Part shown: piece by piece, positions 1-52,142 of the stretch
How positions within the stretch are numbered: position 1 is the first letter of the stretch
Layout of the letters: the number at the start of each line of letters is the position of its first letter
NCBI GenBank assembly: GCA_944373095.1
Contig: CALWAK010000002.1
Location: 1-52,142, forward strand
Direction of reading: 5' to 3'
Source: an uncultured Bacilli bacterium
GTDB taxonomy: Bacteria > Bacillota_I > Bacilli_A > RF39 > UBA660
DNA: 52,142 bases
The notes under the pieces: model-generated
The model's input: only the letters and a program-made list of their open reading frames with translations
Database searches by the model: none
Told to the model about the DNA's origin: nothing
Made by a program: the position numbers and the translations under genes

Positions 1-112
1 GTTACAATCCTATAATTAGAAACTATTTATAAACTGTCCAACTTTTGGGGTTCAGTTCACTTAGCTAGTGGTTTTTTTAATGACTTACTTCGTAAGTCAC
101 ACACTAAAGTTT

Positions 113-138
113 AATAAAAAGTGATATCAATGTATCAC
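113..138 (-). terminator. Probable rho-independent terminator of the 146..820 gene
   Basis: Hairpin GTGATA-tcaatg-TATCAC at 121-138. On the minus strand it is followed by a T-run (plus-strand A-run 116-120). Confidence 0.45.
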
Positions 139-145
139 TATATAT

Positions 146-820
146 TTATTTGGAAGACTTTTTATTCCTATCTTTTTTATAAGTAGGTAATTTTACTTCT
201 TCTTTATCATTATGTTTTAAATTTACTATTTCATCAATTGTTTTTAATGGCCCAATTGGTGTTGAATTAAACGCTAAATCATCTTTATCTTGTTTATATG
301 AGATAGATATTATTATAAATCCTATAATTATTGAAACTATAATAAGTAATAAACCAGGTAAAACGTAAATAAAACGATTTTGATTATAATCTAAATTGCT
401 TACGATTTCATTTAAAACTTTCTTTAATTCATTTTTTTCAGAAATTTTTTCATATTTTAAATTATCATTTTTTATAATTTCTAATTCATTTGAATTTATT
501 TCTTCTTCTTTATTACAATATTCTTCACTATATCCAGAATTTTCATAAATTTCATTTAATTCTTGTTGTAAATTTTTCTTTTTTAACTCTAAATTAACAG
601 CATTTTCAGCTATTTCATTTAATTCCATTTCTACTATTTTTATATTATTTTCATATTCTTCTTTTCTTTCAACAGTATAATTTTTTTGATAATTATTTAA
701 TTTAGTTAATCCCAATACCATTAAAAGCATACCTACTATAATACCTAGAAAAATTACACAAATTCCTGCTACTAGAATGTTTTTATCACATAGTTTATTA
801 ACTTCTTTTTTCTTTACCAT
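146..820 (-). CDS. Membrane protein with two TM helices flanking a long E/K/N-rich coiled-coil-like segment; function unknown
   Basis: ORF track. N-terminal TM helix ILVAGICVIFLGIIVGMLLMVLGL and C-proximal TM helix LPGLLLIIVSIIIGFIIISI. No family motif recognised. Confidence 0.5.
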   Translation of the reverse strand: MVKKKEVNKLCDKNILVAGICVIFLGIIVGMLLMVLGLTKLNNYQKNYTVERKEEYENNIKIVEMELNEIAENAVNLELKKKNLQQELNEIYENSGYSEEYCNKEEEINSNELEIIKNDNLKYEKISEKNELKKVLNEIVSNLDYNQNRFIYVLPGLLLIIVSIIIGFIIISISYKQDKDDLAFNSTPIGPLKTIDEIVNLKHNDKEEVKLPTYKKDRNKKSSK

Positions 821-911
821 GTTATCCCTCTTTATTATAAAATAAATATATCATATAATTTTGCTTAATGCAAAATATTTTATTATATGATATAACTAAA
901 TTGGTGATAAT

Positions 912-2075
912 GTGAAAATAAAATTCTTTTTAATTATTTTTTTAATGCTAATTACTTGTGGATGTTCAAAAAATTTAGCTGAATTACAAATTAAAGATAA
1001 CTTAAATTTTATTTATGGTGAAGATATTTACTATGATGAATTAATAAAAATAAACAATGGTACACTTTTAAATACGGGTAAAATAAACTATACAGATGTT
1101 GGTTATCAAGAAATTAATATAGATTATATTGATATAAAAAAGCATAAAGGAAGTATAAAAGTTAATATAAATATTATAGATAATGAACCACCTTTATTAA
1201 GTTTAAGTTCTAATATGTACTCAATAGTAAATAATGATATAGATATATGTTCTAACGCCTTTTATGGAGATAATGCCGATAGAAACCCTAAATGTATTAT
1301 AGAAGGTGTTTATGATATTGATACAATTGGAATATATGATTTAATTGTAAAAGTTATTGATAATAGTGGCAATGAAACAACTAAAAATATTAAATTACAT
1401 ATAGTAGAAGAATTAAATAATAATTCTAACACTACAAATAATAAAGTTGATAAGTTAGATGAAATGATTATGAAATATAAAACAAATAGAACTATGATTG
1501 GAATAGATGTATCAAGTTATCAAGGAGATATTGATTGGCAAACAGTCAAGAATAGTGGTGTCGAATTTGCTATTATTAGAATTGGCTTTGGCCATAATAG
1601 TGAAGGAAAAATAGTTTTAGATAATAAAGCTTTAAATAATTTAAATAATGCAAAAGAAGTTGGTATTAAAATAGGTGGATATTTTTATTCTTATGCTACT
1701 GAACTTTGGGAAGCTAGAGAACAAGCAGATTTTATTATAGAAAATTTAAAAGGAATAAATCTTGATTTACCTATAGCATTTGATTTTGAAGATTGGAGTA
1801 ATTTTAAAAATTATAATATTAATTTTTATGATATTAACAATGTTGCTAAAGAATTTATGAATGTTTTAAAAGCAAATGGATATGAGATTATGAATTATGG
1901 AAGCAAATATTATCTAAATAATATTTGGGATACAACTAATTATAAAACATGGTTAGCTCACTATATATATAATACTGACTATGATAAAGATTATTATATT
2001 TGGCAATTTTCAAATACCGGAGAAGTTCCAGGAATTAGGGGCAATGTTGATTTAAACGTATTATATTTAGATTAA
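912..2075 (+). CDS. Exported (lipoprotein-like) GH25 muramidase/lysozyme with an N-terminal Ig-like region
   Basis: GTG start. Signal peptide ends LITCGC. The C-terminal half (GIDVSSYQGDIDWQTVKNSGVEFAIIRIG ... YIWQFS ... DLN) matches the glycoside hydrolase family 25 pattern. Confidence 0.75.
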   Translation: MKIKFFLIIFLMLITCGCSKNLAELQIKDNLNFIYGEDIYYDELIKINNGTLLNTGKINYTDVGYQEINIDYIDIKKHKGSIKVNINIIDNEPPLLSLSSNMYSIVNNDIDICSNAFYGDNADRNPKCIIEGVYDIDTIGIYDLIVKVIDNSGNETTKNIKLHIVEELNNNSNTTNNKVDKLDEMIMKYKTNRTMIGIDVSSYQGDIDWQTVKNSGVEFAIIRIGFGHNSEGKIVLDNKALNNLNNAKEVGIKIGGYFYSYATELWEAREQADFIIENLKGINLDLPIAFDFEDWSNFKNYNINFYDINNVAKEFMNVLKANGYEIMNYGSKYYLNNIWDTTNYKTWLAHYIYNTDYDKDYYIWQFSNTGEVPGIRGNVDLNVLYLD

Positions 2076-2149
2076 AAAAATTCGCATTTATGATACAAAT
2101 CTCACTTTTTATAATACATAGAGATTTATATCATTTGATGCGAATTTTT
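2076..2149. terminator. Long nested inverted repeat between convergent genes; likely bidirectional terminator
   Basis: AAAAATTCGCAT (2076-2087) pairs with ATGCGAATTTTT (2138-2149). An inner near-perfect repeat ATGATACAAATCTC / GAGATTTATATCAT lies between them. A/T runs sit on both sides. Confidence 0.5.
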
Positions 2150-3272
2150 AATTTATCAAGGTAATTTGTAATTCTTTTATTGTTCCACTTCTGTTTACTT
2201 TTATTGAAACTGTATCCCCAACGTTATGACGATATAATTCATATTTTAATTGGGCTGAAGAAGTTATTTTTATATTATCAAAATCAAGAATAATATCACC
2301 TTTTTTTATACCACCATTATCAGCGGCACTATCAGCCTCAACTGAATAAACAGCAACACCATATTCAACATTATCTGGGATTTCTAATCGATAAAATGAA
2401 GCTACATCTAATTCCATCATTGATACCCCTAATGTCGGTCTAGTAATATCTTCACCATTCATTATTTTGTTAGCAAAATCCATGGCATCTTCAATTGGAA
2501 TAGCAAACCCCATTCCCTCAACTCCACTTGAAACTAATTTCATATTAGTAACTCCAATAACCTCTCCATTAGAATTACATAGTGGTCCTCCGGAATTACC
2601 AGAGTTAATAGCAGCATCGGTTTGTAATACTTTCATCATATAATCACTAACACTTGTTTGTGATGATGTTGAAACTGTAACCATTCTATCTTTACCAGAT
2701 AAAATTCCTCTTGTAACCGTCCATGAATATGTTGAAGAATCAAGTGGTGCTCCTACTGCAAATAATGTATCTCCAACTCTAGCATCAGTACTTGAACCTA
2801 TTTCTGCAATAGTATAATCTTCTTTGGAATCAAAAGCTAAAACCGCTATATCAGAGTACTTGTCTCCACCAATAACTTCTACTTCATAAGTGGTATCATC
2901 AGTTAATACTATTTTGATAGTACTACCATCTTCAATTACATGATAATTAGTTATAACATAGAATTTATCATTATCTTCTTTAAATATAAAACCTGTTCCA
3001 GTTGCATAAAGTGTATCTCTTTTATATGTTTCTACAACAACTACTGCATCATAGATTTTCTCAACTGCATCCGCTATGCCATTTTCGTTTACGGTTACTT
3101 CTTTTTCTAATTTATTAATAACAGTTTGTCCAGGTATTAAAGTAATCACACCATACATACCCGCTGCGCCAATAGTAATCAAACATACTATTACAAGCAA
3201 TTTTACCCAAACACTATTAGTATTTTTTTTATTATTTATTATTTTTGCTTCATATACTTTTTCATTTTCCAT
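2148..3272 (-). CDS. htrA: HtrA/DegP-family (S1C) serine protease with N-terminal TM anchor and C-terminal PDZ domain
   Basis: Catalytic motifs NYHVIEDG, DIAVL and GNSGGPL. C-terminal PDZ-like segment (GVAVYSVEADSAADNGGIKKGDIIL). Confidence 0.9.
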   Translation of the reverse strand: MENEKVYEAKIINNKKNTNSVWVKLLVIVCLITIGAAGMYGVITLIPGQTVINKLEKEVTVNENGIADAVEKIYDAVVVVETYKRDTLYATGTGFIFKEDNDKFYVITNYHVIEDGSTIKIVLTDDTTYEVEVIGGDKYSDIAVLAFDSKEDYTIAEIGSSTDARVGDTLFAVGAPLDSSTYSWTVTRGILSGKDRMVTVSTSSQTSVSDYMMKVLQTDAAINSGNSGGPLCNSNGEVIGVTNMKLVSSGVEGMGFAIPIEDAMDFANKIMNGEDITRPTLGVSMMELDVASFYRLEIPDNVEYGVAVYSVEADSAADNGGIKKGDIILDFDNIKITSSAQLKYELYRHNVGDTVSIKVNRSGTIKELQITLIN

Positions 3273-4213
3273 TAAACATCCATCCTTGTTAAATTTTTAT
3301 AATTTTTAGGAAATCCTATTGAATCTAATACTTTATCAATTTTAATATGTACTAATTTGCCATCTAAAACATCTATTTCATAAGATATTTCGTTTAAAAG
3401 CAAACGAAATTGTTCCTCTCTTAACATTTGTTTTAATATTATAATTAATGCAAACAAATCATCTTTACCGTAAATATATTCTCCATTCATTTTAGGAATA
3501 TTTAAAAGGTAATGAAATTTAGTGTTTGAAATAATACGTTGTGATTTATGATTATATAAAATATCTTCATGTGCACATAAATTTCTAAAATTAGCTAAAA
3601 TAGGTAAATATATTACTAGATTTTCTGCACTTATTTTATAGATGTCTGCAATTTCTTTTTGATCCTCTGATTTTAGTATAGTAAATAATTCGCTAACTAT
3701 ACCAAAAGATAAAACTTTTACAACAATCCATAAAGGAACGTACCCATATTTATCTATAAAATGCATTGTTGCAGAATGTTGCCCACCATTTACCCTAATT
3801 TGACGTTGCATTTTTTTGATTAAATCTTGTACTTGCCTTCTTCGTTGCGGATCTTGATTAAAGTTTTTTGGATTCAAATAATTTTTTTCCTTAATACCAT
3901 ATTTTTTTGATAATTCATAAGAAAATATACTTTTAGCATTATTTTCAACTATTAAAATATTTTTAAAAATTATATTTCTTAATTGTCTATCAAAATTAAA
4001 CATTGCATATAATTCACGAAAGTTAGTATTAGTAATAAAATATCTTTCTTTCTCACTTTTTAAAAACAAATGACGATAACCCATTAAAAAAAAGTAATTT
4101 TCACGAAGCAAAACAGATTTTGCATATTCTATATCATCTATAATAAGACCTTTTTCTAATAAAATTTCAATTTGTTCATCAATTGTTTTGAAAGTCTTTT
4201 CTTTTACTTTCAT
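3272..4213 (-). CDS. Abi_2 (AbiD/AbiF-like) abortive-infection family protein
   Basis: 313 aa all-helical protein with the family-typical layout: N-terminal EQIEILLEKGLII, YFFLMGYRHLF, FDRQLRN, PLWIVVKVLSFG and RNLCAHEDILYN. Own RBS AGGTGA and an extended -10 TGATATAAT (4233-4241, minus strand). Confidence 0.7.
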   Translation of the reverse strand: MKVKEKTFKTIDEQIEILLEKGLIIDDIEYAKSVLLRENYFFLMGYRHLFLKSEKERYFITNTNFRELYAMFNFDRQLRNIIFKNILIVENNAKSIFSYELSKKYGIKEKNYLNPKNFNQDPQRRRQVQDLIKKMQRQIRVNGGQHSATMHFIDKYGYVPLWIVVKVLSFGIVSELFTILKSEDQKEIADIYKISAENLVIYLPILANFRNLCAHEDILYNHKSQRIISNTKFHYLLNIPKMNGEYIYGKDDLFALIIILKQMLREEQFRLLLNEISYEIDVLDGKLVHIKIDKVLDSIGFPKNYKNLTRMDV

Positions 4214-4300
4214 ACTATCACCTATTGTAAAAATTATATCACAACAGACATTTAAATGGTACTTATTTTAAATGATAAAAATAAGTTATTTTTGTGAAAT

Positions 4301-4933
4301 TTAAGTGAAATAACTAATTACCCCATTAGTTATTTTATTAGCCAATATTTTTTGATATTCATCAGTAACCAATTTTTCTCTTTCTTTAGTATTAGATATA
4401 AAACCACATTCTATTAGTACTCCTGGTATTTTTAAATATTGATACATATATATATCAGGCATCTGTTTAATACTTCTAGGAAAACTAATAGTATTTAATT
4501 CCTTTTGAATAAATTCTGCTAATATTTTATCATCTTCATTTTCATAAAATACTTGCCCACCACTATATTTAGAATCACTTAAATAATTAATATGAATTGA
4601 TAAATATAGGTCACTCATTGAGGTATTAATTAGTTTTATTCTATTATCAAAATCACTCTTTTTTCTTCTATCAGTATCAGGTGAAGATAACTCATAATCT
4701 CCTTCTCTTGTCATAATTACGCTTGCGCCATTTTTTATTAATTCAGTTTTAAGTTTTAACGCAATTGCTAAATTTAAATCTTTTTCTAAAATCTCATTAT
4801 AACTTGTACCTGCATCTTTTCCGCCATGGCCTGGATCAAGAACAATTGTTTTACCAGATAGTGGTAATGACGCTTGAATTTGGGTAACTCCAAATATAAA
4901 TACTATTAATAATATAAATATAACTTTCTTCAT
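4301..4933 (-). CDS. cwlD: N-acetylmuramoyl-L-alanine amidase (Amidase_3), CwlD-like germination-specific amidase
   Basis: Signal/TM, then LDPGHGGKDAG ... SIHINY ... GVLIECGFISN. Sits directly downstream of rplM-rpsI as in Bacillus. Start moved to M13 (4933) because the track start at 4969 lies inside the rpsI terminator hairpin. Confidence 0.75.
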   Translation of the reverse strand: MKKVIFILLIVFIFGVTQIQASLPLSGKTIVLDPGHGGKDAGTSYNEILEKDLNLAIALKLKTELIKNGASVIMTREGDYELSSPDTDRRKKSDFDNRIKLINTSMSDLYLSIHINYLSDSKYSGGQVFYENEDDKILAEFIQKELNTISFPRSIKQMPDIYMYQYLKIPGVLIECGFISNTKEREKLVTDEYQKILANKITNGVISYFT

Positions 4934-4949
4934 ATTTAATTTATATGAA

Positions 4950-4978
4950 GAAAAGAAAAAACCTTGCATATAGCAAGG
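4950..4978 (-). terminator. rho-independent terminator after rpsI
   Basis: CCTTGC-tatat-GCAAGG hairpin (4962-4978), followed on the minus strand by TTTTTTCTTTTCTTC. Confidence 0.7.
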
Positions 4979-4990
4979 AAAAATTTTAAA

Positions 4991-5410
4991 TTAACGTTTA
5001 GAAAATTGTGGAGCACGACGAGCTTTTTTAAGACCATATTTTTTACGTTCTTTAACTCTTGGATCTCTCTTAACAAAACCAGCTTTTTTCAAAATTTTAC
5101 GATAAGAATCTTCTCTAGTTTGATCAGTATTAGCATCATAATTAATTAATGCTCTTGCAATACCTAATCTAATTGCACCAGCTTGACCAGAAAATCCGCC
5201 ACCTTTTACAATAACTTCAATATCAAATTTATCAGCATTATTTGTAGCAACTAGAGGTTGTTTAATATCCATTACTAATGTTTCATAAGGCATATATTCA
5301 CTAACTGGAGTTCCATTTACGATTATATTACCTTTTCCAGTTGTCATTCTTACTTGAGCACTTGATCTTTTTCTACGACCAGTAGCAGTCCATACTTGTT
5401 TATTAGCCAT
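4991..5410 (-). CDS. rpsI: 30S ribosomal protein S9
   Basis: [13 protein letters not shown] ... [19 protein letters not shown] ... RRAPQFSKR. Preceded by AGGAGG. Confidence 0.97.
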
Positions 5411-5421
5411 GTTATTTCCTC

Positions 5422-5853
5422 CTATTTAACTTTCATTTCAATTGGTTTTTGAGCAACTTGTTCATATTTTTCATCAGCATAAACAAATAATTTTTTACCC
5501 ATTTTTCTTCCTAATGGTCCTTTTGGTAACATACCTTTTACAGCTCTTTCAACCATTTCTTCAGGATATTTTTCTAGCATTTCACTAGCAGTTCTTTCTC
5601 TTAATCCACCAGCATATCTACTGTGATTATAATACATCTTATCAGTTAATTTCTTACCAGTTAAATTAACCTTGCTAGCATTAATAACAATTACATAATC
5701 ACCACAGTCTACATGTGGAGTATAAGTTGGTTTATGTTTTCCTTTAAGAATTGTTGCAACTTTAGTTGCTAAACGTCCTAAGTTAATATCTGTAGCATCA
5801 ATAACATACCATTTACGATCTACATTTTCTTTTTTTTGCATAAATGTTTTCAT
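5422..5853 (-). CDS. rplM: 50S ribosomal protein L13
   Basis: [20 protein letters not shown] ... GRLAT ... is a typical L13 N-terminus. Start set at M17 of the track ORF, preceded by GAGAGGGAAAG. Confidence 0.95.
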
Positions 5854-5934
5854 AATTCTTTCCCTCTCAAATATATAGAAACAGTTAACTTCCCACATCA
5901 AAAATTTCTACATAAATAAAATGTACCAGTTAAA

Positions 5935-5963
5935 AGTATATAAGAAAGTAGTGTAAAAGTCAA
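5935..5963 (-). promoter_or_regulatory. Sigma-A-type promoter for rplM-rpsI
   Basis: Minus strand: TTGACT (5963-5958), 17-nt spacer, TATACT (5940-5935). Confidence 0.5.
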
Positions 5964-5969
5964 ACAATT

Positions 5970-6965
5970 TTATTGATTTTTTTTAAGATTTAATTGTCTG
6001 ATTGGTTCATTATTAAATATCTTAGCAAATTTAGAAGAATATTTTTTCAATGTTTCGATATTTCTAACTGAATATAACCAACTTAAATAATTATGTAATT
6101 CTCTGTCAGTTACTTTATCAGATTCTAATACTATATTAATATATTTAATAACTTCATTTTCTACTAATTTTAATTGCTCATCGCTTAAACCTTCACAACA
6201 AACTATATTTCCAACCTCTATTGATGATAAATATCTTCTTATATAAATTAATAAATTTATATAAAATTTTTGATAGTTTAAGAAATTATTTTTTATAGTA
6301 GGCTCAATAGTTGCTACTAGTGAACTTAAAGATGAAGCCTTATCAGTTTGATTAAATAATTTTAATAAATTAAAATAGCTCATAACCATATAAGCAAAAT
6401 CATCTTCATCATTATTTACCATCGCTTTAATAACATCAATAGAATATTTTGAATCAATATTTAATAATATTAATAATGATTCTTTATCGATAGCATGAAT
6501 ATGGGCTATACACGCCCTTATTAAATTTTCATCTTTATAATTGGTAAGAACTAAACTTGGAAATAACTGATGTAATACTCTAGCTTTATTTATTATTTCT
6601 TTAATTATCCTTTTTTCATTCCTATAAACCATTTGTAAATCGTATAATTCTTCAACATTAGATGAATCTTTTATAAAACTCTCAATAATTCTTTCTCTAC
6701 ATATTTGATTATTATTTTCAGCAATGTCTAATAAATATTGTAATTTTTCACAGCTATAAGATTTACATAACATATCTACTATTTCATCATAATTAATATT
6801 TTTTAAATTCAATACTGCTTTAACATATAAACTATAATCTTTAGTTTTAATTATTTCTTTTGTTAGTAAATTACCATCTAATATATTTAATTCAAGTAAT
6901 TTATTAACAAAATCATAGTCTCTCATTTTAATTTTATCTATAATAACTTTTATATAATCTTCCAT
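5970..6965 (-). CDS. Hypothetical all-helical cytoplasmic protein (331 aa)
   Basis: Long ORF in the expected orientation. No recognisable motif and no TM segment. Confidence 0.5.
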   Translation of the reverse strand: MEDYIKVIIDKIKMRDYDFVNKLLELNILDGNLLTKEIIKTKDYSLYVKAVLNLKNINYDEIVDMLCKSYSCEKLQYLLDIAENNNQICRERIIESFIKDSSNVEELYDLQMVYRNEKRIIKEIINKARVLHQLFPSLVLTNYKDENLIRACIAHIHAIDKESLLILLNIDSKYSIDVIKAMVNNDEDDFAYMVMSYFNLLKLFNQTDKASSLSSLVATIEPTIKNNFLNYQKFYINLLIYIRRYLSSIEVGNIVCCEGLSDEQLKLVENEVIKYINIVLESDKVTDRELHNYLSWLYSVRNIETLKKYSSKFAKIFNNEPIRQLNLKKNQ

Positions 6966-7029
6966 ATAGCCTCCCTCATGGTTAAATATTATAAGTTAAT
7001 TATTAATTTTTTTAAAGAAAAAAATGACT

Positions 7030-7575
7030 TTAAAAGCCATTTATATCTAATAATTTTTGAAAATCTCCTTTTTCCATTAAATTATCATCTAATCTTGTTA
7101 TAATATTATTTCTTAAAATTTCATTATCTTTATTAACATAAATAATTGTTGGTACTTTTGTAATTAACCCTTCTTCAACATTTAAAAAATTATTGATAGC
7201 ACTAATAACATTATCATCATTTTTAATTGAATCTATATTTACATAATAAAATTTATCAGTCAAGTTATAATCTTTTATTAAAGTTTTTAGTTCTTTTTCT
7301 AAATTATAAATATCTTTATTTCCAGTATAAGAAATATAAATAAATCTCTCGCCAGTTAAATTTCTTAATTCTGATAAGTCTTCTTCAATATTATATTGTT
7401 TTTTTACTAATTTTTTACTTACTAGATAAGATTTACTTATTTTTGAATCCATATAACCATTATAAGTATAGTATATAAAATATCCAAATAGAAAAATACT
7501 GATAAATACTGTTACTACTAAAGCATATTTTTTAAAATCTTCTTCATACTTTTTTAAAGCTTTGCTTTTAGCCAT
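7030..7575 (-). CDS. Hypothetical membrane-anchored protein (single N-terminal TM)
   Basis: TM helix YALVVTVFISIFLFGYFIYY. The extracytoplasmic part has a thioredoxin-fold-like feel (VPTIIYV) but no CxxC motif, so no functional call is made. Confidence 0.45.
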   Translation of the reverse strand: MAKSKALKKYEEDFKKYALVVTVFISIFLFGYFIYYTYNGYMDSKISKSYLVSKKLVKKQYNIEEDLSELRNLTGERFIYISYTGNKDIYNLEKELKTLIKDYNLTDKFYYVNIDSIKNDDNVISAINNFLNVEEGLITKVPTIIYVNKDNEILRNNIITRLDDNLMEKGDFQKLLDINGF

Positions 7576-7708
7576 AATTATATCATCCTACTTTCTATAA
7601 TGATTATATCATAAGTATAAAATTATGCAAAGTACTAACAATATAGTATAGGTAAATTACTTATACATGAATTTTTTACTTACATAATCTATTCTTAGGA
7701 GGTATCAA

Positions 7709-8128
7709 ATGTTTATTGATGATATTAATTTTTTTATTGATGGCTCATTACCAACAAATAAAAATATAGAGTTAGTTAACGAAAATTTAGGATATATAAG
7801 AGGAAATATGTTTGCCGATGAATATATTCCTTATAAAAATTTTAAACTAAAAAATTTAGATCCTATTAGCAGAGAAGAAGAACTATTAATAAAAATTAGT
7901 GAGGCAGAGTTTGCCCTAAATGATTTAAGTTTATATTTAGATTTACATCCAGACAATGATTTTATATACAATAAATTTAAAATGTATGTTAAACAGTACA
8001 AAACTTATCTAGATGAATATGAAAGATCTTATGGTCCCCTTAATTTATGTTCTTCTTATTCAAGCAAATATGAATATTATAAAAATCCTTGGCCTTGGGA
8101 CAATGATGGAGGTGTAAAATATGTATAA
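7709..8128 (+). CDS. cotJB: Spore coat protein CotJB family, with an N-terminal extension
   Basis: SEAEFALNDLSLYLDLHPDNDFIYNKFKMYVKQYKTYLDEYERSYGPL is the CotJB signature. Strong RBS AGGAGG. Overlaps cotJC by 8 nt. Confidence 0.75.
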   Translation: MFIDDINFFIDGSLPTNKNIELVNENLGYIRGNMFADEYIPYKNFKLKNLDPISREEELLIKISEAEFALNDLSLYLDLHPDNDFIYNKFKMYVKQYKTYLDEYERSYGPLNLCSSYSSKYEYYKNPWPWDNDGGVKYV

Positions 8129-8678
8129 ATATGAAAAACATCTTGCATTTCCCGTAAATATTAGGAAAAAAGATTTACGTATGGCAAAATATATAATTAG
8201 TGCCTTAGGCGGGTATGCCGGTGAACTAGGAGCTGCTTTAAGGTATTTTTCGCAAAGTTTTTCAATGCCCGATGCAAAAGGTAAAGCATTACTTAATATG
8301 ATTGCTACCGAAGAACTTGGACATTGTGAGATGATATCTACAATGTTTAGACAGTTAATTAAAGACGCTACTCTTGAAGAATTAGAAAGTGTTGGTTTGG
8401 GAGAATATTATACTGAACATGGAAAAGGAGTTTATCCATTAAATCCATCTGGAGTTTCTTTTACAGCAGATTATTTTGCATCAACAGGAAATCCTGTAGC
8501 CGATTTATGTGAAGATATGGCTGCTGAGGAAAAAGCACGTGCAGGATATGAAAATCTTCTTAATTTAGCTGAAGATCCTGACTTAATACAACCATTACTC
8601 TTCTTAAGACAACGTGAGGTTATCCATTACAATAGATTTAAAGAACTTTATGAAGAATATAAAAATAAAGGTGTATAA
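8121..8678 (+). CDS. cotJC: Spore coat protein CotJC (manganese-catalase family)
   Basis: GGYAGELGAALRYFSQSF ... ATEELGHCEM ... AAEEKARAGYE is the Mn-catalase/CotJC di-metal ligand pattern. Confidence 0.9.
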   Translation: MYKYEKHLAFPVNIRKKDLRMAKYIISALGGYAGELGAALRYFSQSFSMPDAKGKALLNMIATEELGHCEMISTMFRQLIKDATLEELESVGLGEYYTEHGKGVYPLNPSGVSFTADYFASTGNPVADLCEDMAAEEKARAGYENLLNLAEDPDLIQPLLFLRQREVIHYNRFKELYEEYKNKGV

Positions 8679-8743
8679 TACATCTTTTTTTGATAAAATA
8701 ATATTTGTTGAGATTAAACTATTATAGGAATAGAAAGTTTAAT

Positions 8744-10267
8744 ATGTTTGTAGGAAATTATAAACTTGATAATGAGCAAGAGGAAATAGTGTGCGATAAT
8801 AACAAGTATTTACTAGTAGTAGCTGGGGCTGGAGCTGGGAAAACTTTAACAATATTAGGTAAAATAAATTATTTAATAAATACGCTAAATTATAAAGAAA
8901 ATGATATTTTATGTATTTCTTATACAAAAGATGCTTCATTAAGTCTAAAAAATAAAATAAAGAAAGAATTTAATTTAGATATAGATGTTTATACATTCCA
9001 TAAATTAGGAGTTGAAATACTAAAAAGTTATAATATTAATTTTAATATAACTGATACTGATACATTAGAAAGATGTATATATAATTACTTATATATAGAT
9101 TGTATTAATAATATAAAACAATTGAAATATGTATGTAAATATTTAAAAGTTAAAATTAAAGATAAAAATAAGTTTTATAAATATTTAAATAATAATAATG
9201 ATTATATATTAAAAAAATTTGAACTTATAAGTACATTTATTAAATTATTTAAATCAAATAATTTTAATATTAATGATTATAGTACTTTTTTTAAAAAAAT
9301 TAAGAAATATATATTTAAATATAATTATTTTAAAATATTTTTATTAATCAGCTTAAATATATATTTAAAATATGAAAAAGAGTTAGAAATTAATAAAGAA
9401 ATAGATTTTGATGATCTTATTATAAAATCTAGAGAGTTAGTAAATAAATATGGTATTAAAAAGAAATATAAATTTATAATTATTGATGAGTATCAAGATT
9501 CATCTTTTATTAGATTTTCTCTTATAAAATCAATACTTTTGTATTGCGATGCTAAATTAATGGTAGTAGGAGATGATTGGCAATCAATCTACCGTTTTTC
9601 AGGATGCACATTAGATTTATTTGTAAATTTTAAAAATTATTTTCCTAATAGTAAGATATTAAAAATAAATACTACTTATCGTAATAGTATTGAGTTAACT
9701 AATATAGCAGGTAAATTTATTATGAAAAATAATTTACAAATTAAAAAGAATTTAAAATCTAATAAATCATTAGATTATCCAATTAGAATTATATATTATA
9801 AAAATATTAAAAATGATTTTATTAAATTAATAGATTATCTATATAAAAATTTTGGAAATGATATTTTAGTTTTAGGGAGAAATAATAAAGATATTAATAT
9901 ATTATTAAATGATAAAATAAAGCTTAAAGATAAAAAGATAATTATTAATGATATAAAAGATATTGATATTACTTATTTAACCATTCATAGATCTAAGGGG
10001 TTAGAAAGTAATAATGTAATTATAATTAATTTAAATAATGATATATGCGGATTACCTAGTAAAATAAAAGAAGATAAAATACTTAGTTTAGTTAATAATA
10101 ATACAGAAAAATATTTGTATGGAGAAGAAAGAAGATTATTTTATGTTGCTTTAACAAGAACGAAAAACTATTGCTATTTATTAGTAAATAAAAAAACTGA
10201 ATCTATTTTTATAAAAGAGTTAGTTAGAGATTTTAAAGATAAAATAAAACTCTATTACATAAAATAA
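8744..10267 (+). CDS. SF1 UvrD/Rep/HelD-like DNA helicase (compact form)
   Basis: Walker A GAGAGKT, motif II IIIDEYQDS, motif III GDDWQSIYRFSG, TTYRNS, TIHRSKGLE, RRLFYVALTRTK. ATG at 8744 preferred; the track ORF begins at TTG 8705. Confidence 0.8.
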   Translation: MFVGNYKLDNEQEEIVCDNNKYLLVVAGAGAGKTLTILGKINYLINTLNYKENDILCISYTKDASLSLKNKIKKEFNLDIDVYTFHKLGVEILKSYNINFNITDTDTLERCIYNYLYIDCINNIKQLKYVCKYLKVKIKDKNKFYKYLNNNNDYILKKFELISTFIKLFKSNNFNINDYSTFFKKIKKYIFKYNYFKIFLLISLNIYLKYEKELEINKEIDFDDLIIKSRELVNKYGIKKKYKFIIIDEYQDSSFIRFSLIKSILLYCDAKLMVVGDDWQSIYRFSGCTLDLFVNFKNYFPNSKILKINTTYRNSIELTNIAGKFIMKNNLQIKKNLKSNKSLDYPIRIIYYKNIKNDFIKLIDYLYKNFGNDILVLGRNNKDINILLNDKIKLKDKKIIINDIKDIDITYLTIHRSKGLESNNVIIINLNNDICGLPSKIKEDKILSLVNNNTEKYLYGEERRLFYVALTRTKNYCYLLVNKKTESIFIKELVRDFKDKIKLYYIK

Positions 10268-10272
10268 TAGAG

Positions 10273-10860
10273 TTAATTACATGTATATGTTTGACCTCGT
10301 ACTTCTAATTTATAGGGAAATTGATGATTTATAACTTTATCAATATAGGTTAAATCTATATCACCTTTCCTGCTATTAGACACTGTATCAATTACCGGTA
10401 TAGAAATTTTTACTGAAAAATATTCACTATTTTGTAAGTTAACAGCGTCACTTAGATTAGGATCATAACTTGATGTTTTTAAACAATAAGAAAAATTATC
10501 TAAATCATATTTTCCATTTGCTAATTCCCATTTTTCCATAAAATTTATTGGACCATAAGCAACATATGTTTCACTTACTATTAATTTTTTTTGTTTAGCT
10601 ATTTTATAATCAAATAATAAACATATATTATCATTATCTACACAAGGGGTTATTTTATATAAGTCTTTTGTTATAAAATCATTTTCTATTATATTGATAA
10701 TACTAGTTCTAGATACTGCATCAGCATTTCTAGTAGTACTTAAAAAATCTTCATATCTTAAATCTGATATAATATTAAATAAAAATATCATTACTATTGA
10801 TAATATTATTAAGGCTGCTATTACTTCAGTTAATGTCATACCTTTATTACTAAGTTTCAT
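10273..10860 (-). CDS. Prepilin-type N-terminal cleavage/methylation domain protein (pseudopilin)
   Basis: N-terminus KGMTLTEVIAALIILSIVMIF is a class III signal (G/xTLxE plus hydrophobic helix). 4-nt overlap (ATGA) with the upstream pseudopilin gene. Confidence 0.7.
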   Translation of the reverse strand: MKLSNKGMTLTEVIAALIILSIVMIFLFNIISDLRYEDFLSTTRNADAVSRTSIINIIENDFITKDLYKITPCVDNDNICLLFDYKIAKQKKLIVSETYVAYGPINFMEKWELANGKYDLDNFSYCLKTSSYDPNLSDAVNLQNSEYFSVKISIPVIDTVSNSRKGDIDLTYIDKVINHQFPYKLEVRGQTYTCN

Positions 10861-11582
10861 AATGCTGTACCTCTTAATACTAGTTTTATATTACTATAAT
10901 AATTTTTTTTATCTTTCTTACAACAATTTGAATCAACATAAGAATAGTTAGTTGGACAAGTACCATCTTCTGGTTTTTTTCTAATTGTACAATTATTATA
11001 TTCTTCTTCGTATTCTACTATTATTCGATAATCAGGATTATTCTCATCATCATTAGTACCATATAATGTTCTTAAATAATAAATACCATTTATGCTTAAA
11101 TTATCTAATACTTCACTATCAGTATTATCACATATTACTTCACCTGAGGAACTAAGACAATCTTTAATAGAACTAACATCATATGTAGTAATATATATAT
11201 GTTTAATATTTAGTTCATCAGAATTCATTACTTCTTCACAAAATTTCATTTTTTGTTGTTCTTTAGGATCTATTTCATTATTAGCTAATAAATTATATAA
11301 AGTTTTATCATTACAATTAAATTCAACAATCTTTCTTTTATATTCATTTTTTGTTCCATCTATTAACATATATTTTTTTATATAATTTTCTATATTTAAA
11401 GACACTATAAAATTTTCTATATTATAAGTAGTGTAAATATAAGAAGTATCATCAAATACCAATCTTCTTTTTTGCTCAACTAATATTTTATTAAAAGCAA
11501 CTAAACTAGTTATTAAAACTACCGATAATACTACTATTACCAATATTGTTTCTATAAATACAAACCCTTTTTTATTATTCAT
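10857..11582 (-). CDS. Prepilin-type N-terminal domain protein (pseudopilin), Cys-rich
   Basis: KKGFVFIETILVIVVLSVVLI is a prepilin-like leader and helix. 11 Cys in the globular part. The track ORF starts at GTG 11591; ATG 11582 is preferred. Confidence 0.65.
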   Translation of the reverse strand: MNNKKGFVFIETILVIVVLSVVLITSLVAFNKILVEQKRRLVFDDTSYIYTTYNIENFIVSLNIENYIKKYMLIDGTKNEYKRKIVEFNCNDKTLYNLLANNEIDPKEQQKMKFCEEVMNSDELNIKHIYITTYDVSSIKDCLSSSGEVICDNTDSEVLDNLSINGIYYLRTLYGTNDDENNPDYRIIVEYEEEYNNCTIRKKPEDGTCPTNYSYVDSNCCKKDKKNYYSNIKLVLRGTAL

Positions 11583-11654
11583 TTTTATCACTATCCTAAT
11601 TAAATAATAACATATTTTATATATAAAAAAAAGTTGATAAAATAAATATCAACA

Positions 11655-14171
11655 TTATATAGTATCAAATCTGTTTTTAGTTAATTTTTTTCTTATTATA
11701 TCAACAGGTACTACTGTTAATGATAAAATAATGGTAAATAATAATTCCTTTAAAGTTAACCCATACGTTCTAAATAATGATCCACCATAATATATTAAAT
11801 ATACTTGAATAATAATAATTACTAAAAAGATAAGAATAAATTGTTTATTTTTTAATATATTAGCAAAAACATTTAAACGTGGTGTTCTTGAGTTAAAAGC
11901 ATTTATTATTCCTGTAAAAATAAATAATGAAAAATATGCAGTATATAAATATCTATTATCAGATGAATATCTTATAAAATTATAAACTAATGGAGATTTT
12001 AGAAAAAATAAACCTAATAACGAAGAATATATCCCAGTTATAAATATCTCTTGATACATATATTTATTAATAATTGGTACTTTTTCATCTTTAGGTGCCT
12101 CATTCATATATTCTATTAATGCAGGTTCGTGAGAAAAAGCCATGCCTGCTAGCGTATCCATAATCATATTAATCCATAACATTTGAATCACAGTTACTGG
12201 TGTTGCTATATTAATTAATGGGCCAATTATTGCCATAAGCATTGCACAAATATTTACAGTTAACTGGAATATAATAAATTTACGAATACTTTTAAATATA
12301 GTTCTACCGTATAAAACTGCTTTAGTAATAGACTTTATATTATCATCAAGAATAACTATATCACTAGCTTCCTTTGCAACAGAGGTTCCACTTCCCATAG
12401 CAAAACCTACATTAGCTCTTTTTAAAGCACTAGCATCATTTATTCCATCACCAGTCATCCCTACTACCAAACCTTGTTCTTGCAAAATAGATACTAATCT
12501 TTTTTTATCTTGAGGTAATGCTCTTGCAATAACTTTTAATTTAGGATAAATCTTTACTATTTCCGAATCTATTAAATTATTAAACTCTGTTGATGTTAAA
12601 ACGATATCTGAATCATTATAAATAATATTAGCTTCCTTTGCGATTGCTCTAGCAGTATTAGCATTATCACCAGTTATCATTATTACATTAATTCCCGAAT
12701 TATGTAATATATCTATTGATTCTTTAGCAGTATCTCTTATATTATCTTTAATAACTATATATCCTAAATATATTAAACTAGAGTGTTCTAAATCTCTAGT
12801 AAAATTATCCGATACTGCAAGTACTATTATTCTTGAGCCATCTAAAGCTTTAGAATCTATTTCTTTTTCTATTTTTTCTTTATTATAAATAATCTTTTTT
12901 TCTCCTAAATCATTTATATAAAATAAACATTTATCAAGTAATACTTCTTTAGCACCCTTATAATATGTTTTATTATTATCTAAAGTTACAGAACTATACT
13001 TTGTATTACTATTAAATAATTCATGTTTAATTACTTTATGATTTTTAGTTAGATTCCCTACATACTCTAAAATAGATTTATCTGTTTGATTACCACCTAC
13101 TATATTATTATTAGAATCAAAATAACTTGAATTGTTATATAATAAATTTTTACTAACTTCATCTTTTAAGATTTTATTTAATTTATCAAGAGTAAAATAT
13201 TTTTTATTTGATGGTGTAACATAGGCAGTTACTTTTAATTTACCTTCAGTTATAGTACCAGTTTTATCTGTTAATAAGCAATTTATATTACCACTAGTTT
13301 CTATTCCAACTAGTTTTCTTACTAACACATTATCTTTAATCATTTTTTTCATATTTGATGAGAGTACTAAAGAAATCATAAGAGGTAGTCCTTCTGGAAC
13401 TGTTACTACTAAAACTGTTATACTAAGCGTTAAAGTATATAAAATATTATCCATACTATAATCATTAGAGGTAATCAAATAGATAACTGCTACTATTAAA
13501 GCACCTATATAACCAAATCTAGAAATTATTTTAGCCAGTTTACTTAATCTCTTTTTTAAAGGACTAATTTCTTCTATTATTTGAATATCTTTTGCTAAAG
13601 AACCTATTAAAGTATTATCTCCAATTTTCTGTATCTTCATTTTGGCTTCGCCATCATATATTATAGTTGAGGAATAAACATAATCACCTTTTTCCTTATG
13701 TTTATCTTTTGATTCTCCATTAATGCTAGCTTCATTTACAGTGATACTACCATCAACTAAATAGCCATCTGCTGGAATTCTATCACCACTAAACAAGTAA
13801 ACTAAATCACCAACTACTAATTCAGTTGTTAAAATTGTTACTATTTTTCCATCTCGTAAAACAGATATATTTTTTTGACTTGACTCTTCTTCCAGTGCTT
13901 TAAAAGCTTCTTCGCTTCCATATTCTGATAACGCACTTATTACTGATGCTAAAACAATAGCAATTAAAATACCAATTGTTTCATACCAATCAAAATTTTT
14001 AAATAAAAAAATAAATTTAATAGACAATACTATTAAAAGAATTTTTATTATAGGATCACTTAAGGATATTAAAATTAGTTTAAAAAAAGATTTCTTTTTA
14101 ATCTTAGTTAAAGTATTACTTCCATATTTACTACGACTTTCAATTACTTCTTTTGAAGTTAGTCCGTTCAT
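11655..14171 (-). CDS. P-type Ca2+-transporting ATPase (P2A/P2B, YloB-like)
   Basis: DKTGTITEG phosphorylation site, MITGDNANTA, MTGDGINDASALKRANVG, about ten TM segments. Start at ATG 14171 (the track starts at TTG 14183). Confidence 0.88.
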   Translation of the reverse strand: MNGLTSKEVIESRSKYGSNTLTKIKKKSFFKLILISLSDPIIKILLIVLSIKFIFLFKNFDWYETIGILIAIVLASVISALSEYGSEEAFKALEEESSQKNISVLRDGKIVTILTTELVVGDLVYLFSGDRIPADGYLVDGSITVNEASINGESKDKHKEKGDYVYSSTIIYDGEAKMKIQKIGDNTLIGSLAKDIQIIEEISPLKKRLSKLAKIISRFGYIGALIVAVIYLITSNDYSMDNILYTLTLSITVLVVTVPEGLPLMISLVLSSNMKKMIKDNVLVRKLVGIETSGNINCLLTDKTGTITEGKLKVTAYVTPSNKKYFTLDKLNKILKDEVSKNLLYNNSSYFDSNNNIVGGNQTDKSILEYVGNLTKNHKVIKHELFNSNTKYSSVTLDNNKTYYKGAKEVLLDKCLFYINDLGEKKIIYNKEKIEKEIDSKALDGSRIIVLAVSDNFTRDLEHSSLIYLGYIVIKDNIRDTAKESIDILHNSGINVIMITGDNANTARAIAKEANIIYNDSDIVLTSTEFNNLIDSEIVKIYPKLKVIARALPQDKKRLVSILQEQGLVVGMTGDGINDASALKRANVGFAMGSGTSVAKEASDIVILDDNIKSITKAVLYGRTIFKSIRKFIIFQLTVNICAMLMAIIGPLINIATPVTVIQMLWINMIMDTLAGMAFSHEPALIEYMNEAPKDEKVPIINKYMYQEIFITGIYSSLLGLFFLKSPLVYNFIRYSSDNRYLYTAYFSLFIFTGIINAFNSRTPRLNVFANILKNKQFILIFLVIIIIQVYLIYYGGSLFRTYGLTLKELLFTIILSLTVVPVDIIRKKLTKNRFDTI

Positions 14172-14243
14172 ATTAACACCCAACTAATTATATGAAATAA
14201 AAATATTATTTATTATTTTAAAAATATGATATAATTTTTATAC

Positions 14244-14317
14244 GCAGGCATAGTTTAGTGGCAGAACATAAGCTTCCCAAGCTTAGGATGGAGGTCCGAT
14301 TCCCCTTGCCTGCTCCA
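14244..14317 (+). tRNA. tRNA-Gly (anticodon CCC), CCA encoded
   Basis: Acceptor stem GCAGGCA/TGCCTGC; D arm GTTT-AGTGGCA-GAAC; anticodon arm TAAGC-TTCCCAA-GCTTA (CCC at 14276-14278); T arm GGAGG-TCCGATT-CCCCT; discriminator T plus CCA. The T arm is atypical (see findings). Confidence 0.8.
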
Positions 14318-14326
14318 AATAAATAT

Positions 14327-14360
14327 AACTTACAAATCATAAAGGTTTGTAAGTTTTTTT
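14327..14360 (+). terminator. rho-independent terminator after tRNA-Gly
   Basis: AACTTACAAA (14327-14336), 9-nt loop, TTTGTAAGTT (14346-14355), followed by TTTTT. Confidence 0.75.
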
Positions 14361-14408
14361 AACTATATTTAAAAAAACTATCATTTCTGATAAGTAATCT
14401 ATATTTAA

Positions 14409-14996
14409 CTATTTTTCTTTATTACTAATAACTTTTTGATTAAACTTTTCTAAAAATTCTTTTGAAGTAGACCAAGAATCAGTTACATCATCAAAATTAA
14501 CTAGTTTTGATAATGCCATGGCACAAATATACTCATAAGATCCTTGATTAGGACTTTTATATATTATTAAATATAATGGTTTTATTGCGTCGTTTCCCAT
14601 ATTTATAACTTCATTATATTGCTCACTATTTAGTGCATATTCATACCAACCTGCACTTAAATAAAAATTAATATCTTCTTTTTCTTTTTGAGCAATTTCT
14701 GCAGTTAAAGATTGTAATAGTGTTGAAATTTTTTCTAAATCTTTAGTATCTACATTTTGAAATAATAATTCTTCATTTACCCCATCTTTTGTTATTTCAT
14801 CCCATTCTATATATTCTTGATTTTTGTCATTATTTATTGTATCAACTGGATTAGAACTAGTATTTTCAATAATAAATTTAAAGGATTTTCTATTTATAAC
14901 TCCAGTTTCAATCAATTTATAGACAGCAATTATTCCAATAATTATGATTAATAATATAATTAAAATTCTAAATATTTTTTTCTTCTTATTTTTCAT
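14409..14996 (-). CDS. Hypothetical membrane-anchored protein
   Basis: N-terminal TM helix FRILIILLIIIIGIIAVY followed by an acidic extracytoplasmic domain. No motif recognised. Confidence 0.5.
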   Translation of the reverse strand: MKNKKKKIFRILIILLIIIIGIIAVYKLIETGVINRKSFKFIIENTSSNPVDTINNDKNQEYIEWDEITKDGVNEELLFQNVDTKDLEKISTLLQSLTAEIAQKEKEDINFYLSAGWYEYALNSEQYNEVINMGNDAIKPLYLIIYKSPNQGSYEYICAMALSKLVNFDDVTDSWSTSKEFLEKFNQKVISNKEK

Positions 14997-15048
14997 ATGA
15001 CCATTACTTTAACCTTTCACTTTATAATTTAATTATGGCAATAAATTA

Positions 15049-15237
15049 CTATTTATTTTTTTCTTTTTTAAATTTTTCATAAACTGCTAATTGAGAAAAA
15101 ATTGCACAAAATAAACTTGGAATTACAGTATATCCGGCATTAACTTGTCCTTTATTAAATAATACATACCCTGCACCTATAAAAGTCATAAACATAAATA
15201 CAAGTGTTAAAATTCTAAATATTTTTTCTTTATTCAT
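15049..15237 (-). CDS. Small hydrophobic membrane protein (about 62 aa)
   Basis: Two predicted TM helices. Start set at M13 of the track ORF, preceded by GAGG with 8-nt spacing. Confidence 0.4.
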   Translation of the reverse strand: MNKEKIFRILTLVFMFMTFIGAGYVLFNKGQVNAGYTVIPSLFCAIFSQLAVYEKFKKEKNK

Positions 15238-15534
15238 TGTTTTTACCTCTTCATTGTAATTATTATTTATCATTTTAATTTTTGATAAGAATATTATACC
15301 ATTGGATTAATAAATAATCTATATTACCAAAATGTTTGAAATATAATACTGAAATTAAGCTAATTTATTATGTAATGTTCGCAATTTGCGTATTATTCAT
15401 TTCAAATAAAATTATAACTTACAGACTATAAAACACGCTATAATAGCGTTTATACAAAGGAGTTAAAAATATGCTTAAATATAAATTTATAAAACTACAA
15501 CGTTTTAGAAAATTACTTACAGAAAGTTAAAAAA

Positions 15535-16194
15535 CTATAAATTATTCATTATCCATTTAATATCTTCAATAGACTTACTAATATTAAATCTACCGTTTCC
15601 TACAGGATAATAAACTGAATAAAACTTATATTTCTTACCATTTATTTTTCTTTCAAAAAGAGCTTTTCTTACTTTAGAAACATTTATTTTTTCATTTAAT
15701 ACAATTGAACTTACTTGATTACCAAATAGAATAATTACTTTAGGATTAATTATTTCAAATTCTTTTTCTAATAAGTATAAATATTCTTTATAAACCTCAT
15801 CCGGTAATGCTCGTGCATCTATTTGCGTACATTTTCCTAAGTTAGTAATAAAATACTTATGTTCTTCTACATCTTTATAAACTTCTTTGGCAAATTCTTC
15901 AGTCCAATCTTTACCTTTTATAGCTTTAATTTTTTGATAAATATCTTTATCTAACAAATTTAGTTCATAAAATAAATCCCAAGTGTTTTTTGTGCCTATC
16001 CAAGGGGATTTAATTCCCTTCCAATTCTTAGAAGAAGCAATACTTCTTCCAGTGGGATTCATAAATACAAAACATATATTTGGATTATTACTACATCCAC
16101 CATTATAAATTGAATCTAATTCTTTAGCACCATATTTAATTTGTAATTTATCATATTCTTTTTCTAATTCCTTTAAATTCATAAAATTCTCCAT
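15535..16194 (-). CDS. Uracil-DNA glycosylase superfamily protein (MUG/SMUG-like motif A)
   Basis: ICFVFMNPTGRS resembles the G(I/M)NPG motif A. Also VIILFGNQVS and a C-terminal YYPVGNG region. Size and layout fit the UDG fold. Family assignment not verified. Confidence 0.5.
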   Translation of the reverse strand: MENFMNLKELEKEYDKLQIKYGAKELDSIYNGGCSNNPNICFVFMNPTGRSIASSKNWKGIKSPWIGTKNTWDLFYELNLLDKDIYQKIKAIKGKDWTEEFAKEVYKDVEEHKYFITNLGKCTQIDARALPDEVYKEYLYLLEKEFEIINPKVIILFGNQVSSIVLNEKINVSKVRKALFERKINGKKYKFYSVYYPVGNGRFNISKSIEDIKWIMNNL

Positions 16195-16232
16195 AAAGAT
16201 TTTAATAAACTATCATTTCTCTTTTATTAAAA

Positions 16233-17222
16233 TTAATCATTCTTTTTTAATAGCTTTAATACAGCTTGTTTTTCTAATTCAGTCCTAATCTGTTCAAGTT
16301 TTTGATCATTAATATAACGACATTGATTGTATACTTCACATAATTTTACTAAAAATTCTTTTCTAGTATTTTTTAATAAAGCATTAGCACTATTAATTTC
16401 TTGGCCATTATTGTTCCTATCTTCTAAAACCATGCCATTATAAAATATAATAGGAGAATATACCATACCATTAAAGTCACAATTTGCATTATTAATTTCT
16501 ACGCCATCAGTCGCAGTAAATGTACTTTTTTCAGATTTTATACTTTCGGAATTTAAGTGTATTTCTTTTGCTTTTAAATTAGAATTATAAAGTCTTGTTT
16601 CTTCTGATGTTATATTTATCCTAGTTGTTGTTGCATCTCCAAATATACAATTTGTAATATTTAATCTTTTAGCATTTAAACGCATGCCAAAATTTGTATC
16701 ATAAATTTTTGTATATTCATAACTATTTTTGAATTCTTCATTTATAAATGTTAACTCATTGACTCTATTAATATTCATAAAAATATCACTAGCAAAATAA
16801 ATATTAGCCCAATCAATATATTTATTATTTTCAAAAACTATGTTATTACTCCATAATACATTAATTCCTTTGTTAAAAGTACAGTTTTTAAATACAATTG
16901 TCGACCACCACGAAACTAATTCTACCGCTGTATTAAAATTAATACCATCAAATATGTAATATACTGGCTTATCTAAGCCTAATTTTTTAACTTGTTCTTT
17001 TATTCCATCTGTTACTTGATTCATACCATAAAGTTTTAATTCATAAATTGGTTTATTACCTTTATATTTTTCCAGGGATTTTTGATCAACATAACAGATT
17101 ATTCTATCTTTTTCTTCAACTATTCTTCCAATATTAGTTATACTACTTTTTAAATATTCTTGACGTAATTTTTCATAAATTTTTTTTGAAATATATCTTT
17201 TTATTCTATTAGTATTTTCCAT
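16233..17222 (-). CDS. Hypothetical protein with repetitive N-rich beta-strand segments (possible beta-helix) and a C-terminal helical tail
   Basis: Recurrent short segments such as IVFKNCTFNKGINVLWSNNIVFENN, LNITNCIFGD and INITSEETRLYNSNL suggest a parallel beta-helix. No catalytic motif recognised. Confidence 0.45.
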   Translation of the reverse strand: MENTNRIKRYISKKIYEKLRQEYLKSSITNIGRIVEEKDRIICYVDQKSLEKYKGNKPIYELKLYGMNQVTDGIKEQVKKLGLDKPVYYIFDGINFNTAVELVSWWSTIVFKNCTFNKGINVLWSNNIVFENNKYIDWANIYFASDIFMNINRVNELTFINEEFKNSYEYTKIYDTNFGMRLNAKRLNITNCIFGDATTTRINITSEETRLYNSNLKAKEIHLNSESIKSEKSTFTATDGVEINNANCDFNGMVYSPIIFYNGMVLEDRNNNGQEINSANALLKNTRKEFLVKLCEVYNQCRYINDQKLEQIRTELEKQAVLKLLKKND

Positions 17223-17269
17223 TTTTCAGCTCCTTAAAAATTATGAAAACTATTTTAACATTAATTATA

Positions 17270-18033
17270 TTACGATACAATTCTTTTTAATAAGTTACAT
17301 ACTTCACTACTACGCCTATAAACATTACATAACTTTTTTAATTCATCAATTATCACATATTCATCTTTTATTTCATTATAAAATAATGTATTATTACTAG
17401 AAAAATGAACACTTTCTATAGCCTTTTCTTTTGTAAAAATAGAACCAACAACAACATATTTTATGTTATATGATTTTATTAAATCTTTATATAGTGATAT
17501 ATCTTTATAAGTTATATTTTTAAGAACTGACTTTAAATACAAAATAACTGGAAAATACTTACTAAATTTAAAATTTTTAAATCGTAACTCTGGAATATCA
17601 GTATTTTTTTCATAAACACTGTGTTGTGAAATAGAAGCACTACTTACAAATAAGATAAATTGACCATAATATTTTATATGAGAAAATATCTTTTTAATAT
17701 CAAGATAATTTAACATTTTTTAGTCGATACTTGTACTTGATTGCCTTTATCTAAAAAATAATTTATTAATTTAATAGTTTCTTCTTTATTAAATTCATCA
17801 AAGCATTCACAAAAGCAACCAAATGTAATTAAAGTATCTTTATTTATTTGGATATTAGAATTGTTAATCATATTAATTATTTCTTCACATGTTTTAGTAC
17901 TTTTTATTATTTTATTATTAGAATAACCCATTATAGGAAGATAACAATAACTACAATTTCCTAAGCAACCAATATTTGCATTAACAAATAATCTTTTATT
18001 ATCTTTAGCAAATAAATATCCATTATCAATCAT
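17270..18033 (-). pseudogene. SPL (spore photoproduct lyase)-family radical SAM gene split into two ORFs (17710..18033 and 17270..17716) by a frameshift at an A6 run
   Basis: The N-terminal ORF carries GCLGNCSYCYL (CX3CX2C, SplB-like) and ends VQVSTKKC*. The C-terminal ORF continues the SplB-like alignment (LNYLD..., FVSSASISQHSVYEKNTDIPELR). The frames differ by one base at the minus-strand A6 tract (plus-strand T-run 17716-17721). Confidence 0.65.
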
Positions 18034-18109
18034 AAATACTCCTTAAGAATATTATATAATTCTTTAACATTATTAACAATATTTATGATAAAATATAGAT
18101 GGTGATAAT

Positions 18110-18358
18110 ATGAGAGAAGTAAAGCCATATACAATGTATAAACATTTTAAAGGATTTAAAGTTTTAGTCTTAGGAATTGCAAAACATACAGAAACTTTAG
18201 AAGATTTAGTTATATATTACTGTATGCATAGTGATAATAACTCAAATCATACAAATGGGATTTATGCTAGACCACTGGATATGTTTTTATCTGAAGTAGA
18301 TCATGAAAAATATCCAGATGTTAAACAAAAATATCGTTTTGAAGAAATAAAAAAATAA
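18110..18358 (+). CDS. DUF1653-family small protein
   Basis: YKHFKGFKVLVLGIAKHTETLEDLVIYY ... YARPLDMF matches the DUF1653 pattern as remembered. Confidence 0.6.
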   Translation: MREVKPYTMYKHFKGFKVLVLGIAKHTETLEDLVIYYCMHSDNNSNHTNGIYARPLDMFLSEVDHEKYPDVKQKYRFEEIKK

Positions 18359-18372
18359 AATAGATATAATAC

Positions 18373-18846
18373 TTATTTTAAATTATTTAAAATATATTCT
18401 TTGGCTTCATCATAACTTTTATTTAAAGCATAAGCAATTTCATTATATAAATATTTTTCTGCTAAATTAAAGAAAAGTTGATCATTATCGGTCATTTTCT
18501 TTTTATTTTCTGTCCTTATTTTATTACGTAAAAAAGTTGTTTTTATAATTATAACTAATGATTCTATACTACCATCTTGCATTAATCTCTTATATTCTTC
18601 TTCAAGATTTTTACATTCTATCTCAAGAGGGGATAAATATTTTATTTTTTCTATTAACAATTCAATTTCTTTTTCTGTAATTAAATTTCTTAATAATTTA
18701 CTTTCATTACTAACTGGTACATCTATTGTTAAACTACTATCTGTAGTAGATTTTAAAACATAATACTCAAAATTATTAATATTTTTTTTATTAACAATTT
18801 GACAAACATCCCTTTTATATACTACATAATCCTTTATATTATACAT
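18373..18846 (-). CDS. CarD/CdnL-family RNA-polymerase-binding transcription factor
   Basis: MYNIKDYVVYKRDVCQIV ... YYVLKS ... IDVPVSNESKLLRNLITEKE is a CarD_CdnL_TRCF N-domain pattern. Start at M10 of the track ORF, preceded by AGGAGG. Confidence 0.6.
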   Translation of the reverse strand: MYNIKDYVVYKRDVCQIVNKKNINNFEYYVLKSTTDSSLTIDVPVSNESKLLRNLITEKEIELLIEKIKYLSPLEIECKNLEEEYKRLMQDGSIESLVIIIKTTFLRNKIRTENKKKMTDNDQLFFNLAEKYLYNEIAYALNKSYDEAKEYILNNLK

Positions 18847-18960
18847 ATTTAATCCTCCTAAATGTATATCCATTATACTCTTTATTTTTAGATATTTCTA
18901 ACATTTTTATTCTTTTTATCATTATAATATGTTAATATTTATTTAGGATATGGAGGTTAA

Positions 18961-19851
18961 ATGAAAGATAGTAATAGAATAAAAATATTTAATAGTATAC
19001 TTATTATTTTAGCATTAATATTTGCTAGCTTTTTGTATTATAATGATGGAATTAGTTTAGGAAATTATAAAAATAATAATAGTAATAATGAAAATTTGAG
19101 TATTTATTTTATGGATGTTGGGCAAGCTGATTCTATTATGATTAAATTAGGTAATGAATATGCTCTTATAGATGCTGGTAATAATGCAGATGGAAATTTA
19201 TTAGTAGATTATTTTAAAAGTATAGGAATTAATAAATTTGAATATGTTTTTGGAACTCACGCTCACGAAGATCATATAGGTGGGATGGATGATATTATAA
19301 ATAATTTTGAAATTGATAATTTTTACATGCCAGATGTAATTACCACTACTAAAACTTTTGAAGATGTATTAGATGCTCTTGATGCACAAAATGTTGAGTT
19401 CGATACACCTAAAATCGGAGATACATTTACTTTAGGTGATGCAAAAATTAATATTTTATATGTAGGTACTGATAAAAGTGATTTAAATAATACTTCAATT
19501 GTACTAAGATTAGATTATAAAGATACTTCATACTTATTTATGGGCGATGCTACTAGTGTTGTTGAACAAGAAATATCTAAAGATAATATAGAAGCAGACG
19601 TAATTAAAATAGGACATCATGGCTCCCAATATTCCTCAACTGAATCTTTTATACAAAAAGTAAATCCTACTTACGCTGTAATTTCGGTAGGAAAAAATAA
19701 TTCCTATAATCATCCAAGTGATACAATTATTAAAAGATTAACAGATAATAATATAAAAATATATAGAACTGATATAGATGGTACTATTAAAATAGATAGT
19801 GATGGTAATTATATAAATTTTACTACTATTATAACCAATACAAATGGGTAA
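18961..19851 (+). CDS. Membrane-anchored ComEC-type metallo-beta-lactamase-fold hydrolase
   Basis: FMDVGQADSIMI ... DAGN ... HAHEDHIGG ... GHHGS is the MBL fold as in the ComEC C-terminal domain. Confidence 0.8.
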   Translation: MKDSNRIKIFNSILIILALIFASFLYYNDGISLGNYKNNNSNNENLSIYFMDVGQADSIMIKLGNEYALIDAGNNADGNLLVDYFKSIGINKFEYVFGTHAHEDHIGGMDDIINNFEIDNFYMPDVITTTKTFEDVLDALDAQNVEFDTPKIGDTFTLGDAKINILYVGTDKSDLNNTSIVLRLDYKDTSYLFMGDATSVVEQEISKDNIEADVIKIGHHGSQYSSTESFIQKVNPTYAVISVGKNNSYNHPSDTIIKRLTDNNIKIYRTDIDGTIKIDSDGNYINFTTIITNTNG

Positions 19852-19855
19852 TTAT

Positions 19856-20077
19856 ATGAAATATGCAATTGATAAAATAGAAAATAATATTATAGTTTTA
19901 GAAAATTTAAATACTAAAGAAATAACTAATATAAATAAAAATTTGCTTAGTTTTAAAGTAAAAGAAGGAGATATTTTAGTTTATCAAAATAATAAGTATT
20001 ATTTAGATAATAATGAAAAAGAAAAAAGAATTAAAATAATTAAAGAAAAATTTTTAAAAGTAAAAAAGGGTCATTAA
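19856..20077 (+). CDS. DUF3006-family small protein (usual partner of ComEC-type MBL genes)
   Basis: MKYAIDKIENNIIVLENL ... EGDILVY. Position immediately after the MBL gene supports the call. Confidence 0.55.
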   Translation: MKYAIDKIENNIIVLENLNTKEITNINKNLLSFKVKEGDILVYQNNKYYLDNNEKEKRIKIIKEKFLKVKKGH

Positions 20078-20086
20078 TTTGAACCC

Positions 20087-20614
20087 TTATTTTATATTTA
20101 TAATGCCATAATTATTGTCTTTGCGTTTATATAATACAGATATACATTCTGCCTCTGCATTTTTAAATACAAAGAAATCATGATTTAGCAACTCTAATTC
20201 TAAAATTGCCTCTTCTTCACTCATTGGCTTACTATCAAAATTTTTTCTTTTAACAATTTGACTAATTTCTTTTGGAGTTTCATCTGTAAAATCTAGTGAA
20301 AAATTCACCTCATTCGTAACCTTTAATCTTTTTTCTAAACGAGATTTATTTTTTCTAATTTGACGTTCTAATTTATCAATTACATAGTCAATAGCAGCAT
20401 ATAAATCTTCATTTATCTCTTCTCTTCTAAGAGTTAAAGAACCATTTGGTATAGTTACTTCAATAGTTTTTGAATTCTTATTAGATTTAATAACCACATT
20501 AGCAACAATATCCTCATTATTAAAGTATTTCTCTAACCTACCTATTTTATCCTCTATATAATTTTTGATTGACTCAGTTACTTCAATCTTTTCGCCACGA
20601 ATTTTAACTTGCAT
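20087..20614 (-). CDS. hpf: Ribosome hibernation promoting factor, long form (HPF/YvyD)
   Basis: MQVKIRGEKIEVTESIKNYIEDKIGRLEKYF plus a C-terminal dimerisation domain (KPMSEEEAILELELLNHDFFVFKN). Start at M5, preceded by GGAGG. Confidence 0.9.
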   Translation of the reverse strand: MQVKIRGEKIEVTESIKNYIEDKIGRLEKYFNNEDIVANVVIKSNKNSKTIEVTIPNGSLTLRREEINEDLYAAIDYVIDKLERQIRKNKSRLEKRLKVTNEVNFSLDFTDETPKEISQIVKRKNFDSKPMSEEEAILELELLNHDFFVFKNAEAECISVLYKRKDNNYGIINIK

Positions 20615-20648
20615 ATCTACCTCCAAGTATATTATAACAAAAAAGATA

Positions 20649-21179
20649 TCAAATTGCTAGTTTATTGATACCTAAAACTTTTGTAGCTATATAATTTTCA
20701 GAATTACTATACGTATATAATTGTTTTAATTTAATTTGTTTTTTATTATTACCAAAAGAATATAACTTATCTATACTTTTTGATTTTATAAATTCTATTA
20801 ATATATCTTTAGAAATAAAATAAGTATTATTATTATATAAGATATACATAGAAGCCTCATTATTTATTAAATAAGTATTATCATCTAGTATATCATATAT
20901 ATATTTTAAATCTATGTTATAAAAGTTAAATTCTTCAAATATACTAGTATAATAGTATTTATCTTTTTCAGTTATAGGAAAATTCAAGTAAATAATTAGG
21001 TTATAAGGAATAATGAAGTTCATAAATTTATGCTTTTTATTACTTTTTTTAAATTCATTTAGAAAAAGTATTTTATCTTGAATATTACTATTAAATATAT
21101 TTTTTGAATATATAGTTATTATTTTATCACTTATTACTTGATAAGTATTATCATTTATATAAATACTTATTTTATTCAT
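20649..21179 (-). CDS. Hypothetical protein (176 aa), translationally coupled to the M23 peptidase gene
   Basis: ORF track. TAATG stop/start overlap at 21179. No motif recognised. Confidence 0.45.
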   Translation of the reverse strand: MNKISIYINDNTYQVISDKIITIYSKNIFNSNIQDKILFLNEFKKSNKKHKFMNFIIPYNLIIYLNFPITEKDKYYYTSIFEEFNFYNIDLKYIYDILDDNTYLINNEASMYILYNNNTYFISKDILIEFIKSKSIDKLYSFGNNKKQIKLKQLYTYSNSENYIATKVLGINKLAI

Positions 21180-21817
21180 TATTTTGTAACTTCTTCATAA
21201 TCATATAAGTAAAATTCTTCTGGATTTATTAACTCTCCTTTATAAAAAACTTCAAAATGTAGAGCATTTGAATCATTTGATGTTAATGTATTTTTACCAG
21301 AAGTGGCAATTATATCACCTTGTTTAACATTAGCTCCTACTGTTACTTTAACTTCTCCTAAATTTTGATATATAGTTGTTAAAGAATTGGAATGTTCAAT
21401 TTCTACAACATTACCCATTATACTGTCTTCTTTAATATTTTTTACAACACCATCTAAAACTGCTACACAGTCAAATTCTTCGTTAGCGGTATATAGTACA
21501 CCTGTATTTTGCATATATATACCTTCATAATAAATTAGAGCTGCAGTTTGTTCTTCTTCAGTTCCTTCTCGGTTATAAAAAGGAATAGTTGAAGTAACAG
21601 ACTCTAAGGTATAAGGCCTAATTATTTTGTTAGTAGTTGTAACATTAATAATATTATTGCCTTCCTCATTTATTACTGGAGTAATATCATCATCATTTTG
21701 TATCGGAGATTGATATGTTAATATTTCATACATTTTATAACCACTAAATAGTATTGTACAAATTAATATTAAACATATAGTAGGAATTACATAGCCTCTT
21801 AGTTTTCTTTTTTTCAT
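21179..21817 (-). CDS. spoIIQ: Membrane-anchored M23/LytM-domain protein, SpoIIQ-like
   Basis: N-terminal TM helix, then VVEIEHSNSLTTIYQNLGEVKVTVGANVKQGDIIATSG ... ALHFEVFYKGELINP. Lies next to spoIID, as in many sporeformers. Confidence 0.65.
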   Translation of the reverse strand: MKKRKLRGYVIPTICLILICTILFSGYKMYEILTYQSPIQNDDDITPVINEEGNNIINVTTTNKIIRPYTLESVTSTIPFYNREGTEEEQTAALIYYEGIYMQNTGVLYTANEEFDCVAVLDGVVKNIKEDSIMGNVVEIEHSNSLTTIYQNLGEVKVTVGANVKQGDIIATSGKNTLTSNDSNALHFEVFYKGELINPEEFYLYDYEEVTK

Positions 21818-21860
21818 TATTTCACCTTCCTATTAGAAAGTGTGAACAAAGAATTGTTTT

Positions 21861-22745
21861 TTATACATTATATTTAGTTATTTCTATATTTTGATAAAAA
21901 TGTTTTAATATTTCATCATAAGTTTTATTATCATTAGCCATACCATTAGCACCATATTGACTCATGCCAACTCCATGCCCATAACCTTTTGTAGTTATAG
22001 TAACATTATCGTCAATAGTTATTGAAAAGTCCGTAGATCTAAGGCCTAATAAACTTCTAATTTCCGTCCCTTTAAATACTTTATTATTTATAGTTATTGA
22101 AAGAACTCTATTTGAATCATCCAATTCTCTATTAGTAATATTAATAGAATCACAACTTATATTTAATTTATTACAAAAATCTTCCTTAGAAATTTTTATT
22201 TCTGTTAAAAATTTATTTATAGAAGAATTATCATATGAAGAATCCACTACATTAATATATGGTAAATCTTCATTAAAAACTATTAAAGAATCTTCAGTTA
22301 AACCATTACTCATAGCGTAATAATAAGATTTAATTAGTTCATTATCATAAGTTAAAACTAAGTCTTCAGTTTCTTCCACTAAATTTTTTATTTTATTATA
22401 ATAAGTATCAAACTCATTATCCCACTTTTGTTTCATTTGTTCCATAGTTATATAAGCTTGATCTCCAGTAGTTAAATAATCTTTATACTGTAATTGATAT
22501 AAAGCAAATGTGCGTGATGCAATAATTTGAGCTTTTATTGCTTCATCATTAAAAGAGGCAGGCATCTCTTGTGCTACTACCCCTATTAAATAATCATTAA
22601 TTGGTAATGTTATAATTTCATCATTTAATTTTAGTCTTACATATAATTCATCTTTTACTTCTAATTTATCCTCTACTTTTTTAAATGATAAAATAGTTAA
22701 AGGAATTAAAATAGCAATAATACAAAGATAAATTTTATTTTTCAT
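21861..22745 (-). CDS. spoIID: Stage II sporulation protein D (lytic transglycosylase)
   Basis: YLIGVVAQEMPASFNDEAIKAQIIASRTFAL ... GHGVGMSQYGANGMA. Confidence 0.9.
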   Translation of the reverse strand: MKNKIYLCIIAILIPLTILSFKKVEDKLEVKDELYVRLKLNDEIITLPINDYLIGVVAQEMPASFNDEAIKAQIIASRTFALYQLQYKDYLTTGDQAYITMEQMKQKWDNEFDTYYNKIKNLVEETEDLVLTYDNELIKSYYYAMSNGLTEDSLIVFNEDLPYINVVDSSYDNSSINKFLTEIKISKEDFCNKLNISCDSINITNRELDDSNRVLSITINNKVFKGTEIRSLLGLRSTDFSITIDDNVTITTKGYGHGVGMSQYGANGMANDNKTYDEILKHFYQNIEITKYNV

Positions 22746-22754
22746 AGGTATCCT

Positions 22755-22955
22755 TTATGATATAAAATCTATAATAAAATTTGTTATTAGATAACTTGAT
22801 GCAAAACTTAAAATAAATATTATTACTCTTGCTTCAACTGGTTTATTTTTTTTCATAAATTTATCAAAGTTAACACCACTTAAAGCAAATATACTAATAA
22901 GCAAATTTAATGTATATAATATAGTTTTATAATTCATTATATGTACCTTTTTCAT
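22755..22955 (-). CDS. Small two-TM membrane protein (uncertain)
   Basis: ORF track only. Overlaps the 3' end of rpiB by 29 nt. Confidence 0.3.
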   Translation of the reverse strand: MKKVHIMNYKTILYTLNLLISIFALSGVNFDKFMKKNKPVEARVIIFILSFASSYLITNFIIDFIS

Positions 22956-23376
22956 AAGATATGATTTTATTAACTCTTCTTTGATGTCTTTCTAACTTAG
23001 AATTATTAGAAGTTATAAAAATTTCAACAATTTTTAAAGCTTCTTTAAATTCCAAAGTAGCTGGTAAGGAAATTACATTAGCATAATTATGTTCTTTAGC
23101 AGCTATAGCATCATCCGTGTTTAATACTCTAGCACATCTTATTCCTTTCACTTTATTAGCAGCAATTGATATTCCTATTCCATTGCCACATATTAAAATC
23201 CCTATATCATTTTTTTTATCCATTTTATTACAAATGTCAAATGCAAAATCCGGATAATCATCTTTGTCGTTGTTACTTATAGTGGAAGTTAAAACTTGAT
23301 AATTTAGTCTTAATTCATTAATTAAATATTCTTTTAATTCTACACCTCTATGATCTGATGCAATATATATATTCAT
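22927..23376 (-). CDS. rpiB: Ribose-5-phosphate isomerase B (RpiB/LacAB family)
   Basis: MNIYIASDHRGVELKEYL ... GILICGNGIGISIAANKVKGIRCA ... HNYANVISLP. Confidence 0.9.
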   Translation of the reverse strand: MNIYIASDHRGVELKEYLINELRLNYQVLTSTISNNDKDDYPDFAFDICNKMDKKNDIGILICGNGIGISIAANKVKGIRCARVLNTDDAIAAKEHNYANVISLPATLEFKEALKIVEIFITSNNSKLERHQRRVNKIISYEKGTYNEL

Positions 23377-23377
23377 T

Positions 23378-24322
23378 TTATTTCTCCTTTAATAATTCTT
23401 TTATATTTTTCATTAAACCTATATTATAATTTACTAAATTTAATAACTGAAATACTTGATAATTAGGATTTGGATTTACATTTAGCAAAGTTGGTCCATT
23501 TACTGTAATAGTAACATCTATTTCCAAGTATTTTAGTTCTTTTATTGACTCAGCTATTTTTACTACAAATCTTTTTGTTCTAGGCCATTTAATTATCTGA
23601 AACCAAACTATATCTTCATTTGTTAGAGGGTGTATTTCATAATAATTTTGTTCTTTACTTACTCCTTTATAATCAATAATTCCTGTTTCCAAATTAATTG
23701 AGGCATATATATTATTATCTTCTATAATACTTAATTCACTTTTTGAAGTAACTAAATAAGCTGCATAAATATTTTGATTTAATAATATAAATCTAATTAT
23801 ATTTAAACTTTTAGGGTTTATTTTAGATAACTTATTATTCTCAACTATCTTTGTTTGAACAATTGGATATTTTTTTAAAACTAATTCATTATAAGTATTA
23901 GTATAATTTTTTTTACTTACTTCAATTTTATAAAAATTGTTATTACTTTTTAAATTAGAAAAAAAATATAAAACTTTTTTATCTTTTATAAAATCAGAAA
24001 ATTCTAAAATATTATTTCCATTTAAATGTAACCACTTTTGCTCAATAAATGCATTAAACTTTTTATTAAATTGATCTCTAAATTTAAATATATTTTGATT
24101 TATAATTTTGTTATAATTGTAAATTAAAGATTTATTTTTCCGATAAGATAATAGTTCTTTACGTATTTCTGGTTTTAAATTATATACTTTATATATTTTA
24201 TAATCACTAGAATTTAATCCATATTTTAAATTACAAAGAATTAAATCCAAAAAAATTTTTAATTTATTAATACCAGTTTCAGCATTTATATAGTTGATGT
24301 CTTTCAAAAAAAATTTTACCAC
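23378..24322 (-). CDS. ATP-grasp-like protein of the sugar-transfer-associated ATP-grasp (ATPgrasp_ST) type
   Basis: The C-terminal block INLETGIIDY ... IHPLTNEDIVWFQIIKWP ... LEIDVTITVNGPTLLNVNPNP resembles the HPdTG...W...GWD...GP..E.N pattern of that family as remembered. Confidence 0.5.
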   Translation of the reverse strand: MVKFFLKDINYINAETGINKLKIFLDLILCNLKYGLNSSDYKIYKVYNLKPEIRKELLSYRKNKSLIYNYNKIINQNIFKFRDQFNKKFNAFIEQKWLHLNGNNILEFSDFIKDKKVLYFFSNLKSNNNFYKIEVSKKNYTNTYNELVLKKYPIVQTKIVENNKLSKINPKSLNIIRFILLNQNIYAAYLVTSKSELSIIEDNNIYASINLETGIIDYKGVSKEQNYYEIHPLTNEDIVWFQIIKWPRTKRFVVKIAESIKELKYLEIDVTITVNGPTLLNVNPNPNYQVFQLLNLVNYNIGLMKNIKELLKEK

Positions 24323-24382
24323 AATAAACCCTCCCTTCTAATTATATAAAATAAAGAAAAAAACTACAAATACTTTTGCAGT

Positions 24383-24592
24383 TTATTTTTCTTGATTAAA
24401 TCCGTATTTACGGTTGAATTTTTCTACTGAACCAGTTTTCTTTGCTTTAGCTTGGCTTCCTGTATAGAATGGATGGCAAGCACTACAAACATCACATTGA
24501 ATTTTTGTTTTAGTTGATTTTACTGTAAATGTATTACCACAAGCACAATGTACTTCTACTTCGTGCATTTCTGGATGTAAATTCTTCTTCAT
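24383..24592 (-). CDS. rpmE: 50S ribosomal protein L31 (Zn-binding type A)
   Basis: MKKNLHPEMHEVEVHCACGNTF ... CSACHPFYTG. Confidence 0.95.
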   Translation of the reverse strand: MKKNLHPEMHEVEVHCACGNTFTVKSTKTKIQCDVCSACHPFYTGSQAKAKKTGSVEKFNRKYGFNQEK

Positions 24593-24648
24593 TTTTACTC
24601 TCCTTCCGCCATGTTAAATTCATAACATAGAAATATTTCGTCTAGAGT

Positions 24649-24676
24649 ATTATATCATATGTCACATAAAATTCAA
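24649..24676 (-). promoter_or_regulatory. Sigma-A-type promoter for rpmE
   Basis: Minus strand: TTGAAT (24676-24671), 16-nt spacer ending TGA, TATAAT (24654-24649). This is an extended -10. Confidence 0.55.
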
Positions 24677-24772
24677 GGTTTTATTATATTTTTTGTTATA
24701 ATTTAAAACTAAATATATTTATAAGGAAACTTATAGTGAATCAATTACATTTTTTTAAACCTATTTAATAAA

Positions 24773-25372
24773 TTATTTTTCATTATATTTCCATGCAGTA
24801 AATATGGTATCTTTTATTACTTTAGCTAAGGTGGTTTGGCTAGACTTATTTAATAAGTCTGTATTTTTAAAATAATTACTTAGAGAGATAAAATCAATAT
24901 TTTTAGATTTACATAAATCTTTTAAAGCATATGATGATTTCATACTATAAGGACTAATATAAATTATTTGATAATTATTTAATTTTCTTAAACTAACAAA
25001 TAATTCATTTAAATTAATAACTAATTCATCTAATTTAAAGTTTTCTTTTTGTAATTCAAATTCTCCTAAATACACAATTAATACTTTAGAATTATGTATT
25101 TTTTCTTGAATATTATTTTTATTTTCATTTATAGCATCTATTACATTTTCAATTTCTAAATTATCATTTGCATATTCATAATAAGTATAACCAATAGAAT
25201 TATTTAAATATTCTTTTAAATAAGTATTAAAGTTTTCAGGCATTATTGTTGTTTTATCATAAATACTTGTTATAGTAATTGTATTATTAATATTAGTAGT
25301 AAATATAATATAGGTTAATAATGAAGAGCCTAAAATTAAAAAAAATATTTTCAGTTTCATACTTAAATTCAC
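24773..25372 (-). CDS. Hypothetical exported/membrane-anchored protein
   Basis: N-terminal hydrophobic segment KIFFLILGSSLLTYIIF. No motif recognised. Confidence 0.45.
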   Translation of the reverse strand: MNLSMKLKIFFLILGSSLLTYIIFTTNINNTITITSIYDKTTIMPENFNTYLKEYLNNSIGYTYYEYANDNLEIENVIDAINENKNNIQEKIHNSKVLIVYLGEFELQKENFKLDELVINLNELFVSLRKLNNYQIIYISPYSMKSSYALKDLCKSKNIDFISLSNYFKNTDLLNKSSQTTLAKVIKDTIFTAWKYNEK

Positions 25373-25390
25373 CTACATTTATATTTAATT

Positions 25391-26641
25391 TTATTCAACT
25401 AAAGTAATTTTAGCACCAACTGAATCTAATTTTCTTGGTAAACTATCATATCCTCTTAATATATGCTTTATACCATCTATTTTAGTTGTTCCTTTGGCAA
25501 TCAGCGCTGCAATTACAAGAGTAGCACCAGCACGTAAATCAGTTGCAGTAACATTAGTCCCCTTTAAATTAACAGGTCCTTTAAATAAAGCAATATTATT
25601 ATTTAATTCTATTTTAGCCCCCATTTTTTGTAAATATTTAATATGTTGCATTCTATTTTCGTATATTGTTTCTTCAAATAAAGATATTCCTTTACATTTG
25701 GTTAATAACGCTTGCATTGGTTGTCCTAAATCGGTTACAAAACCTGGATATACTAATGTTTTTACGTTAATTGGCAATAAAACTTTAGGTGATGTAACGG
25801 TAATACTTGTTTCATGTATTTCCATGTTTACCCCAACTTCGCGTAATTTTGAAATTAATGCACTTAAATCTGCTGAACATAAATTGTTTATAGTTAAATT
25901 TTTACCAATTAATGAGCCTGCTATCAAATACGTTCCAGCTTCAATTCGATCAGGTATAATAGAAATTTTACCATTATCTAAAAAATCTACTCCTTCTATT
26001 TCAATTTGACTTGTTCCAGCACCAGTTATTCTAGCACCCATACTATTTAGAAAATCAGCAATATTTATTATTTCAGGCTCTTTAGCAGCATTATTAATTG
26101 TAGTTTTTCCAGTTGCTTTTACAGCTGCAAGCATTATATTAATGGTAGCACCAACAGAAGGAAATCTTAGATTAAGTTCATTTCCAACTAATTTTTTCGC
26201 ATCTAAAATAAACTTGTCACCTTCTTTTGTTATTTTAACACCCATTTTTTCGAAACTATCTAAATGAATATCTATTGGTCTAGCCCCTATTTGACACCCA
26301 CCTGGCAAATATAACTCTACATGTCTATATTTTCCAAGTAAAGCTCCCATAAAATAGTAAGATGCTCTTAATTTTGAAGAATAAGAAGACGTAATAACTT
26401 CATTTTTAACATTTTTAGTATCAATAATTAAAGTATTATCGGTAAAATTAGATTTGCATCCTAACATATTAATTATATCAATAAGATCATTTGTATCAGA
26501 TATATTTGGAACATTATATATTTTTGCATTAGTATCACACAATATACTAGCAGGAATCATTGCAACAACACTATTTTTAGCACCACTTACATTTATTACA
26601 CCGGATAGGGTATGACCACCTTCTATTAATAACTTAGGCAT
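25391..26641 (-). CDS. murA: UDP-N-acetylglucosamine 1-carboxyvinyltransferase
   Basis: GAKNSVVA ... LPGGCQIGARPIDIHL (active-site Cys) ... TDLRAGATLVIAAL ... RGYD. Confidence 0.96.
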   Translation of the reverse strand: MPKLLIEGGHTLSGVINVSGAKNSVVAMIPASILCDTNAKIYNVPNISDTNDLIDIINMLGCKSNFTDNTLIIDTKNVKNEVITSSYSSKLRASYYFMGALLGKYRHVELYLPGGCQIGARPIDIHLDSFEKMGVKITKEGDKFILDAKKLVGNELNLRFPSVGATINIMLAAVKATGKTTINNAAKEPEIINIADFLNSMGARITGAGTSQIEIEGVDFLDNGKISIIPDRIEAGTYLIAGSLIGKNLTINNLCSADLSALISKLREVGVNMEIHETSITVTSPKVLLPINVKTLVYPGFVTDLGQPMQALLTKCKGISLFEETIYENRMQHIKYLQKMGAKIELNNNIALFKGPVNLKGTNVTATDLRAGATLVIAALIAKGTTKIDGIKHILRGYDSLPRKLDSVGAKITLVE

Positions 26642-26699
26642 TTATTCACTTTCTTTCTCTTAGTTAATTCTATCATATAATTTACAAAATATTAAAATT

Positions 26700-27230
26700 T
26701 TATTTAAATAAATGAACTATTGACAACATTAGTAATAAAAATAATCCAAAATAATTAGCAATTTTTCCTAATGAACTATTAGCACATTTACCAATTATTA
26801 AGCCTAAAAAAGTAAAAAAACTACTTTCTAACAAAAATATTATTGATGGTAAATATTTACTATTTGTTATACTACTTAAACCTAGACCCGTTGTAAAACT
26901 ATCAAGACTAACCGATAATGCTAAAATTATTAAGGATAATATATTTATATTTAAGTTTAGTTCTTCTTTTTTTCTTAATTCTAAAAAAAGTTTAATGAAT
27001 AAAATTAAAAAAATAAAACCTAATAATTTATTGTGATTTATAGATAAAATAAAATTTCCAATATATCTAGAAATTAATGGTAATAAAAAATGAAAGATAC
27101 CTACTATTAATGGGAAAAAAATAATATTTTTTTTAGATAAATTTAAAGTTCCTAATGATAATGCTAAAGAAAAAGTATCCATACTTAATGCTAAACCAAT
27201 TGTTAATATTATTAGTAACAAAAAAATCAC
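26700..27230 (-). CDS. MntP/YwlD-family (DUF204) manganese efflux-type membrane protein
   Basis: Two repeats of the SMDTFSLALSLG / SLDSFTTGLGL motif across six TM helices. Position after spoIIR mirrors Bacillus ywlD. Confidence 0.65.
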   Translation of the reverse strand: MIFLLLIILTIGLALSMDTFSLALSLGTLNLSKKNIIFFPLIVGIFHFLLPLISRYIGNFILSINHNKLLGFIFLILFIKLFLELRKKEELNLNINILSLIILALSVSLDSFTTGLGLSSITNSKYLPSIIFLLESSFFTFLGLIIGKCANSSLGKIANYFGLFLLLMLSIVHLFK

Positions 27231-27243
27231 CTATTTATATATA

Positions 27244-27750
27244 TTATAAGTGATTAGATTTTAGAAGCACATCATTAATATAAGAACGAAAAATTACATC
27301 GTTATTAGAATATTTATTTTCAATCAAACATAAAGGGGGATATAAAACACACCACCAGTTATTTCCCAAACCTTCACCAAGCGTTATTACAAGAGATTCA
27401 TAGTTGCCTTGAGGATATAAAACTCCTTTATATGTTTTTTGAGGAAAATAATTATTACCATAATTAATATTATAATTTATATTATAATTTTTTAAAAGAT
27501 TATCTATTTCATCTATCGAATTTTTTATTAAATCTCTTGAAATATCTATTGACTTATTTGTTAATAAATTCGGAAAAACTTTATTAATTAGTTCGTTTTT
27601 AATATCTTGCTTTATTTTTTGATCCATAATTGAATTTGATGCTGCTATTATTCGAAAGCGAATTGATGAATTTGGTATTTTTATACTATTATCATTTTGA
27701 AAGGTTATAAATAACACTAATACTGCCATTACTATAATTATTTTTTTCAA
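27244..27750 (-). CDS. spoIIR: Stage II sporulation protein R
   Basis: IRFRIIAASNSIMDQKIKQDIKNELI ... GNNWWCVLYPPLC is the hallmark SpoIIR motif. Confidence 0.88.
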   Translation of the reverse strand: MKKIIIVMAVLVLFITFQNDNSIKIPNSSIRFRIIAASNSIMDQKIKQDIKNELINKVFPNLLTNKSIDISRDLIKNSIDEIDNLLKNYNINYNINYGNNYFPQKTYKGVLYPQGNYESLVITLGEGLGNNWWCVLYPPLCLIENKYSNNDVIFRSYINDVLLKSNHL

Positions 27751-27791
27751 TAAAAATCACCCAATTTTATATTGAGTGGTTAAATTATTTT

Positions 27792-28532
27792 TTAATCATT
27801 TACAATAAATAAATATCTTTCTCTGTTATTTAAATCATTTTTTATAATCATATTAGAATAAGGATATATTTTTTTGGCATAACTTACTATATCTAAACCT
27901 TCATCTTCTCCTATTTCAAAAGCAATTAAAAATCGTTCTTCTAACATATTTAAACTTTTATCAAGAATTATTTTATAAAATTCTAAACCGTTATCATCAG
28001 CATATAAAGCCTTTTGTGGTTCATACTTTGTTTTAGGATCTACAATAGCATTCTTTTTGACATAAGGTGGATTAGAAATAATTACATTATATTTTTCTTT
28101 TATATCACAATTTTTAATATCTCTTATCAAATAATTTACATCAGCATCATTTTTTATAGTATTTTCTACAGCAACATCAATAGCATCTTTTGAAATATCT
28201 AATGCTGTAACATGACATTTTAATTCTTTACTTAAGGCAATCGCAATTGCACCACTTCCAGTACAAATATCAATAATTTTTGGAACAAGGTTTAATTGCT
28301 TTATTATTTTTATAGTTTCATCAACTAATCCCTCTGTTTCAAAGCGAGGAATTAAAACACGTTCATCAACATCTATTTGGTAACCATAAAAATTAACATT
28401 GCCAATTAAATATTGAACTGGATAATTATTATTTAATTTTTCTATTATTTCATTTATATTATTTGGATACATTTTTTTTAAAATATTAAAATCTAAATCC
28501 GAAATAAAATTTGGCTTATCCATCTTACTCAC
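27792..28532 (-). CDS. prmC: Release-factor glutamine N5-methyltransferase PrmC (HemK)
   Basis: LIPRFETEGLV, DICTGSGAIAIAL, ISNPPYV. Overlaps prfA by 8 nt. Confidence 0.9.
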   Translation of the reverse strand: MSKMDKPNFISDLDFNILKKMYPNNINEIIEKLNNNYPVQYLIGNVNFYGYQIDVDERVLIPRFETEGLVDETIKIIKQLNLVPKIIDICTGSGAIAIALSKELKCHVTALDISKDAIDVAVENTIKNDADVNYLIRDIKNCDIKEKYNVIISNPPYVKKNAIVDPKTKYEPQKALYADDNGLEFYKIILDKSLNMLEERFLIAFEIGEDEGLDIVSYAKKIYPYSNMIIKNDLNNRERYLFIVND

Positions 28533-29580
28533 CTAATAATTTTAAACGTTGATCCTCTGTTATAAGTGCTTCTATTATTGGGTCTAAATTCCCTTCCATT
28601 ACCCTATCTAATTCCATTATTGAAAAATTGATACGATGATCTGTTATTCTATTTTGTGGATAATTATAAGTCCTTATTTTTTCAGATCTATCCCCAGTTC
28701 CGATTTTATTCTTTCTGGTTGCTCCAACCTCATTTTCTCTTTTTTCTATAGCTGCTTCATGTAGTTTTGTTGCTAACATTTTCATAGCTTTTTCTTTATT
28801 TTTTAACTGTGAACGTTCAATTTGACAAGTTACAATTGTATTAGTTGGAACATGAGTTATACGAACAGCAGAATTTGATGTATTAACAGACTGACCACCG
28901 GCACCACTACTATGGTACACATCAATTTTTAAATCACTTTCTCTAATTTCTACTTCTTCAACATTTACTTCTGGCATTACTAATACAGTTGCAGTTGAAG
29001 TATGTACACGTCCTTGCGTCTCCGTTACAGGAACCCTTTGAACACGATGAGAACCACTTTCAAATTTTAATTTTGAATATACATTTTCACCTTTTATCAT
29101 AAATTCAATTTGGGAATAACCACCAGCTGTACCTTCTACTTCATGAAGAACTTCAATTTTCCAATTTTGTTTTTCAGCATACTTTGAGTACATTCTATAT
29201 AAATCCCCAGCAAAGATATTAGCCTCATCTCCACCTGCTGCACCTCTTATTTCCATAATAATGTTTTTATCATCATTAGGATCTTTAGGTATTAACATTA
29301 ATTCTAATTCACGTTCTAATTTTTCTTTTTTAACTATAGAACTATTTAATTCTTCTTCAGCTAATTCTTTTAAATCAGGATCACTCATCATTTTCTTTGC
29401 TTCTTCAATAGTATTTTCACAATCTAAATATTCTTTATATTTTATTACAATATCCTCTAAATCTTTTTGCTCTTTTGATAATGTCTTTAATCTATTGTAA
29501 TCAGTTAAAACTTCTGGCTTTGTTAATAATTTACTTAATTCGTTATATTTAGTTATTATTGTTTCTAATCTCTCTTTCAT
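28525..29580 (-). CDS. prfA: Peptide chain release factor 1
   Basis: RVQRVPVTETQGRVHTS (PxT), SSGAGGQSVNT (GGQ). Start taken at the MKERLETI methionine. Confidence 0.96.
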   Translation of the reverse strand: MKERLETIITKYNELSKLLTKPEVLTDYNRLKTLSKEQKDLEDIVIKYKEYLDCENTIEEAKKMMSDPDLKELAEEELNSSIVKKEKLERELELMLIPKDPNDDKNIIMEIRGAAGGDEANIFAGDLYRMYSKYAEKQNWKIEVLHEVEGTAGGYSQIEFMIKGENVYSKLKFESGSHRVQRVPVTETQGRVHTSTATVLVMPEVNVEEVEIRESDLKIDVYHSSGAGGQSVNTSNSAVRITHVPTNTIVTCQIERSQLKNKEKAMKMLATKLHEAAIEKRENEVGATRKNKIGTGDRSEKIRTYNYPQNRITDHRINFSIMELDRVMEGNLDPIIEALITEDQRLKLLGE

Positions 29581-29655
29581 AGTAATTCCTTTCACTAATA
29601 TTATATATTATAATTATTTAAAAATAAACTTAGTATTTATAAAAGAAAAAAGCAT

Positions 29656-30096
29656 TTATATGCTCACATTTTCCTCATCATTATCATCAGTTACTATGAC
29701 CAAATCTTTTAAATCATCATCAGGCTCATCATCAGTTTCTTCACCTTCATAGAAAATATCTTCTTCATCCATATTTTCTTCTTCATCTTCTTCTATTTCT
29801 TCTGGATCTATATCTTCTTCTTCATCTTCTTCTATAACAACTTTAGATTGATGACGAGATTTTAAATCCCAAAATCCTTTTTCTAACATTATGAATCTTT
29901 GATCTGTGGACAGCATTTGAAAGAAATCAGCAATTTTAGCTTCATATTCACTTTGACTCAATCCAAGTAAATTACAAACTTCTTGAAATAAATCAGTTAT
30001 TTTAGTTTTTGTGCCTGATTCTTCTAATAGATAATACGCTATATCATCATAACTTAATGATTCTAATTCTTCTTTAGACATTTCATTTATTTTCAT
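29656..30096 (-). CDS. rpoE: DNA-directed RNA polymerase delta subunit
   Basis: N-terminal HARE-HTH-like domain (LSYDDIAYYLLEE ... DQRFIMLEKGFWDLK) followed by a long D/E-rich tail. AGGAGG RBS. Confidence 0.85.
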   Translation of the reverse strand: MKINEMSKEELESLSYDDIAYYLLEESGTKTKITDLFQEVCNLLGLSQSEYEAKIADFFQMLSTDQRFIMLEKGFWDLKSRHQSKVVIEEDEEEDIDPEEIEEDEEENMDEEDIFYEGEETDDEPDDDLKDLVIVTDDNDEENVSI

Positions 30097-30105
30097 AATT
30101 TCCTC

Positions 30106-31716
30106 CTACATTTTTTCTGGCGGTATTACACCAATTAAATTTAATGCATTAGCTAAAGTTATTTTAACTGCTAAAATCATATTCAAATTTTCATTTGTTA
30201 TTTCTTCATTATCAGTTATTATTCTATTTTTAGAATAATATGTATGAAATGCTTCTGCCAAATCATAAACATAATTAGTTATCAAATGTGGTAGTTCCTT
30301 TACCGCAGCATTTTCTACAACTTCTTTAAATTTATAAACTTCTTCTAAAACATTATATGCATCTTCATTATTTATGGTTGTATAATTTAAAACAGGGTTT
30401 ATTTTAGGAGCTTGTTTTAAAACATTACAAATTCTTGCATAAGCATAACTTACATAGTATACTGGATTTTCATTTGATTTTTTTGTTGCTAAATCTAAAT
30501 CAAAATCCATTTGAGTATCTAACGAATGCATACAAAAGAAATACCTTGCAGCATTTACACCTACTATATCTATTAATTCTTGCAAAGAAACTATTTTACC
30601 TGTTCTTTTACTCATTTTAATCTCTTCACCATTTGCTATTAATTTAACAAGTTGTAATAGTTTAACGTCTAAAATATTATCATTATAACCTAGCGCTTTT
30701 AAAGCTCCCTTTAGTCTTGCCACATATCCATGATGATCAGTTCCAAAAACATCGATTAAATGATCATACCCACGATGCATTTTATCTATATGATATGCAA
30801 TATCTGGTACTAAATATGTATAATTTCCATCATTTTTAACTAACACATGGTCTTTATTATCACCTAACATACTTGATTTTAACCAAATAGCATCATCTTC
30901 TTTATACGTATAACCACTTTTTGTTAATTTATCAATCACTTCATTTAAAGGGTGTTTTATATAAATAGATTTCTCACTAGTATAAACATCATATTTAATA
31001 CGATAGTCTGCTAATACTTTTTTAATTTTATCTAATAATATATTTGTTCCCAAATCTTTAAAATATTCTAAAGATTTATCAAGTAAAGTATCTCCATATT
31101 TATCAAATAAATCATTTGCAATAATAACTATTTCATTACCATGATAACCATTTTCAGGAATTTCTGTTGGTATTCCACAAATCGTTTTATATCTTGCAAA
31201 AATTGATAAACCTAAATTGTTTATTTGATTACCAGCATCATTTATATAATATTCTTCCGTTACATCATACCCAGAAAATCTTAATATTCTTGCTAGTGAA
31301 TCTCCATATGCTCCACCTCTAGCGTTTCCTAAATGTAAAATACCAGTGGGATTTGCACTTACAAATTCAATATTATATCTTTTATTTTTACCAATATTAT
31401 TTCGACCATAATTCTTATCTTCTTTAATAACTGTATTTATATTTTCTAATAAATATGATTTATCAACGAAGAAATTTATAAATCCTGGTTTAGCTATTTC
31501 TACTTTTAAAAATATACTATCGTTAATATTAGTGGCAATATCCTTAGCAATACTCATAGGATCTTTTTTTAATATACTAGTTAATTTTAGTGCAATATTG
31601 GTAGAATAATCACCATTTTCTTTTTTAGCTGGTTTTAAAATATCAATATCATTTTTATATTCAATACCATTTTTTTCTAAAACACTTCTAATTATTTCTC
31701 TTATCTTTTCTTTCAT
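30106..31716 (-). CDS. argS: Arginine--tRNA ligase
   Basis: FVSANPTGILHLGNARG (HIGH region), MSKRTG (KMSK), DALR-type C-terminal anticodon-binding domain. Confidence 0.96.
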   Translation of the reverse strand: MKEKIREIIRSVLEKNGIEYKNDIDILKPAKKENGDYSTNIALKLTSILKKDPMSIAKDIATNINDSIFLKVEIAKPGFINFFVDKSYLLENINTVIKEDKNYGRNNIGKNKRYNIEFVSANPTGILHLGNARGGAYGDSLARILRFSGYDVTEEYYINDAGNQINNLGLSIFARYKTICGIPTEIPENGYHGNEIVIIANDLFDKYGDTLLDKSLEYFKDLGTNILLDKIKKVLADYRIKYDVYTSEKSIYIKHPLNEVIDKLTKSGYTYKEDDAIWLKSSMLGDNKDHVLVKNDGNYTYLVPDIAYHIDKMHRGYDHLIDVFGTDHHGYVARLKGALKALGYNDNILDVKLLQLVKLIANGEEIKMSKRTGKIVSLQELIDIVGVNAARYFFCMHSLDTQMDFDLDLATKKSNENPVYYVSYAYARICNVLKQAPKINPVLNYTTINNEDAYNVLEEVYKFKEVVENAAVKELPHLITNYVYDLAEAFHTYYSKNRIITDNEEITNENLNMILAVKITLANALNLIGVIPPEKM

Positions 31717-31724
31717 AAAATCAC

Positions 31725-32081
31725 CTATTTAAAGTTAATTTCCAATGTAGTTAGAAAATCATCTGTTTCAATTTGATAATTAATAAAGAGTTTATTATCT
31801 TCTAATTTATAATCAGCGTAATCTACATCTATCAAAAAACTAGAATTTGTCTCTTTTAATAAATAATTACAATTATTTTTTAATGAAGATATATTTAAAG
31901 TAAATAAAAATTCATTATTTTCTCTTCTTAAAATTAATTCATCATTCTTAATTTCTACTGAAGTTATAATATCATCAAGAATAAACTCTTTTAATGTATC
32001 TTTTATAAAAAAAGGAACATCAGATTTAGTAAAAATTACATTATTATTTTTTAACATTTTAATTTGTAATTTATTATCCAA
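31725..32081 (-). CDS. DUF1934 (YwiB-like) beta-barrel protein, typical upstream partner of argS
   Basis: Size, position immediately upstream of argS, and repetitive beta-strand composition. The family call rests mainly on synteny. Confidence 0.55.
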   Translation of the reverse strand: MDNKLQIKMLKNNNVIFTKSDVPFFIKDTLKEFILDDIITSVEIKNDELILRRENNEFLFTLNISSLKNNCNYLLKETNSSFLIDVDYADYKLEDNKLFINYQIETDDFLTTLEINFK

Positions 32082-32181
32082 TTATAATTCCTCCTTTTTT
32101 TCTAGAACATTATAACATAGCATTTCTAAATTGACTACATAATTTATTACATTTTTTACATAATAAAAAAAGGTGGTTATT

Positions 32182-34131
32182 TTGAAAGCTATTAAAAGAT
32201 TATTTAAGCTAAGTATCATACTTTTTATTATAGTTATACTTGGGATTTGTGGAGTTTATACATTAGCCTATTTTAGTCCTATTTTAGATATTCGTAATAC
32301 TGGACAATATTATATATATGATATAAATAAAAATTTAGTATATCAAGGTAGTGGCAATACTAAATGGGTTTCTCTTGAAGATGTTTCACCATATTTTTTA
32401 AATGCTATAATAAGTATCGAAGATAAAAACTTTTATAATCATAATGGATTTGATTACTTAAGAATTGCAAAAACTTTATTTAATAATTTTGTTTCCGGAG
32501 AAATACAAGGTGGTGCTTCTACCATATCACAACAATATGTTAAAAATTTATATTTAGACTTTGATAAAAAGTGGGAGCGAAAAATTGAAGAAGCATGGCT
32601 TACTTTAAAATTAGAAGTTCATTACGATAAAGAAGATATTTTAGAAGGATATATAAATACAATTAATTTTGGACAAGGTAACTTTGGAATTGCCTCAGCT
32701 GCTGAATACTATTTTAATAAAAATTGTAAAGATTTAACTTTAGAAGAATCAATTATTTTAGCTGGAATTCCTAAAAGTCCTGAATATTTCAATCCAGTAA
32801 GTAGTTATGAAGACTCTATAGATAGAGCAAAATTGGTTGCTAAAGCTATGGTTAATAATGGATATATAACGGAAGATGAAAAAAATAACCTATTTATTAA
32901 TAAATTAGATATATATGGTAAAACTGGAGAAAATAATTTAAATACTTTAATGTATTATGAGACAGTAGTAAAACAAGAATTAGATAATTTAAATATTCCT
33001 AAATCTTTAATAGAAACTGGAGGTTTAAAAATTTATACATCTCTCGATATGGAATTACAAACTTTATTAGAAAAAAATATAAATGAATATATGCCAGATA
33101 ATGAAATGCAAGTAGCTAGTATCATAATCAATCCTCAAAATGGCAATATAATGGCCTTAGCTGGAGGAAAAGATTATGCCATTAGTCAATATAACCGTGC
33201 TATATCATCAAAACGACAAGTAGGTAGTACAATGAAACCTCTTCTTTATTATGCTGCTTTAGAAAATGGTATGACATCATCATCTAGATTTTTAAGTGAA
33301 CAAACAACTTTTGTTTTTTCAGATAATGATTCTTATTCACCACAAAATTTTAATCAAAAATACGCTAATAAAGAAATATCTATGGCAGCAGCTTTAAGCT
33401 ATAGTGATAATATTTATGCAGTTAAAACGCATTTATTTTTGGGTGAAGAAGTACTAGTTAATACTGCTAAAAGAATGGGAATTAATGAAGAATTACCTTC
33501 TATTGCATCTTTACCACTTGGTACTGTAGAACTTTCCATGTTAGATTTTGCTAATGCTTACACAACTCTTGCTAGTAATGGTTATAAAAGAGAACTATCT
33601 ACTATAGTTAAAGTTACCGATATGCAAGGAAACACGTTATATGAAAAGAAAGATAATAATGAACAGGTTTTGAACTCAAGTTATACTTTTATTTTAAATG
33701 AATTACTTACTGCTACATACAATTCTGCTTTTATAGATTATAACAATCCTACTATTATAAGTTTAGGTTCTAGAATTAGTAGAAAATATGCAATGAAAAC
33801 TGGTTCAACAGGTACAGACTGTTGGATGATAGGATATAATCCCGATATTCTAATGTTAGTTTGGAATGGCTATGATGATAATAAAGAAATGGAAGTAGCA
33901 GATGGAAATATTTCTAAAGAAATTTGGGTAAACACAGTTGAAGAATATTTAAAAGAAAAAGAACCAAATTGGTATGAAATACCTAATAATGTTATAGGTA
34001 TTCCACTTGATGCAGTTACTGGCTTAGAAATAAAGGATGAGAAAAAAGTTTTTATTTATTACTATATTAAAGGTAGCCAATACGTAAATCAAGATGAAAT
34101 TGATAAAGAAAAAATAACTACTAAAGAGTAG
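32182..34131 (+). CDS. Class A penicillin-binding protein (GT51 transglycosylase plus transpeptidase)
   Basis: SIEDKNFYNHNGFD, GASTISQQYVKN, RKIEE (GT51). GSTMKP (SxxK), SYSDN-like SxN, KTGST (KTG). The TTG at 32182 sits 6 nt after AAAGGTGG; the track ORF starts at GTG 32173. Confidence 0.92.
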   Translation: MKAIKRLFKLSIILFIIVILGICGVYTLAYFSPILDIRNTGQYYIYDINKNLVYQGSGNTKWVSLEDVSPYFLNAIISIEDKNFYNHNGFDYLRIAKTLFNNFVSGEIQGGASTISQQYVKNLYLDFDKKWERKIEEAWLTLKLEVHYDKEDILEGYINTINFGQGNFGIASAAEYYFNKNCKDLTLEESIILAGIPKSPEYFNPVSSYEDSIDRAKLVAKAMVNNGYITEDEKNNLFINKLDIYGKTGENNLNTLMYYETVVKQELDNLNIPKSLIETGGLKIYTSLDMELQTLLEKNINEYMPDNEMQVASIIINPQNGNIMALAGGKDYAISQYNRAISSKRQVGSTMKPLLYYAALENGMTSSSRFLSEQTTFVFSDNDSYSPQNFNQKYANKEISMAAALSYSDNIYAVKTHLFLGEEVLVNTAKRMGINEELPSIASLPLGTVELSMLDFANAYTTLASNGYKRELSTIVKVTDMQGNTLYEKKDNNEQVLNSSYTFILNELLTATYNSAFIDYNNPTIISLGSRISRKYAMKTGSTGTDCWMIGYNPDILMLVWNGYDDNKEMEVADGNISKEIWVNTVEEYLKEKEPNWYEIPNNVIGIPLDAVTGLEIKDEKKVFIYYYIKGSQYVNQDEIDKEKITTKE

Positions 34132-35391
34132 CTATTCAATATTTATTATAATTTGATGAGAATTTCCATTAGCATTCTCTTCAAAAGAAACATTTATACC
34201 ATCATTTTTTAGTTTTTCAATTAATCCTTTAATTTCATTCATTGCATTTAGTATTTTTGAATTATCATCTTTGATAACCATTTCATCTATAAGTTGCATA
34301 GGATCAAAATCATTATTTTTCTTCTCAATCTTTTGTTCTTCTTGTTCACTTGGTGAAGTAGTAAAGAATTTATTATTAGGATTTAATTCAATTGGAGAGT
34401 CACCAAAATCTAATGTTTCATACTCTTCAATATTTTTTTTATCTTCTTTTAATTCTTCACCTATTATTTCCATTTCTTTTTTTGGATAAGTTGGAGGTAA
34501 ACTAGTATCTAAAGTTTCATAATTATTTGAAGATTCTATTGTAAAATTTTCAAAATTATTAAAAAATTTATTAGATTGAGGAGCTGGAATATCTTCTATA
34601 GGTGTTGATTCTATAAAACTAGGTTGTTTATCAATTTTTTCACTGCTATAATCAGTTAATACATCCTCTGGCACCATCATTGTAGAAACATTATTTGTTT
34701 TACTACTATTTAAATCAAAGGCATTTTCTTTTATACTTTCTAAATTAGGATTTATATTTACTAAAGGAATGTTTGTTTCTTCATTTTTTTCTCTATATTT
34801 TTTTAATTCTTGATCTAATTGTCTAACAGTTAATCTATTAGTTATTATTTTATTTAACCATTTTACTTGTTCATCATGATTTTCTAAAATCAGTAACGCT
34901 CTTGCATGTCTTTCAGATATTTTTCCTTCCAATAACGCTTGTTGTACTTCATCAGCTAAATTTAATAATCTTAATTTATTAGCAATTGCTGATTGTGATA
35001 TACCCATCTTTTTGGCTAATTTTTCTTGGGTTAAATAGCCTTTATCAAGAAGATTCTTGTAACTTTTAGCTTCCTCAATTGGTGTTAAATCTCTTCTTTG
35101 AATATTTTCTACAAGAGCAACTTCAGCTGACGAATTATCGTCTATATTTGAAATAACAGCAGGTACTGTAGATAACCCAGCCATTTGTGCCGCTTTATAT
35201 CTTCTTTCTCCAGCAATAATTTCATATTTACTCCCTAATTTTCTCAATACCAAAGGCTGAATTATACCATGTTCTTTTATTGACGCTGATAATTCTTTCA
35301 ATCCTTGTTCATCAAACGCTAATCTTGGTTGAAAACGATTAGGTATGATATCATCTATATTAACTTGTAAAACTTGAGATTCCATTTGCAT
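34132..35391 (-). CDS. parB: ParB/Spo0J-family chromosome partitioning protein with an unusually long low-complexity linker
   Basis: IIPNRFQPR, QPLVLRK, IIAGERRYKAAQMAG (CTP-binding GERR box), HTH TQEKLAKKMGISQSAIANKLRLL. Then a roughly 180-aa N/E/K/P/S-rich insert, then a C-terminal block GINVSFEENANGNSHQIIINIE. Confidence 0.88.
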   Translation of the reverse strand: MQMESQVLQVNIDDIIPNRFQPRLAFDEQGLKELSASIKEHGIIQPLVLRKLGSKYEIIAGERRYKAAQMAGLSTVPAVISNIDDNSSAEVALVENIQRRDLTPIEEAKSYKNLLDKGYLTQEKLAKKMGISQSAIANKLRLLNLADEVQQALLEGKISERHARALLILENHDEQVKWLNKIITNRLTVRQLDQELKKYREKNEETNIPLVNINPNLESIKENAFDLNSSKTNNVSTMMVPEDVLTDYSSEKIDKQPSFIESTPIEDIPAPQSNKFFNNFENFTIESSNNYETLDTSLPPTYPKKEMEIIGEELKEDKKNIEEYETLDFGDSPIELNPNNKFFTTSPSEQEEQKIEKKNNDFDPMQLIDEMVIKDDNSKILNAMNEIKGLIEKLKNDGINVSFEENANGNSHQIIINIE

Positions 35392-35465
35392 AATTCACGT
35401 CCCCTTTATTATAATTACAATACAATGATAACTTATATTTACAATTTTTGCAACTTAAAAGATAT

Positions 35466-36170
35466 TTAATTTTTTAAATCCTTTAATATTTTACTATAAC
35501 TTCTAGGGTATTTATCATTTGATTTTTTTTCTTTTTTAATAATTAATATTGTTCTTTTATGATTATTTATTGGCAAGTTAAAATTAATTACATTAATAAC
35601 TTTACTAGATAAACATGTTAAAATTTTTTTACTTGCTTTCAATTCTTCTACTACTTCGGCCTTTAATGGAATGAAAAATCCATTTACTTTTAAAAATGGA
35701 ATTGCTAATTCAGATAATATTCTTAAATCTGCAACAGCTCGACTTGTAACAACATCATATTCTTCACGATGATTTTTTATATAATTTTCCGCTCTTTCAT
35801 TAATTAAAGTCACTTTAATATCTAATTTTTTTGATAAACATTCTAAAAACTTTAGTTTTTTATTATTAGAATCTAAAAGTGTCATATTTAAATTTGGAAA
35901 AATTATTTTTAATACCATTCCTGGAAATCCAGCACCAGTACCTATGTCTAAAATATTATTCACTTTATTTAAATCTATTGCTTTTACAATTGTAATTGAA
36001 TCATAAAAATGTTTTAAATAAACTTCTTCTTTAGTTTTTATAGCTGTTAAATTAGTAGTTTTATTATACTCTAGTAAATAATCACAGTATAAATTTAATT
36101 TATTTAAAATTTCAGGGGTAGGATTTATACCTAAATTTTTTAATTCAATAATAAATTCATTTTCACTCAT
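35466..36170 (-). CDS. rsmG: 16S rRNA (guanine527-N7)-methyltransferase RsmG (GidB)
   Basis: LDIGTGAGFPGMVLKI ... SRAVA. Conserved position after mnmG. Confidence 0.93.
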   Translation of the reverse strand: MSENEFIIELKNLGINPTPEILNKLNLYCDYLLEYNKTTNLTAIKTKEEVYLKHFYDSITIVKAIDLNKVNNILDIGTGAGFPGMVLKIIFPNLNMTLLDSNNKKLKFLECLSKKLDIKVTLINERAENYIKNHREEYDVVTSRAVADLRILSELAIPFLKVNGFFIPLKAEVVEELKASKKILTCLSSKVINVINFNLPINNHKRTILIIKKEKKSNDKYPRSYSKILKDLKN

Positions 36171-38028
36171 TATTATTATACTCCTTTTTTAAATAAACTG
36201 CTAAAATTGAAATATCAGATGGATTAACTCCACTAATTCTAGCGGCTTGGGCTATTGATATAGGTCTAATTTTTTTCAATTTTTGACGAGCTTCACTAGC
36301 CAAATTTTTAATTTTATCGTAATCAATATCACTTGGGATTTCCTTTTGCTCTAATTTAAGCATCTTCTCTATTTCTTTGTAAGTTTTTGTAATATAGCCT
36401 TCATATTTTACTTGAATTTCTACTTCCTCTTTTATTTCAGGAGGATAATTTATTTCAATAATTTTTGATAAGAATTCCATATCTATTTGAGGTCTTTTTA
36501 ATAAATCAAATAAACATAATGTTGTAGAAGGTAAATCTTTTTCATTTTCTTCAAATATTTTTTTAATTTCAGAATTTATTTTTACTTTGTTCTTAATTAA
36601 AAAATTTGTTAAATTTTCTATTTCTTGTTGCTTTTCTAATAACTTTTTATATTGCTCTTCTGTATTTGTCCCAACTTTATATGCTATTGGACGTAATCTT
36701 AAATCAGCATTGTCATGTCTTAATATAAGACGATATTCTGCTCGTGAAGTTAACATTCTATATGGTTCATTTGTTCCTTTAGTTACTAAATCATCGATTA
36801 ATACCCCTATATAAGCATCACTTCTCTTTAAAATCAATGGGTCTTTTTTCTCTAATTTTAATGATGCATTAATACCTGCAATTAATCCTTGACCAGCTGC
36901 TTCTTCGTATCCGCTTGTTCCATTTATTTGCCCAGCTGTATAAATACCTTCAACAATTTTAGATTCTAATGACGGCTTAATTTGTAATGGATCAATAGCA
37001 TCATATTCAATTGCATAGGCATATTTATTTATAATAGCATTTTCTAACCCTGGTAAACTATGTACCATTTTATCTTGAATATCATGAGGCATTGATGTTG
37101 AAAAGCCTTGTAAATACCAATCATCATAATACAAAGATTCTGGTTCTAAAAAAAGTTGATGTTTATCTTTATCATTAAAACGTACTACTTTATCTTCTAT
37201 TGATGGACAATAACGAGGCCCTATTCCCTCTACATATCCACCATACATACTTGATTTATTTAAATTGGTTTCAATGATTTTTTTTGTCTCTGCTGTAGTA
37301 TAAATTAAATAACATTTTTGTTGTTCATTTATTTTATATGTTGGAGGATAATCATGTGAAAAACTCCATAATTTATTATCTCCTGTTTCTACTTGCATTT
37401 TTGAAAAATCTATTGAAGAAGCTGCTATTCTTTGGGGAGTACCAGTTTTTAATCGTTGCATTTTAAAACCATTCTTTTTTAAATTATCGCTTAAATATAA
37501 TGCACTTCTTTCACCATGAGGACCACTTATAGTCTTATCTGCCCCACATAATATATTTGCTTTTAAATAAGTTCCAGTAGTTAATATTAAAGCATCGCAA
37601 TAATAAATGTCTTTATTTTCTAAAATTATGCCTTTTATCTTATTATTATCAACAATTATATCATCTACCATTGCTTCTATTATATCTAAATTTGATAAAG
37701 AAGACAGTTCTTTTAGCATTTCTTTTGGATAAGTGACTTTATCTGCTTGTGCTCGTAAAGCTTGAACTGCTGGCCCTTTACCACTATTTAGCATCTTTAT
37801 TTGAAAATGCGCTCTATCAGTTACTCTTCCCATTAAGCCACCTAACGCATCTATCTCTCTAACAATTATACCTTTTGCTGTTCCTCCAATTGATGGATTG
37901 CATGGCATATCAGCAATATTTTTTTTATTAATTGTAATAAGCGCTGTTTTATGGCCTTTAAATGCAGCAATATGAGCTGCTTCACACCCAGCATGACCGC
38001 CACCTACAACAATTACTTCGTACTTCAT
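36163..38028 (-). CDS. mnmG: tRNA uridine 5-carboxymethylaminomethyl modification enzyme MnmG (GidA)
   Basis: YEVIVVGGGHAGCEAA, NPSIGGTAKG, GPRYCPSIEDK, QINGTSGYEEAAGQG. Start at M9 of the track ORF, preceded by AGGTGA. Confidence 0.96.
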   Translation of the reverse strand: MKYEVIVVGGGHAGCEAAHIAAFKGHKTALITINKKNIADMPCNPSIGGTAKGIIVREIDALGGLMGRVTDRAHFQIKMLNSGKGPAVQALRAQADKVTYPKEMLKELSSLSNLDIIEAMVDDIIVDNNKIKGIILENKDIYYCDALILTTGTYLKANILCGADKTISGPHGERSALYLSDNLKKNGFKMQRLKTGTPQRIAASSIDFSKMQVETGDNKLWSFSHDYPPTYKINEQQKCYLIYTTAETKKIIETNLNKSSMYGGYVEGIGPRYCPSIEDKVVRFNDKDKHQLFLEPESLYYDDWYLQGFSTSMPHDIQDKMVHSLPGLENAIINKYAYAIEYDAIDPLQIKPSLESKIVEGIYTAGQINGTSGYEEAAGQGLIAGINASLKLEKKDPLILKRSDAYIGVLIDDLVTKGTNEPYRMLTSRAEYRLILRHDNADLRLRPIAYKVGTNTEEQYKKLLEKQQEIENLTNFLIKNKVKINSEIKKIFEENEKDLPSTTLCLFDLLKRPQIDMEFLSKIIEINYPPEIKEEVEIQVKYEGYITKTYKEIEKMLKLEQKEIPSDIDYDKIKNLASEARQKLKKIRPISIAQAARISGVNPSDISILAVYLKKEYNNNE

Positions 38029-38036
38029 CTTATCAC

Positions 38037-39392
38037 CTACTTTCCCAAACAAAAATTACTAAATAATTCATTTAATAATTCATCTTTATATGTAGCACCA
38101 ATTATTTCACCTAAGGTATTCCATGCATTTTTAATATCTATTTCAACTATATCTACAGGTGTATGCATCTCTAAATTTGCTAGTGCTTCGTCAATTTGAC
38201 TTATTGCTATTTTTATCAATGATTTTTGACGCGCATTAGTTAAATAAGTACTATCTTTAATAAGAATTTTATCTAAACTAAACATTTCATTTATTTTATT
38301 TTTTAATGCATCTATACCATTATTATCTATAGTATTTCCATAACAAATATAAGAATTTAATTTATTAGAAATATTTATTTTTGATTCTAAATCATTTTTA
38401 TTAATAAATATTATATAAGGTTTATTATTTATTATCTTTAATAATTCTTTATCTTCATCTTTAATTTCTTCATTGTTATTTAAAGTTAAAATAATTAAAT
38501 CAGCGTTTTCTATTGCATTTAAACTTTTTTTAATTCCAATACTTTCCACTAAGTCATTTGATTTTCTAATTCCAGCTGTGTCTATAAAATTTAATTTTAT
38601 TCCTTTATAAATTATACTTCCTTCTATTAAATCCCTTGTTGTTCCTTCTACATTAGTTACTATTGCTTTTTCCTCATCTAAAAACTTATTTAATAGACTA
38701 GATTTTCCAACATTAGGACGACCTACAATAGCAATATTTATTCCATCTTTAATTAATTTAGTATTATCAGATTCAGATAATAAATCTAATAATTTATTTT
38801 TAATTGGTATTAATTTTTCTCTTAACAACTTTATAGTTATATTTTCTGCATCTTCATATTCTGGATAATCTATATTTACTTCAATATTAGCCATTAAATT
38901 AATTAAATCTTTTCTTAAATTAATTATCATATTTTTTAGACTTCCTGTTAATTGATTTACAGATAATAGTAATGATTTATCAGTGCTTGAATTTATTATA
39001 TCTTCTACGGCTTCAGCTTGAGTCAAATCTAATCTACCATTTAAAAAAGCCCTTTTAGTAAACTCTCCAGGTTCTGCTAATCTTGCACCATTAGTTAAAC
39101 ATAATTCTAATACTTTATTCGTTGATGCTATACCACCATGTGTATTTATTTCTACAACATCTTCAGTAGTATATGTTTTAGGGTGATGCATAACTGAAAC
39201 CAAAACTTCATCTATTGTTTCATTTTTATCAACAATAAAACCATGATTAATAGTATGGGATGCAACCTTCTCTAAATTTTTTCCTTTAAATATTTTATTA
39301 ACTATTTTTATAGCATCGTTACCACTTAATCTTATTATAGAAATAGCACCTATTCCTAATGCTGTTGATATTGCAACTATAGTATCATCCAT
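38037..39392 (-). CDS. mnmE: tRNA modification GTPase MnmE (TrmE)
   Basis: MDDTIVAISTALGIGAISIIRLSG, GRPNVGKSSLLN, DTAGIR, C-terminal FCLGK. Start at M36 of the track ORF. Confidence 0.95.
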   Translation of the reverse strand: MDDTIVAISTALGIGAISIIRLSGNDAIKIVNKIFKGKNLEKVASHTINHGFIVDKNETIDEVLVSVMHHPKTYTTEDVVEINTHGGIASTNKVLELCLTNGARLAEPGEFTKRAFLNGRLDLTQAEAVEDIINSSTDKSLLLSVNQLTGSLKNMIINLRKDLINLMANIEVNIDYPEYEDAENITIKLLREKLIPIKNKLLDLLSESDNTKLIKDGINIAIVGRPNVGKSSLLNKFLDEEKAIVTNVEGTTRDLIEGSIIYKGIKLNFIDTAGIRKSNDLVESIGIKKSLNAIENADLIILTLNNNEEIKDEDKELLKIINNKPYIIFINKNDLESKINISNKLNSYICYGNTIDNNGIDALKNKINEMFSLDKILIKDSTYLTNARQKSLIKIAISQIDEALANLEMHTPVDIVEIDIKNAWNTLGEIIGATYKDELLNELFSNFCLGK

Positions 39393-39471
39393 AAAAACAC
39401 ATCCAATCCAGTGTATTATAACACAATTTTTTATTATTAAAATAATTATCTCATATAAAAAACCAAATGAA

Positions 39472-40089
39472 TTATTTTTCATCATTTGGTTTGACAATGA
39501 TATGTCTATTTGGCTCTATTCCTTCAGAAATAGTAGTAATTCCTTTAATATCAGATAAGGCATTATGAATAATTCTTCTCTCATAAGAATTCATATTATC
39601 CATAATGACATCATGTTTTGTTGATCTAACTTCATAAGCAATCTTTTTGGCTAATTTAATTAAATAACTTTCTTGTTTTTCTTTATAATTTGAAGCATTT
39701 AATATTAGATAAGGATATATTTTTATCTTATTATAAACAAATTGCTTTGCATAATTTTCAAGAGCTTTTAAATTTTTTCCATCTCGCCCTATTAAAATAT
39801 TATCTTTATCAGAATGAAATGTAATATAAATTTGTTTTTCTTTTACTTTTATCTCATATGAATTTACATTTATATTCATATTTTTTAAAACTTCAATTAA
39901 AAAACTTTTTATGTAATCAGCAATATCAGAAACTCTATAAATTTTTAACTGAATAACATCTGATTTAAAAAGATTTTTTTTAATATTATTAGATAAGAAT
40001 ATAACATCATTTTCAGTACAATTTAGTTTTTCTAAAGCTTCTTGTTTTAAATCATCTAAATTTTTTCCTTCTAATAATTCGTACTTCAC
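39472..40089 (-). CDS. jag: Jag/KhpB RNA-binding protein (Jag_N, KH, R3H)
   Basis: GRDGKNLKALE (KH-like), ERRIIHNAL (R3H). Conserved position after yidC. Confidence 0.88.
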   Translation of the reverse strand: MKYELLEGKNLDDLKQEALEKLNCTENDVIFLSNNIKKNLFKSDVIQLKIYRVSDIADYIKSFLIEVLKNMNINVNSYEIKVKEKQIYITFHSDKDNILIGRDGKNLKALENYAKQFVYNKIKIYPYLILNASNYKEKQESYLIKLAKKIAYEVRSTKHDVIMDNMNSYERRIIHNALSDIKGITTISEGIEPNRHIIVKPNDEK

Positions 40090-40095
40090 TTTTAA

Positions 40096-41040
40096 TTACC
40101 TTCTTTCATTTAACTTTTGAATGATAACACTTTGAAATACTGCAAATATGTTATTAACTACCCAATATAATGCAAGTGCTGTTGGAAGGCTTAATGATGC
40201 AATAGAAATCATTACAAGCATAAATGTCATTGTCATTTTCATTTGATTCATAGCTTCATTTGCAGTTTGATTTTGCATACTAAATTTAAATGATATATAA
40301 GTAGAACCTATAATTAATAGTAATAAAAATACATATATATAGTTACCTTGCGATAGTGCTACCATAGGAGTCATTCCTAAATTCATATTCCATAAAGTAC
40401 CTTCAAATATTGCTGGAACACGATTTATTGCTTCTAGAAAGCCGAAAAATAATGGTAATTGAATAAATGATGTTAAGCATCCAGATATCGGGTTAATGTT
40501 ATATTTTTTATAAATAAGCATTGTTTCTTGACTTTTAGCCATAAGTGATTCATTATCAGTTTTATTAGCATATTTCTTTTCAATTTTGTTTAATTCTGGA
40601 GTTGCTTTTTTAATGTTTTCAGATTGTAACATTGCTTTTCGAGATAATGGTAGTAATAACAATCTAATAATAATACTTAACAAAATAACAGCAATACCAT
40701 AGTTTTTTACTAATTTACCCATTGATAAAATTAACCATGCTAACGGTTTAACAAATATACTCTCCCATAAACTCTGGTATTCAAGATCTGTAGGTTTAAA
40801 TTCTTCACAAGTTGGTAAATCTTCTAAAGGTGTGGATAACTTACTCTCATTTTCTTTGTATATATTATATAACTCTTCAGTTGTTGGCTTACACAATATA
40901 TTTGATGTTAAATTTTGCCCAGTTTCTTCATATACAACATTTTTGTTATCATCAGTTTTGACATATTTAGTACATCCACAAGTTAATAGAATTAAAAAGA
41001 ATAAAATAATTATTTTGCTTTTTGATTTTTTAAGTTTCAT
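40096..41040 (-). CDS. yidC: Membrane protein insertase YidC/SpoIIIJ (lipoprotein type)
   Basis: Signal ending LLTCGC. YKKYNINPISGCL ... QLPLFFGF ... LALYWVVNNIF. Confidence 0.93.
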   Translation of the reverse strand: MKLKKSKSKIIILFFLILLTCGCTKYVKTDDNKNVVYEETGQNLTSNILCKPTTEELYNIYKENESKLSTPLEDLPTCEEFKPTDLEYQSLWESIFVKPLAWLILSMGKLVKNYGIAVILLSIIIRLLLLPLSRKAMLQSENIKKATPELNKIEKKYANKTDNESLMAKSQETMLIYKKYNINPISGCLTSFIQLPLFFGFLEAINRVPAIFEGTLWNMNLGMTPMVALSQGNYIYVFLLLLIIGSTYISFKFSMQNQTANEAMNQMKMTMTFMLVMISIASLSLPTALALYWVVNNIFAVFQSVIIQKLNERR

Positions 41041-41366
41041 TTAATCTCCTTTATAACTAAACTGACTAAATTTTCAGATAATTCTTGATAAGAAACATCA
41101 TTAGCAGCTTTCCTTATCATTATAATATATTTATAACCATTTTTAAATAAATATTTATTATTATCAATAATATTCCTGGTTTGACGTTTTATTTTATTTC
41201 TATCCACAGCTTTGCCAAAACTTTTACTAATAGCAATTCCAAATTGAGGGTAATTAATATTTGCTTTTTGCTTATATATAACAAAAAAATCACTTTTTCT
41301 AAATTTTTGATTGTTAATTATAAAAGTAAAATCCTTTTTACTTTTAATCATCTCATATCTTTTCAT
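41037..41366 (-). CDS. rnpA: Ribonuclease P protein component
   Basis: IKSKKDFTFII ... GIAISKSFGKAVDRNKIKRQTRN. Start at M10 of the track ORF, preceded by TAGGAG. Confidence 0.9.
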   Translation of the reverse strand: MKRYEMIKSKKDFTFIINNQKFRKSDFFVIYKQKANINYPQFGIAISKSFGKAVDRNKIKRQTRNIIDNNKYLFKNGYKYIIMIRKAANDVSYQELSENLVSLVIKEIK

Positions 41367-41405
41367 AAGGCTCCTATTAGAAGAAAAAACCACATATTGT
41401 GGTTA

Positions 41406-41528
41406 TTACTTACATAAACGTTTACGTCCTTTATTTCTTCTAGATTTTAATATATTTGATTCTTTTCTTGCAAAAAAGCCATGTTTTTTTGCTTTTTTAC
41501 GATTATTTGGTTGATAAGTTCTTTTCAT
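41406..41528 (-). CDS. rpmH: 50S ribosomal protein L34
   Basis: Not in the ORF track. Hand translation gives [40 protein letters not shown], preceded by GGAGGTG. Confidence 0.95.
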
Positions 41529-41559
41529 TTTTGCACCTCCACATCTAATAAGCAAAGAT

Positions 41560-41589
41560 ATTATAATATTAGATGTCTTAAAAAGTCAA
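41560..41589 (-). promoter_or_regulatory. Sigma-A-type promoter for rpmH-rnpA
   Basis: Minus strand: TTGACT (41589-41584), 18-nt spacer, TATAAT (41565-41560). Confidence 0.6.
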
Positions 41590-41654
41590 GATTTTTAAAA
41601 ATTCTCTATCTCTATATTATTATTATATATAATTTATATTCATAATCATAATAC

Positions 41655-42090
41655 TGTTGATAACTGTGGATAACTTTAATTTTTAGCAAAAATATGGGAA
41701 AATTGGAGTATCTAAACCTGTGCATAACTTGTGATTTATCCACAGGCACTGTTGACAAATATGTTGATATTTAAAAAAAAATGATAAAAATATGAAAAAA
41801 AATAGAAAAAAATGTTAAAAAACTGTGGATAACTTTAATAAAAAAATGATATTTTTGTAGTTATCCACAGATTTATCCACAGTTTTTACTATAAAATTTG
41901 GCTAATATATCGAAAAAAAGAAAGTTATCCACAGTTATCAACAATAACGCAAACTGTGAATATCTTTAGTTATCCACATGTTTATAATTTTTTTATTATA
42001 ATTCTGTGGATAACTTTAAAATTTGGCTTATATATGTCAAAAAAATTGTGGATAACCCTGTGGATAACCTGTGGATAAAATTGTGGATAA
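41655..42090. other. oriC: Chromosomal replication origin oriC (DnaA-box cluster upstream of dnaA)
   Basis: 12 perfect TTATCCACA boxes. Forward at 41736, 41861, 41873, 41925, 41970. Reverse (TGTGGATAA) at 41665, 41824, 42005, 42047, 42059, 42070, 42082. One-mismatch boxes at 41655, 41719, 41935. A-tract-rich segment at 41760-41822. Located between rpmH and dnaA, with gene orientation diverging on either side. Confidence 0.95.
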
Positions 42091-42182
42091 GTTGAAATTA
42101 TAAATTTTTGCAAAAATTGTTTGCAAAAATAGAAATATGGTATAAAATATTTGTTGATAGATTTTTGAATGTGAGTGGGGTG

Positions 42183-43550
42183 ATGATTTTGGAAAAATTG
42201 GATTTATGGAGTGAATTTCTATCTTTACTTCAGAAAAAAATAAATCCTATTACATTTAATACATGGTTTAAACCTTTAAAATTAAATTTATTAGATACAG
42301 TAAATTGCAAAATCATCATTCAAGTACCAATGTCAGTTCATAAAAAAATGTTAGAAACGACATGGTATCAAGTTATTGAGGATGCTTTAACAGAAATTTC
42401 TGGGGATACCTATGAGATTTCTTTTGTTCTTGAAGATATAAATAATGAACTTGAATCTGATAATTTAGGAAAAATTAATTCTAAAGGTGATGAAGAAGTC
42501 AAATTTGTTACTAATTTAAAAAGTGAATTTACGTTTGAAAATTTTGTTACTGGAGATACTAATAAATTTGCAAAAACTGCTGCTATTGCGGTTGCTCAAG
42601 CACCTGGAAAAATATATAATCCTTTATTTATATATGGAAAAAGTGGTTTAGGAAAAACACATTTAATGCATGCAATAGGTAACTATATAACAGAGCATAC
42701 TGATTTAAAGGTTTTATATACAACAAGTGAAAATTTTAAGGATGATTATACTAGTATTGCTACTACTTTAAAACCAAATGAACGTGAAGATAGAGCAGAT
42801 TTTTTTAAAAATAAGTATAGGGATGTTGATGTATTATTAATAGATGATATTCAATTTTTAGTAGGAGCCGAAAAAACTCAACAAGGATTTTTTCATACAT
42901 TTAATGAATTACATTCTAAGAATAAACAAATTATAATTACATCAGATAGATCTCCTGAAGATTTGAAATTGTTAGAAGAAAGGTTACGAAGTAGGTTTGC
43001 TTGGGGTTTACCTGTAGATATTTATCCACCAGATTATGAATTAAGATGTAGAATTATTAAAGATAAAGTAAAATATTTAAATATTGCTAATATGTTACCT
43101 GAAGATGTAATAAATTATATTGCTAATTCCTGTGATACGGATGTTAGAGAAATTGAAGGTGCCGTAAATAGACTTAGTGCATACATGGCTGTATATGCGC
43201 CAACTGAAGTAACGTTAGACTTTGCGATGGAAGCTTTAGGGGATTATGTTAATAACAATATTTATTCAATGAGTGATATATCTGTAGTTCAAAAGGCAGT
43301 AGCAGATTATTATGGAATAAGTGTAGAAGCATTAAAAAGTAAGAAAAAATCTAAAAATGTTTCCTATCCAAGGCAACTTGCAATGTACATGGCTAGATTG
43401 TTAACAAATGAATCCTTTCCTAGGATAGGCTTAGAATTTGGTGGAAGAGATCATTCAACAGTTATTCATGCTGTAGATAAAATAGAAGATGATTTAAAAG
43501 ATAACAAAACTTTACAAGAAATAATTAATGAAATAAAAGCAAAAATATAA
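42183..43550 (+). CDS. dnaA: Chromosomal replication initiator protein DnaA
   Basis: LDLWSEFLSLLQKKINPITFNTWF; GKSGLGKTHL (Walker A); LLIDDIQFL; box VII and C-terminal HTH (GGRDHSTVIHA). The exact start is uncertain (ATG 42183 or TTG 42189). The track ORF begins further upstream at 42108. Confidence 0.96.
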   Translation: MILEKLDLWSEFLSLLQKKINPITFNTWFKPLKLNLLDTVNCKIIIQVPMSVHKKMLETTWYQVIEDALTEISGDTYEISFVLEDINNELESDNLGKINSKGDEEVKFVTNLKSEFTFENFVTGDTNKFAKTAAIAVAQAPGKIYNPLFIYGKSGLGKTHLMHAIGNYITEHTDLKVLYTTSENFKDDYTSIATTLKPNEREDRADFFKNKYRDVDVLLIDDIQFLVGAEKTQQGFFHTFNELHSKNKQIIITSDRSPEDLKLLEERLRSRFAWGLPVDIYPPDYELRCRIIKDKVKYLNIANMLPEDVINYIANSCDTDVREIEGAVNRLSAYMAVYAPTEVTLDFAMEALGDYVNNNIYSMSDISVVQKAVADYYGISVEALKSKKKSKNVSYPRQLAMYMARLLTNESFPRIGLEFGGRDHSTVIHAVDKIEDDLKDNKTLQEIINEIKAKI

Positions 43551-43568
43551 TAGAGAAGGAAGATATTT

Positions 43569-44687
43569 ATGAAATTTATAATTGATAAGAATATAATATT
43601 AGAAAATTTAATGAATGTAGCTCGTGCTATATCTACTAAAAATGTTATTCCAGTATTAAATGGAATTAAATTTGAGTTAAATGATGATGGTTTATACTTA
43701 ACTGCTAGTGATTCAGAGTTAACTATAAAATCTTTTATTGAAGCTAAAGAAATAAAAAATATTGAATCAGTTGGAAATATTATTATACAAAGCAAATTTA
43801 TAGTTGATATAATTAGAAAAATGCCAAATGATATTATAAATTTTGAAGTTGTTGATGGTTTAAAAATTAAAATATCATCTGGAACTAGTGAGTATAATTT
43901 GAATTGTTTAGACTCTAGTGAATATCCACAGATTAAATTAGAAGAACATAAAAATCCAATTATAATAAATAGTATGTTATTTAAAAAAATTATAAGTCAA
44001 ACCGCTTTTGCTATTTCTAATCAAGAATTAAGACCTTTATTAACAGGGTTAAATTTTAAAATAACAGGTGATATATTAGAATGTATTGCTACTGATTCGT
44101 ATCGTTTAGCAAAAAAGACTGTAAAATTAAGTGTTGTAGTTGATGAAGATGTAAATATTGTTATACCTGGAAAAAATATTTTAGAATTAGATAAAATTAT
44201 TACTGATGATGTTGATATGAAAATGCATATTTTTAATAATAAAATATTGTTTAATTATAAAAATATAACTTTTCAAAGTAATTTATTAGCAGGTACTTAT
44301 CCTAATACATCAAATTTAATTCCTACTGAGTTTGAAATAATGCTAAATACAAATTTAACAGAATACTATAATGCAATTGATCGTGCTGCATTACTTACAC
44401 AAAGTAAAGATAAAAATATAGTAAAGATGCACTTAAATAAAAAGAACTTAATTATTAATTCATATGCATCTGAAATAGGCAAAGTTGAAGAAAAGGTTAA
44501 TGTTGAATGTAATAATGATAATAATATAGATGTATCTTTTAGTGCTAAATATATGTTAGAAGCTTTAAAAACATTTAAAGATGAACAAATTTTGATATTA
44601 TTAAATGGCGAGGTAAAACCAATTGTTATAAAATCAACTGAAGATGAGTCTTTAATTCAATTAATATTGCAGATAAAAACTTATTAG
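43569..44687 (+). CDS. dnaN: DNA polymerase III beta sliding clamp
   Basis: MKFIIDKNIILENLMNVARAISTKNVIPVLNGIKFEL ... ATDSYRLA. Conserved position. Confidence 0.95.
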   Translation: MKFIIDKNIILENLMNVARAISTKNVIPVLNGIKFELNDDGLYLTASDSELTIKSFIEAKEIKNIESVGNIIIQSKFIVDIIRKMPNDIINFEVVDGLKIKISSGTSEYNLNCLDSSEYPQIKLEEHKNPIIINSMLFKKIISQTAFAISNQELRPLLTGLNFKITGDILECIATDSYRLAKKTVKLSVVVDEDVNIVIPGKNILELDKIITDDVDMKMHIFNNKILFNYKNITFQSNLLAGTYPNTSNLIPTEFEIMLNTNLTEYYNAIDRAALLTQSKDKNIVKMHLNKKNLIINSYASEIGKVEEKVNVECNNDNNIDVSFSAKYMLEALKTFKDEQILILLNGEVKPIVIKSTEDESLIQLILQIKTY

Positions 44688-44709
44688 AATCATTTGATTC
44701 TTTTTTTTT
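44686..44709 (+). terminator. rho-independent terminator after dnaN
   Basis: AGAATC-attt-GATTCT hairpin followed by a run of Ts. Confidence 0.55.
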
Positions 44710-44725
44710 GAATAATATTTGTTTT

Positions 44726-44756
44726 TTCGACAAATTTCAACAAAATTCGACAAAAA
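44726..44756 (+). repeat. Three tandem 10-bp direct repeats upstream of comK (candidate regulator binding site)
   Basis: TTCGACAAAT (44726-44735), TTCAACAAAA (44736-44745), TTCGACAAAAA (44746-56). An extended -10 TGATATATT follows at 44772-44780. Confidence 0.5.
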
Positions 44757-44802
44757 TTTTTGTTATATTTTTGATATATTCATTAAAGAAGGGGGAATTG
44801 GA

Positions 44803-45315
44803 ATGAATTATTTAATGAATGATATAGATGATATTTTAGAAGAGTATGAGATTAATGAGGATACATTAGCATTACTTCCAAACAGTAAATTTGAAACTAC
44901 TGTTTTAGAGAAAACAAGAGTCTTAAAAGTTAGAGATGATGCAACTAGTATCATGAAAAATAGTTGTGAATATTTTGGAAGCAGCTTAAGTGGAAGACAG
45001 AGAGGTACTACTGCACTAATTGGTGTAACACATAAAGTACCGGTTATTGTAGAAGAAAGTAGAGAACTAATATTTTTTCCTACTAATTCTCCAAGATTAG
45101 GAATATGTAGTTGGTTATCTTTTAATAATATTAAAAATTATAGAAAAGATGAAAATGGTTATGGAACAATAATAGAGTTTAAATCAGGAAAAGAAGTAAA
45201 TATTCCTTTGTCTTATGGTTCTTTAGATAATCAAATATTACGCTCTGCTAAATTAAATCTAATGTTAAAAGATAGAAAAATAAATCAGAAAAATGATATT
45301 TTATCTAAATTTTAA
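44803..45315 (+). CDS. comK: ComK-family competence transcription factor
   Basis: Aligns by eye along its length with B. subtilis ComK as recalled from memory: YEINEDTLALLP, CEYFGSSLSGRQRGT, THKVPVIVEESRELIFFPTNSP, IPLSYGSLDNQILRSAKL. Start at M29 of the track ORF, preceded by AGAAGGGGG. Confidence 0.8.
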   Translation: MNYLMNDIDDILEEYEINEDTLALLPNSKFETTVLEKTRVLKVRDDATSIMKNSCEYFGSSLSGRQRGTTALIGVTHKVPVIVEESRELIFFPTNSPRLGICSWLSFNNIKNYRKDENGYGTIIEFKSGKEVNIPLSYGSLDNQILRSAKLNLMLKDRKINQKNDILSKF

Positions 45316-45320
45316 TTGTG

Positions 45321-45353
45321 AAAAAAATCTATTCTAATCTATAGATTTTTTTT
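45321..45353 (+). terminator. rho-independent terminator after comK
   Basis: AAAAAAATCTAT, 8-nt loop, ATAGATTTTTTTT. Confidence 0.6.
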
Positions 45354-45463
45354 GTTTTTAATATAATATATAAATATATAATAACCACAAATATACAAAA
45401 TTATGATATAATTAATTTTAGGTAAATCTATTTTTACTGGAGTATTTGTAAAAAGGAGTTTTT

Positions 45464-46555
45464 ATGAAAATAGTTAATCTAAAATTACTAAATTTTAGAA
45501 ACTATGATTATCTTAATTTGTCTTTTTCCTTAAATAACAATTTAATTTATGGTAAAAATGGTAGTGGTAAAACAAATTTAGTTGAAGCAATATATGTTTT
45601 AGCTTTAACTAAATCTTTTAGGGGATCTTTGGAAAAAGTTTTAATAATGAATGGTAAAAATTTAACTAAGATTTCTGGAACTATAAAAGATAACATATAC
45701 CATAATTATCAGGTAATTATTTCTGAGGATGGTAAAATTGTCAAAATTGATGAAAAAAAAGAAGGAAAAATTAGTGATTATATTTCTAAAGTTAATGTTA
45801 TTATGTTTAATCCTGATGATTTAAGATTTATAAAGGAATCTCCAAAGATTAGGAGAGATAAAATAAATTTAGATATTTCTCAATTAGATAATGATTATTT
45901 AAAAGTTTTAAATTTATATAACAAAATACTAAAACAAAGAAATGCTTATTTAAAAACTATGTATATAAATAATAATTCATCTATTGATTATTTAAATATT
46001 TTAACCGATAAATTAATAAATTATGGTATAATATTATCTACCAAAAGAAAGTGGTTTATAAATGCAATAAATAATAAATTAAAAAAAATTTATGAAAAAA
46101 TAACTGGTGTATGTGATATTTCAATAGACTATATTACAAATTTTAGTAATTTAACAGTTGAAGAAATTAAAAATAATTATATAAAAAGTTACCAGAAAGA
46201 TATGTTGTGTGGTAAGACAACTTTTGGCATTCATCATGATGATTTTATATTTAAATATAAATGTAATTTATTTAAGGATTTTGCTTCGGAGGGACAGCAA
46301 AAGAATGTTATTATATCTTATAAATTAGCCGAAATTATGTTATTTAAAGAATATAAAAATACTTGTCCAATATTAATATTAGATGATTTATTTAGTGAAT
46401 TAGATAATGAAAAAATAAAAAATATTTTAAATTTGTTAGATGATGATATTCAAACCTTTATTACGACAACAGAAATAGATTTAGTAGATAATAATATTAA
46501 AAATAAAAGTAAAATTTTTTATTGCAGTAATGGAAAAATTGAGGAGGAAGTTTAA
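45464..46555 (+). CDS. recF: DNA replication and repair protein RecF
   Basis: [20 protein letters not shown] (Walker A), SEGQQK (signature), [12 protein letters not shown] (Walker B). Confidence 0.93.
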
Positions 46556-48483
46556 TGAGAGAAATTGGTCATACTGATTATAATGATAATGATATTCAAG
46601 TCTTAGAAGGTTTAGAAGCAGTTAGAAAAAGACCCGGTATGTATATTGGTACTACAGGTGAAGCTGGCTTACACCATTTAGTATGGGAAATTGTTGATAA
46701 CTCTGTTGATGAAGCATTAGCAGGATATTGTGATGATATTGAAGTAGTTGTTGAGCAAGGAAATATTATAACAGTAAAAGATGATGGACGAGGAATGCCT
46801 ACAGGAATTAATTCGAAAACTGGGAAATCTACTGTAGAAACAATTTTTACTGTTTTACATGCTGGTGGCAAATTTGGTGGTGGTGGCTATAAAGTATCAG
46901 GTGGACTACATGGTGTAGGAGCATCTGTTGTAAATGCGCTTTCTAGTTGGTTAGAAGTAACTGTATATCGTGATGGGCATATTTATAATCAAAGATTTGA
47001 AAATGGAGGTCATCCTGTATCAGAATTAAAAATAATTGGAGATTGTGATATTGAAAGAACAGGTTCTACAGTAAGATTTAAGCCAGATCCAACAATTTTT
47101 AAAGAAACTACAATTTTTAAATACGATATTCTTGCTAAAAGACTTCAAGAAATTGCTTTTTTAAATAAAGGTTTAAGGATTGTTTTAATTGATGAAAGAG
47201 AAGAAGCTAAGAAGGACGATTTCATTTATCAAGGTGGTATTATTGAATTTGTTAAGATGTTAAATAAAAATAGAACTCCTATTAGTCAAGATGTTATATA
47301 TGTTGAGGGTAGAGAAGATGATATTTTAGTAGAAGTTGCATTACAATATAATGATGGATACAATGAAGCCATTTATTCTTATACAAATAATATTCATACT
47401 CATGAAGGTGGTACCCATGAAGATGGTGTTAAAAGAGCTTTAACAAGAATTATTAATAATTATGCTAAAAAAGTTAAACTAATAAAAGATAATGCTGACC
47501 CTTTAACAGGTGAGGATGTTAGAGAAGGCCTTACAATGATTGTTTCATGTAAGCATCCTGATCCACAATTTGAAGGTCAAACTAAAACTAAATTAGGTAA
47601 TATTGAAGTTAGAAAGATAGCAGATGATGTATTTAGCAATGGTTTTGAAAGATATTTAATGGAAAATCCAGAAATTGCAAAAAAAATTGTTGAAAAATCC
47701 TTAACTGCATCTAGAGCAAGAATTGCTGCTAAAAAGGCTAGAGAGTTGCAAAGACAGACAAAAGGAGGTTTGGATTTATCAAATCAATGGGGAAAATTAA
47801 CTGATTGCACAAGTAAAAATGCCTCTGAATGTGAAATATTTATAGTTGAGGGAGATTCAGCAGGAGGTTCAGCAAAAGGTGGAAGAGATTCAAAAACTCA
47901 AGCAGTGTTACCTTTGAGAGGAAAAATTTTGAATGTAGAAAAAGCTAGGTTAGATAGAGTACTTTCAAATGAAGAAATTAGGAGTATGATTACTGCTTTT
48001 GGGACTGGTATTGGGGAAGACTTTGATATTAGTAAATTAAGATATGATAAAATAATTATTATGACTGATGCAGATGTAGATGGTGAACATATTAGAATAC
48101 TTTTATTAACATTATTTTATCGTTTCTTTAGGCCTATTTTGGAAACAGGACATGTTTATGTAGCGCAACCCCCATTGTATAAAATAACTTATGGTAAAAA
48201 TTTTAAATACGTATTAGATGATGATGAAAAAGATGCTTTTTTAGCTACATTACCTGCTAACGTAAAACCAGAAGTTTCTAGAAATAAAGGTTTAGGTGAA
48301 ATGAATCCAGAGGAACTTTGTTTAACAACAATGGATATAAACAATCGAACTTTAATACGTATATCTTTAGATGACGCTATGGAAGCAGACTCAGTATTTA
48401 ATGTGTTAATGGGTGAGGAAGTAGATCCTAGAAGAAAATTTATTGAAGAATATGCTGGCCTTGTACAGGAATTAGATGTTTAG
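46555..48483 (+). CDS. gyrB: DNA gyrase subunit B
   Basis: [67 protein letters not shown] overlap with recF. Confidence 0.97.
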
Positions 48484-48495
48484 GAGGTGGTAAAA

Positions 48496-50925
48496 ATGGA
48501 TAATATTAAAGGAAGAAATATAGTTGATGAAATGAAAAAATCTTTTATGAGGTATTCAATGAGTGTTATAGTATCACGAGCATTACCTGATTTAAGAGAT
48601 GGTTTGAAACCAGTTCATAGAAGAATTTTATATACAATGTTAGAAGATAGTTTAACTCCAGATAAGCCATATAGAAAAAGTGCGTCAACAGTTGGTTCTG
48701 TTTTGGCTAGATACCATCCACATGGTGATACATCTGTTTATGATGCGCTTGTAAGATTAGCGCAGGATTTTAGTTACCGTTATATGTTAGTAGATGGTCA
48801 TGGAAATTTTGGTAGTATAGATGGTGATGGCCCAGCTGCATATCGTTATACTGAGGCGCGTTTATCTAAAATATCTTTAGAATTATTAAGGGATATTAAT
48901 AAAAATGTAATAGATTTTGATGATAATTTTGATGAAACTAGAAAAGAACCTAAGGTATTACCAAGTAGATTTCCAAATATTTTAGTAAATGGTACTATGG
49001 GAATTGCTGTAGGTATGGCAACGAATATTCCTCCTCATAACTTGGGAGAAGTCATTGATGGTTGTGTTGCTTATATAGATAATCAGGATATTACAATAGA
49101 AGAGTTAATGAAGTATATAAAAGGTCCAGATTTTCCAACTGGAGCATCTATTTTAGGAAATAAAGGGATTAAGCAAGCTTATGAAACTGGGCGTGGAACT
49201 GTTACCATTAGATCTCATGCGGAGATTCAAGAAAATAATGGCAAACAGCAAATTGTTTTTACAGATATTCCATATCAAGTAAATAAGGGGGATATAAAAA
49301 GAAAGATTGCTGAATTAGCAAGGGATAAAATAATTGACGGAATTGTTGATTTGCATGATGAAACGTCTTTAAAAAATGGTACACGAATAGTGGTTCATTT
49401 AAAAAAAGATGCAAATGCAAATGTTATATTAAATAATTTATATAAACATACATCATTACAAACTACTTTTGGTATAAATTTTTTAATGTTAGATCAACAA
49501 AAACCTAGAACACTTAATTTATATGAAATTATTTCAAAATATATTGATTTTCAAAGAGAAGTTATATATCGTCGTACAAAATTTGATTTAGATAAAGCAG
49601 AAAGAAGAGTTCATATTTTAGAGGGCTATAAAATAGCTTTAGATAACTTAGATGAGGTTATTAAAATAATAAGAAATGCTGAAACTGATGTTGAAGCAAA
49701 AACAAAGTTATCACAAAATTTTGGTTTAGATGAAGTTCAAGCTGATGCTATACTTGAGTTGAAGTTACGTAGATTAACCGGTTTAGAAAGATCAAAAATT
49801 GAAGAAGAGTTAAACGAGCTATTAAAAGAAATTTCTAATTTAAAAGAAATACTATCGAGTGATAGGAAAATTTATGAAATTATTAAAAAGGAATTACTAG
49901 AAATTAAATCTAAATATGGCGATGAGCGAAGAACTGATATTGATATGACTGCTATTGATTATATAGAAGACGAATCATTAATTCCAAATGAAGAAATTAT
50001 TATTGCATTAACTAATAAAGGTTATATCAAGAGAACCACTTCAGATACATTTAAGAGTCAAAATCGTGGTGGGGTTGGTGTTAAAGGCATGACAATGAAT
50101 GATGATGATTTTGTTGAACATTTAATTACTTTGTCTACCCATGATTATGTGTTATTTTTTACAAATAAAGGAAAAGTTTATCGTTTAAAAGGCTATGAAG
50201 TTCCAGAATTTGGCCGCCAATCTAAAGGAATTCCAATTATTAACTTATTACAAATTGAGAAAGATGAAATGGTTAATAGTGTTATAAAAATTTGCAAAGA
50301 TGATGAAAATACATATTTACTTTTTGCTACTAAAAATGGACTTGTAAAGAAAACTAGTATTAGTGAATTTGAAAATATTAGGCAAAATGGAAAAATAAGT
50401 ATAACCTTAAAAGAAAATGATGAGCTTATTTCTGTAAGAAAAACGACTGGTAATAATGAAATTTTATTGGCTGCAAGCAATGGTAATATGGTCCGTTTCA
50501 ATGAAAAAGAAATTAGAGAAATGGGAAGAACAGCTTCAGGGGTTAAAGGAATTAAATTGCATAATGACTCATTTTGTATTGGTGCAGAAGTTGTAAATGA
50601 TGATGATTCCATTTTAATTGTTACTGAAAACGGATATGGCAAGCAAACAAATGTTCGCATGTTTAGAGAAACTAAACGTGGGTCAAAAGGCGTAAAAGCT
50701 TTAAATATAACTGAAAAAAATGGTAATCTTAAAGCGTTTAAGTTAGTTATACCTGATAATGATCTTATTATAATAACAGACTTTGGAACTATAATGAGAA
50801 TGCCATTAAATCAAGTTTCTAATTTAGGTAGAGCTACTCAAGGTCTAAGATTAATAAATTTAAAAGATTCACAAAAAGTTTCAACAATATCTTTAATAAA
50901 TTCAATTGTTAATGATAATGAATAA
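48496..50925 (+). CDS. gyrA: DNA gyrase subunit A
   Basis: [37 protein letters not shown] (QRDR), [10 protein letters not shown] (active-site Tyr), C-terminal beta-pinwheel repeats. ATG at 48496 follows AGGAGG; the track starts at GTG 48487. Confidence 0.97.
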
Positions 50926-51652
50926 CAATGTTTCACGTGAAACATTGTTTTTTAATATTAATAAATTAAAAAAAATTAAATTTTTATGGAAATATTTTTA
51001 ATACTAATAAATTTTTAAATCTTAATATGTTTTACGTAAAACATATTAAGATTAATAACTATTATATTTATAAATTAAGTATTTCTTTTTTTAAAAATAT
51101 TTATATAAATATACATAATGTTTCACGTGAAACATTGTGTATATATTGTTTAAATTTCAACAATTTAAAATAAAAGAACTTATATATAATTTAATCATTA
51201 AATAACACTAAATATAGTAATGTTTCACGTGAAACATTACTGGCAAATATTTAAGCTGTATAGTTATATCTAAATATATTGCATAAAATGTTAATTATGC
51301 TTATGTTTCACGTGAAACATAGGTTGTTTCTTGATATTTAATTATTAATATTAACAAAATTTTATTTAATAGATTTATTATTATATTTACAATATTAATG
51401 TTTCACGTGAAACATTAATATTAAATTACTACAAATAAATATTAGTTTTTAACAAAGATATTTAAAATTTTCTAATTATATTTTTCTATAATTTTTTCTT
51501 TATATATAATTTTTATAACTAATATTATAACAATGTTTCACGTGAAACGTTGTTATAATATTAAATTTATAAATGTTTTATTATTGCATTATTAAATTTA
51601 ACTAAAATAATTATAATATATTATAAATATATAGATGTTTCACGTGAAACAT
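50924..51652. repeat. parS: Array of eight parS-type palindromes (ParB binding sites) in non-coding DNA
   Basis: ATGTTTCACGTGAAACAT at 50928-50945, 51118-51135, 51220-51237, 51303-51320, 51398-51415 and 51635-51652. ATGTTTCACGTGAAACGT at 51533-51550. Symmetric variant ATGTTTTACGTAAAACAT at 51027-51044. The inner 16-mer equals the parS consensus TGTTNCACGTGAAACA. Copy 1 overlaps the gyrA stop codon and is followed by a T-run, so it also looks like the gyrA terminator. Confidence 0.85.
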
Positions 51653-51685
51653 GTTTAAGTTGAACAAATGTTCGTTCAAAAAACA

Positions 51686-51714
51686 TTGAAATATTATTTT
51701 TTTTATGTTAATAT
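51686..51714 (+). promoter_or_regulatory. Sigma-A-type promoter for the SRP RNA gene
   Basis: TTGAAA (51686-51691), 17-nt spacer ending TGT, TAATAT (51709-51714). This places the transcription start about 7 nt downstream, at the first base of the SRP RNA helix. Confidence 0.55.
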
Positions 51715-51721
51715 AATTTCT

Positions 51722-51792
51722 GTGCAACAAGTAAATAAGAAACTGGTCAGAACAGGAATGTAGCAGCCATAATTATCAATGCTTGTGTGCAC
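51722..51792 (+). ncRNA. ffs: Small (4.5S-like) signal recognition particle RNA
   Basis: GGTCAGAACA-GGAA-TGTAGCAGCC matches the conserved SRP domain IV (E. coli GGUCAGGUCC-GGAA-GGAAGCAGCC) with a GGAA tetraloop. The terminal helix GTGCAACAAG / CTTGTGTGCAC closes the molecule and is followed by TTTTTTT. Confidence 0.75.
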
Positions 51793-51809
51793 TTTTTTTA
51801 GGTGTATTT

Positions 51810-52142
51810 ATGGAAGAATATATTGAATTTTTATATACTTTAGCAAAAAAAGCATTAAGAAATGGTGACATTCCTGTTAGCGCGATTATTATCTTTAATG
51901 GCAAAATAATTGGTAAAGGATACAATACCAGACATAAAACTAATAAAGTAATTGGTCATGCGGAAATAAATGCAATAATTAATGCCGAAAAAAAAATGAA
52001 AGATTTTCGTTTAAATGAATGTTTTTTAATAACAACTTTAAAACCATGCGATATGTGTTTGGAAGTTATTAAAGCAGCTAGAATTTCTAAAGTATATTAT
52101 ATTTTAGAAAGTCATGAAAAGAGCGAAATTCAGCGTAAAATT
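51810..52142 (+). CDS. tadA: tRNA-specific adenosine deaminase TadA (CDA-fold); 3' end runs off the window
   Basis: Hand translation gives MEEYIEFLYTLAKKALRNGDIPVSAIIIFNGKIIGKGYN ... GHAEINAI ... LKPCDMC, i.e. the H(A)E ... PCxxC zinc motifs. Open to the window end. Confidence 0.85.
   Translation, partial: MEEYIEFLYTLAKKALRNGDIPVSAIIIFNGKIIGKGYNTRHKTNKVIGHAEINAIINAEKKMKDFRLNECFLITTLKPCDMCLEVIKAARISKVYYILESHEKSEIQRKI

Follow-up and report, generated by a model that had tools for sequence, protein, structure and literature searches.

A conserved array of eight parS sites between gyrA and ffs as the probable origin-proximal centromere of an uncultured Bacilli bacterium

Results

Eight parS sites lie in one non-coding gap near oriC

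The DNA analyzed is a stretch of 52,142 nucleotides from an uncultured Bacilli bacterium (contig CALWAK010000002.1), referred to below as the window. The features that bear on the array are as follows.

34132..35391, minus strand: ParB-family gene of Noc type, 419 aa, adjoining rsmG; the sole ParB-family gene in the window
41655..42090: oriC DnaA-box cluster, 14 exact TTATCCACA boxes, just upstream of dnaA
42108..43550: dnaA (Pfam)
48496..50925, plus strand: gyrA (Pfam; identical protein on an ENA scaffold; synteny), the left border of the array, conserved clade-wide
50929..50944: parS site 1, exact
51028..51043: parS site 2, variant TGTTTTACGTAAAACA, symmetric C>T/G>A
51119..51134: parS site 3, exact
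51221..51236: parS site 4, exact
51304..51319: parS site 5, exact
51399..51414: parS site 6, exact
51534..51549: parS site 7, one mismatch, terminal A>G
51636..51651: parS site 8, exact, ~60 bp upstream of ffs
51711..51806, plus strand: ffs, the small SRP RNA (Rfam RF00169, 53.8 bits), the right border of the array
51812 to the contig end: tadA-like deaminase ORF, downstream of ffs

The array extends from 50929 to 51651 and places eight parS sites in the 0.73-kb gap between gyrA and ffs. Six copies of the 16-mer TGTTTCACGTGAAACA are exact (starts 50929, 51119, 51221, 51304, 51399, and 51636), the copy at 51534 has one mismatch (last A>G), and the copy at 51028, TGTTTTACGTAAAACA, has two symmetric mismatches. 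The sites match the parS consensus TGTTNCACGTGAAACA, a 16-bp inverted repeat, and the corresponding 18-mer palindromes start one base before the 16-mers. The start-to-start spacings are 99, 91, 102, 83, 95, 135, and 102 bp. When the whole 52,142 bp was searched at up to three mismatches, the eight array sites were the sole matches, against a chance expectation of 0.15 on average and 2 at most (100 dinucleotide shuffles). The adjoining 8.8 kb to the right in the same genome (L122), which brings the own-genome DNA examined to ~61 kb in total, contains no extra parS at up to two mismatches. The motif search thus confirms the eight palindromes and spacings of the original prediction, as well as its statement that the 52 kb hold no other copy.

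No ORF of at least 80 aa was found from the gyrA stop (50925) up to the next ORF, and the GC content is 0.19 over positions 51001–52000. Judged from the DnaA-box cluster just upstream of dnaA, the array starts ~8.9 kb from oriC, the origin-proximal placement expected of chromosomal parS. The gap is as predicted in being ORF-free, AT-rich, ~9 kb from oriC, and filled with unique spacers; its description as a tandem, regularly spaced array does not hold. Tandem Repeats Finder detected no repeat unit across the parS sites, and the direct-repeat families align over the palindrome alone, with flanks that are 61–79% identical and correspond to AT-rich background. Helical phasing is also absent, the fractions of spacing/10.5 running from 0.05 to 0.90.

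The array is conserved in motif and location

An array directly after gyrA was found in 71 distinct loci from uncultured low-GC gut Bacilli whose GyrA proteins are 55–79% identical. Across these loci, the copy number ranges from 1 to 11 and the spacing from 40 to 300 bp, the spacers differ, and no clade-wide preferred spacing was found. The first parS usually lies some tens to ~120 nt beyond the end of the gyrA alignment. The 16-mers remain exact while the surrounding non-coding DNA diverges. In an unbiased sample of six relatives (L124–L129; GyrA 75–77% identical), each gyrA–tadA gap contains 5–6 exact parS, and no parS lies outside that gap in 22 kb spanning oriC. The comparison of gyrA–ffs/tadA synteny suggested in the original prediction therefore places parS in the same gap in both sets of relatives.

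In one strain pair, a single unit of 53 bp has been inserted or deleted, and in one relative (L121) the parS unit is truly repeated in tandem, with a period of 107 bp. A constant motif, combined with turnover of spacers, copy number, and spacing, fits a protein-binding centromere rather than a REP element or tandem duplication.

The density of the array resembles that of iteron-type plasmid centromeres, an analogy drawn in the original prediction that found no support from the tools used here. That the array is what remains of a centromere from an integrated plasmid or phage is extremely improbable. The core genes gyrA, ffs, tadA, and dnaX keep their order around the array across the clade, with a dCMP_cyt_deam_1 gene of relatives at the position equivalent to the tadA-like ORF. 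ORF and Pfam analyses identified no par operon, integrase, or mobile-element genes adjoining the array, and its motif is the chromosomal parS consensus, with no direct-repeat units.

Extended palindromes and a putative terminator at site 1

Site 1 lies within a perfect 26-bp palindrome (50924–50949) starting at the last base of the gyrA stop codon (50923–50925) and followed directly 3′ by TTTTTT. The terminator scan flags this hairpin and T-run, and the RNA fold reaches −13.6 kcal/mol (z = −3.9). With such a hairpin and T-run at the gyrA stop, site 1 has the appearance of an intrinsic terminator, and it looks like a parS site that doubles as the hairpin at which gyrA transcription would end. 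Site 1 is the only one with the full features of a Rho-independent terminator; sites 3 and 5 are weaker matches and the other sites have no T-run. A role of the first parS site as gyrA terminator throughout the clade was considered and rejected. In the 71-locus set, only ~24% of the first sites have a T-rich tail, indicating that terminator coupling is not general.

Most array sites sit in longer palindromes specific to each copy. Site 2 is the centre of a perfect 36-bp palindrome (51018–51053), site 3 lies within one of 36 bp with one T:G position (51109–51144), site 4 within one of 26 bp (51216–51241), and site 6 within a perfect one of 32 bp (51391–51422). A 44-bp palindrome (51520–51563) is centred on site 7, its sole imperfection being the T:G position of the terminal A>G; the RNA fold of this site reaches −23 kcal/mol (z = −8.5). 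The arms of site 5 extend by 2 bp only, or by 5 bp with T:G pairs allowed, and site 8 has no extended arms.

These palindromes could chiefly be nucleic-acid structures, such as RNA hairpins or terminators insulating gyrA from ffs, REP-like elements, or cruciforms, to which the parS match would be secondary. Several measurements fit such a reading. Five of the eight sites are in palindromes of 26–44 bp with copy-specific arms, whereas swapping the flanks between sites gives an expectation of 3.6%; for seven of the eight, the hairpin is much more stable than its shuffled versions (z from −3.3 to −8.5); and the scan returned five terminator-like matches where 0.0 were expected. The arm imperfections are also mostly T:G on the plus strand, the one that serves as sense strand of gyrA and as template for the lagging strand. 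However, what stays invariant over the 71 loci coincides exactly with the 16-bp ParB consensus, the arms being idiosyncratic, and a proper T-run follows site 1 only. In many relatives the arms are little extended (for example, L077, L079, and L121), and between near-identical strains the arm extension decays (11, 8, and 6 bp) without compensatory change. REP-like copies, named in the original prediction as the finding that would speak against parS, are missing beyond the one gap from the 61 kb of the own genome and from the 22-kb origin windows of relatives, a result that holds for those stretches. Taken together, a primarily structural role is very unlikely. The decay of the arms without compensation makes a mutational origin of the extended palindromes at least as likely as selection, and hairpin-templated quasi-palindrome correction around the perfect 18-bp core may be a candidate source of the arms.

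The neighbouring ParB-family protein is of Noc type

The original prediction had proposed the product of the gene at 34132–35391 as the binder of the array. Alignment to Noc chains from the PDB and to Spo0J, Noc, and Caulobacter ParB sequences assigns this protein the residues Q173, K179, N184, and R201, which is the Noc specificity pattern (Q173, K/R at 179 or 184, R201). Among its 120 closest homologues, all have K179, N or S at 184, and R201; Q173 is present in 119 and R173 in one. Noc is its best match in both PDB and NCBIfam. The NCBIfam model TIGR04285 scores 280 bits, below the curated cutoff of 315, and is still the top model by far (parB_part, 187 bits). Around two divergent Noc-like orthologues, the order rsmG–noc–PBP is kept.

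The protein contains the GERRxR CTP-binding motif and differs from known Noc proteins at its N-terminus. A membrane-targeting N-terminal amphipathic helix defines functional Noc (PMC4331003). This helix is absent here: only 17 residues precede the NxxQPR of the ParB N domain (MQMESQVLQVNIDDIIPNRFQPR), the ORF is not extendable upstream, and the short N-terminus is common to 116 of the 120 homologues. The lack of the helix indicates that the protein is not a standard Noc. It also has no ParA-activating peptide and contains a low-complexity linker of ~220 aa.

Each half-site of the Noc-binding site (NBS), TATTTCCCGGGAAATA, carries A at position 1, read by Q173, and C at position 6, read by R201, and R173 is invariable in parS-specific ParB variants (PMC7383237). 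All array sites carry G and A at these two half-site positions and are not NBS. No NBS was found in the window at up to two mismatches, and the gyrA-downstream gap of this genome contains parS only. Just right of the window, one exact NBS (L122:10454) and two with one mismatch (L122:8068 and 12186) are present. In relatives these positions are kept, within dnaX, holB, and pth, and relatives also have exact NBS 16-mers. All matches to TNTTTCNCGNGAAANA in 243 kb of clade DNA are either parS or NBS, with zero hybrids, which argues for two separate sequence readers. In many relatives, parS and NBS form fixed-distance dyads after gyrA, 6–14 bp apart and often repeated.

The Q-K-N-R residues suggest that the 34132–35391 product is probably not the array binder. 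It is probably a Noc orthologue with NBS sites of its own, as its residues, its best matches, and the exact NBS just right of the window indicate, and the assignment made in the original prediction is not supported. The alternative is that this protein binds the array itself, either as the genome's sole member of the ParB/Noc family or with a dual specificity for parS and NBS. No second ParB-family gene lies in the 61 kb around oriC, and the same is true of relatives, the protein has GERRxR and no Noc membrane helix, and dual-specificity variants are known from a mutational scan (PMC7383237); the part of the supplement of that study that was searched does not contain the exact Q-K-N-R variant. 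We consider this alternative unlikely, as the homologues keep the Noc-type residues where parS-specific variants invariably have R173, and exact NBS exist in the own genome and in relatives. Hybrid sites, which one relaxed reader would be expected to tolerate, are absent, and the protein matches Noc best.

A canonical ParB would be encoded outside the region seen

The window, L122, and the origin loci of relatives (L123–L129) were searched by tblastn, the queries being Spo0J, Soj, Noc, and Caulobacter ParB. The Noc-like gene was the sole match, and no ParA was found. With these queries, tblastn of 80 metagenome loci gave empty output, which was read as no hits. ParB of the R173…G201 type was not found in the window, the adjoining 8.8 kb, or the seven 12–22 kb origin loci of relatives, and two further Noc neighbourhoods yielded no soj, spo0J, or R173/G201-type ParB. 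Even when G, S, T, or C was allowed at position 201, no ParB with R173 was present in the 61 kb or the clade loci examined; the sole family member is the Q-K-N-R protein. A canonical ParB for the array would have to be encoded beyond the 61 kb seen.

It is conceivable that the clade has no canonical Spo0J and that a single Noc-type Q-K-N-R protein serves both parS and NBS, with the gyrA-downstream gap as its loading platform. This appears improbable. To our knowledge, a centromere or nucleoid-organising system with one protein and two motifs has not been described so far.

Discussion

The gyrA–ffs gap is probably the chromosomal centromere of this bacterium, or at least the dominant origin-proximal one, and its binder would be a canonical ParB encoded outside the window. 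The original prediction had seen canonical parS in a single non-coding gap with a centromere or ParB-loading role, and this is the best reading of a gap conserved across the clade. Each of the eight sites would bind one dimer of a Spo0J/ParB-type CTPase. CTP-dependent clamp closure would then let the dimer slide away and free the site for the next loading. Eight loaders in 0.73 kb may give a higher loading flux and crowd the origin region with ParB; such a zone would recruit SMC–ScpAB and, in the presence of a ParA, drive the segregation of origins. Since no ParA was seen near the origin, SMC loading is the likelier main role than ParA-driven transport.

The array probably marks the centromere and origin region throughout a large group of uncultured, low-GC Bacilli from the gut. 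Arrays of this kind are natural tests of how ParB–CTP clamp loading and the recruitment of SMC depend on site number and spacing. Of greater interest as leads are the Noc-like protein that lacks a membrane anchor and the parS–NBS dyads of relatives.

Plasmid iteron centromeres, such as sopC of F (12 × 43 bp) and parC of R1, are head-to-tail repeats beside a par operon and are recognized by plasmid-specific binders. The array shares with them the crowding of many binding sites into a short non-coding stretch. It differs in its unique spacers, the chromosomal consensus, and the lack of an adjoining par operon. It has no head-to-tail unit, is flanked by gyrA and ffs/tadA, and has no ParA detectable by tblastn.

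In Bacillus subtilis, ~10 parS are dispersed singletons, often in genes, and noc, soj, and spo0J are adjacent after rsmG (PMC7614844, PMC7022226). The two bacteria belong to the same phylum and share the 16-bp motif TGTTNCACGTGAAACA, its origin-proximal location, and a Noc paralogue with NBS. In contrast, the B. subtilis sites are spread as singletons across the origin region, and here only the noc-like gene follows rsmG. Streptococcus pneumoniae has four dispersed parS and parB without parA (PMC7022226). It resembles the present case, in which the origin region yielded no ParA, and differs in that its parB is known and its sites are dispersed rather than arrayed. In Caulobacter crescentus and Corynebacterium glutamicum, several clustered parS seed a single ParB zone close to oriC and load SMC (PMC5815017, PMC7083940), as the array here would. 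Those clusters span kilobases to tens of kilobases, are one to two orders of magnitude looser, and lie partly in genes.

A scan of species genomes identified two exact parS 76–106 bp apart (start to start) at 119 or more loci, of which at least 15 have five or more sites per kb; these counts are lower bounds and not array frequencies, and the genome of the window is not among the matches listed. Every site lies outside any 120-aa ORF in 12 of the 15 dense loci listed. Very dense non-coding arrays recur in different phyla: among the matches listed, ORF-free arrays of 5–9 parS per kb are found in several.

A close likeness exists with Myxococcus xanthus, in which 22 parS repeats occupy ~3 kb, ~4 kb upstream of parA, and are bound by ParB in vitro (PMC3899335). 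Both clusters are dense, origin-proximal, and chromosomal and consist of near-consensus 16-bp parS, at ~7 per kb in M. xanthus and ~11 here. The M. xanthus cluster adjoins parAB, with both proteins identified, whereas the eight sites here lie in the gyrA–ffs gap with no parAB within 61 kb. A multi-site fragment from M. xanthus forms a large complex with ParB (PMC3899335). Together with the at least 15 dense loci, the 22 sites in ~3 kb of M. xanthus (PMC3899335) contradict the view that a tight array is a plasmid or phage architecture foreign to chromosomes. Dense chromosomal parS arrays are not unusual, and given the Myxococcus precedent, the understanding of ParABS is unchanged: the array is probably a conserved partition site of an already known kind.

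parS sites in the gap between gyrA and ffs

A mismatch-tolerant search and reading of 50400-52142 placed exact copies of the parS 16-mer TGTTTCACGTGAAACA at 50929, 51119, 51221, 51304, 51399 and 51636, a copy with a single mismatch at 51534, and a symmetric variant, TGTTTTACGTAAAACA, at 51028. No further match was found at ≤3 mismatches across the 52,142-bp window, confirming the eight sites, and no others, of the original prediction; dinucleotide shuffles gave a mean of 0.15 matches and a maximum of 2. L122, a locus that extends the window rightwards by 8.8 kb in the same organism, contained no additional parS at ≤2 mismatches. The array and its surroundings are laid out as follows.

Features around the array
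41665-42090, DnaA-box block upstream of dnaA, 14 exact TTATCCACA boxes in ~430 bp
50925, gyrA stop, left border of the array
51711-51806, ffs (SRP RNA, from Rfam), right border of the array
after ffs and off the contig end, tadA-like ORF

The window DNA, an entire contig, has ~24% GC and comes from an uncultured spore-forming Bacillota in a gut metagenome; the gyrA-ffs gap has a GC fraction of ~0.19 and holds no ORF of ≥80 aa. Within the array no tandem-repeat unit was found, the spacers are mutually unrelated, and helical phasing is absent from the spacings. The DnaA-box block places oriC ~8.9 kb to the left of the array. This oriC is unusually rich in DnaA boxes, four of them lying inside 44 bp (42047-42090). 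A ComK-family gene (44719-45315, + strand) sits between dnaN and recF, a position kept across the clade's origin regions.

Conservation of the array downstream of gyrA

Loci of GyrA homologues with 75-77% identity, fetched without reference to parS, share the gene order mnmE...rpmH, dnaA-dnaN-comK-recF-gyrB-gyrA-[gap]-tadA-dnaX-ybaB-recR. Each has 5-6 exact parS sites in the gyrA-tadA gap and none elsewhere within 22 kb around oriC. In L123, the locus of the closest relative with a usable contig, gyrA contains an exact parS (12412-12427) at the 3′ end of its coding sequence; the array there is cut by a contig break.

A wider set of relatives was added through pattern scans. Among the matches listed, 71 distinct loci, whose GyrA is 55-79% identical, carry 1-11 parS sites within 2.5 kb, the first typically some tens to ~120 nt beyond the end of the gyrA alignment. 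Spacing in the clade ranges between ~40 and 300 bp and has no common period, and the spacers vary while the motif remains exact. Judged from sequence, this pattern marks selection acting both on a putative protein-binding motif and on where it lies. A repeat family was rejected as the origin of the array, given the exact motif, the changing spacers and the fixed location.

Copy number is polymorphic: between near-identical strains (L124 versus L125/L126, 12622-12690), a 53-bp indel corresponds to exactly one parS unit. Duplication of the unit can enlarge arrays, as shown in one relative by a true tandem repeat of six ~107-bp units (106-109 bp) with one parS each (L121:2726-3276).

Extended palindromes around the parS cores

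At five of the eight sites the core is part of a palindrome, perfect or nearly so, that spans 26-44 bp and has arms specific to its copy.

Longer palindromes around parS cores
50924-50949
51018-51053
51109-51144
51216-51241
51391-51422
51520-51563

The palindrome of site 1 (26 bp, 50924-50949) starts at the final base of gyrA's stop codon, with TTTTTT behind it; a terminator scan and RNA folding both support it as the predicted gyrA terminator. Such a T-tail follows the first site in only about a quarter of the clade loci. Variant site 2 is perfectly symmetric across 36 bp, both of its core changes being symmetric. When left and right flanks were swapped between sites, 3.6% was expected, and the window's excess is significant; the clade as a whole likewise shows an excess (31% versus 2%).

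Where the arms are imperfect, the mismatch is mostly T:G on the + strand. Across three near-identical strains one arm extension measures 11, 8 and 6 bp, shrinking with no compensatory change, and several relatives have little extension. Because of this decay and scarcity, we lean towards the extended palindromes being a mutational by-product, in which hairpin-templated correction on the lagging-strand template would act around a perfect core.

The Noc-like protein and the putative reader of the array

The sole ParB-family gene near oriC (34132-35391, - strand) lies directly after rsmG, the position of noc in B. subtilis. In the PDB its product matches Noc chains best (7ng0/7nfu, 1.6e-58; Spo0J 6sdk, 2.7e-51), and its top NCBIfam model is Noc at 280 bits, below the 315 cutoff (generic ParB model, 187 bits). 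Four residues determine specificity, R173-T179-A184-G201 in ParB and Q-K-K-R in Noc, with R173 invariable among parS-specific variants (Jalal et al., PMC7383237). Given K at 179 or 184, Q173 reads A and R201 reads C, the differences between parS and the Noc-binding site, NBS (PMC7383237). Alignments gave Q-K-N-R for the window protein, a pattern common to 119 of its 120 closest homologues, the remaining one having R at 173. The protein lacks the ParA-activating peptide of Spo0J, as well as the N-terminal amphipathic membrane helix needed for Noc function (PMC4331003). A ~220-aa low-complexity insert precedes its Noc-like C-terminus; the same architecture recurs in 120 homologues of 400-500 aa (short N-terminus in 116/120).

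The window itself contains no NBS. In L122, ~1.3-5.4 kb beyond the right-hand end of the window, an exact NBS 16-mer, TATTTCCCGGGAAATA, occurs at 10454 and single-mismatch sites at 8068 and 12186. All three fall within genes (dnaX, holB and pth), and relatives keep these positions (L124/L125:14507-18852). With its specificity residues, its Noc matches and the NBS nearby, the product of 34132-35391 was not upheld as the array binder first proposed.

When the degenerate palindrome TNTTTCNCGNGAAANA was searched in 243 kb of clade DNA, each match was pure parS or pure NBS. Two such sharply distinct motif classes imply two separate putative readers. Since the Noc-like protein accounts for NBS, the parS array would need a canonical ParB. 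By tblastn with Spo0J, Soj, Noc and Caulobacter ParB as queries, canonical ParB and ParA were not found in the window, L122 or the GyrA-homologue loci L123-L129, nor in 80 metagenome loci, where empty output was read as none; the neighbourhoods of two divergent Noc-like orthologues likewise contained neither soj nor spo0J. Staphylococcus provides a precedent, with noc at the origin, parB elsewhere and no soj. That the clade lacks canonical ParB and an anchorless Noc-like protein serves both motifs is improbable.

Many relatives carry parS and NBS downstream of gyrA as fixed-distance dyads, 6-14 bp apart (L070:867-1571; L004:2962-3166; L081:549-1559; L132-L211), often repeated 3-7 times (7 pairs in L199, 5 in L136). 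A metagenome scan returned 88 dyad stretches, 51 of the 80 listed adjoining gyrA. The dyads juxtapose putative loading sites of two paralogous CTP clamps, an arrangement not encountered in the papers on these systems that were searched or read for other questions.

Comparison with known parS arrays

Motif identity, location and conservation support the predicted identity of the sites as parS and of the array as a putative centromere; its working would follow established ParB biology (PMC10786196, PMC7022226). Each site would bind one ParB dimer, and on CTP binding the clamp would close and slide off, freeing the site. With eight sites inside 0.73 kb, the array could thereby multiply the loading rate and cover the origin region densely with ParB, forming a zone that would recruit SMC-ScpAB and engage ParA if present.

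One to four parS sites are typical of a genome, and some species have ≥20 (PMC10786196); in Myxococcus xanthus, 22 repeats clustered in ~3 kb are bound by ParB in vitro (PMC3899335). In a scan of one genome per species, at least 119 loci from many phyla contained two exact parS sites with starts 76-106 bp apart. Among the matches listed, 15 of these had ≥5 sites within 1 kb, and in 12 of the 15 no parS lay inside any 120-aa ORF.

ORF-free arrays in other lineages
L041:1014-1353, Lachnospiraceae, 8 sites, 46-47 bp period
L059:1473-1906, Paceibacterota, 8 sites in 434 bp
L051:7246-7498, Eubacteriales, 7 sites in 253 bp
L098:5780-6240, Treponema, 6 sites in 461 bp
L045:6491-6655, Clostridia

The original prediction had regarded a tight array in non-coding DNA as special for a chromosome; the M. 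xanthus cluster and the paired sites in many phyla speak against this. The window's array is therefore one more case of a known, evidently widespread arrangement. Dense clusters outside the clade mostly adjoin rsmG or parB where flanks were identified among the matches listed; the clade-specific feature of the array is its position after gyrA.

Follow-up and report, generated by a model that had tools for sequence, protein, structure and literature searches.

Known parS clusters and the mutagenesis of palindromes

Chromosomal parS clusters near oriC are known from B. subtilis, S. pneumoniae (4 sites), P. aeruginosa (parS1-4), C. glutamicum (10 sites) and Streptomyces. The array described here, carried by an uncultured chicken-gut bacterium, shares with these clusters the 16-bp consensus TGTTTCACGTGAAACA, the origin-proximal location and the presence of multiple copies, but its eight copies are crowded into one non-coding spacer after gyrA, over 730 bp, at a position conserved in a Bacilli clade, and their number varies fast (4 to 11). 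Plasmid centromere arrays such as sopC of the F plasmid offer a second point of comparison, for they also consist of an arrayed 16-bp inverted-repeat motif bound by a ParB-family protein, as is predicted for the present array. However, the 43-bp units of sopC form a true tandem repeat and all have the same flanks, whereas here the spacers are unrelated and the flanks unique to each copy.

Other parallels come from the study of mutation at palindromes. Template switching homogenizes and expands inverted repeats, more strongly where the arms are longer, and in the E. coli thyA and lacZ quasi-palindrome (QP) reporters it both homogenizes arms and copies mutations over the dyad (PMC5941160; PMC8794818). 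The parS sites resemble this system in their homogenized arms, in changes mirrored over the dyad, in what may be a multi-nucleotide change confined to one arm and in an enrichment of perfect inverted repeats that is greater at longer arms. Unlike in the QP reporters, the seed at parS is a protein site whose palindrome selection keeps perfect, and the process is proposed here from sequence; because selection holds the seed perfect, the process would stay anchored at the same sites indefinitely and would be visible across phyla. In yeast, template switching expands inverted repeats at dimeric transcription-factor sites (PMC13100816). Both cases would thus involve a palindromic protein-binding site expanded by template switching, but that of yeast concerns eukaryotic promoters, with a demonstrated effect on expression, and ours bacterial centromeres. 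The literature on parS in connection with cruciforms, hairpins or extended palindromes yielded no description of copy-specific extended arms.

An origin-proximal array of eight parS sites

The window, that is, the whole stretch of 52,142 nucleotides that was analyzed, contains a 785-bp spacer bounded upstream by gyrA (48487..50925, + strand), which encodes an 812-aa GyrA, and downstream by ffs, the gene for the small SRP RNA (51711..51806, + strand). This spacer holds eight canonical parS sites where 0.15 would be expected by chance, and all eight are found at the coordinates given by the original prediction. Six of them match the consensus at 16/16 positions, one at 15/16 and one at 14/16. 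The array begins 8.8 kb to the right of the DnaA-box cluster of oriC (41655..42090, no strand assigned), which lies upstream of dnaA and includes 12 perfect TTATCCACA boxes at 41665-42090, and is therefore origin-proximal; throughout the Bacilli clade it comes straight after the gyrA stop codon. Successive copies are 83-135 bp apart, their spacers are unrelated to each other, and Tandem Repeats Finder detected no array-wide period, on which grounds a tandem-repeat centromere of the sopC type was rejected. The sequence was recovered in two independent assemblies (L133 and L134), and an identical 400-nt contig was found in another sample, which excludes an assembly artefact. We infer that the region is an origin-proximal centromere array whose eight canonical sites would be bound by ParB.

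The 52-kb contig has a single ParB-family gene (34132..35391, - strand, 419 aa), which lies directly after rsmG. Its product bears Q-K-N-R as DNA-reading residues, which is the Noc type, whereas specificity of the parS type is defined by R173 and G201 (Caulobacter numbering), and where a parS array of another taxon has a ParB gene next to it, the gene encodes R plus G or A in 25/25 cases. Within the 52-kb contig, this Noc-type protein is thus not the predicted reader of the array.

Each copy lies in a palindrome of its own

The original prediction held that each parS copy sits inside a longer palindrome with its own flanks. This is real and was slightly understated. Six of the eight copies lie within palindromes of 26-44 bp, perfect or with one mismatch, whose arms differ from copy to copy. 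None of the copies is assigned a strand. Copy 1 (50924..50949, core 50929-50944) is a perfect 26-bp palindrome followed by TTTT, copy 4 (51216..51241, core 51221-51236) a perfect palindrome of 26 bp and copy 6 (51391..51422, core 51399-51414) one of 32 bp, all three with the lengths originally given. Copy 2 (51018..51053, core 51028-51043) is a perfect palindrome of 36 bp, for which 30 bp had been announced; its core, TGTTTTACGTAAAACA, departs from the consensus by a symmetric C>T and G>A, and the double substitution that had been said to preserve the dyad was indeed found as two symmetric core mismatches. Copy 7 (51520..51563, core 51534-51549) measures 44 bp, against the 42 bp proposed, with a single T.G mismatch inside the core that results from the A>G change already recognized at 51549. 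Copy 5 (51302..51321, core 51304-51319) is a palindrome of only 20 bp, and copy 8 (51635..51652, core 51636-51651) is the shared 18-mer alone (18 bp). Copy 3 (51109..51144, core 51119-51134) is perfect over 20 bp (51117-51136) and forms a 36-bp quasi-palindrome when one T.G mismatch (51116/51137) is allowed; the latter was absent from the original prediction.

Outside the shared 18-mer, the symmetric runs of copies 1 to 8 measure 4, 9, 1, 4, 1, 7, 13 and 0 bp, a sum of 39. Pseudo-centers drawn from the same spacer or from the whole window have a mean run of 0.46-0.65, and the sum of eight of them never exceeded 24 in 200,000 resamplings. When the left flank of one copy is paired with the right flank of another, the mean run is 0.68, compared with 4.9 for a copy's own flanks; the symmetry is thus specific to each copy and does not reflect a longer motif common to all. 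Among the perfect palindromes of the 52-kb contig, the four longest are all parS copies.

Symmetry across phyla

We examined, in many phyla, 340 unique parS sites that occur in clusters, the sample being restricted to pairs 60-90 bp apart. At least 5 extra symmetric bp were found at 17.6% of these sites, compared with 1.2% when flanks of different copies are paired, and at least 9 at 16/340 sites, where about 0.01 is expected from composition. Taxa with extended parS include Streptomyces, Mycobacteriales, Patescibacteria and Bdellovibrionales. The longest arms extend over 16 bp of sequence that is complex and unique, and the distribution of arm lengths from 0 to 16 is monotonic and heavy-tailed, without a preferred length. 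The presence of extended arms in so many phyla suggests a universal mutational process rather than a lineage-specific function.

These data also bear on another explanation, namely chance symmetry in AT-rich DNA of low complexity. The per-position match probability in the spacer is high, at about 0.37, but the resampled sums stay far below the observed one, the excess persists in taxa with a GC content above 50% (11.5% vs. 1.5%), and complex arms of 13-16 bp are present in high-GC genomes. We regard chance as refuted. For the refuting condition set by the original prediction, that relatives do not conserve the flanks as palindromes, the result is divided: the particular palindromes seen in the flanks are not conserved among them, but symmetric flanks occur far above chance in every clade examined.

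Variation among strains and relatives

In L133 and L134, two strains of the same species that are 1.3% diverged from the window, copy 2 reads TGTTTCACGTAAAACA and carries the G>A half only. The additional C>T of the window is the exact symmetric partner of this change, and the L133/L134 copy is a one-sided intermediate of the symmetric double change. Arm-complementing changes between close relatives were also found in the copy-5 family of a sister clade (L147 and L126) and in the last copy of L130. At arm position 6, the copy-5 family shows a T/T mismatch, which became A-T through a left-arm change in one lineage and T-A through a right-arm change in L126, where position 4 of the right arm changed as well; perfect 10-bp arms resulted both times. 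In the L126 right arm, tatgattttt was turned into tataaatttt by two changes spaced 2 nt from each other; among these strains, about 1% diverged, it is the sole multi-nucleotide case confined to one arm. In L130, TTTTCAA|TTGAAAA became TTTTTAA|TTAAAAA.

The original prediction had listed a palindrome-copying mechanism among the possible causes of symmetry, and the one-sided intermediate of copy 2, together with the single-arm rewrites that restore perfect symmetry in sister strains, lends it support. Several considerations temper this reading. The coding DNA of the compared strains differs by about 1%, so that each single event has a probability of about 1% by chance, which is not negligible, and the two changes in L126 may for the same reason be two separate hits. 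Moreover, compensatory selection on a hairpin would predict identical symmetric double changes. The internal T.G mismatch of copy 7 is retained in both strains, hence homogenization is not fast.

Other variants diminish symmetry. A strain variant at 51217 (G>A) disrupts one arm pair of copy 4, arm pairs are broken by several natural variants, and copy 8 is degenerate in L133 and L134 through a 1-nt deletion. Strains with identical GyrA have anywhere from 4 to 11 copies, and deletions between copies yield chimeric parS copies with arms of 0-2 bp, which recur in independent samples. Recombination between parS copies thus clearly occurs, as seen in chimeric left and right flanks and in the variable copy number, and since armless chimeras recur and natural variants break pairs, arm symmetry is dispensable. 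At the last copy of the sister clade, a 7-bp arm is kept at all 25 loci that have their own right flank, with three left-flank variants and even after a double change; this constancy could mean purifying selection. Contig L135 departs from the array directly after copy 1 into DNA that is absent from the window, through either a rearrangement or a mis-join.

Could recombination itself have produced the arms? Because parS is self-complementary, tandemly duplicated units could recombine in inverted orientation and flip a spacer opposite its own reverse complement. Recombination between copies is real, as the copy numbers and chimeric flanks attest, and parts of the flanks are shared among copies 1, 3 and 7 and between copies 6 and 7, which indicates that duplication has happened. 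Nevertheless, the strain-level events are rewrites of 1-2 nt in an otherwise unchanged arm and not spacer inversions, no inverted spacer was found among about 45 loci compared, spacers are never reverse complements of one another, and cross-pairing stays at chance level. In addition, the array is not a tandem repeat, and arms of 4-16 bp stop abruptly in unique sequence. Such an origin appears improbable to us.

A probable template-switch origin of the arms

The explanation that we favor, and hold to be rather probable, is template switching on a hairpin template, with the selected perfect core as its seed, which would homogenize and extend the arms. Selection for the binding of the ParB dimer would hold the core of 16-18 bp as a perfect palindrome, and this core could fold into a hairpin during replication. 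The nascent strand would then briefly copy its own or the opposite arm. Such quasi-palindrome template-switch mutations were reportedly described by Ripley (1982) and by Lovett. Each switch would turn one arm into the exact complement of its partner, with three possible outcomes: a mismatch is corrected, a new mutation is copied over the dyad, or the palindrome grows outward over the unique DNA at its sides. The symmetry would be worn down again by point mutations, by indels and by recombination from one copy to another. Switching and erosion together would give each copy an arm sequence and an arm length of its own, from 0 to 14 bp in this array, and the arms, copy 1 excepted, would be mostly neutral by-products in an unconstrained AT-rich spacer.

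A bolder extension is that the ParB-parS complex itself promotes palindrome growth, by stalling forks at the hairpin-prone core and triggering switches, so that parS sites would be hot spots bacteria-wide. We consider this quite unlikely. If it were so, long unique arms would be a genomic footprint of ParB occupancy, and their growth would offer a route to new sites, to terminators or to fragile long palindromes beside the origin. In a stronger variant of the same idea, the arms, once formed, may come under selection as hairpins or cruciforms by which the loading of ParB or SMC is tuned.

Another possibility is selection acting on the DNA itself for ParB or SMC function: arms could be kept for cruciform extrusion in supercoiled AT-rich DNA, or for symmetric flank contacts that improve loading of the ParB-CTP clamp. 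Palindromes of 32-44 bp in DNA of 85% A+T are in principle long enough for extrusion, and positions +/-9 (A/T) are nearly invariant within the clade. On the other hand, arm sequences vary from copy to copy and from clade to clade, which leaves no common flank optimum, many copies have arms of 0-2 bp, and extrusion would presumably abolish the duplex site that ParB reads. This makes selection of that kind very improbable.

Transcription termination and copy 1

Copy 1 stands apart from the rest. Its palindrome, which begins with the last two nucleotides of the gyrA stop codon, forms an 11-pair stem (50924-50949) followed by TTTTAATATT, with a DNA fold of -8.9 kcal/mol (z = -3.8). In about 6/10 related lineages, the first copy likewise has a T-run behind it. 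The extended stem and its T-run are thus probably the intrinsic terminator of gyrA, a role already proposed for copy 1 and supported by the sequence.

Whether this role extends to the other copies is a distinct matter. Functional RNA or DNA hairpins could be selected as terminators or insulators that block gyrA read-through and shield the ParB loading sites, with switching only supplying the variation. Besides the hairpin and T-run straight after the gyrA stop and their recurrence behind the first copy of relatives, this proposal can draw on the inner arm of the first copy, which covaries between clades (ACAA|TTGT; GCAA|TTGC in L131; TCAA|TTGA in L068), on the constant 7-bp arm of the sister-clade last copy at its 25 loci, on several G.T pairs, as read on the sense strand, among the first mismatches, and on predicted hairpins that are stable at -8 to -14 kcal/mol as DNA. 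Yet a convincing terminator tail is found on copy 1 only, arms span 0 to 14 bp within one array, and armless recombinants recur naturally. Across 343 sites, T- or A-run tails accompany 17% of extended palindromes and 13% of unextended ones, a comparison that is weak for high-GC bacteria because these often terminate without T-runs; a division of the sites into coding and non-coding ones proved unreliable in high-GC DNA and was set aside. An Rfam search of the array matched no family, and a promoter scan of the region gave matches at shuffle level. The strand-specific mismatches number 3 G.T, 0 A.C and 5 other, too small a wobble count for a test of RNA-level selection, as these 8 informative cases are underpowered and confounded by the leading-strand C>T bias. 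Selected hairpins as the general explanation therefore seem unlikely to us.

Termination was accordingly rejected as a general driver of extension, given that T/A-run tails are not enriched at extended sites. The original prediction had offered transcribed stem-loops, cruciforms or palindrome copying; the copying is supported, and stem-loops as a general cause find no support in the tails, the Rfam search or the promoter scan.

Significance for centromeres and metagenome assembly

Most likely, the extended arms are a by-product of a known DNA-copying error and not a new functional element. If the rule holds, a selected protein-binding palindrome is a permanent seed for replication-driven palindrome extension, and centromere biology becomes tied to a mutational mechanism for which reporter genes have been the main source of knowledge. 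Symmetric "compensatory" changes beside palindromic binding sites should not be taken to prove that an RNA or DNA structure is functional. Hairpin nucleases could act on palindromes of 40-48 bp that lie close to the origin.

The array has a practical side as well. Metagenome contigs aligned to it break at every parS copy and for this reason yielded few strain variants, and contigs of these gut Bacilli often end just past gyrA: several of those that carry the gene measure about 2.9 kb, and one stops 72 nt beyond it. The palindromic parS array explains these assembly breaks after gyrA in these gut Bacilli.

The parS Array and Its Palindromes

The window, a complete contig of 52,142 bp with 23% GC from an uncultured Bacilli bacterium, has its closest DNA matches in chicken-gut metagenomes and carries the gene order rnpA..dnaA-dnaN-comK-recF-gyrB-gyrA, with 12 perfect DnaA boxes directly upstream of dnaA. 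Between the gyrA stop codon (50925) and the small SRP RNA gene ffs (51711-51806), the canonical parS 16-mer is matched eight times, against 0.15 expected by chance; six of these cores fit it exactly, another departs from it at a single position and the remaining one at two symmetric positions. No further parS-like site was found elsewhere on the 52,142-bp contig. Core starts are 83-135 bp apart, the spacers are mutually unrelated, and no tandem period runs across the array, the sequence of which is reproduced by independent assemblies.

Extended outward from the core, copies 1 to 8 lie in perfect palindromes of 26, 36, 20, 26, 20, 32, 44 and 18 bp. That of copy 7 includes its single core mismatch, and copy 3 reaches 36 bp once one T.G mismatch is permitted. 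The coordinates given in the original prediction agree with these except for copies 2 and 7, to which it assigned 30 and 42 bp. Ranked by length, the top four perfect palindromes of the contig are all parS copies. Symmetric runs beyond the shared 18-mer total 39 over the eight copies; random centres in the same spacer average 0.65 symmetric bp per site, none of 200,000 resamples of eight centres exceeded 24, and chance has practically no claim as the origin of the symmetry. Pairing averages 4.9 between the flanks of the same copy and 0.68 between a left flank and the right flank of another copy. The symmetry is therefore specific to each copy, as originally proposed, and does not reflect a longer shared motif.

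Symmetric Arms in Relatives and Across Phyla

A parS array likewise directly follows gyrA in 10 relatives at the order or family level (63-70% GyrA identity), and closer sister groups (GyrA 76-79%) share the synteny recF-gyrB-gyrA-(4-11 parS)-tadA-dnaX. Arm lengths vary by clade and by copy. The comparison with relatives suggested by the original prediction gave a divided answer: the particular palindromes are not conserved, but symmetric arms are enriched everywhere.

A search for pairs of perfect parS sites separated by 60-90 bp, with each species represented by a single genome, yielded 119 loci in Actinomycetota, Bacillota, Pseudomonadota, Patescibacteria, Bdellovibrionota, Chloroflexota and other phyla; the sample thus represents closely paired sites only. 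Among 343 unique perfect sites, 60 have at least 5 extra symmetric bp (0.7 expected from local composition), 35 at least 7 (0.07 expected) and 16 at least 9 (0.01 expected). In a within-locus cross-pairing control (340 sites, 3 being removed for N in their flanks), arms of at least 5 bp were formed by 17.6% of own flanks versus 1.2% of cross-paired flanks over all phyla, by 11.5% versus 1.5% in taxa above 50% GC, and by 31% versus 4% in the Bacilli clade of the window. The arms are complex and unique, as in the 48-bp perfect palindrome formed by TCGGCATAGGCTGAAA and TTTCAGCCTATGCCGA on either side of parS, or in two adjacent Streptomyces sites with differing 13-bp arms. Their lengths fall monotonically with a long tail and without a preferred value. 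Copy-specific symmetric arms are thus general among parS sites that occur in clusters.

Possible Hairpin Function

The palindrome of copy 1 begins within the gyrA stop codon and forms an 11-pair stem followed by a T-run, and a T-run follows the first copy in about 6 of 10 related lineages. Its role as the gyrA terminator, originally considered clear, is plausible from the sequence, and the stem may be under selection. Transcribed stem-loops as a general explanation found no support beyond copy 1: T- or A-run tails are not enriched at extended relative to unextended sites (17% vs 13%), promoter-like matches stay at shuffle level, and Rfam returned no match. Selection of the hairpins for function is certain for no copy. 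It is plausible for copy 1, perhaps also for the last copy of the sister-clade array, which is conserved, but as an account of the arms we consider it unlikely.

At one relative locus (L089, position 3146), the first listed parS-like site lies ~100 nt past the end of the gyrA match, that of the window being directly after the stop. Its arms (CTTTTTTA left and TAGGAAGA right of the core) pair only via three sense-strand G.T wobbles, as would be expected if this copy were constrained as RNA and not as DNA.

Loss of Symmetry and Copy Number

Strains with identical GyrA harbor 4 to 11 parS copies in the gyrA-tadA spacer (L137-L146, L121-L130, L147-L166), a variation that arises by deletion or duplication via recombination between parS copies. 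Inter-copy deletions create chimeric sites whose left and right flanks stem from different copies and whose arms measure 0-2 bp, and the same chimeras occur in independent samples (L121/L123, L149/L155, L151/L165/L166, L158/L163, L162/L164). Inverted recombination between duplicated units, as a rival account of how the arms arose, is improbable. Several gyrA-bearing metagenome contigs terminate right at the array. One conspecific contig (L135, 4950-5356) departs from the array right after copy 1, the arm of which is 8 bp there (AATAACAA and TTGTTATT), and continues with ~400 bp absent from the window contig; the DNA may truly be rearranged or joined to a different parS locus, or the contig may be mis-assembled.

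Arm symmetry is lost freely. A G>A change at 51217 breaks an arm pair in three samples, four sister strains carry a G>T with this effect in their first copy, and copy 8 is degenerate in the conspecific strains L133 and L134. Selection acting on the DNA itself, for ParB or cruciform function, is very improbable.

Arm Gains and Probable Template Switching

Strains L133 and L134 differ from the window at 66-67 positions in 4,930 nt of recF-gyrB-gyrA. Their copy 2 reads TGTTTCACGTAAAACA, with the right-half G>A only, to which the window adds a left-half C>T that produces perfect dyad symmetry within the 36-bp palindrome. The symmetric double substitution noted originally was thus made in two steps, the second symmetrising; with strains ~1% diverged, the odds that this base would change to this nucleotide by chance are roughly 0.01. 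Three states are known for the fifth-copy family of the sister clade: 10-bp arms in which position 6 is mismatched, T against T (L150), a left-arm change making this position A-T (L147 and eleven other loci, one lineage), and a right-arm change making it T-A (L126). In L126, right-arm position 4 is also altered, such that two nearby one-arm changes give a perfect 10-bp arm. Both arms changed from TTTTCAA-parS-TTGAAAA to TTTTTAA-parS-TTAAAAA in L130, and the first copy of L131 has GCAA/TTGC as its inner arm, where three clades have ACAA/TTGT. In the sister clade, complementary changes on both sides were observed twice, against 0.1-0.3 expected by a rough estimate from divergences, which is suggestive, not decisive.

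Template switching between inverted-repeat arms is an established replication error by which one arm is made to match the other, sometimes over several bases in a single event, and by which repeats grow; its effect is stronger on longer arms (PMC5941160; PMC8794818); in yeast, it expands inverted repeats at dimeric transcription-factor sites (PMC13100816). Because selection for ParB binding would hold 16-18 bp perfectly palindromic, the parS core would be an ideal permanent seed, from which template switching could homogenise and extend the arms. This model accounts for the copy-specific arms and their broad length distribution, for their presence in many phyla and at differing GC contents, and for the one-sided intermediate, the single-arm rewrites and the tolerance of arm loss. 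Template switching at parS cores, foreshadowed by the palindrome-copying option of the original prediction and favored by the copy 2 intermediate and the single-arm rewrites, probably generates the arms. Although parS clusters and template-switch mutagenesis are each already known, we found no paper linking them, or noting parS sites within longer, copy-specific palindromes.

An A>G change at the final core position (GAAACG/TT) recurs in at least four separate copies and lineages (window 51549; the fourth copy of L131; copies 3 and 4 of the sister clade, e.g., L147 5122 and L160 5174); the position may be prone to mutation, or the variant may be tolerated or slightly favored.

The ParB-Family Protein and ComK

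The sole ParB-family gene on the contig (34132-35391, minus strand, 419 aa) lies directly after rsmG, the place occupied by noc in B. subtilis. Its product best matches the NCBIfam Noc model (280 bits, under the 315 cut-off) and, among solved structures, scores 202 bits with Noc and 178 bits with Spo0J. Its N terminus has neither an extension nor a membrane helix, and it bears a ~200-aa low-complexity tail. The four positions experimentally shown to set parS versus NBS specificity (PMC7383237) are Q-K-N-R, aligned to Q158, K164, K169 and R186 of B. subtilis Noc, whereas R is invariable at the first position in parS-specific variants (PMC7383237) and R together with G or A is found in 25 of 25 control ParB genes that neighbor parS arrays in other taxa. 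At least 65 homologues within the clade keep the Q-K-N-R set, and the first 205 residues, the DNA-binding half, are 79-94% identical across the clade, more conserved than GyrA. No NBS site was found in the window. The protein looks like a Noc-type factor, and either a true Spo0J is encoded outside the contig or the specificity rule is broken in this lineage.

A ComK-family gene (44719-45315, plus strand) lies between dnaN and recF, within ~6 kb of the array. In S. pneumoniae, competence genes are modulated by ParB that spreads from an origin-proximal parS (PMC4488948), and by analogy a comparable coupling is conceivable here.
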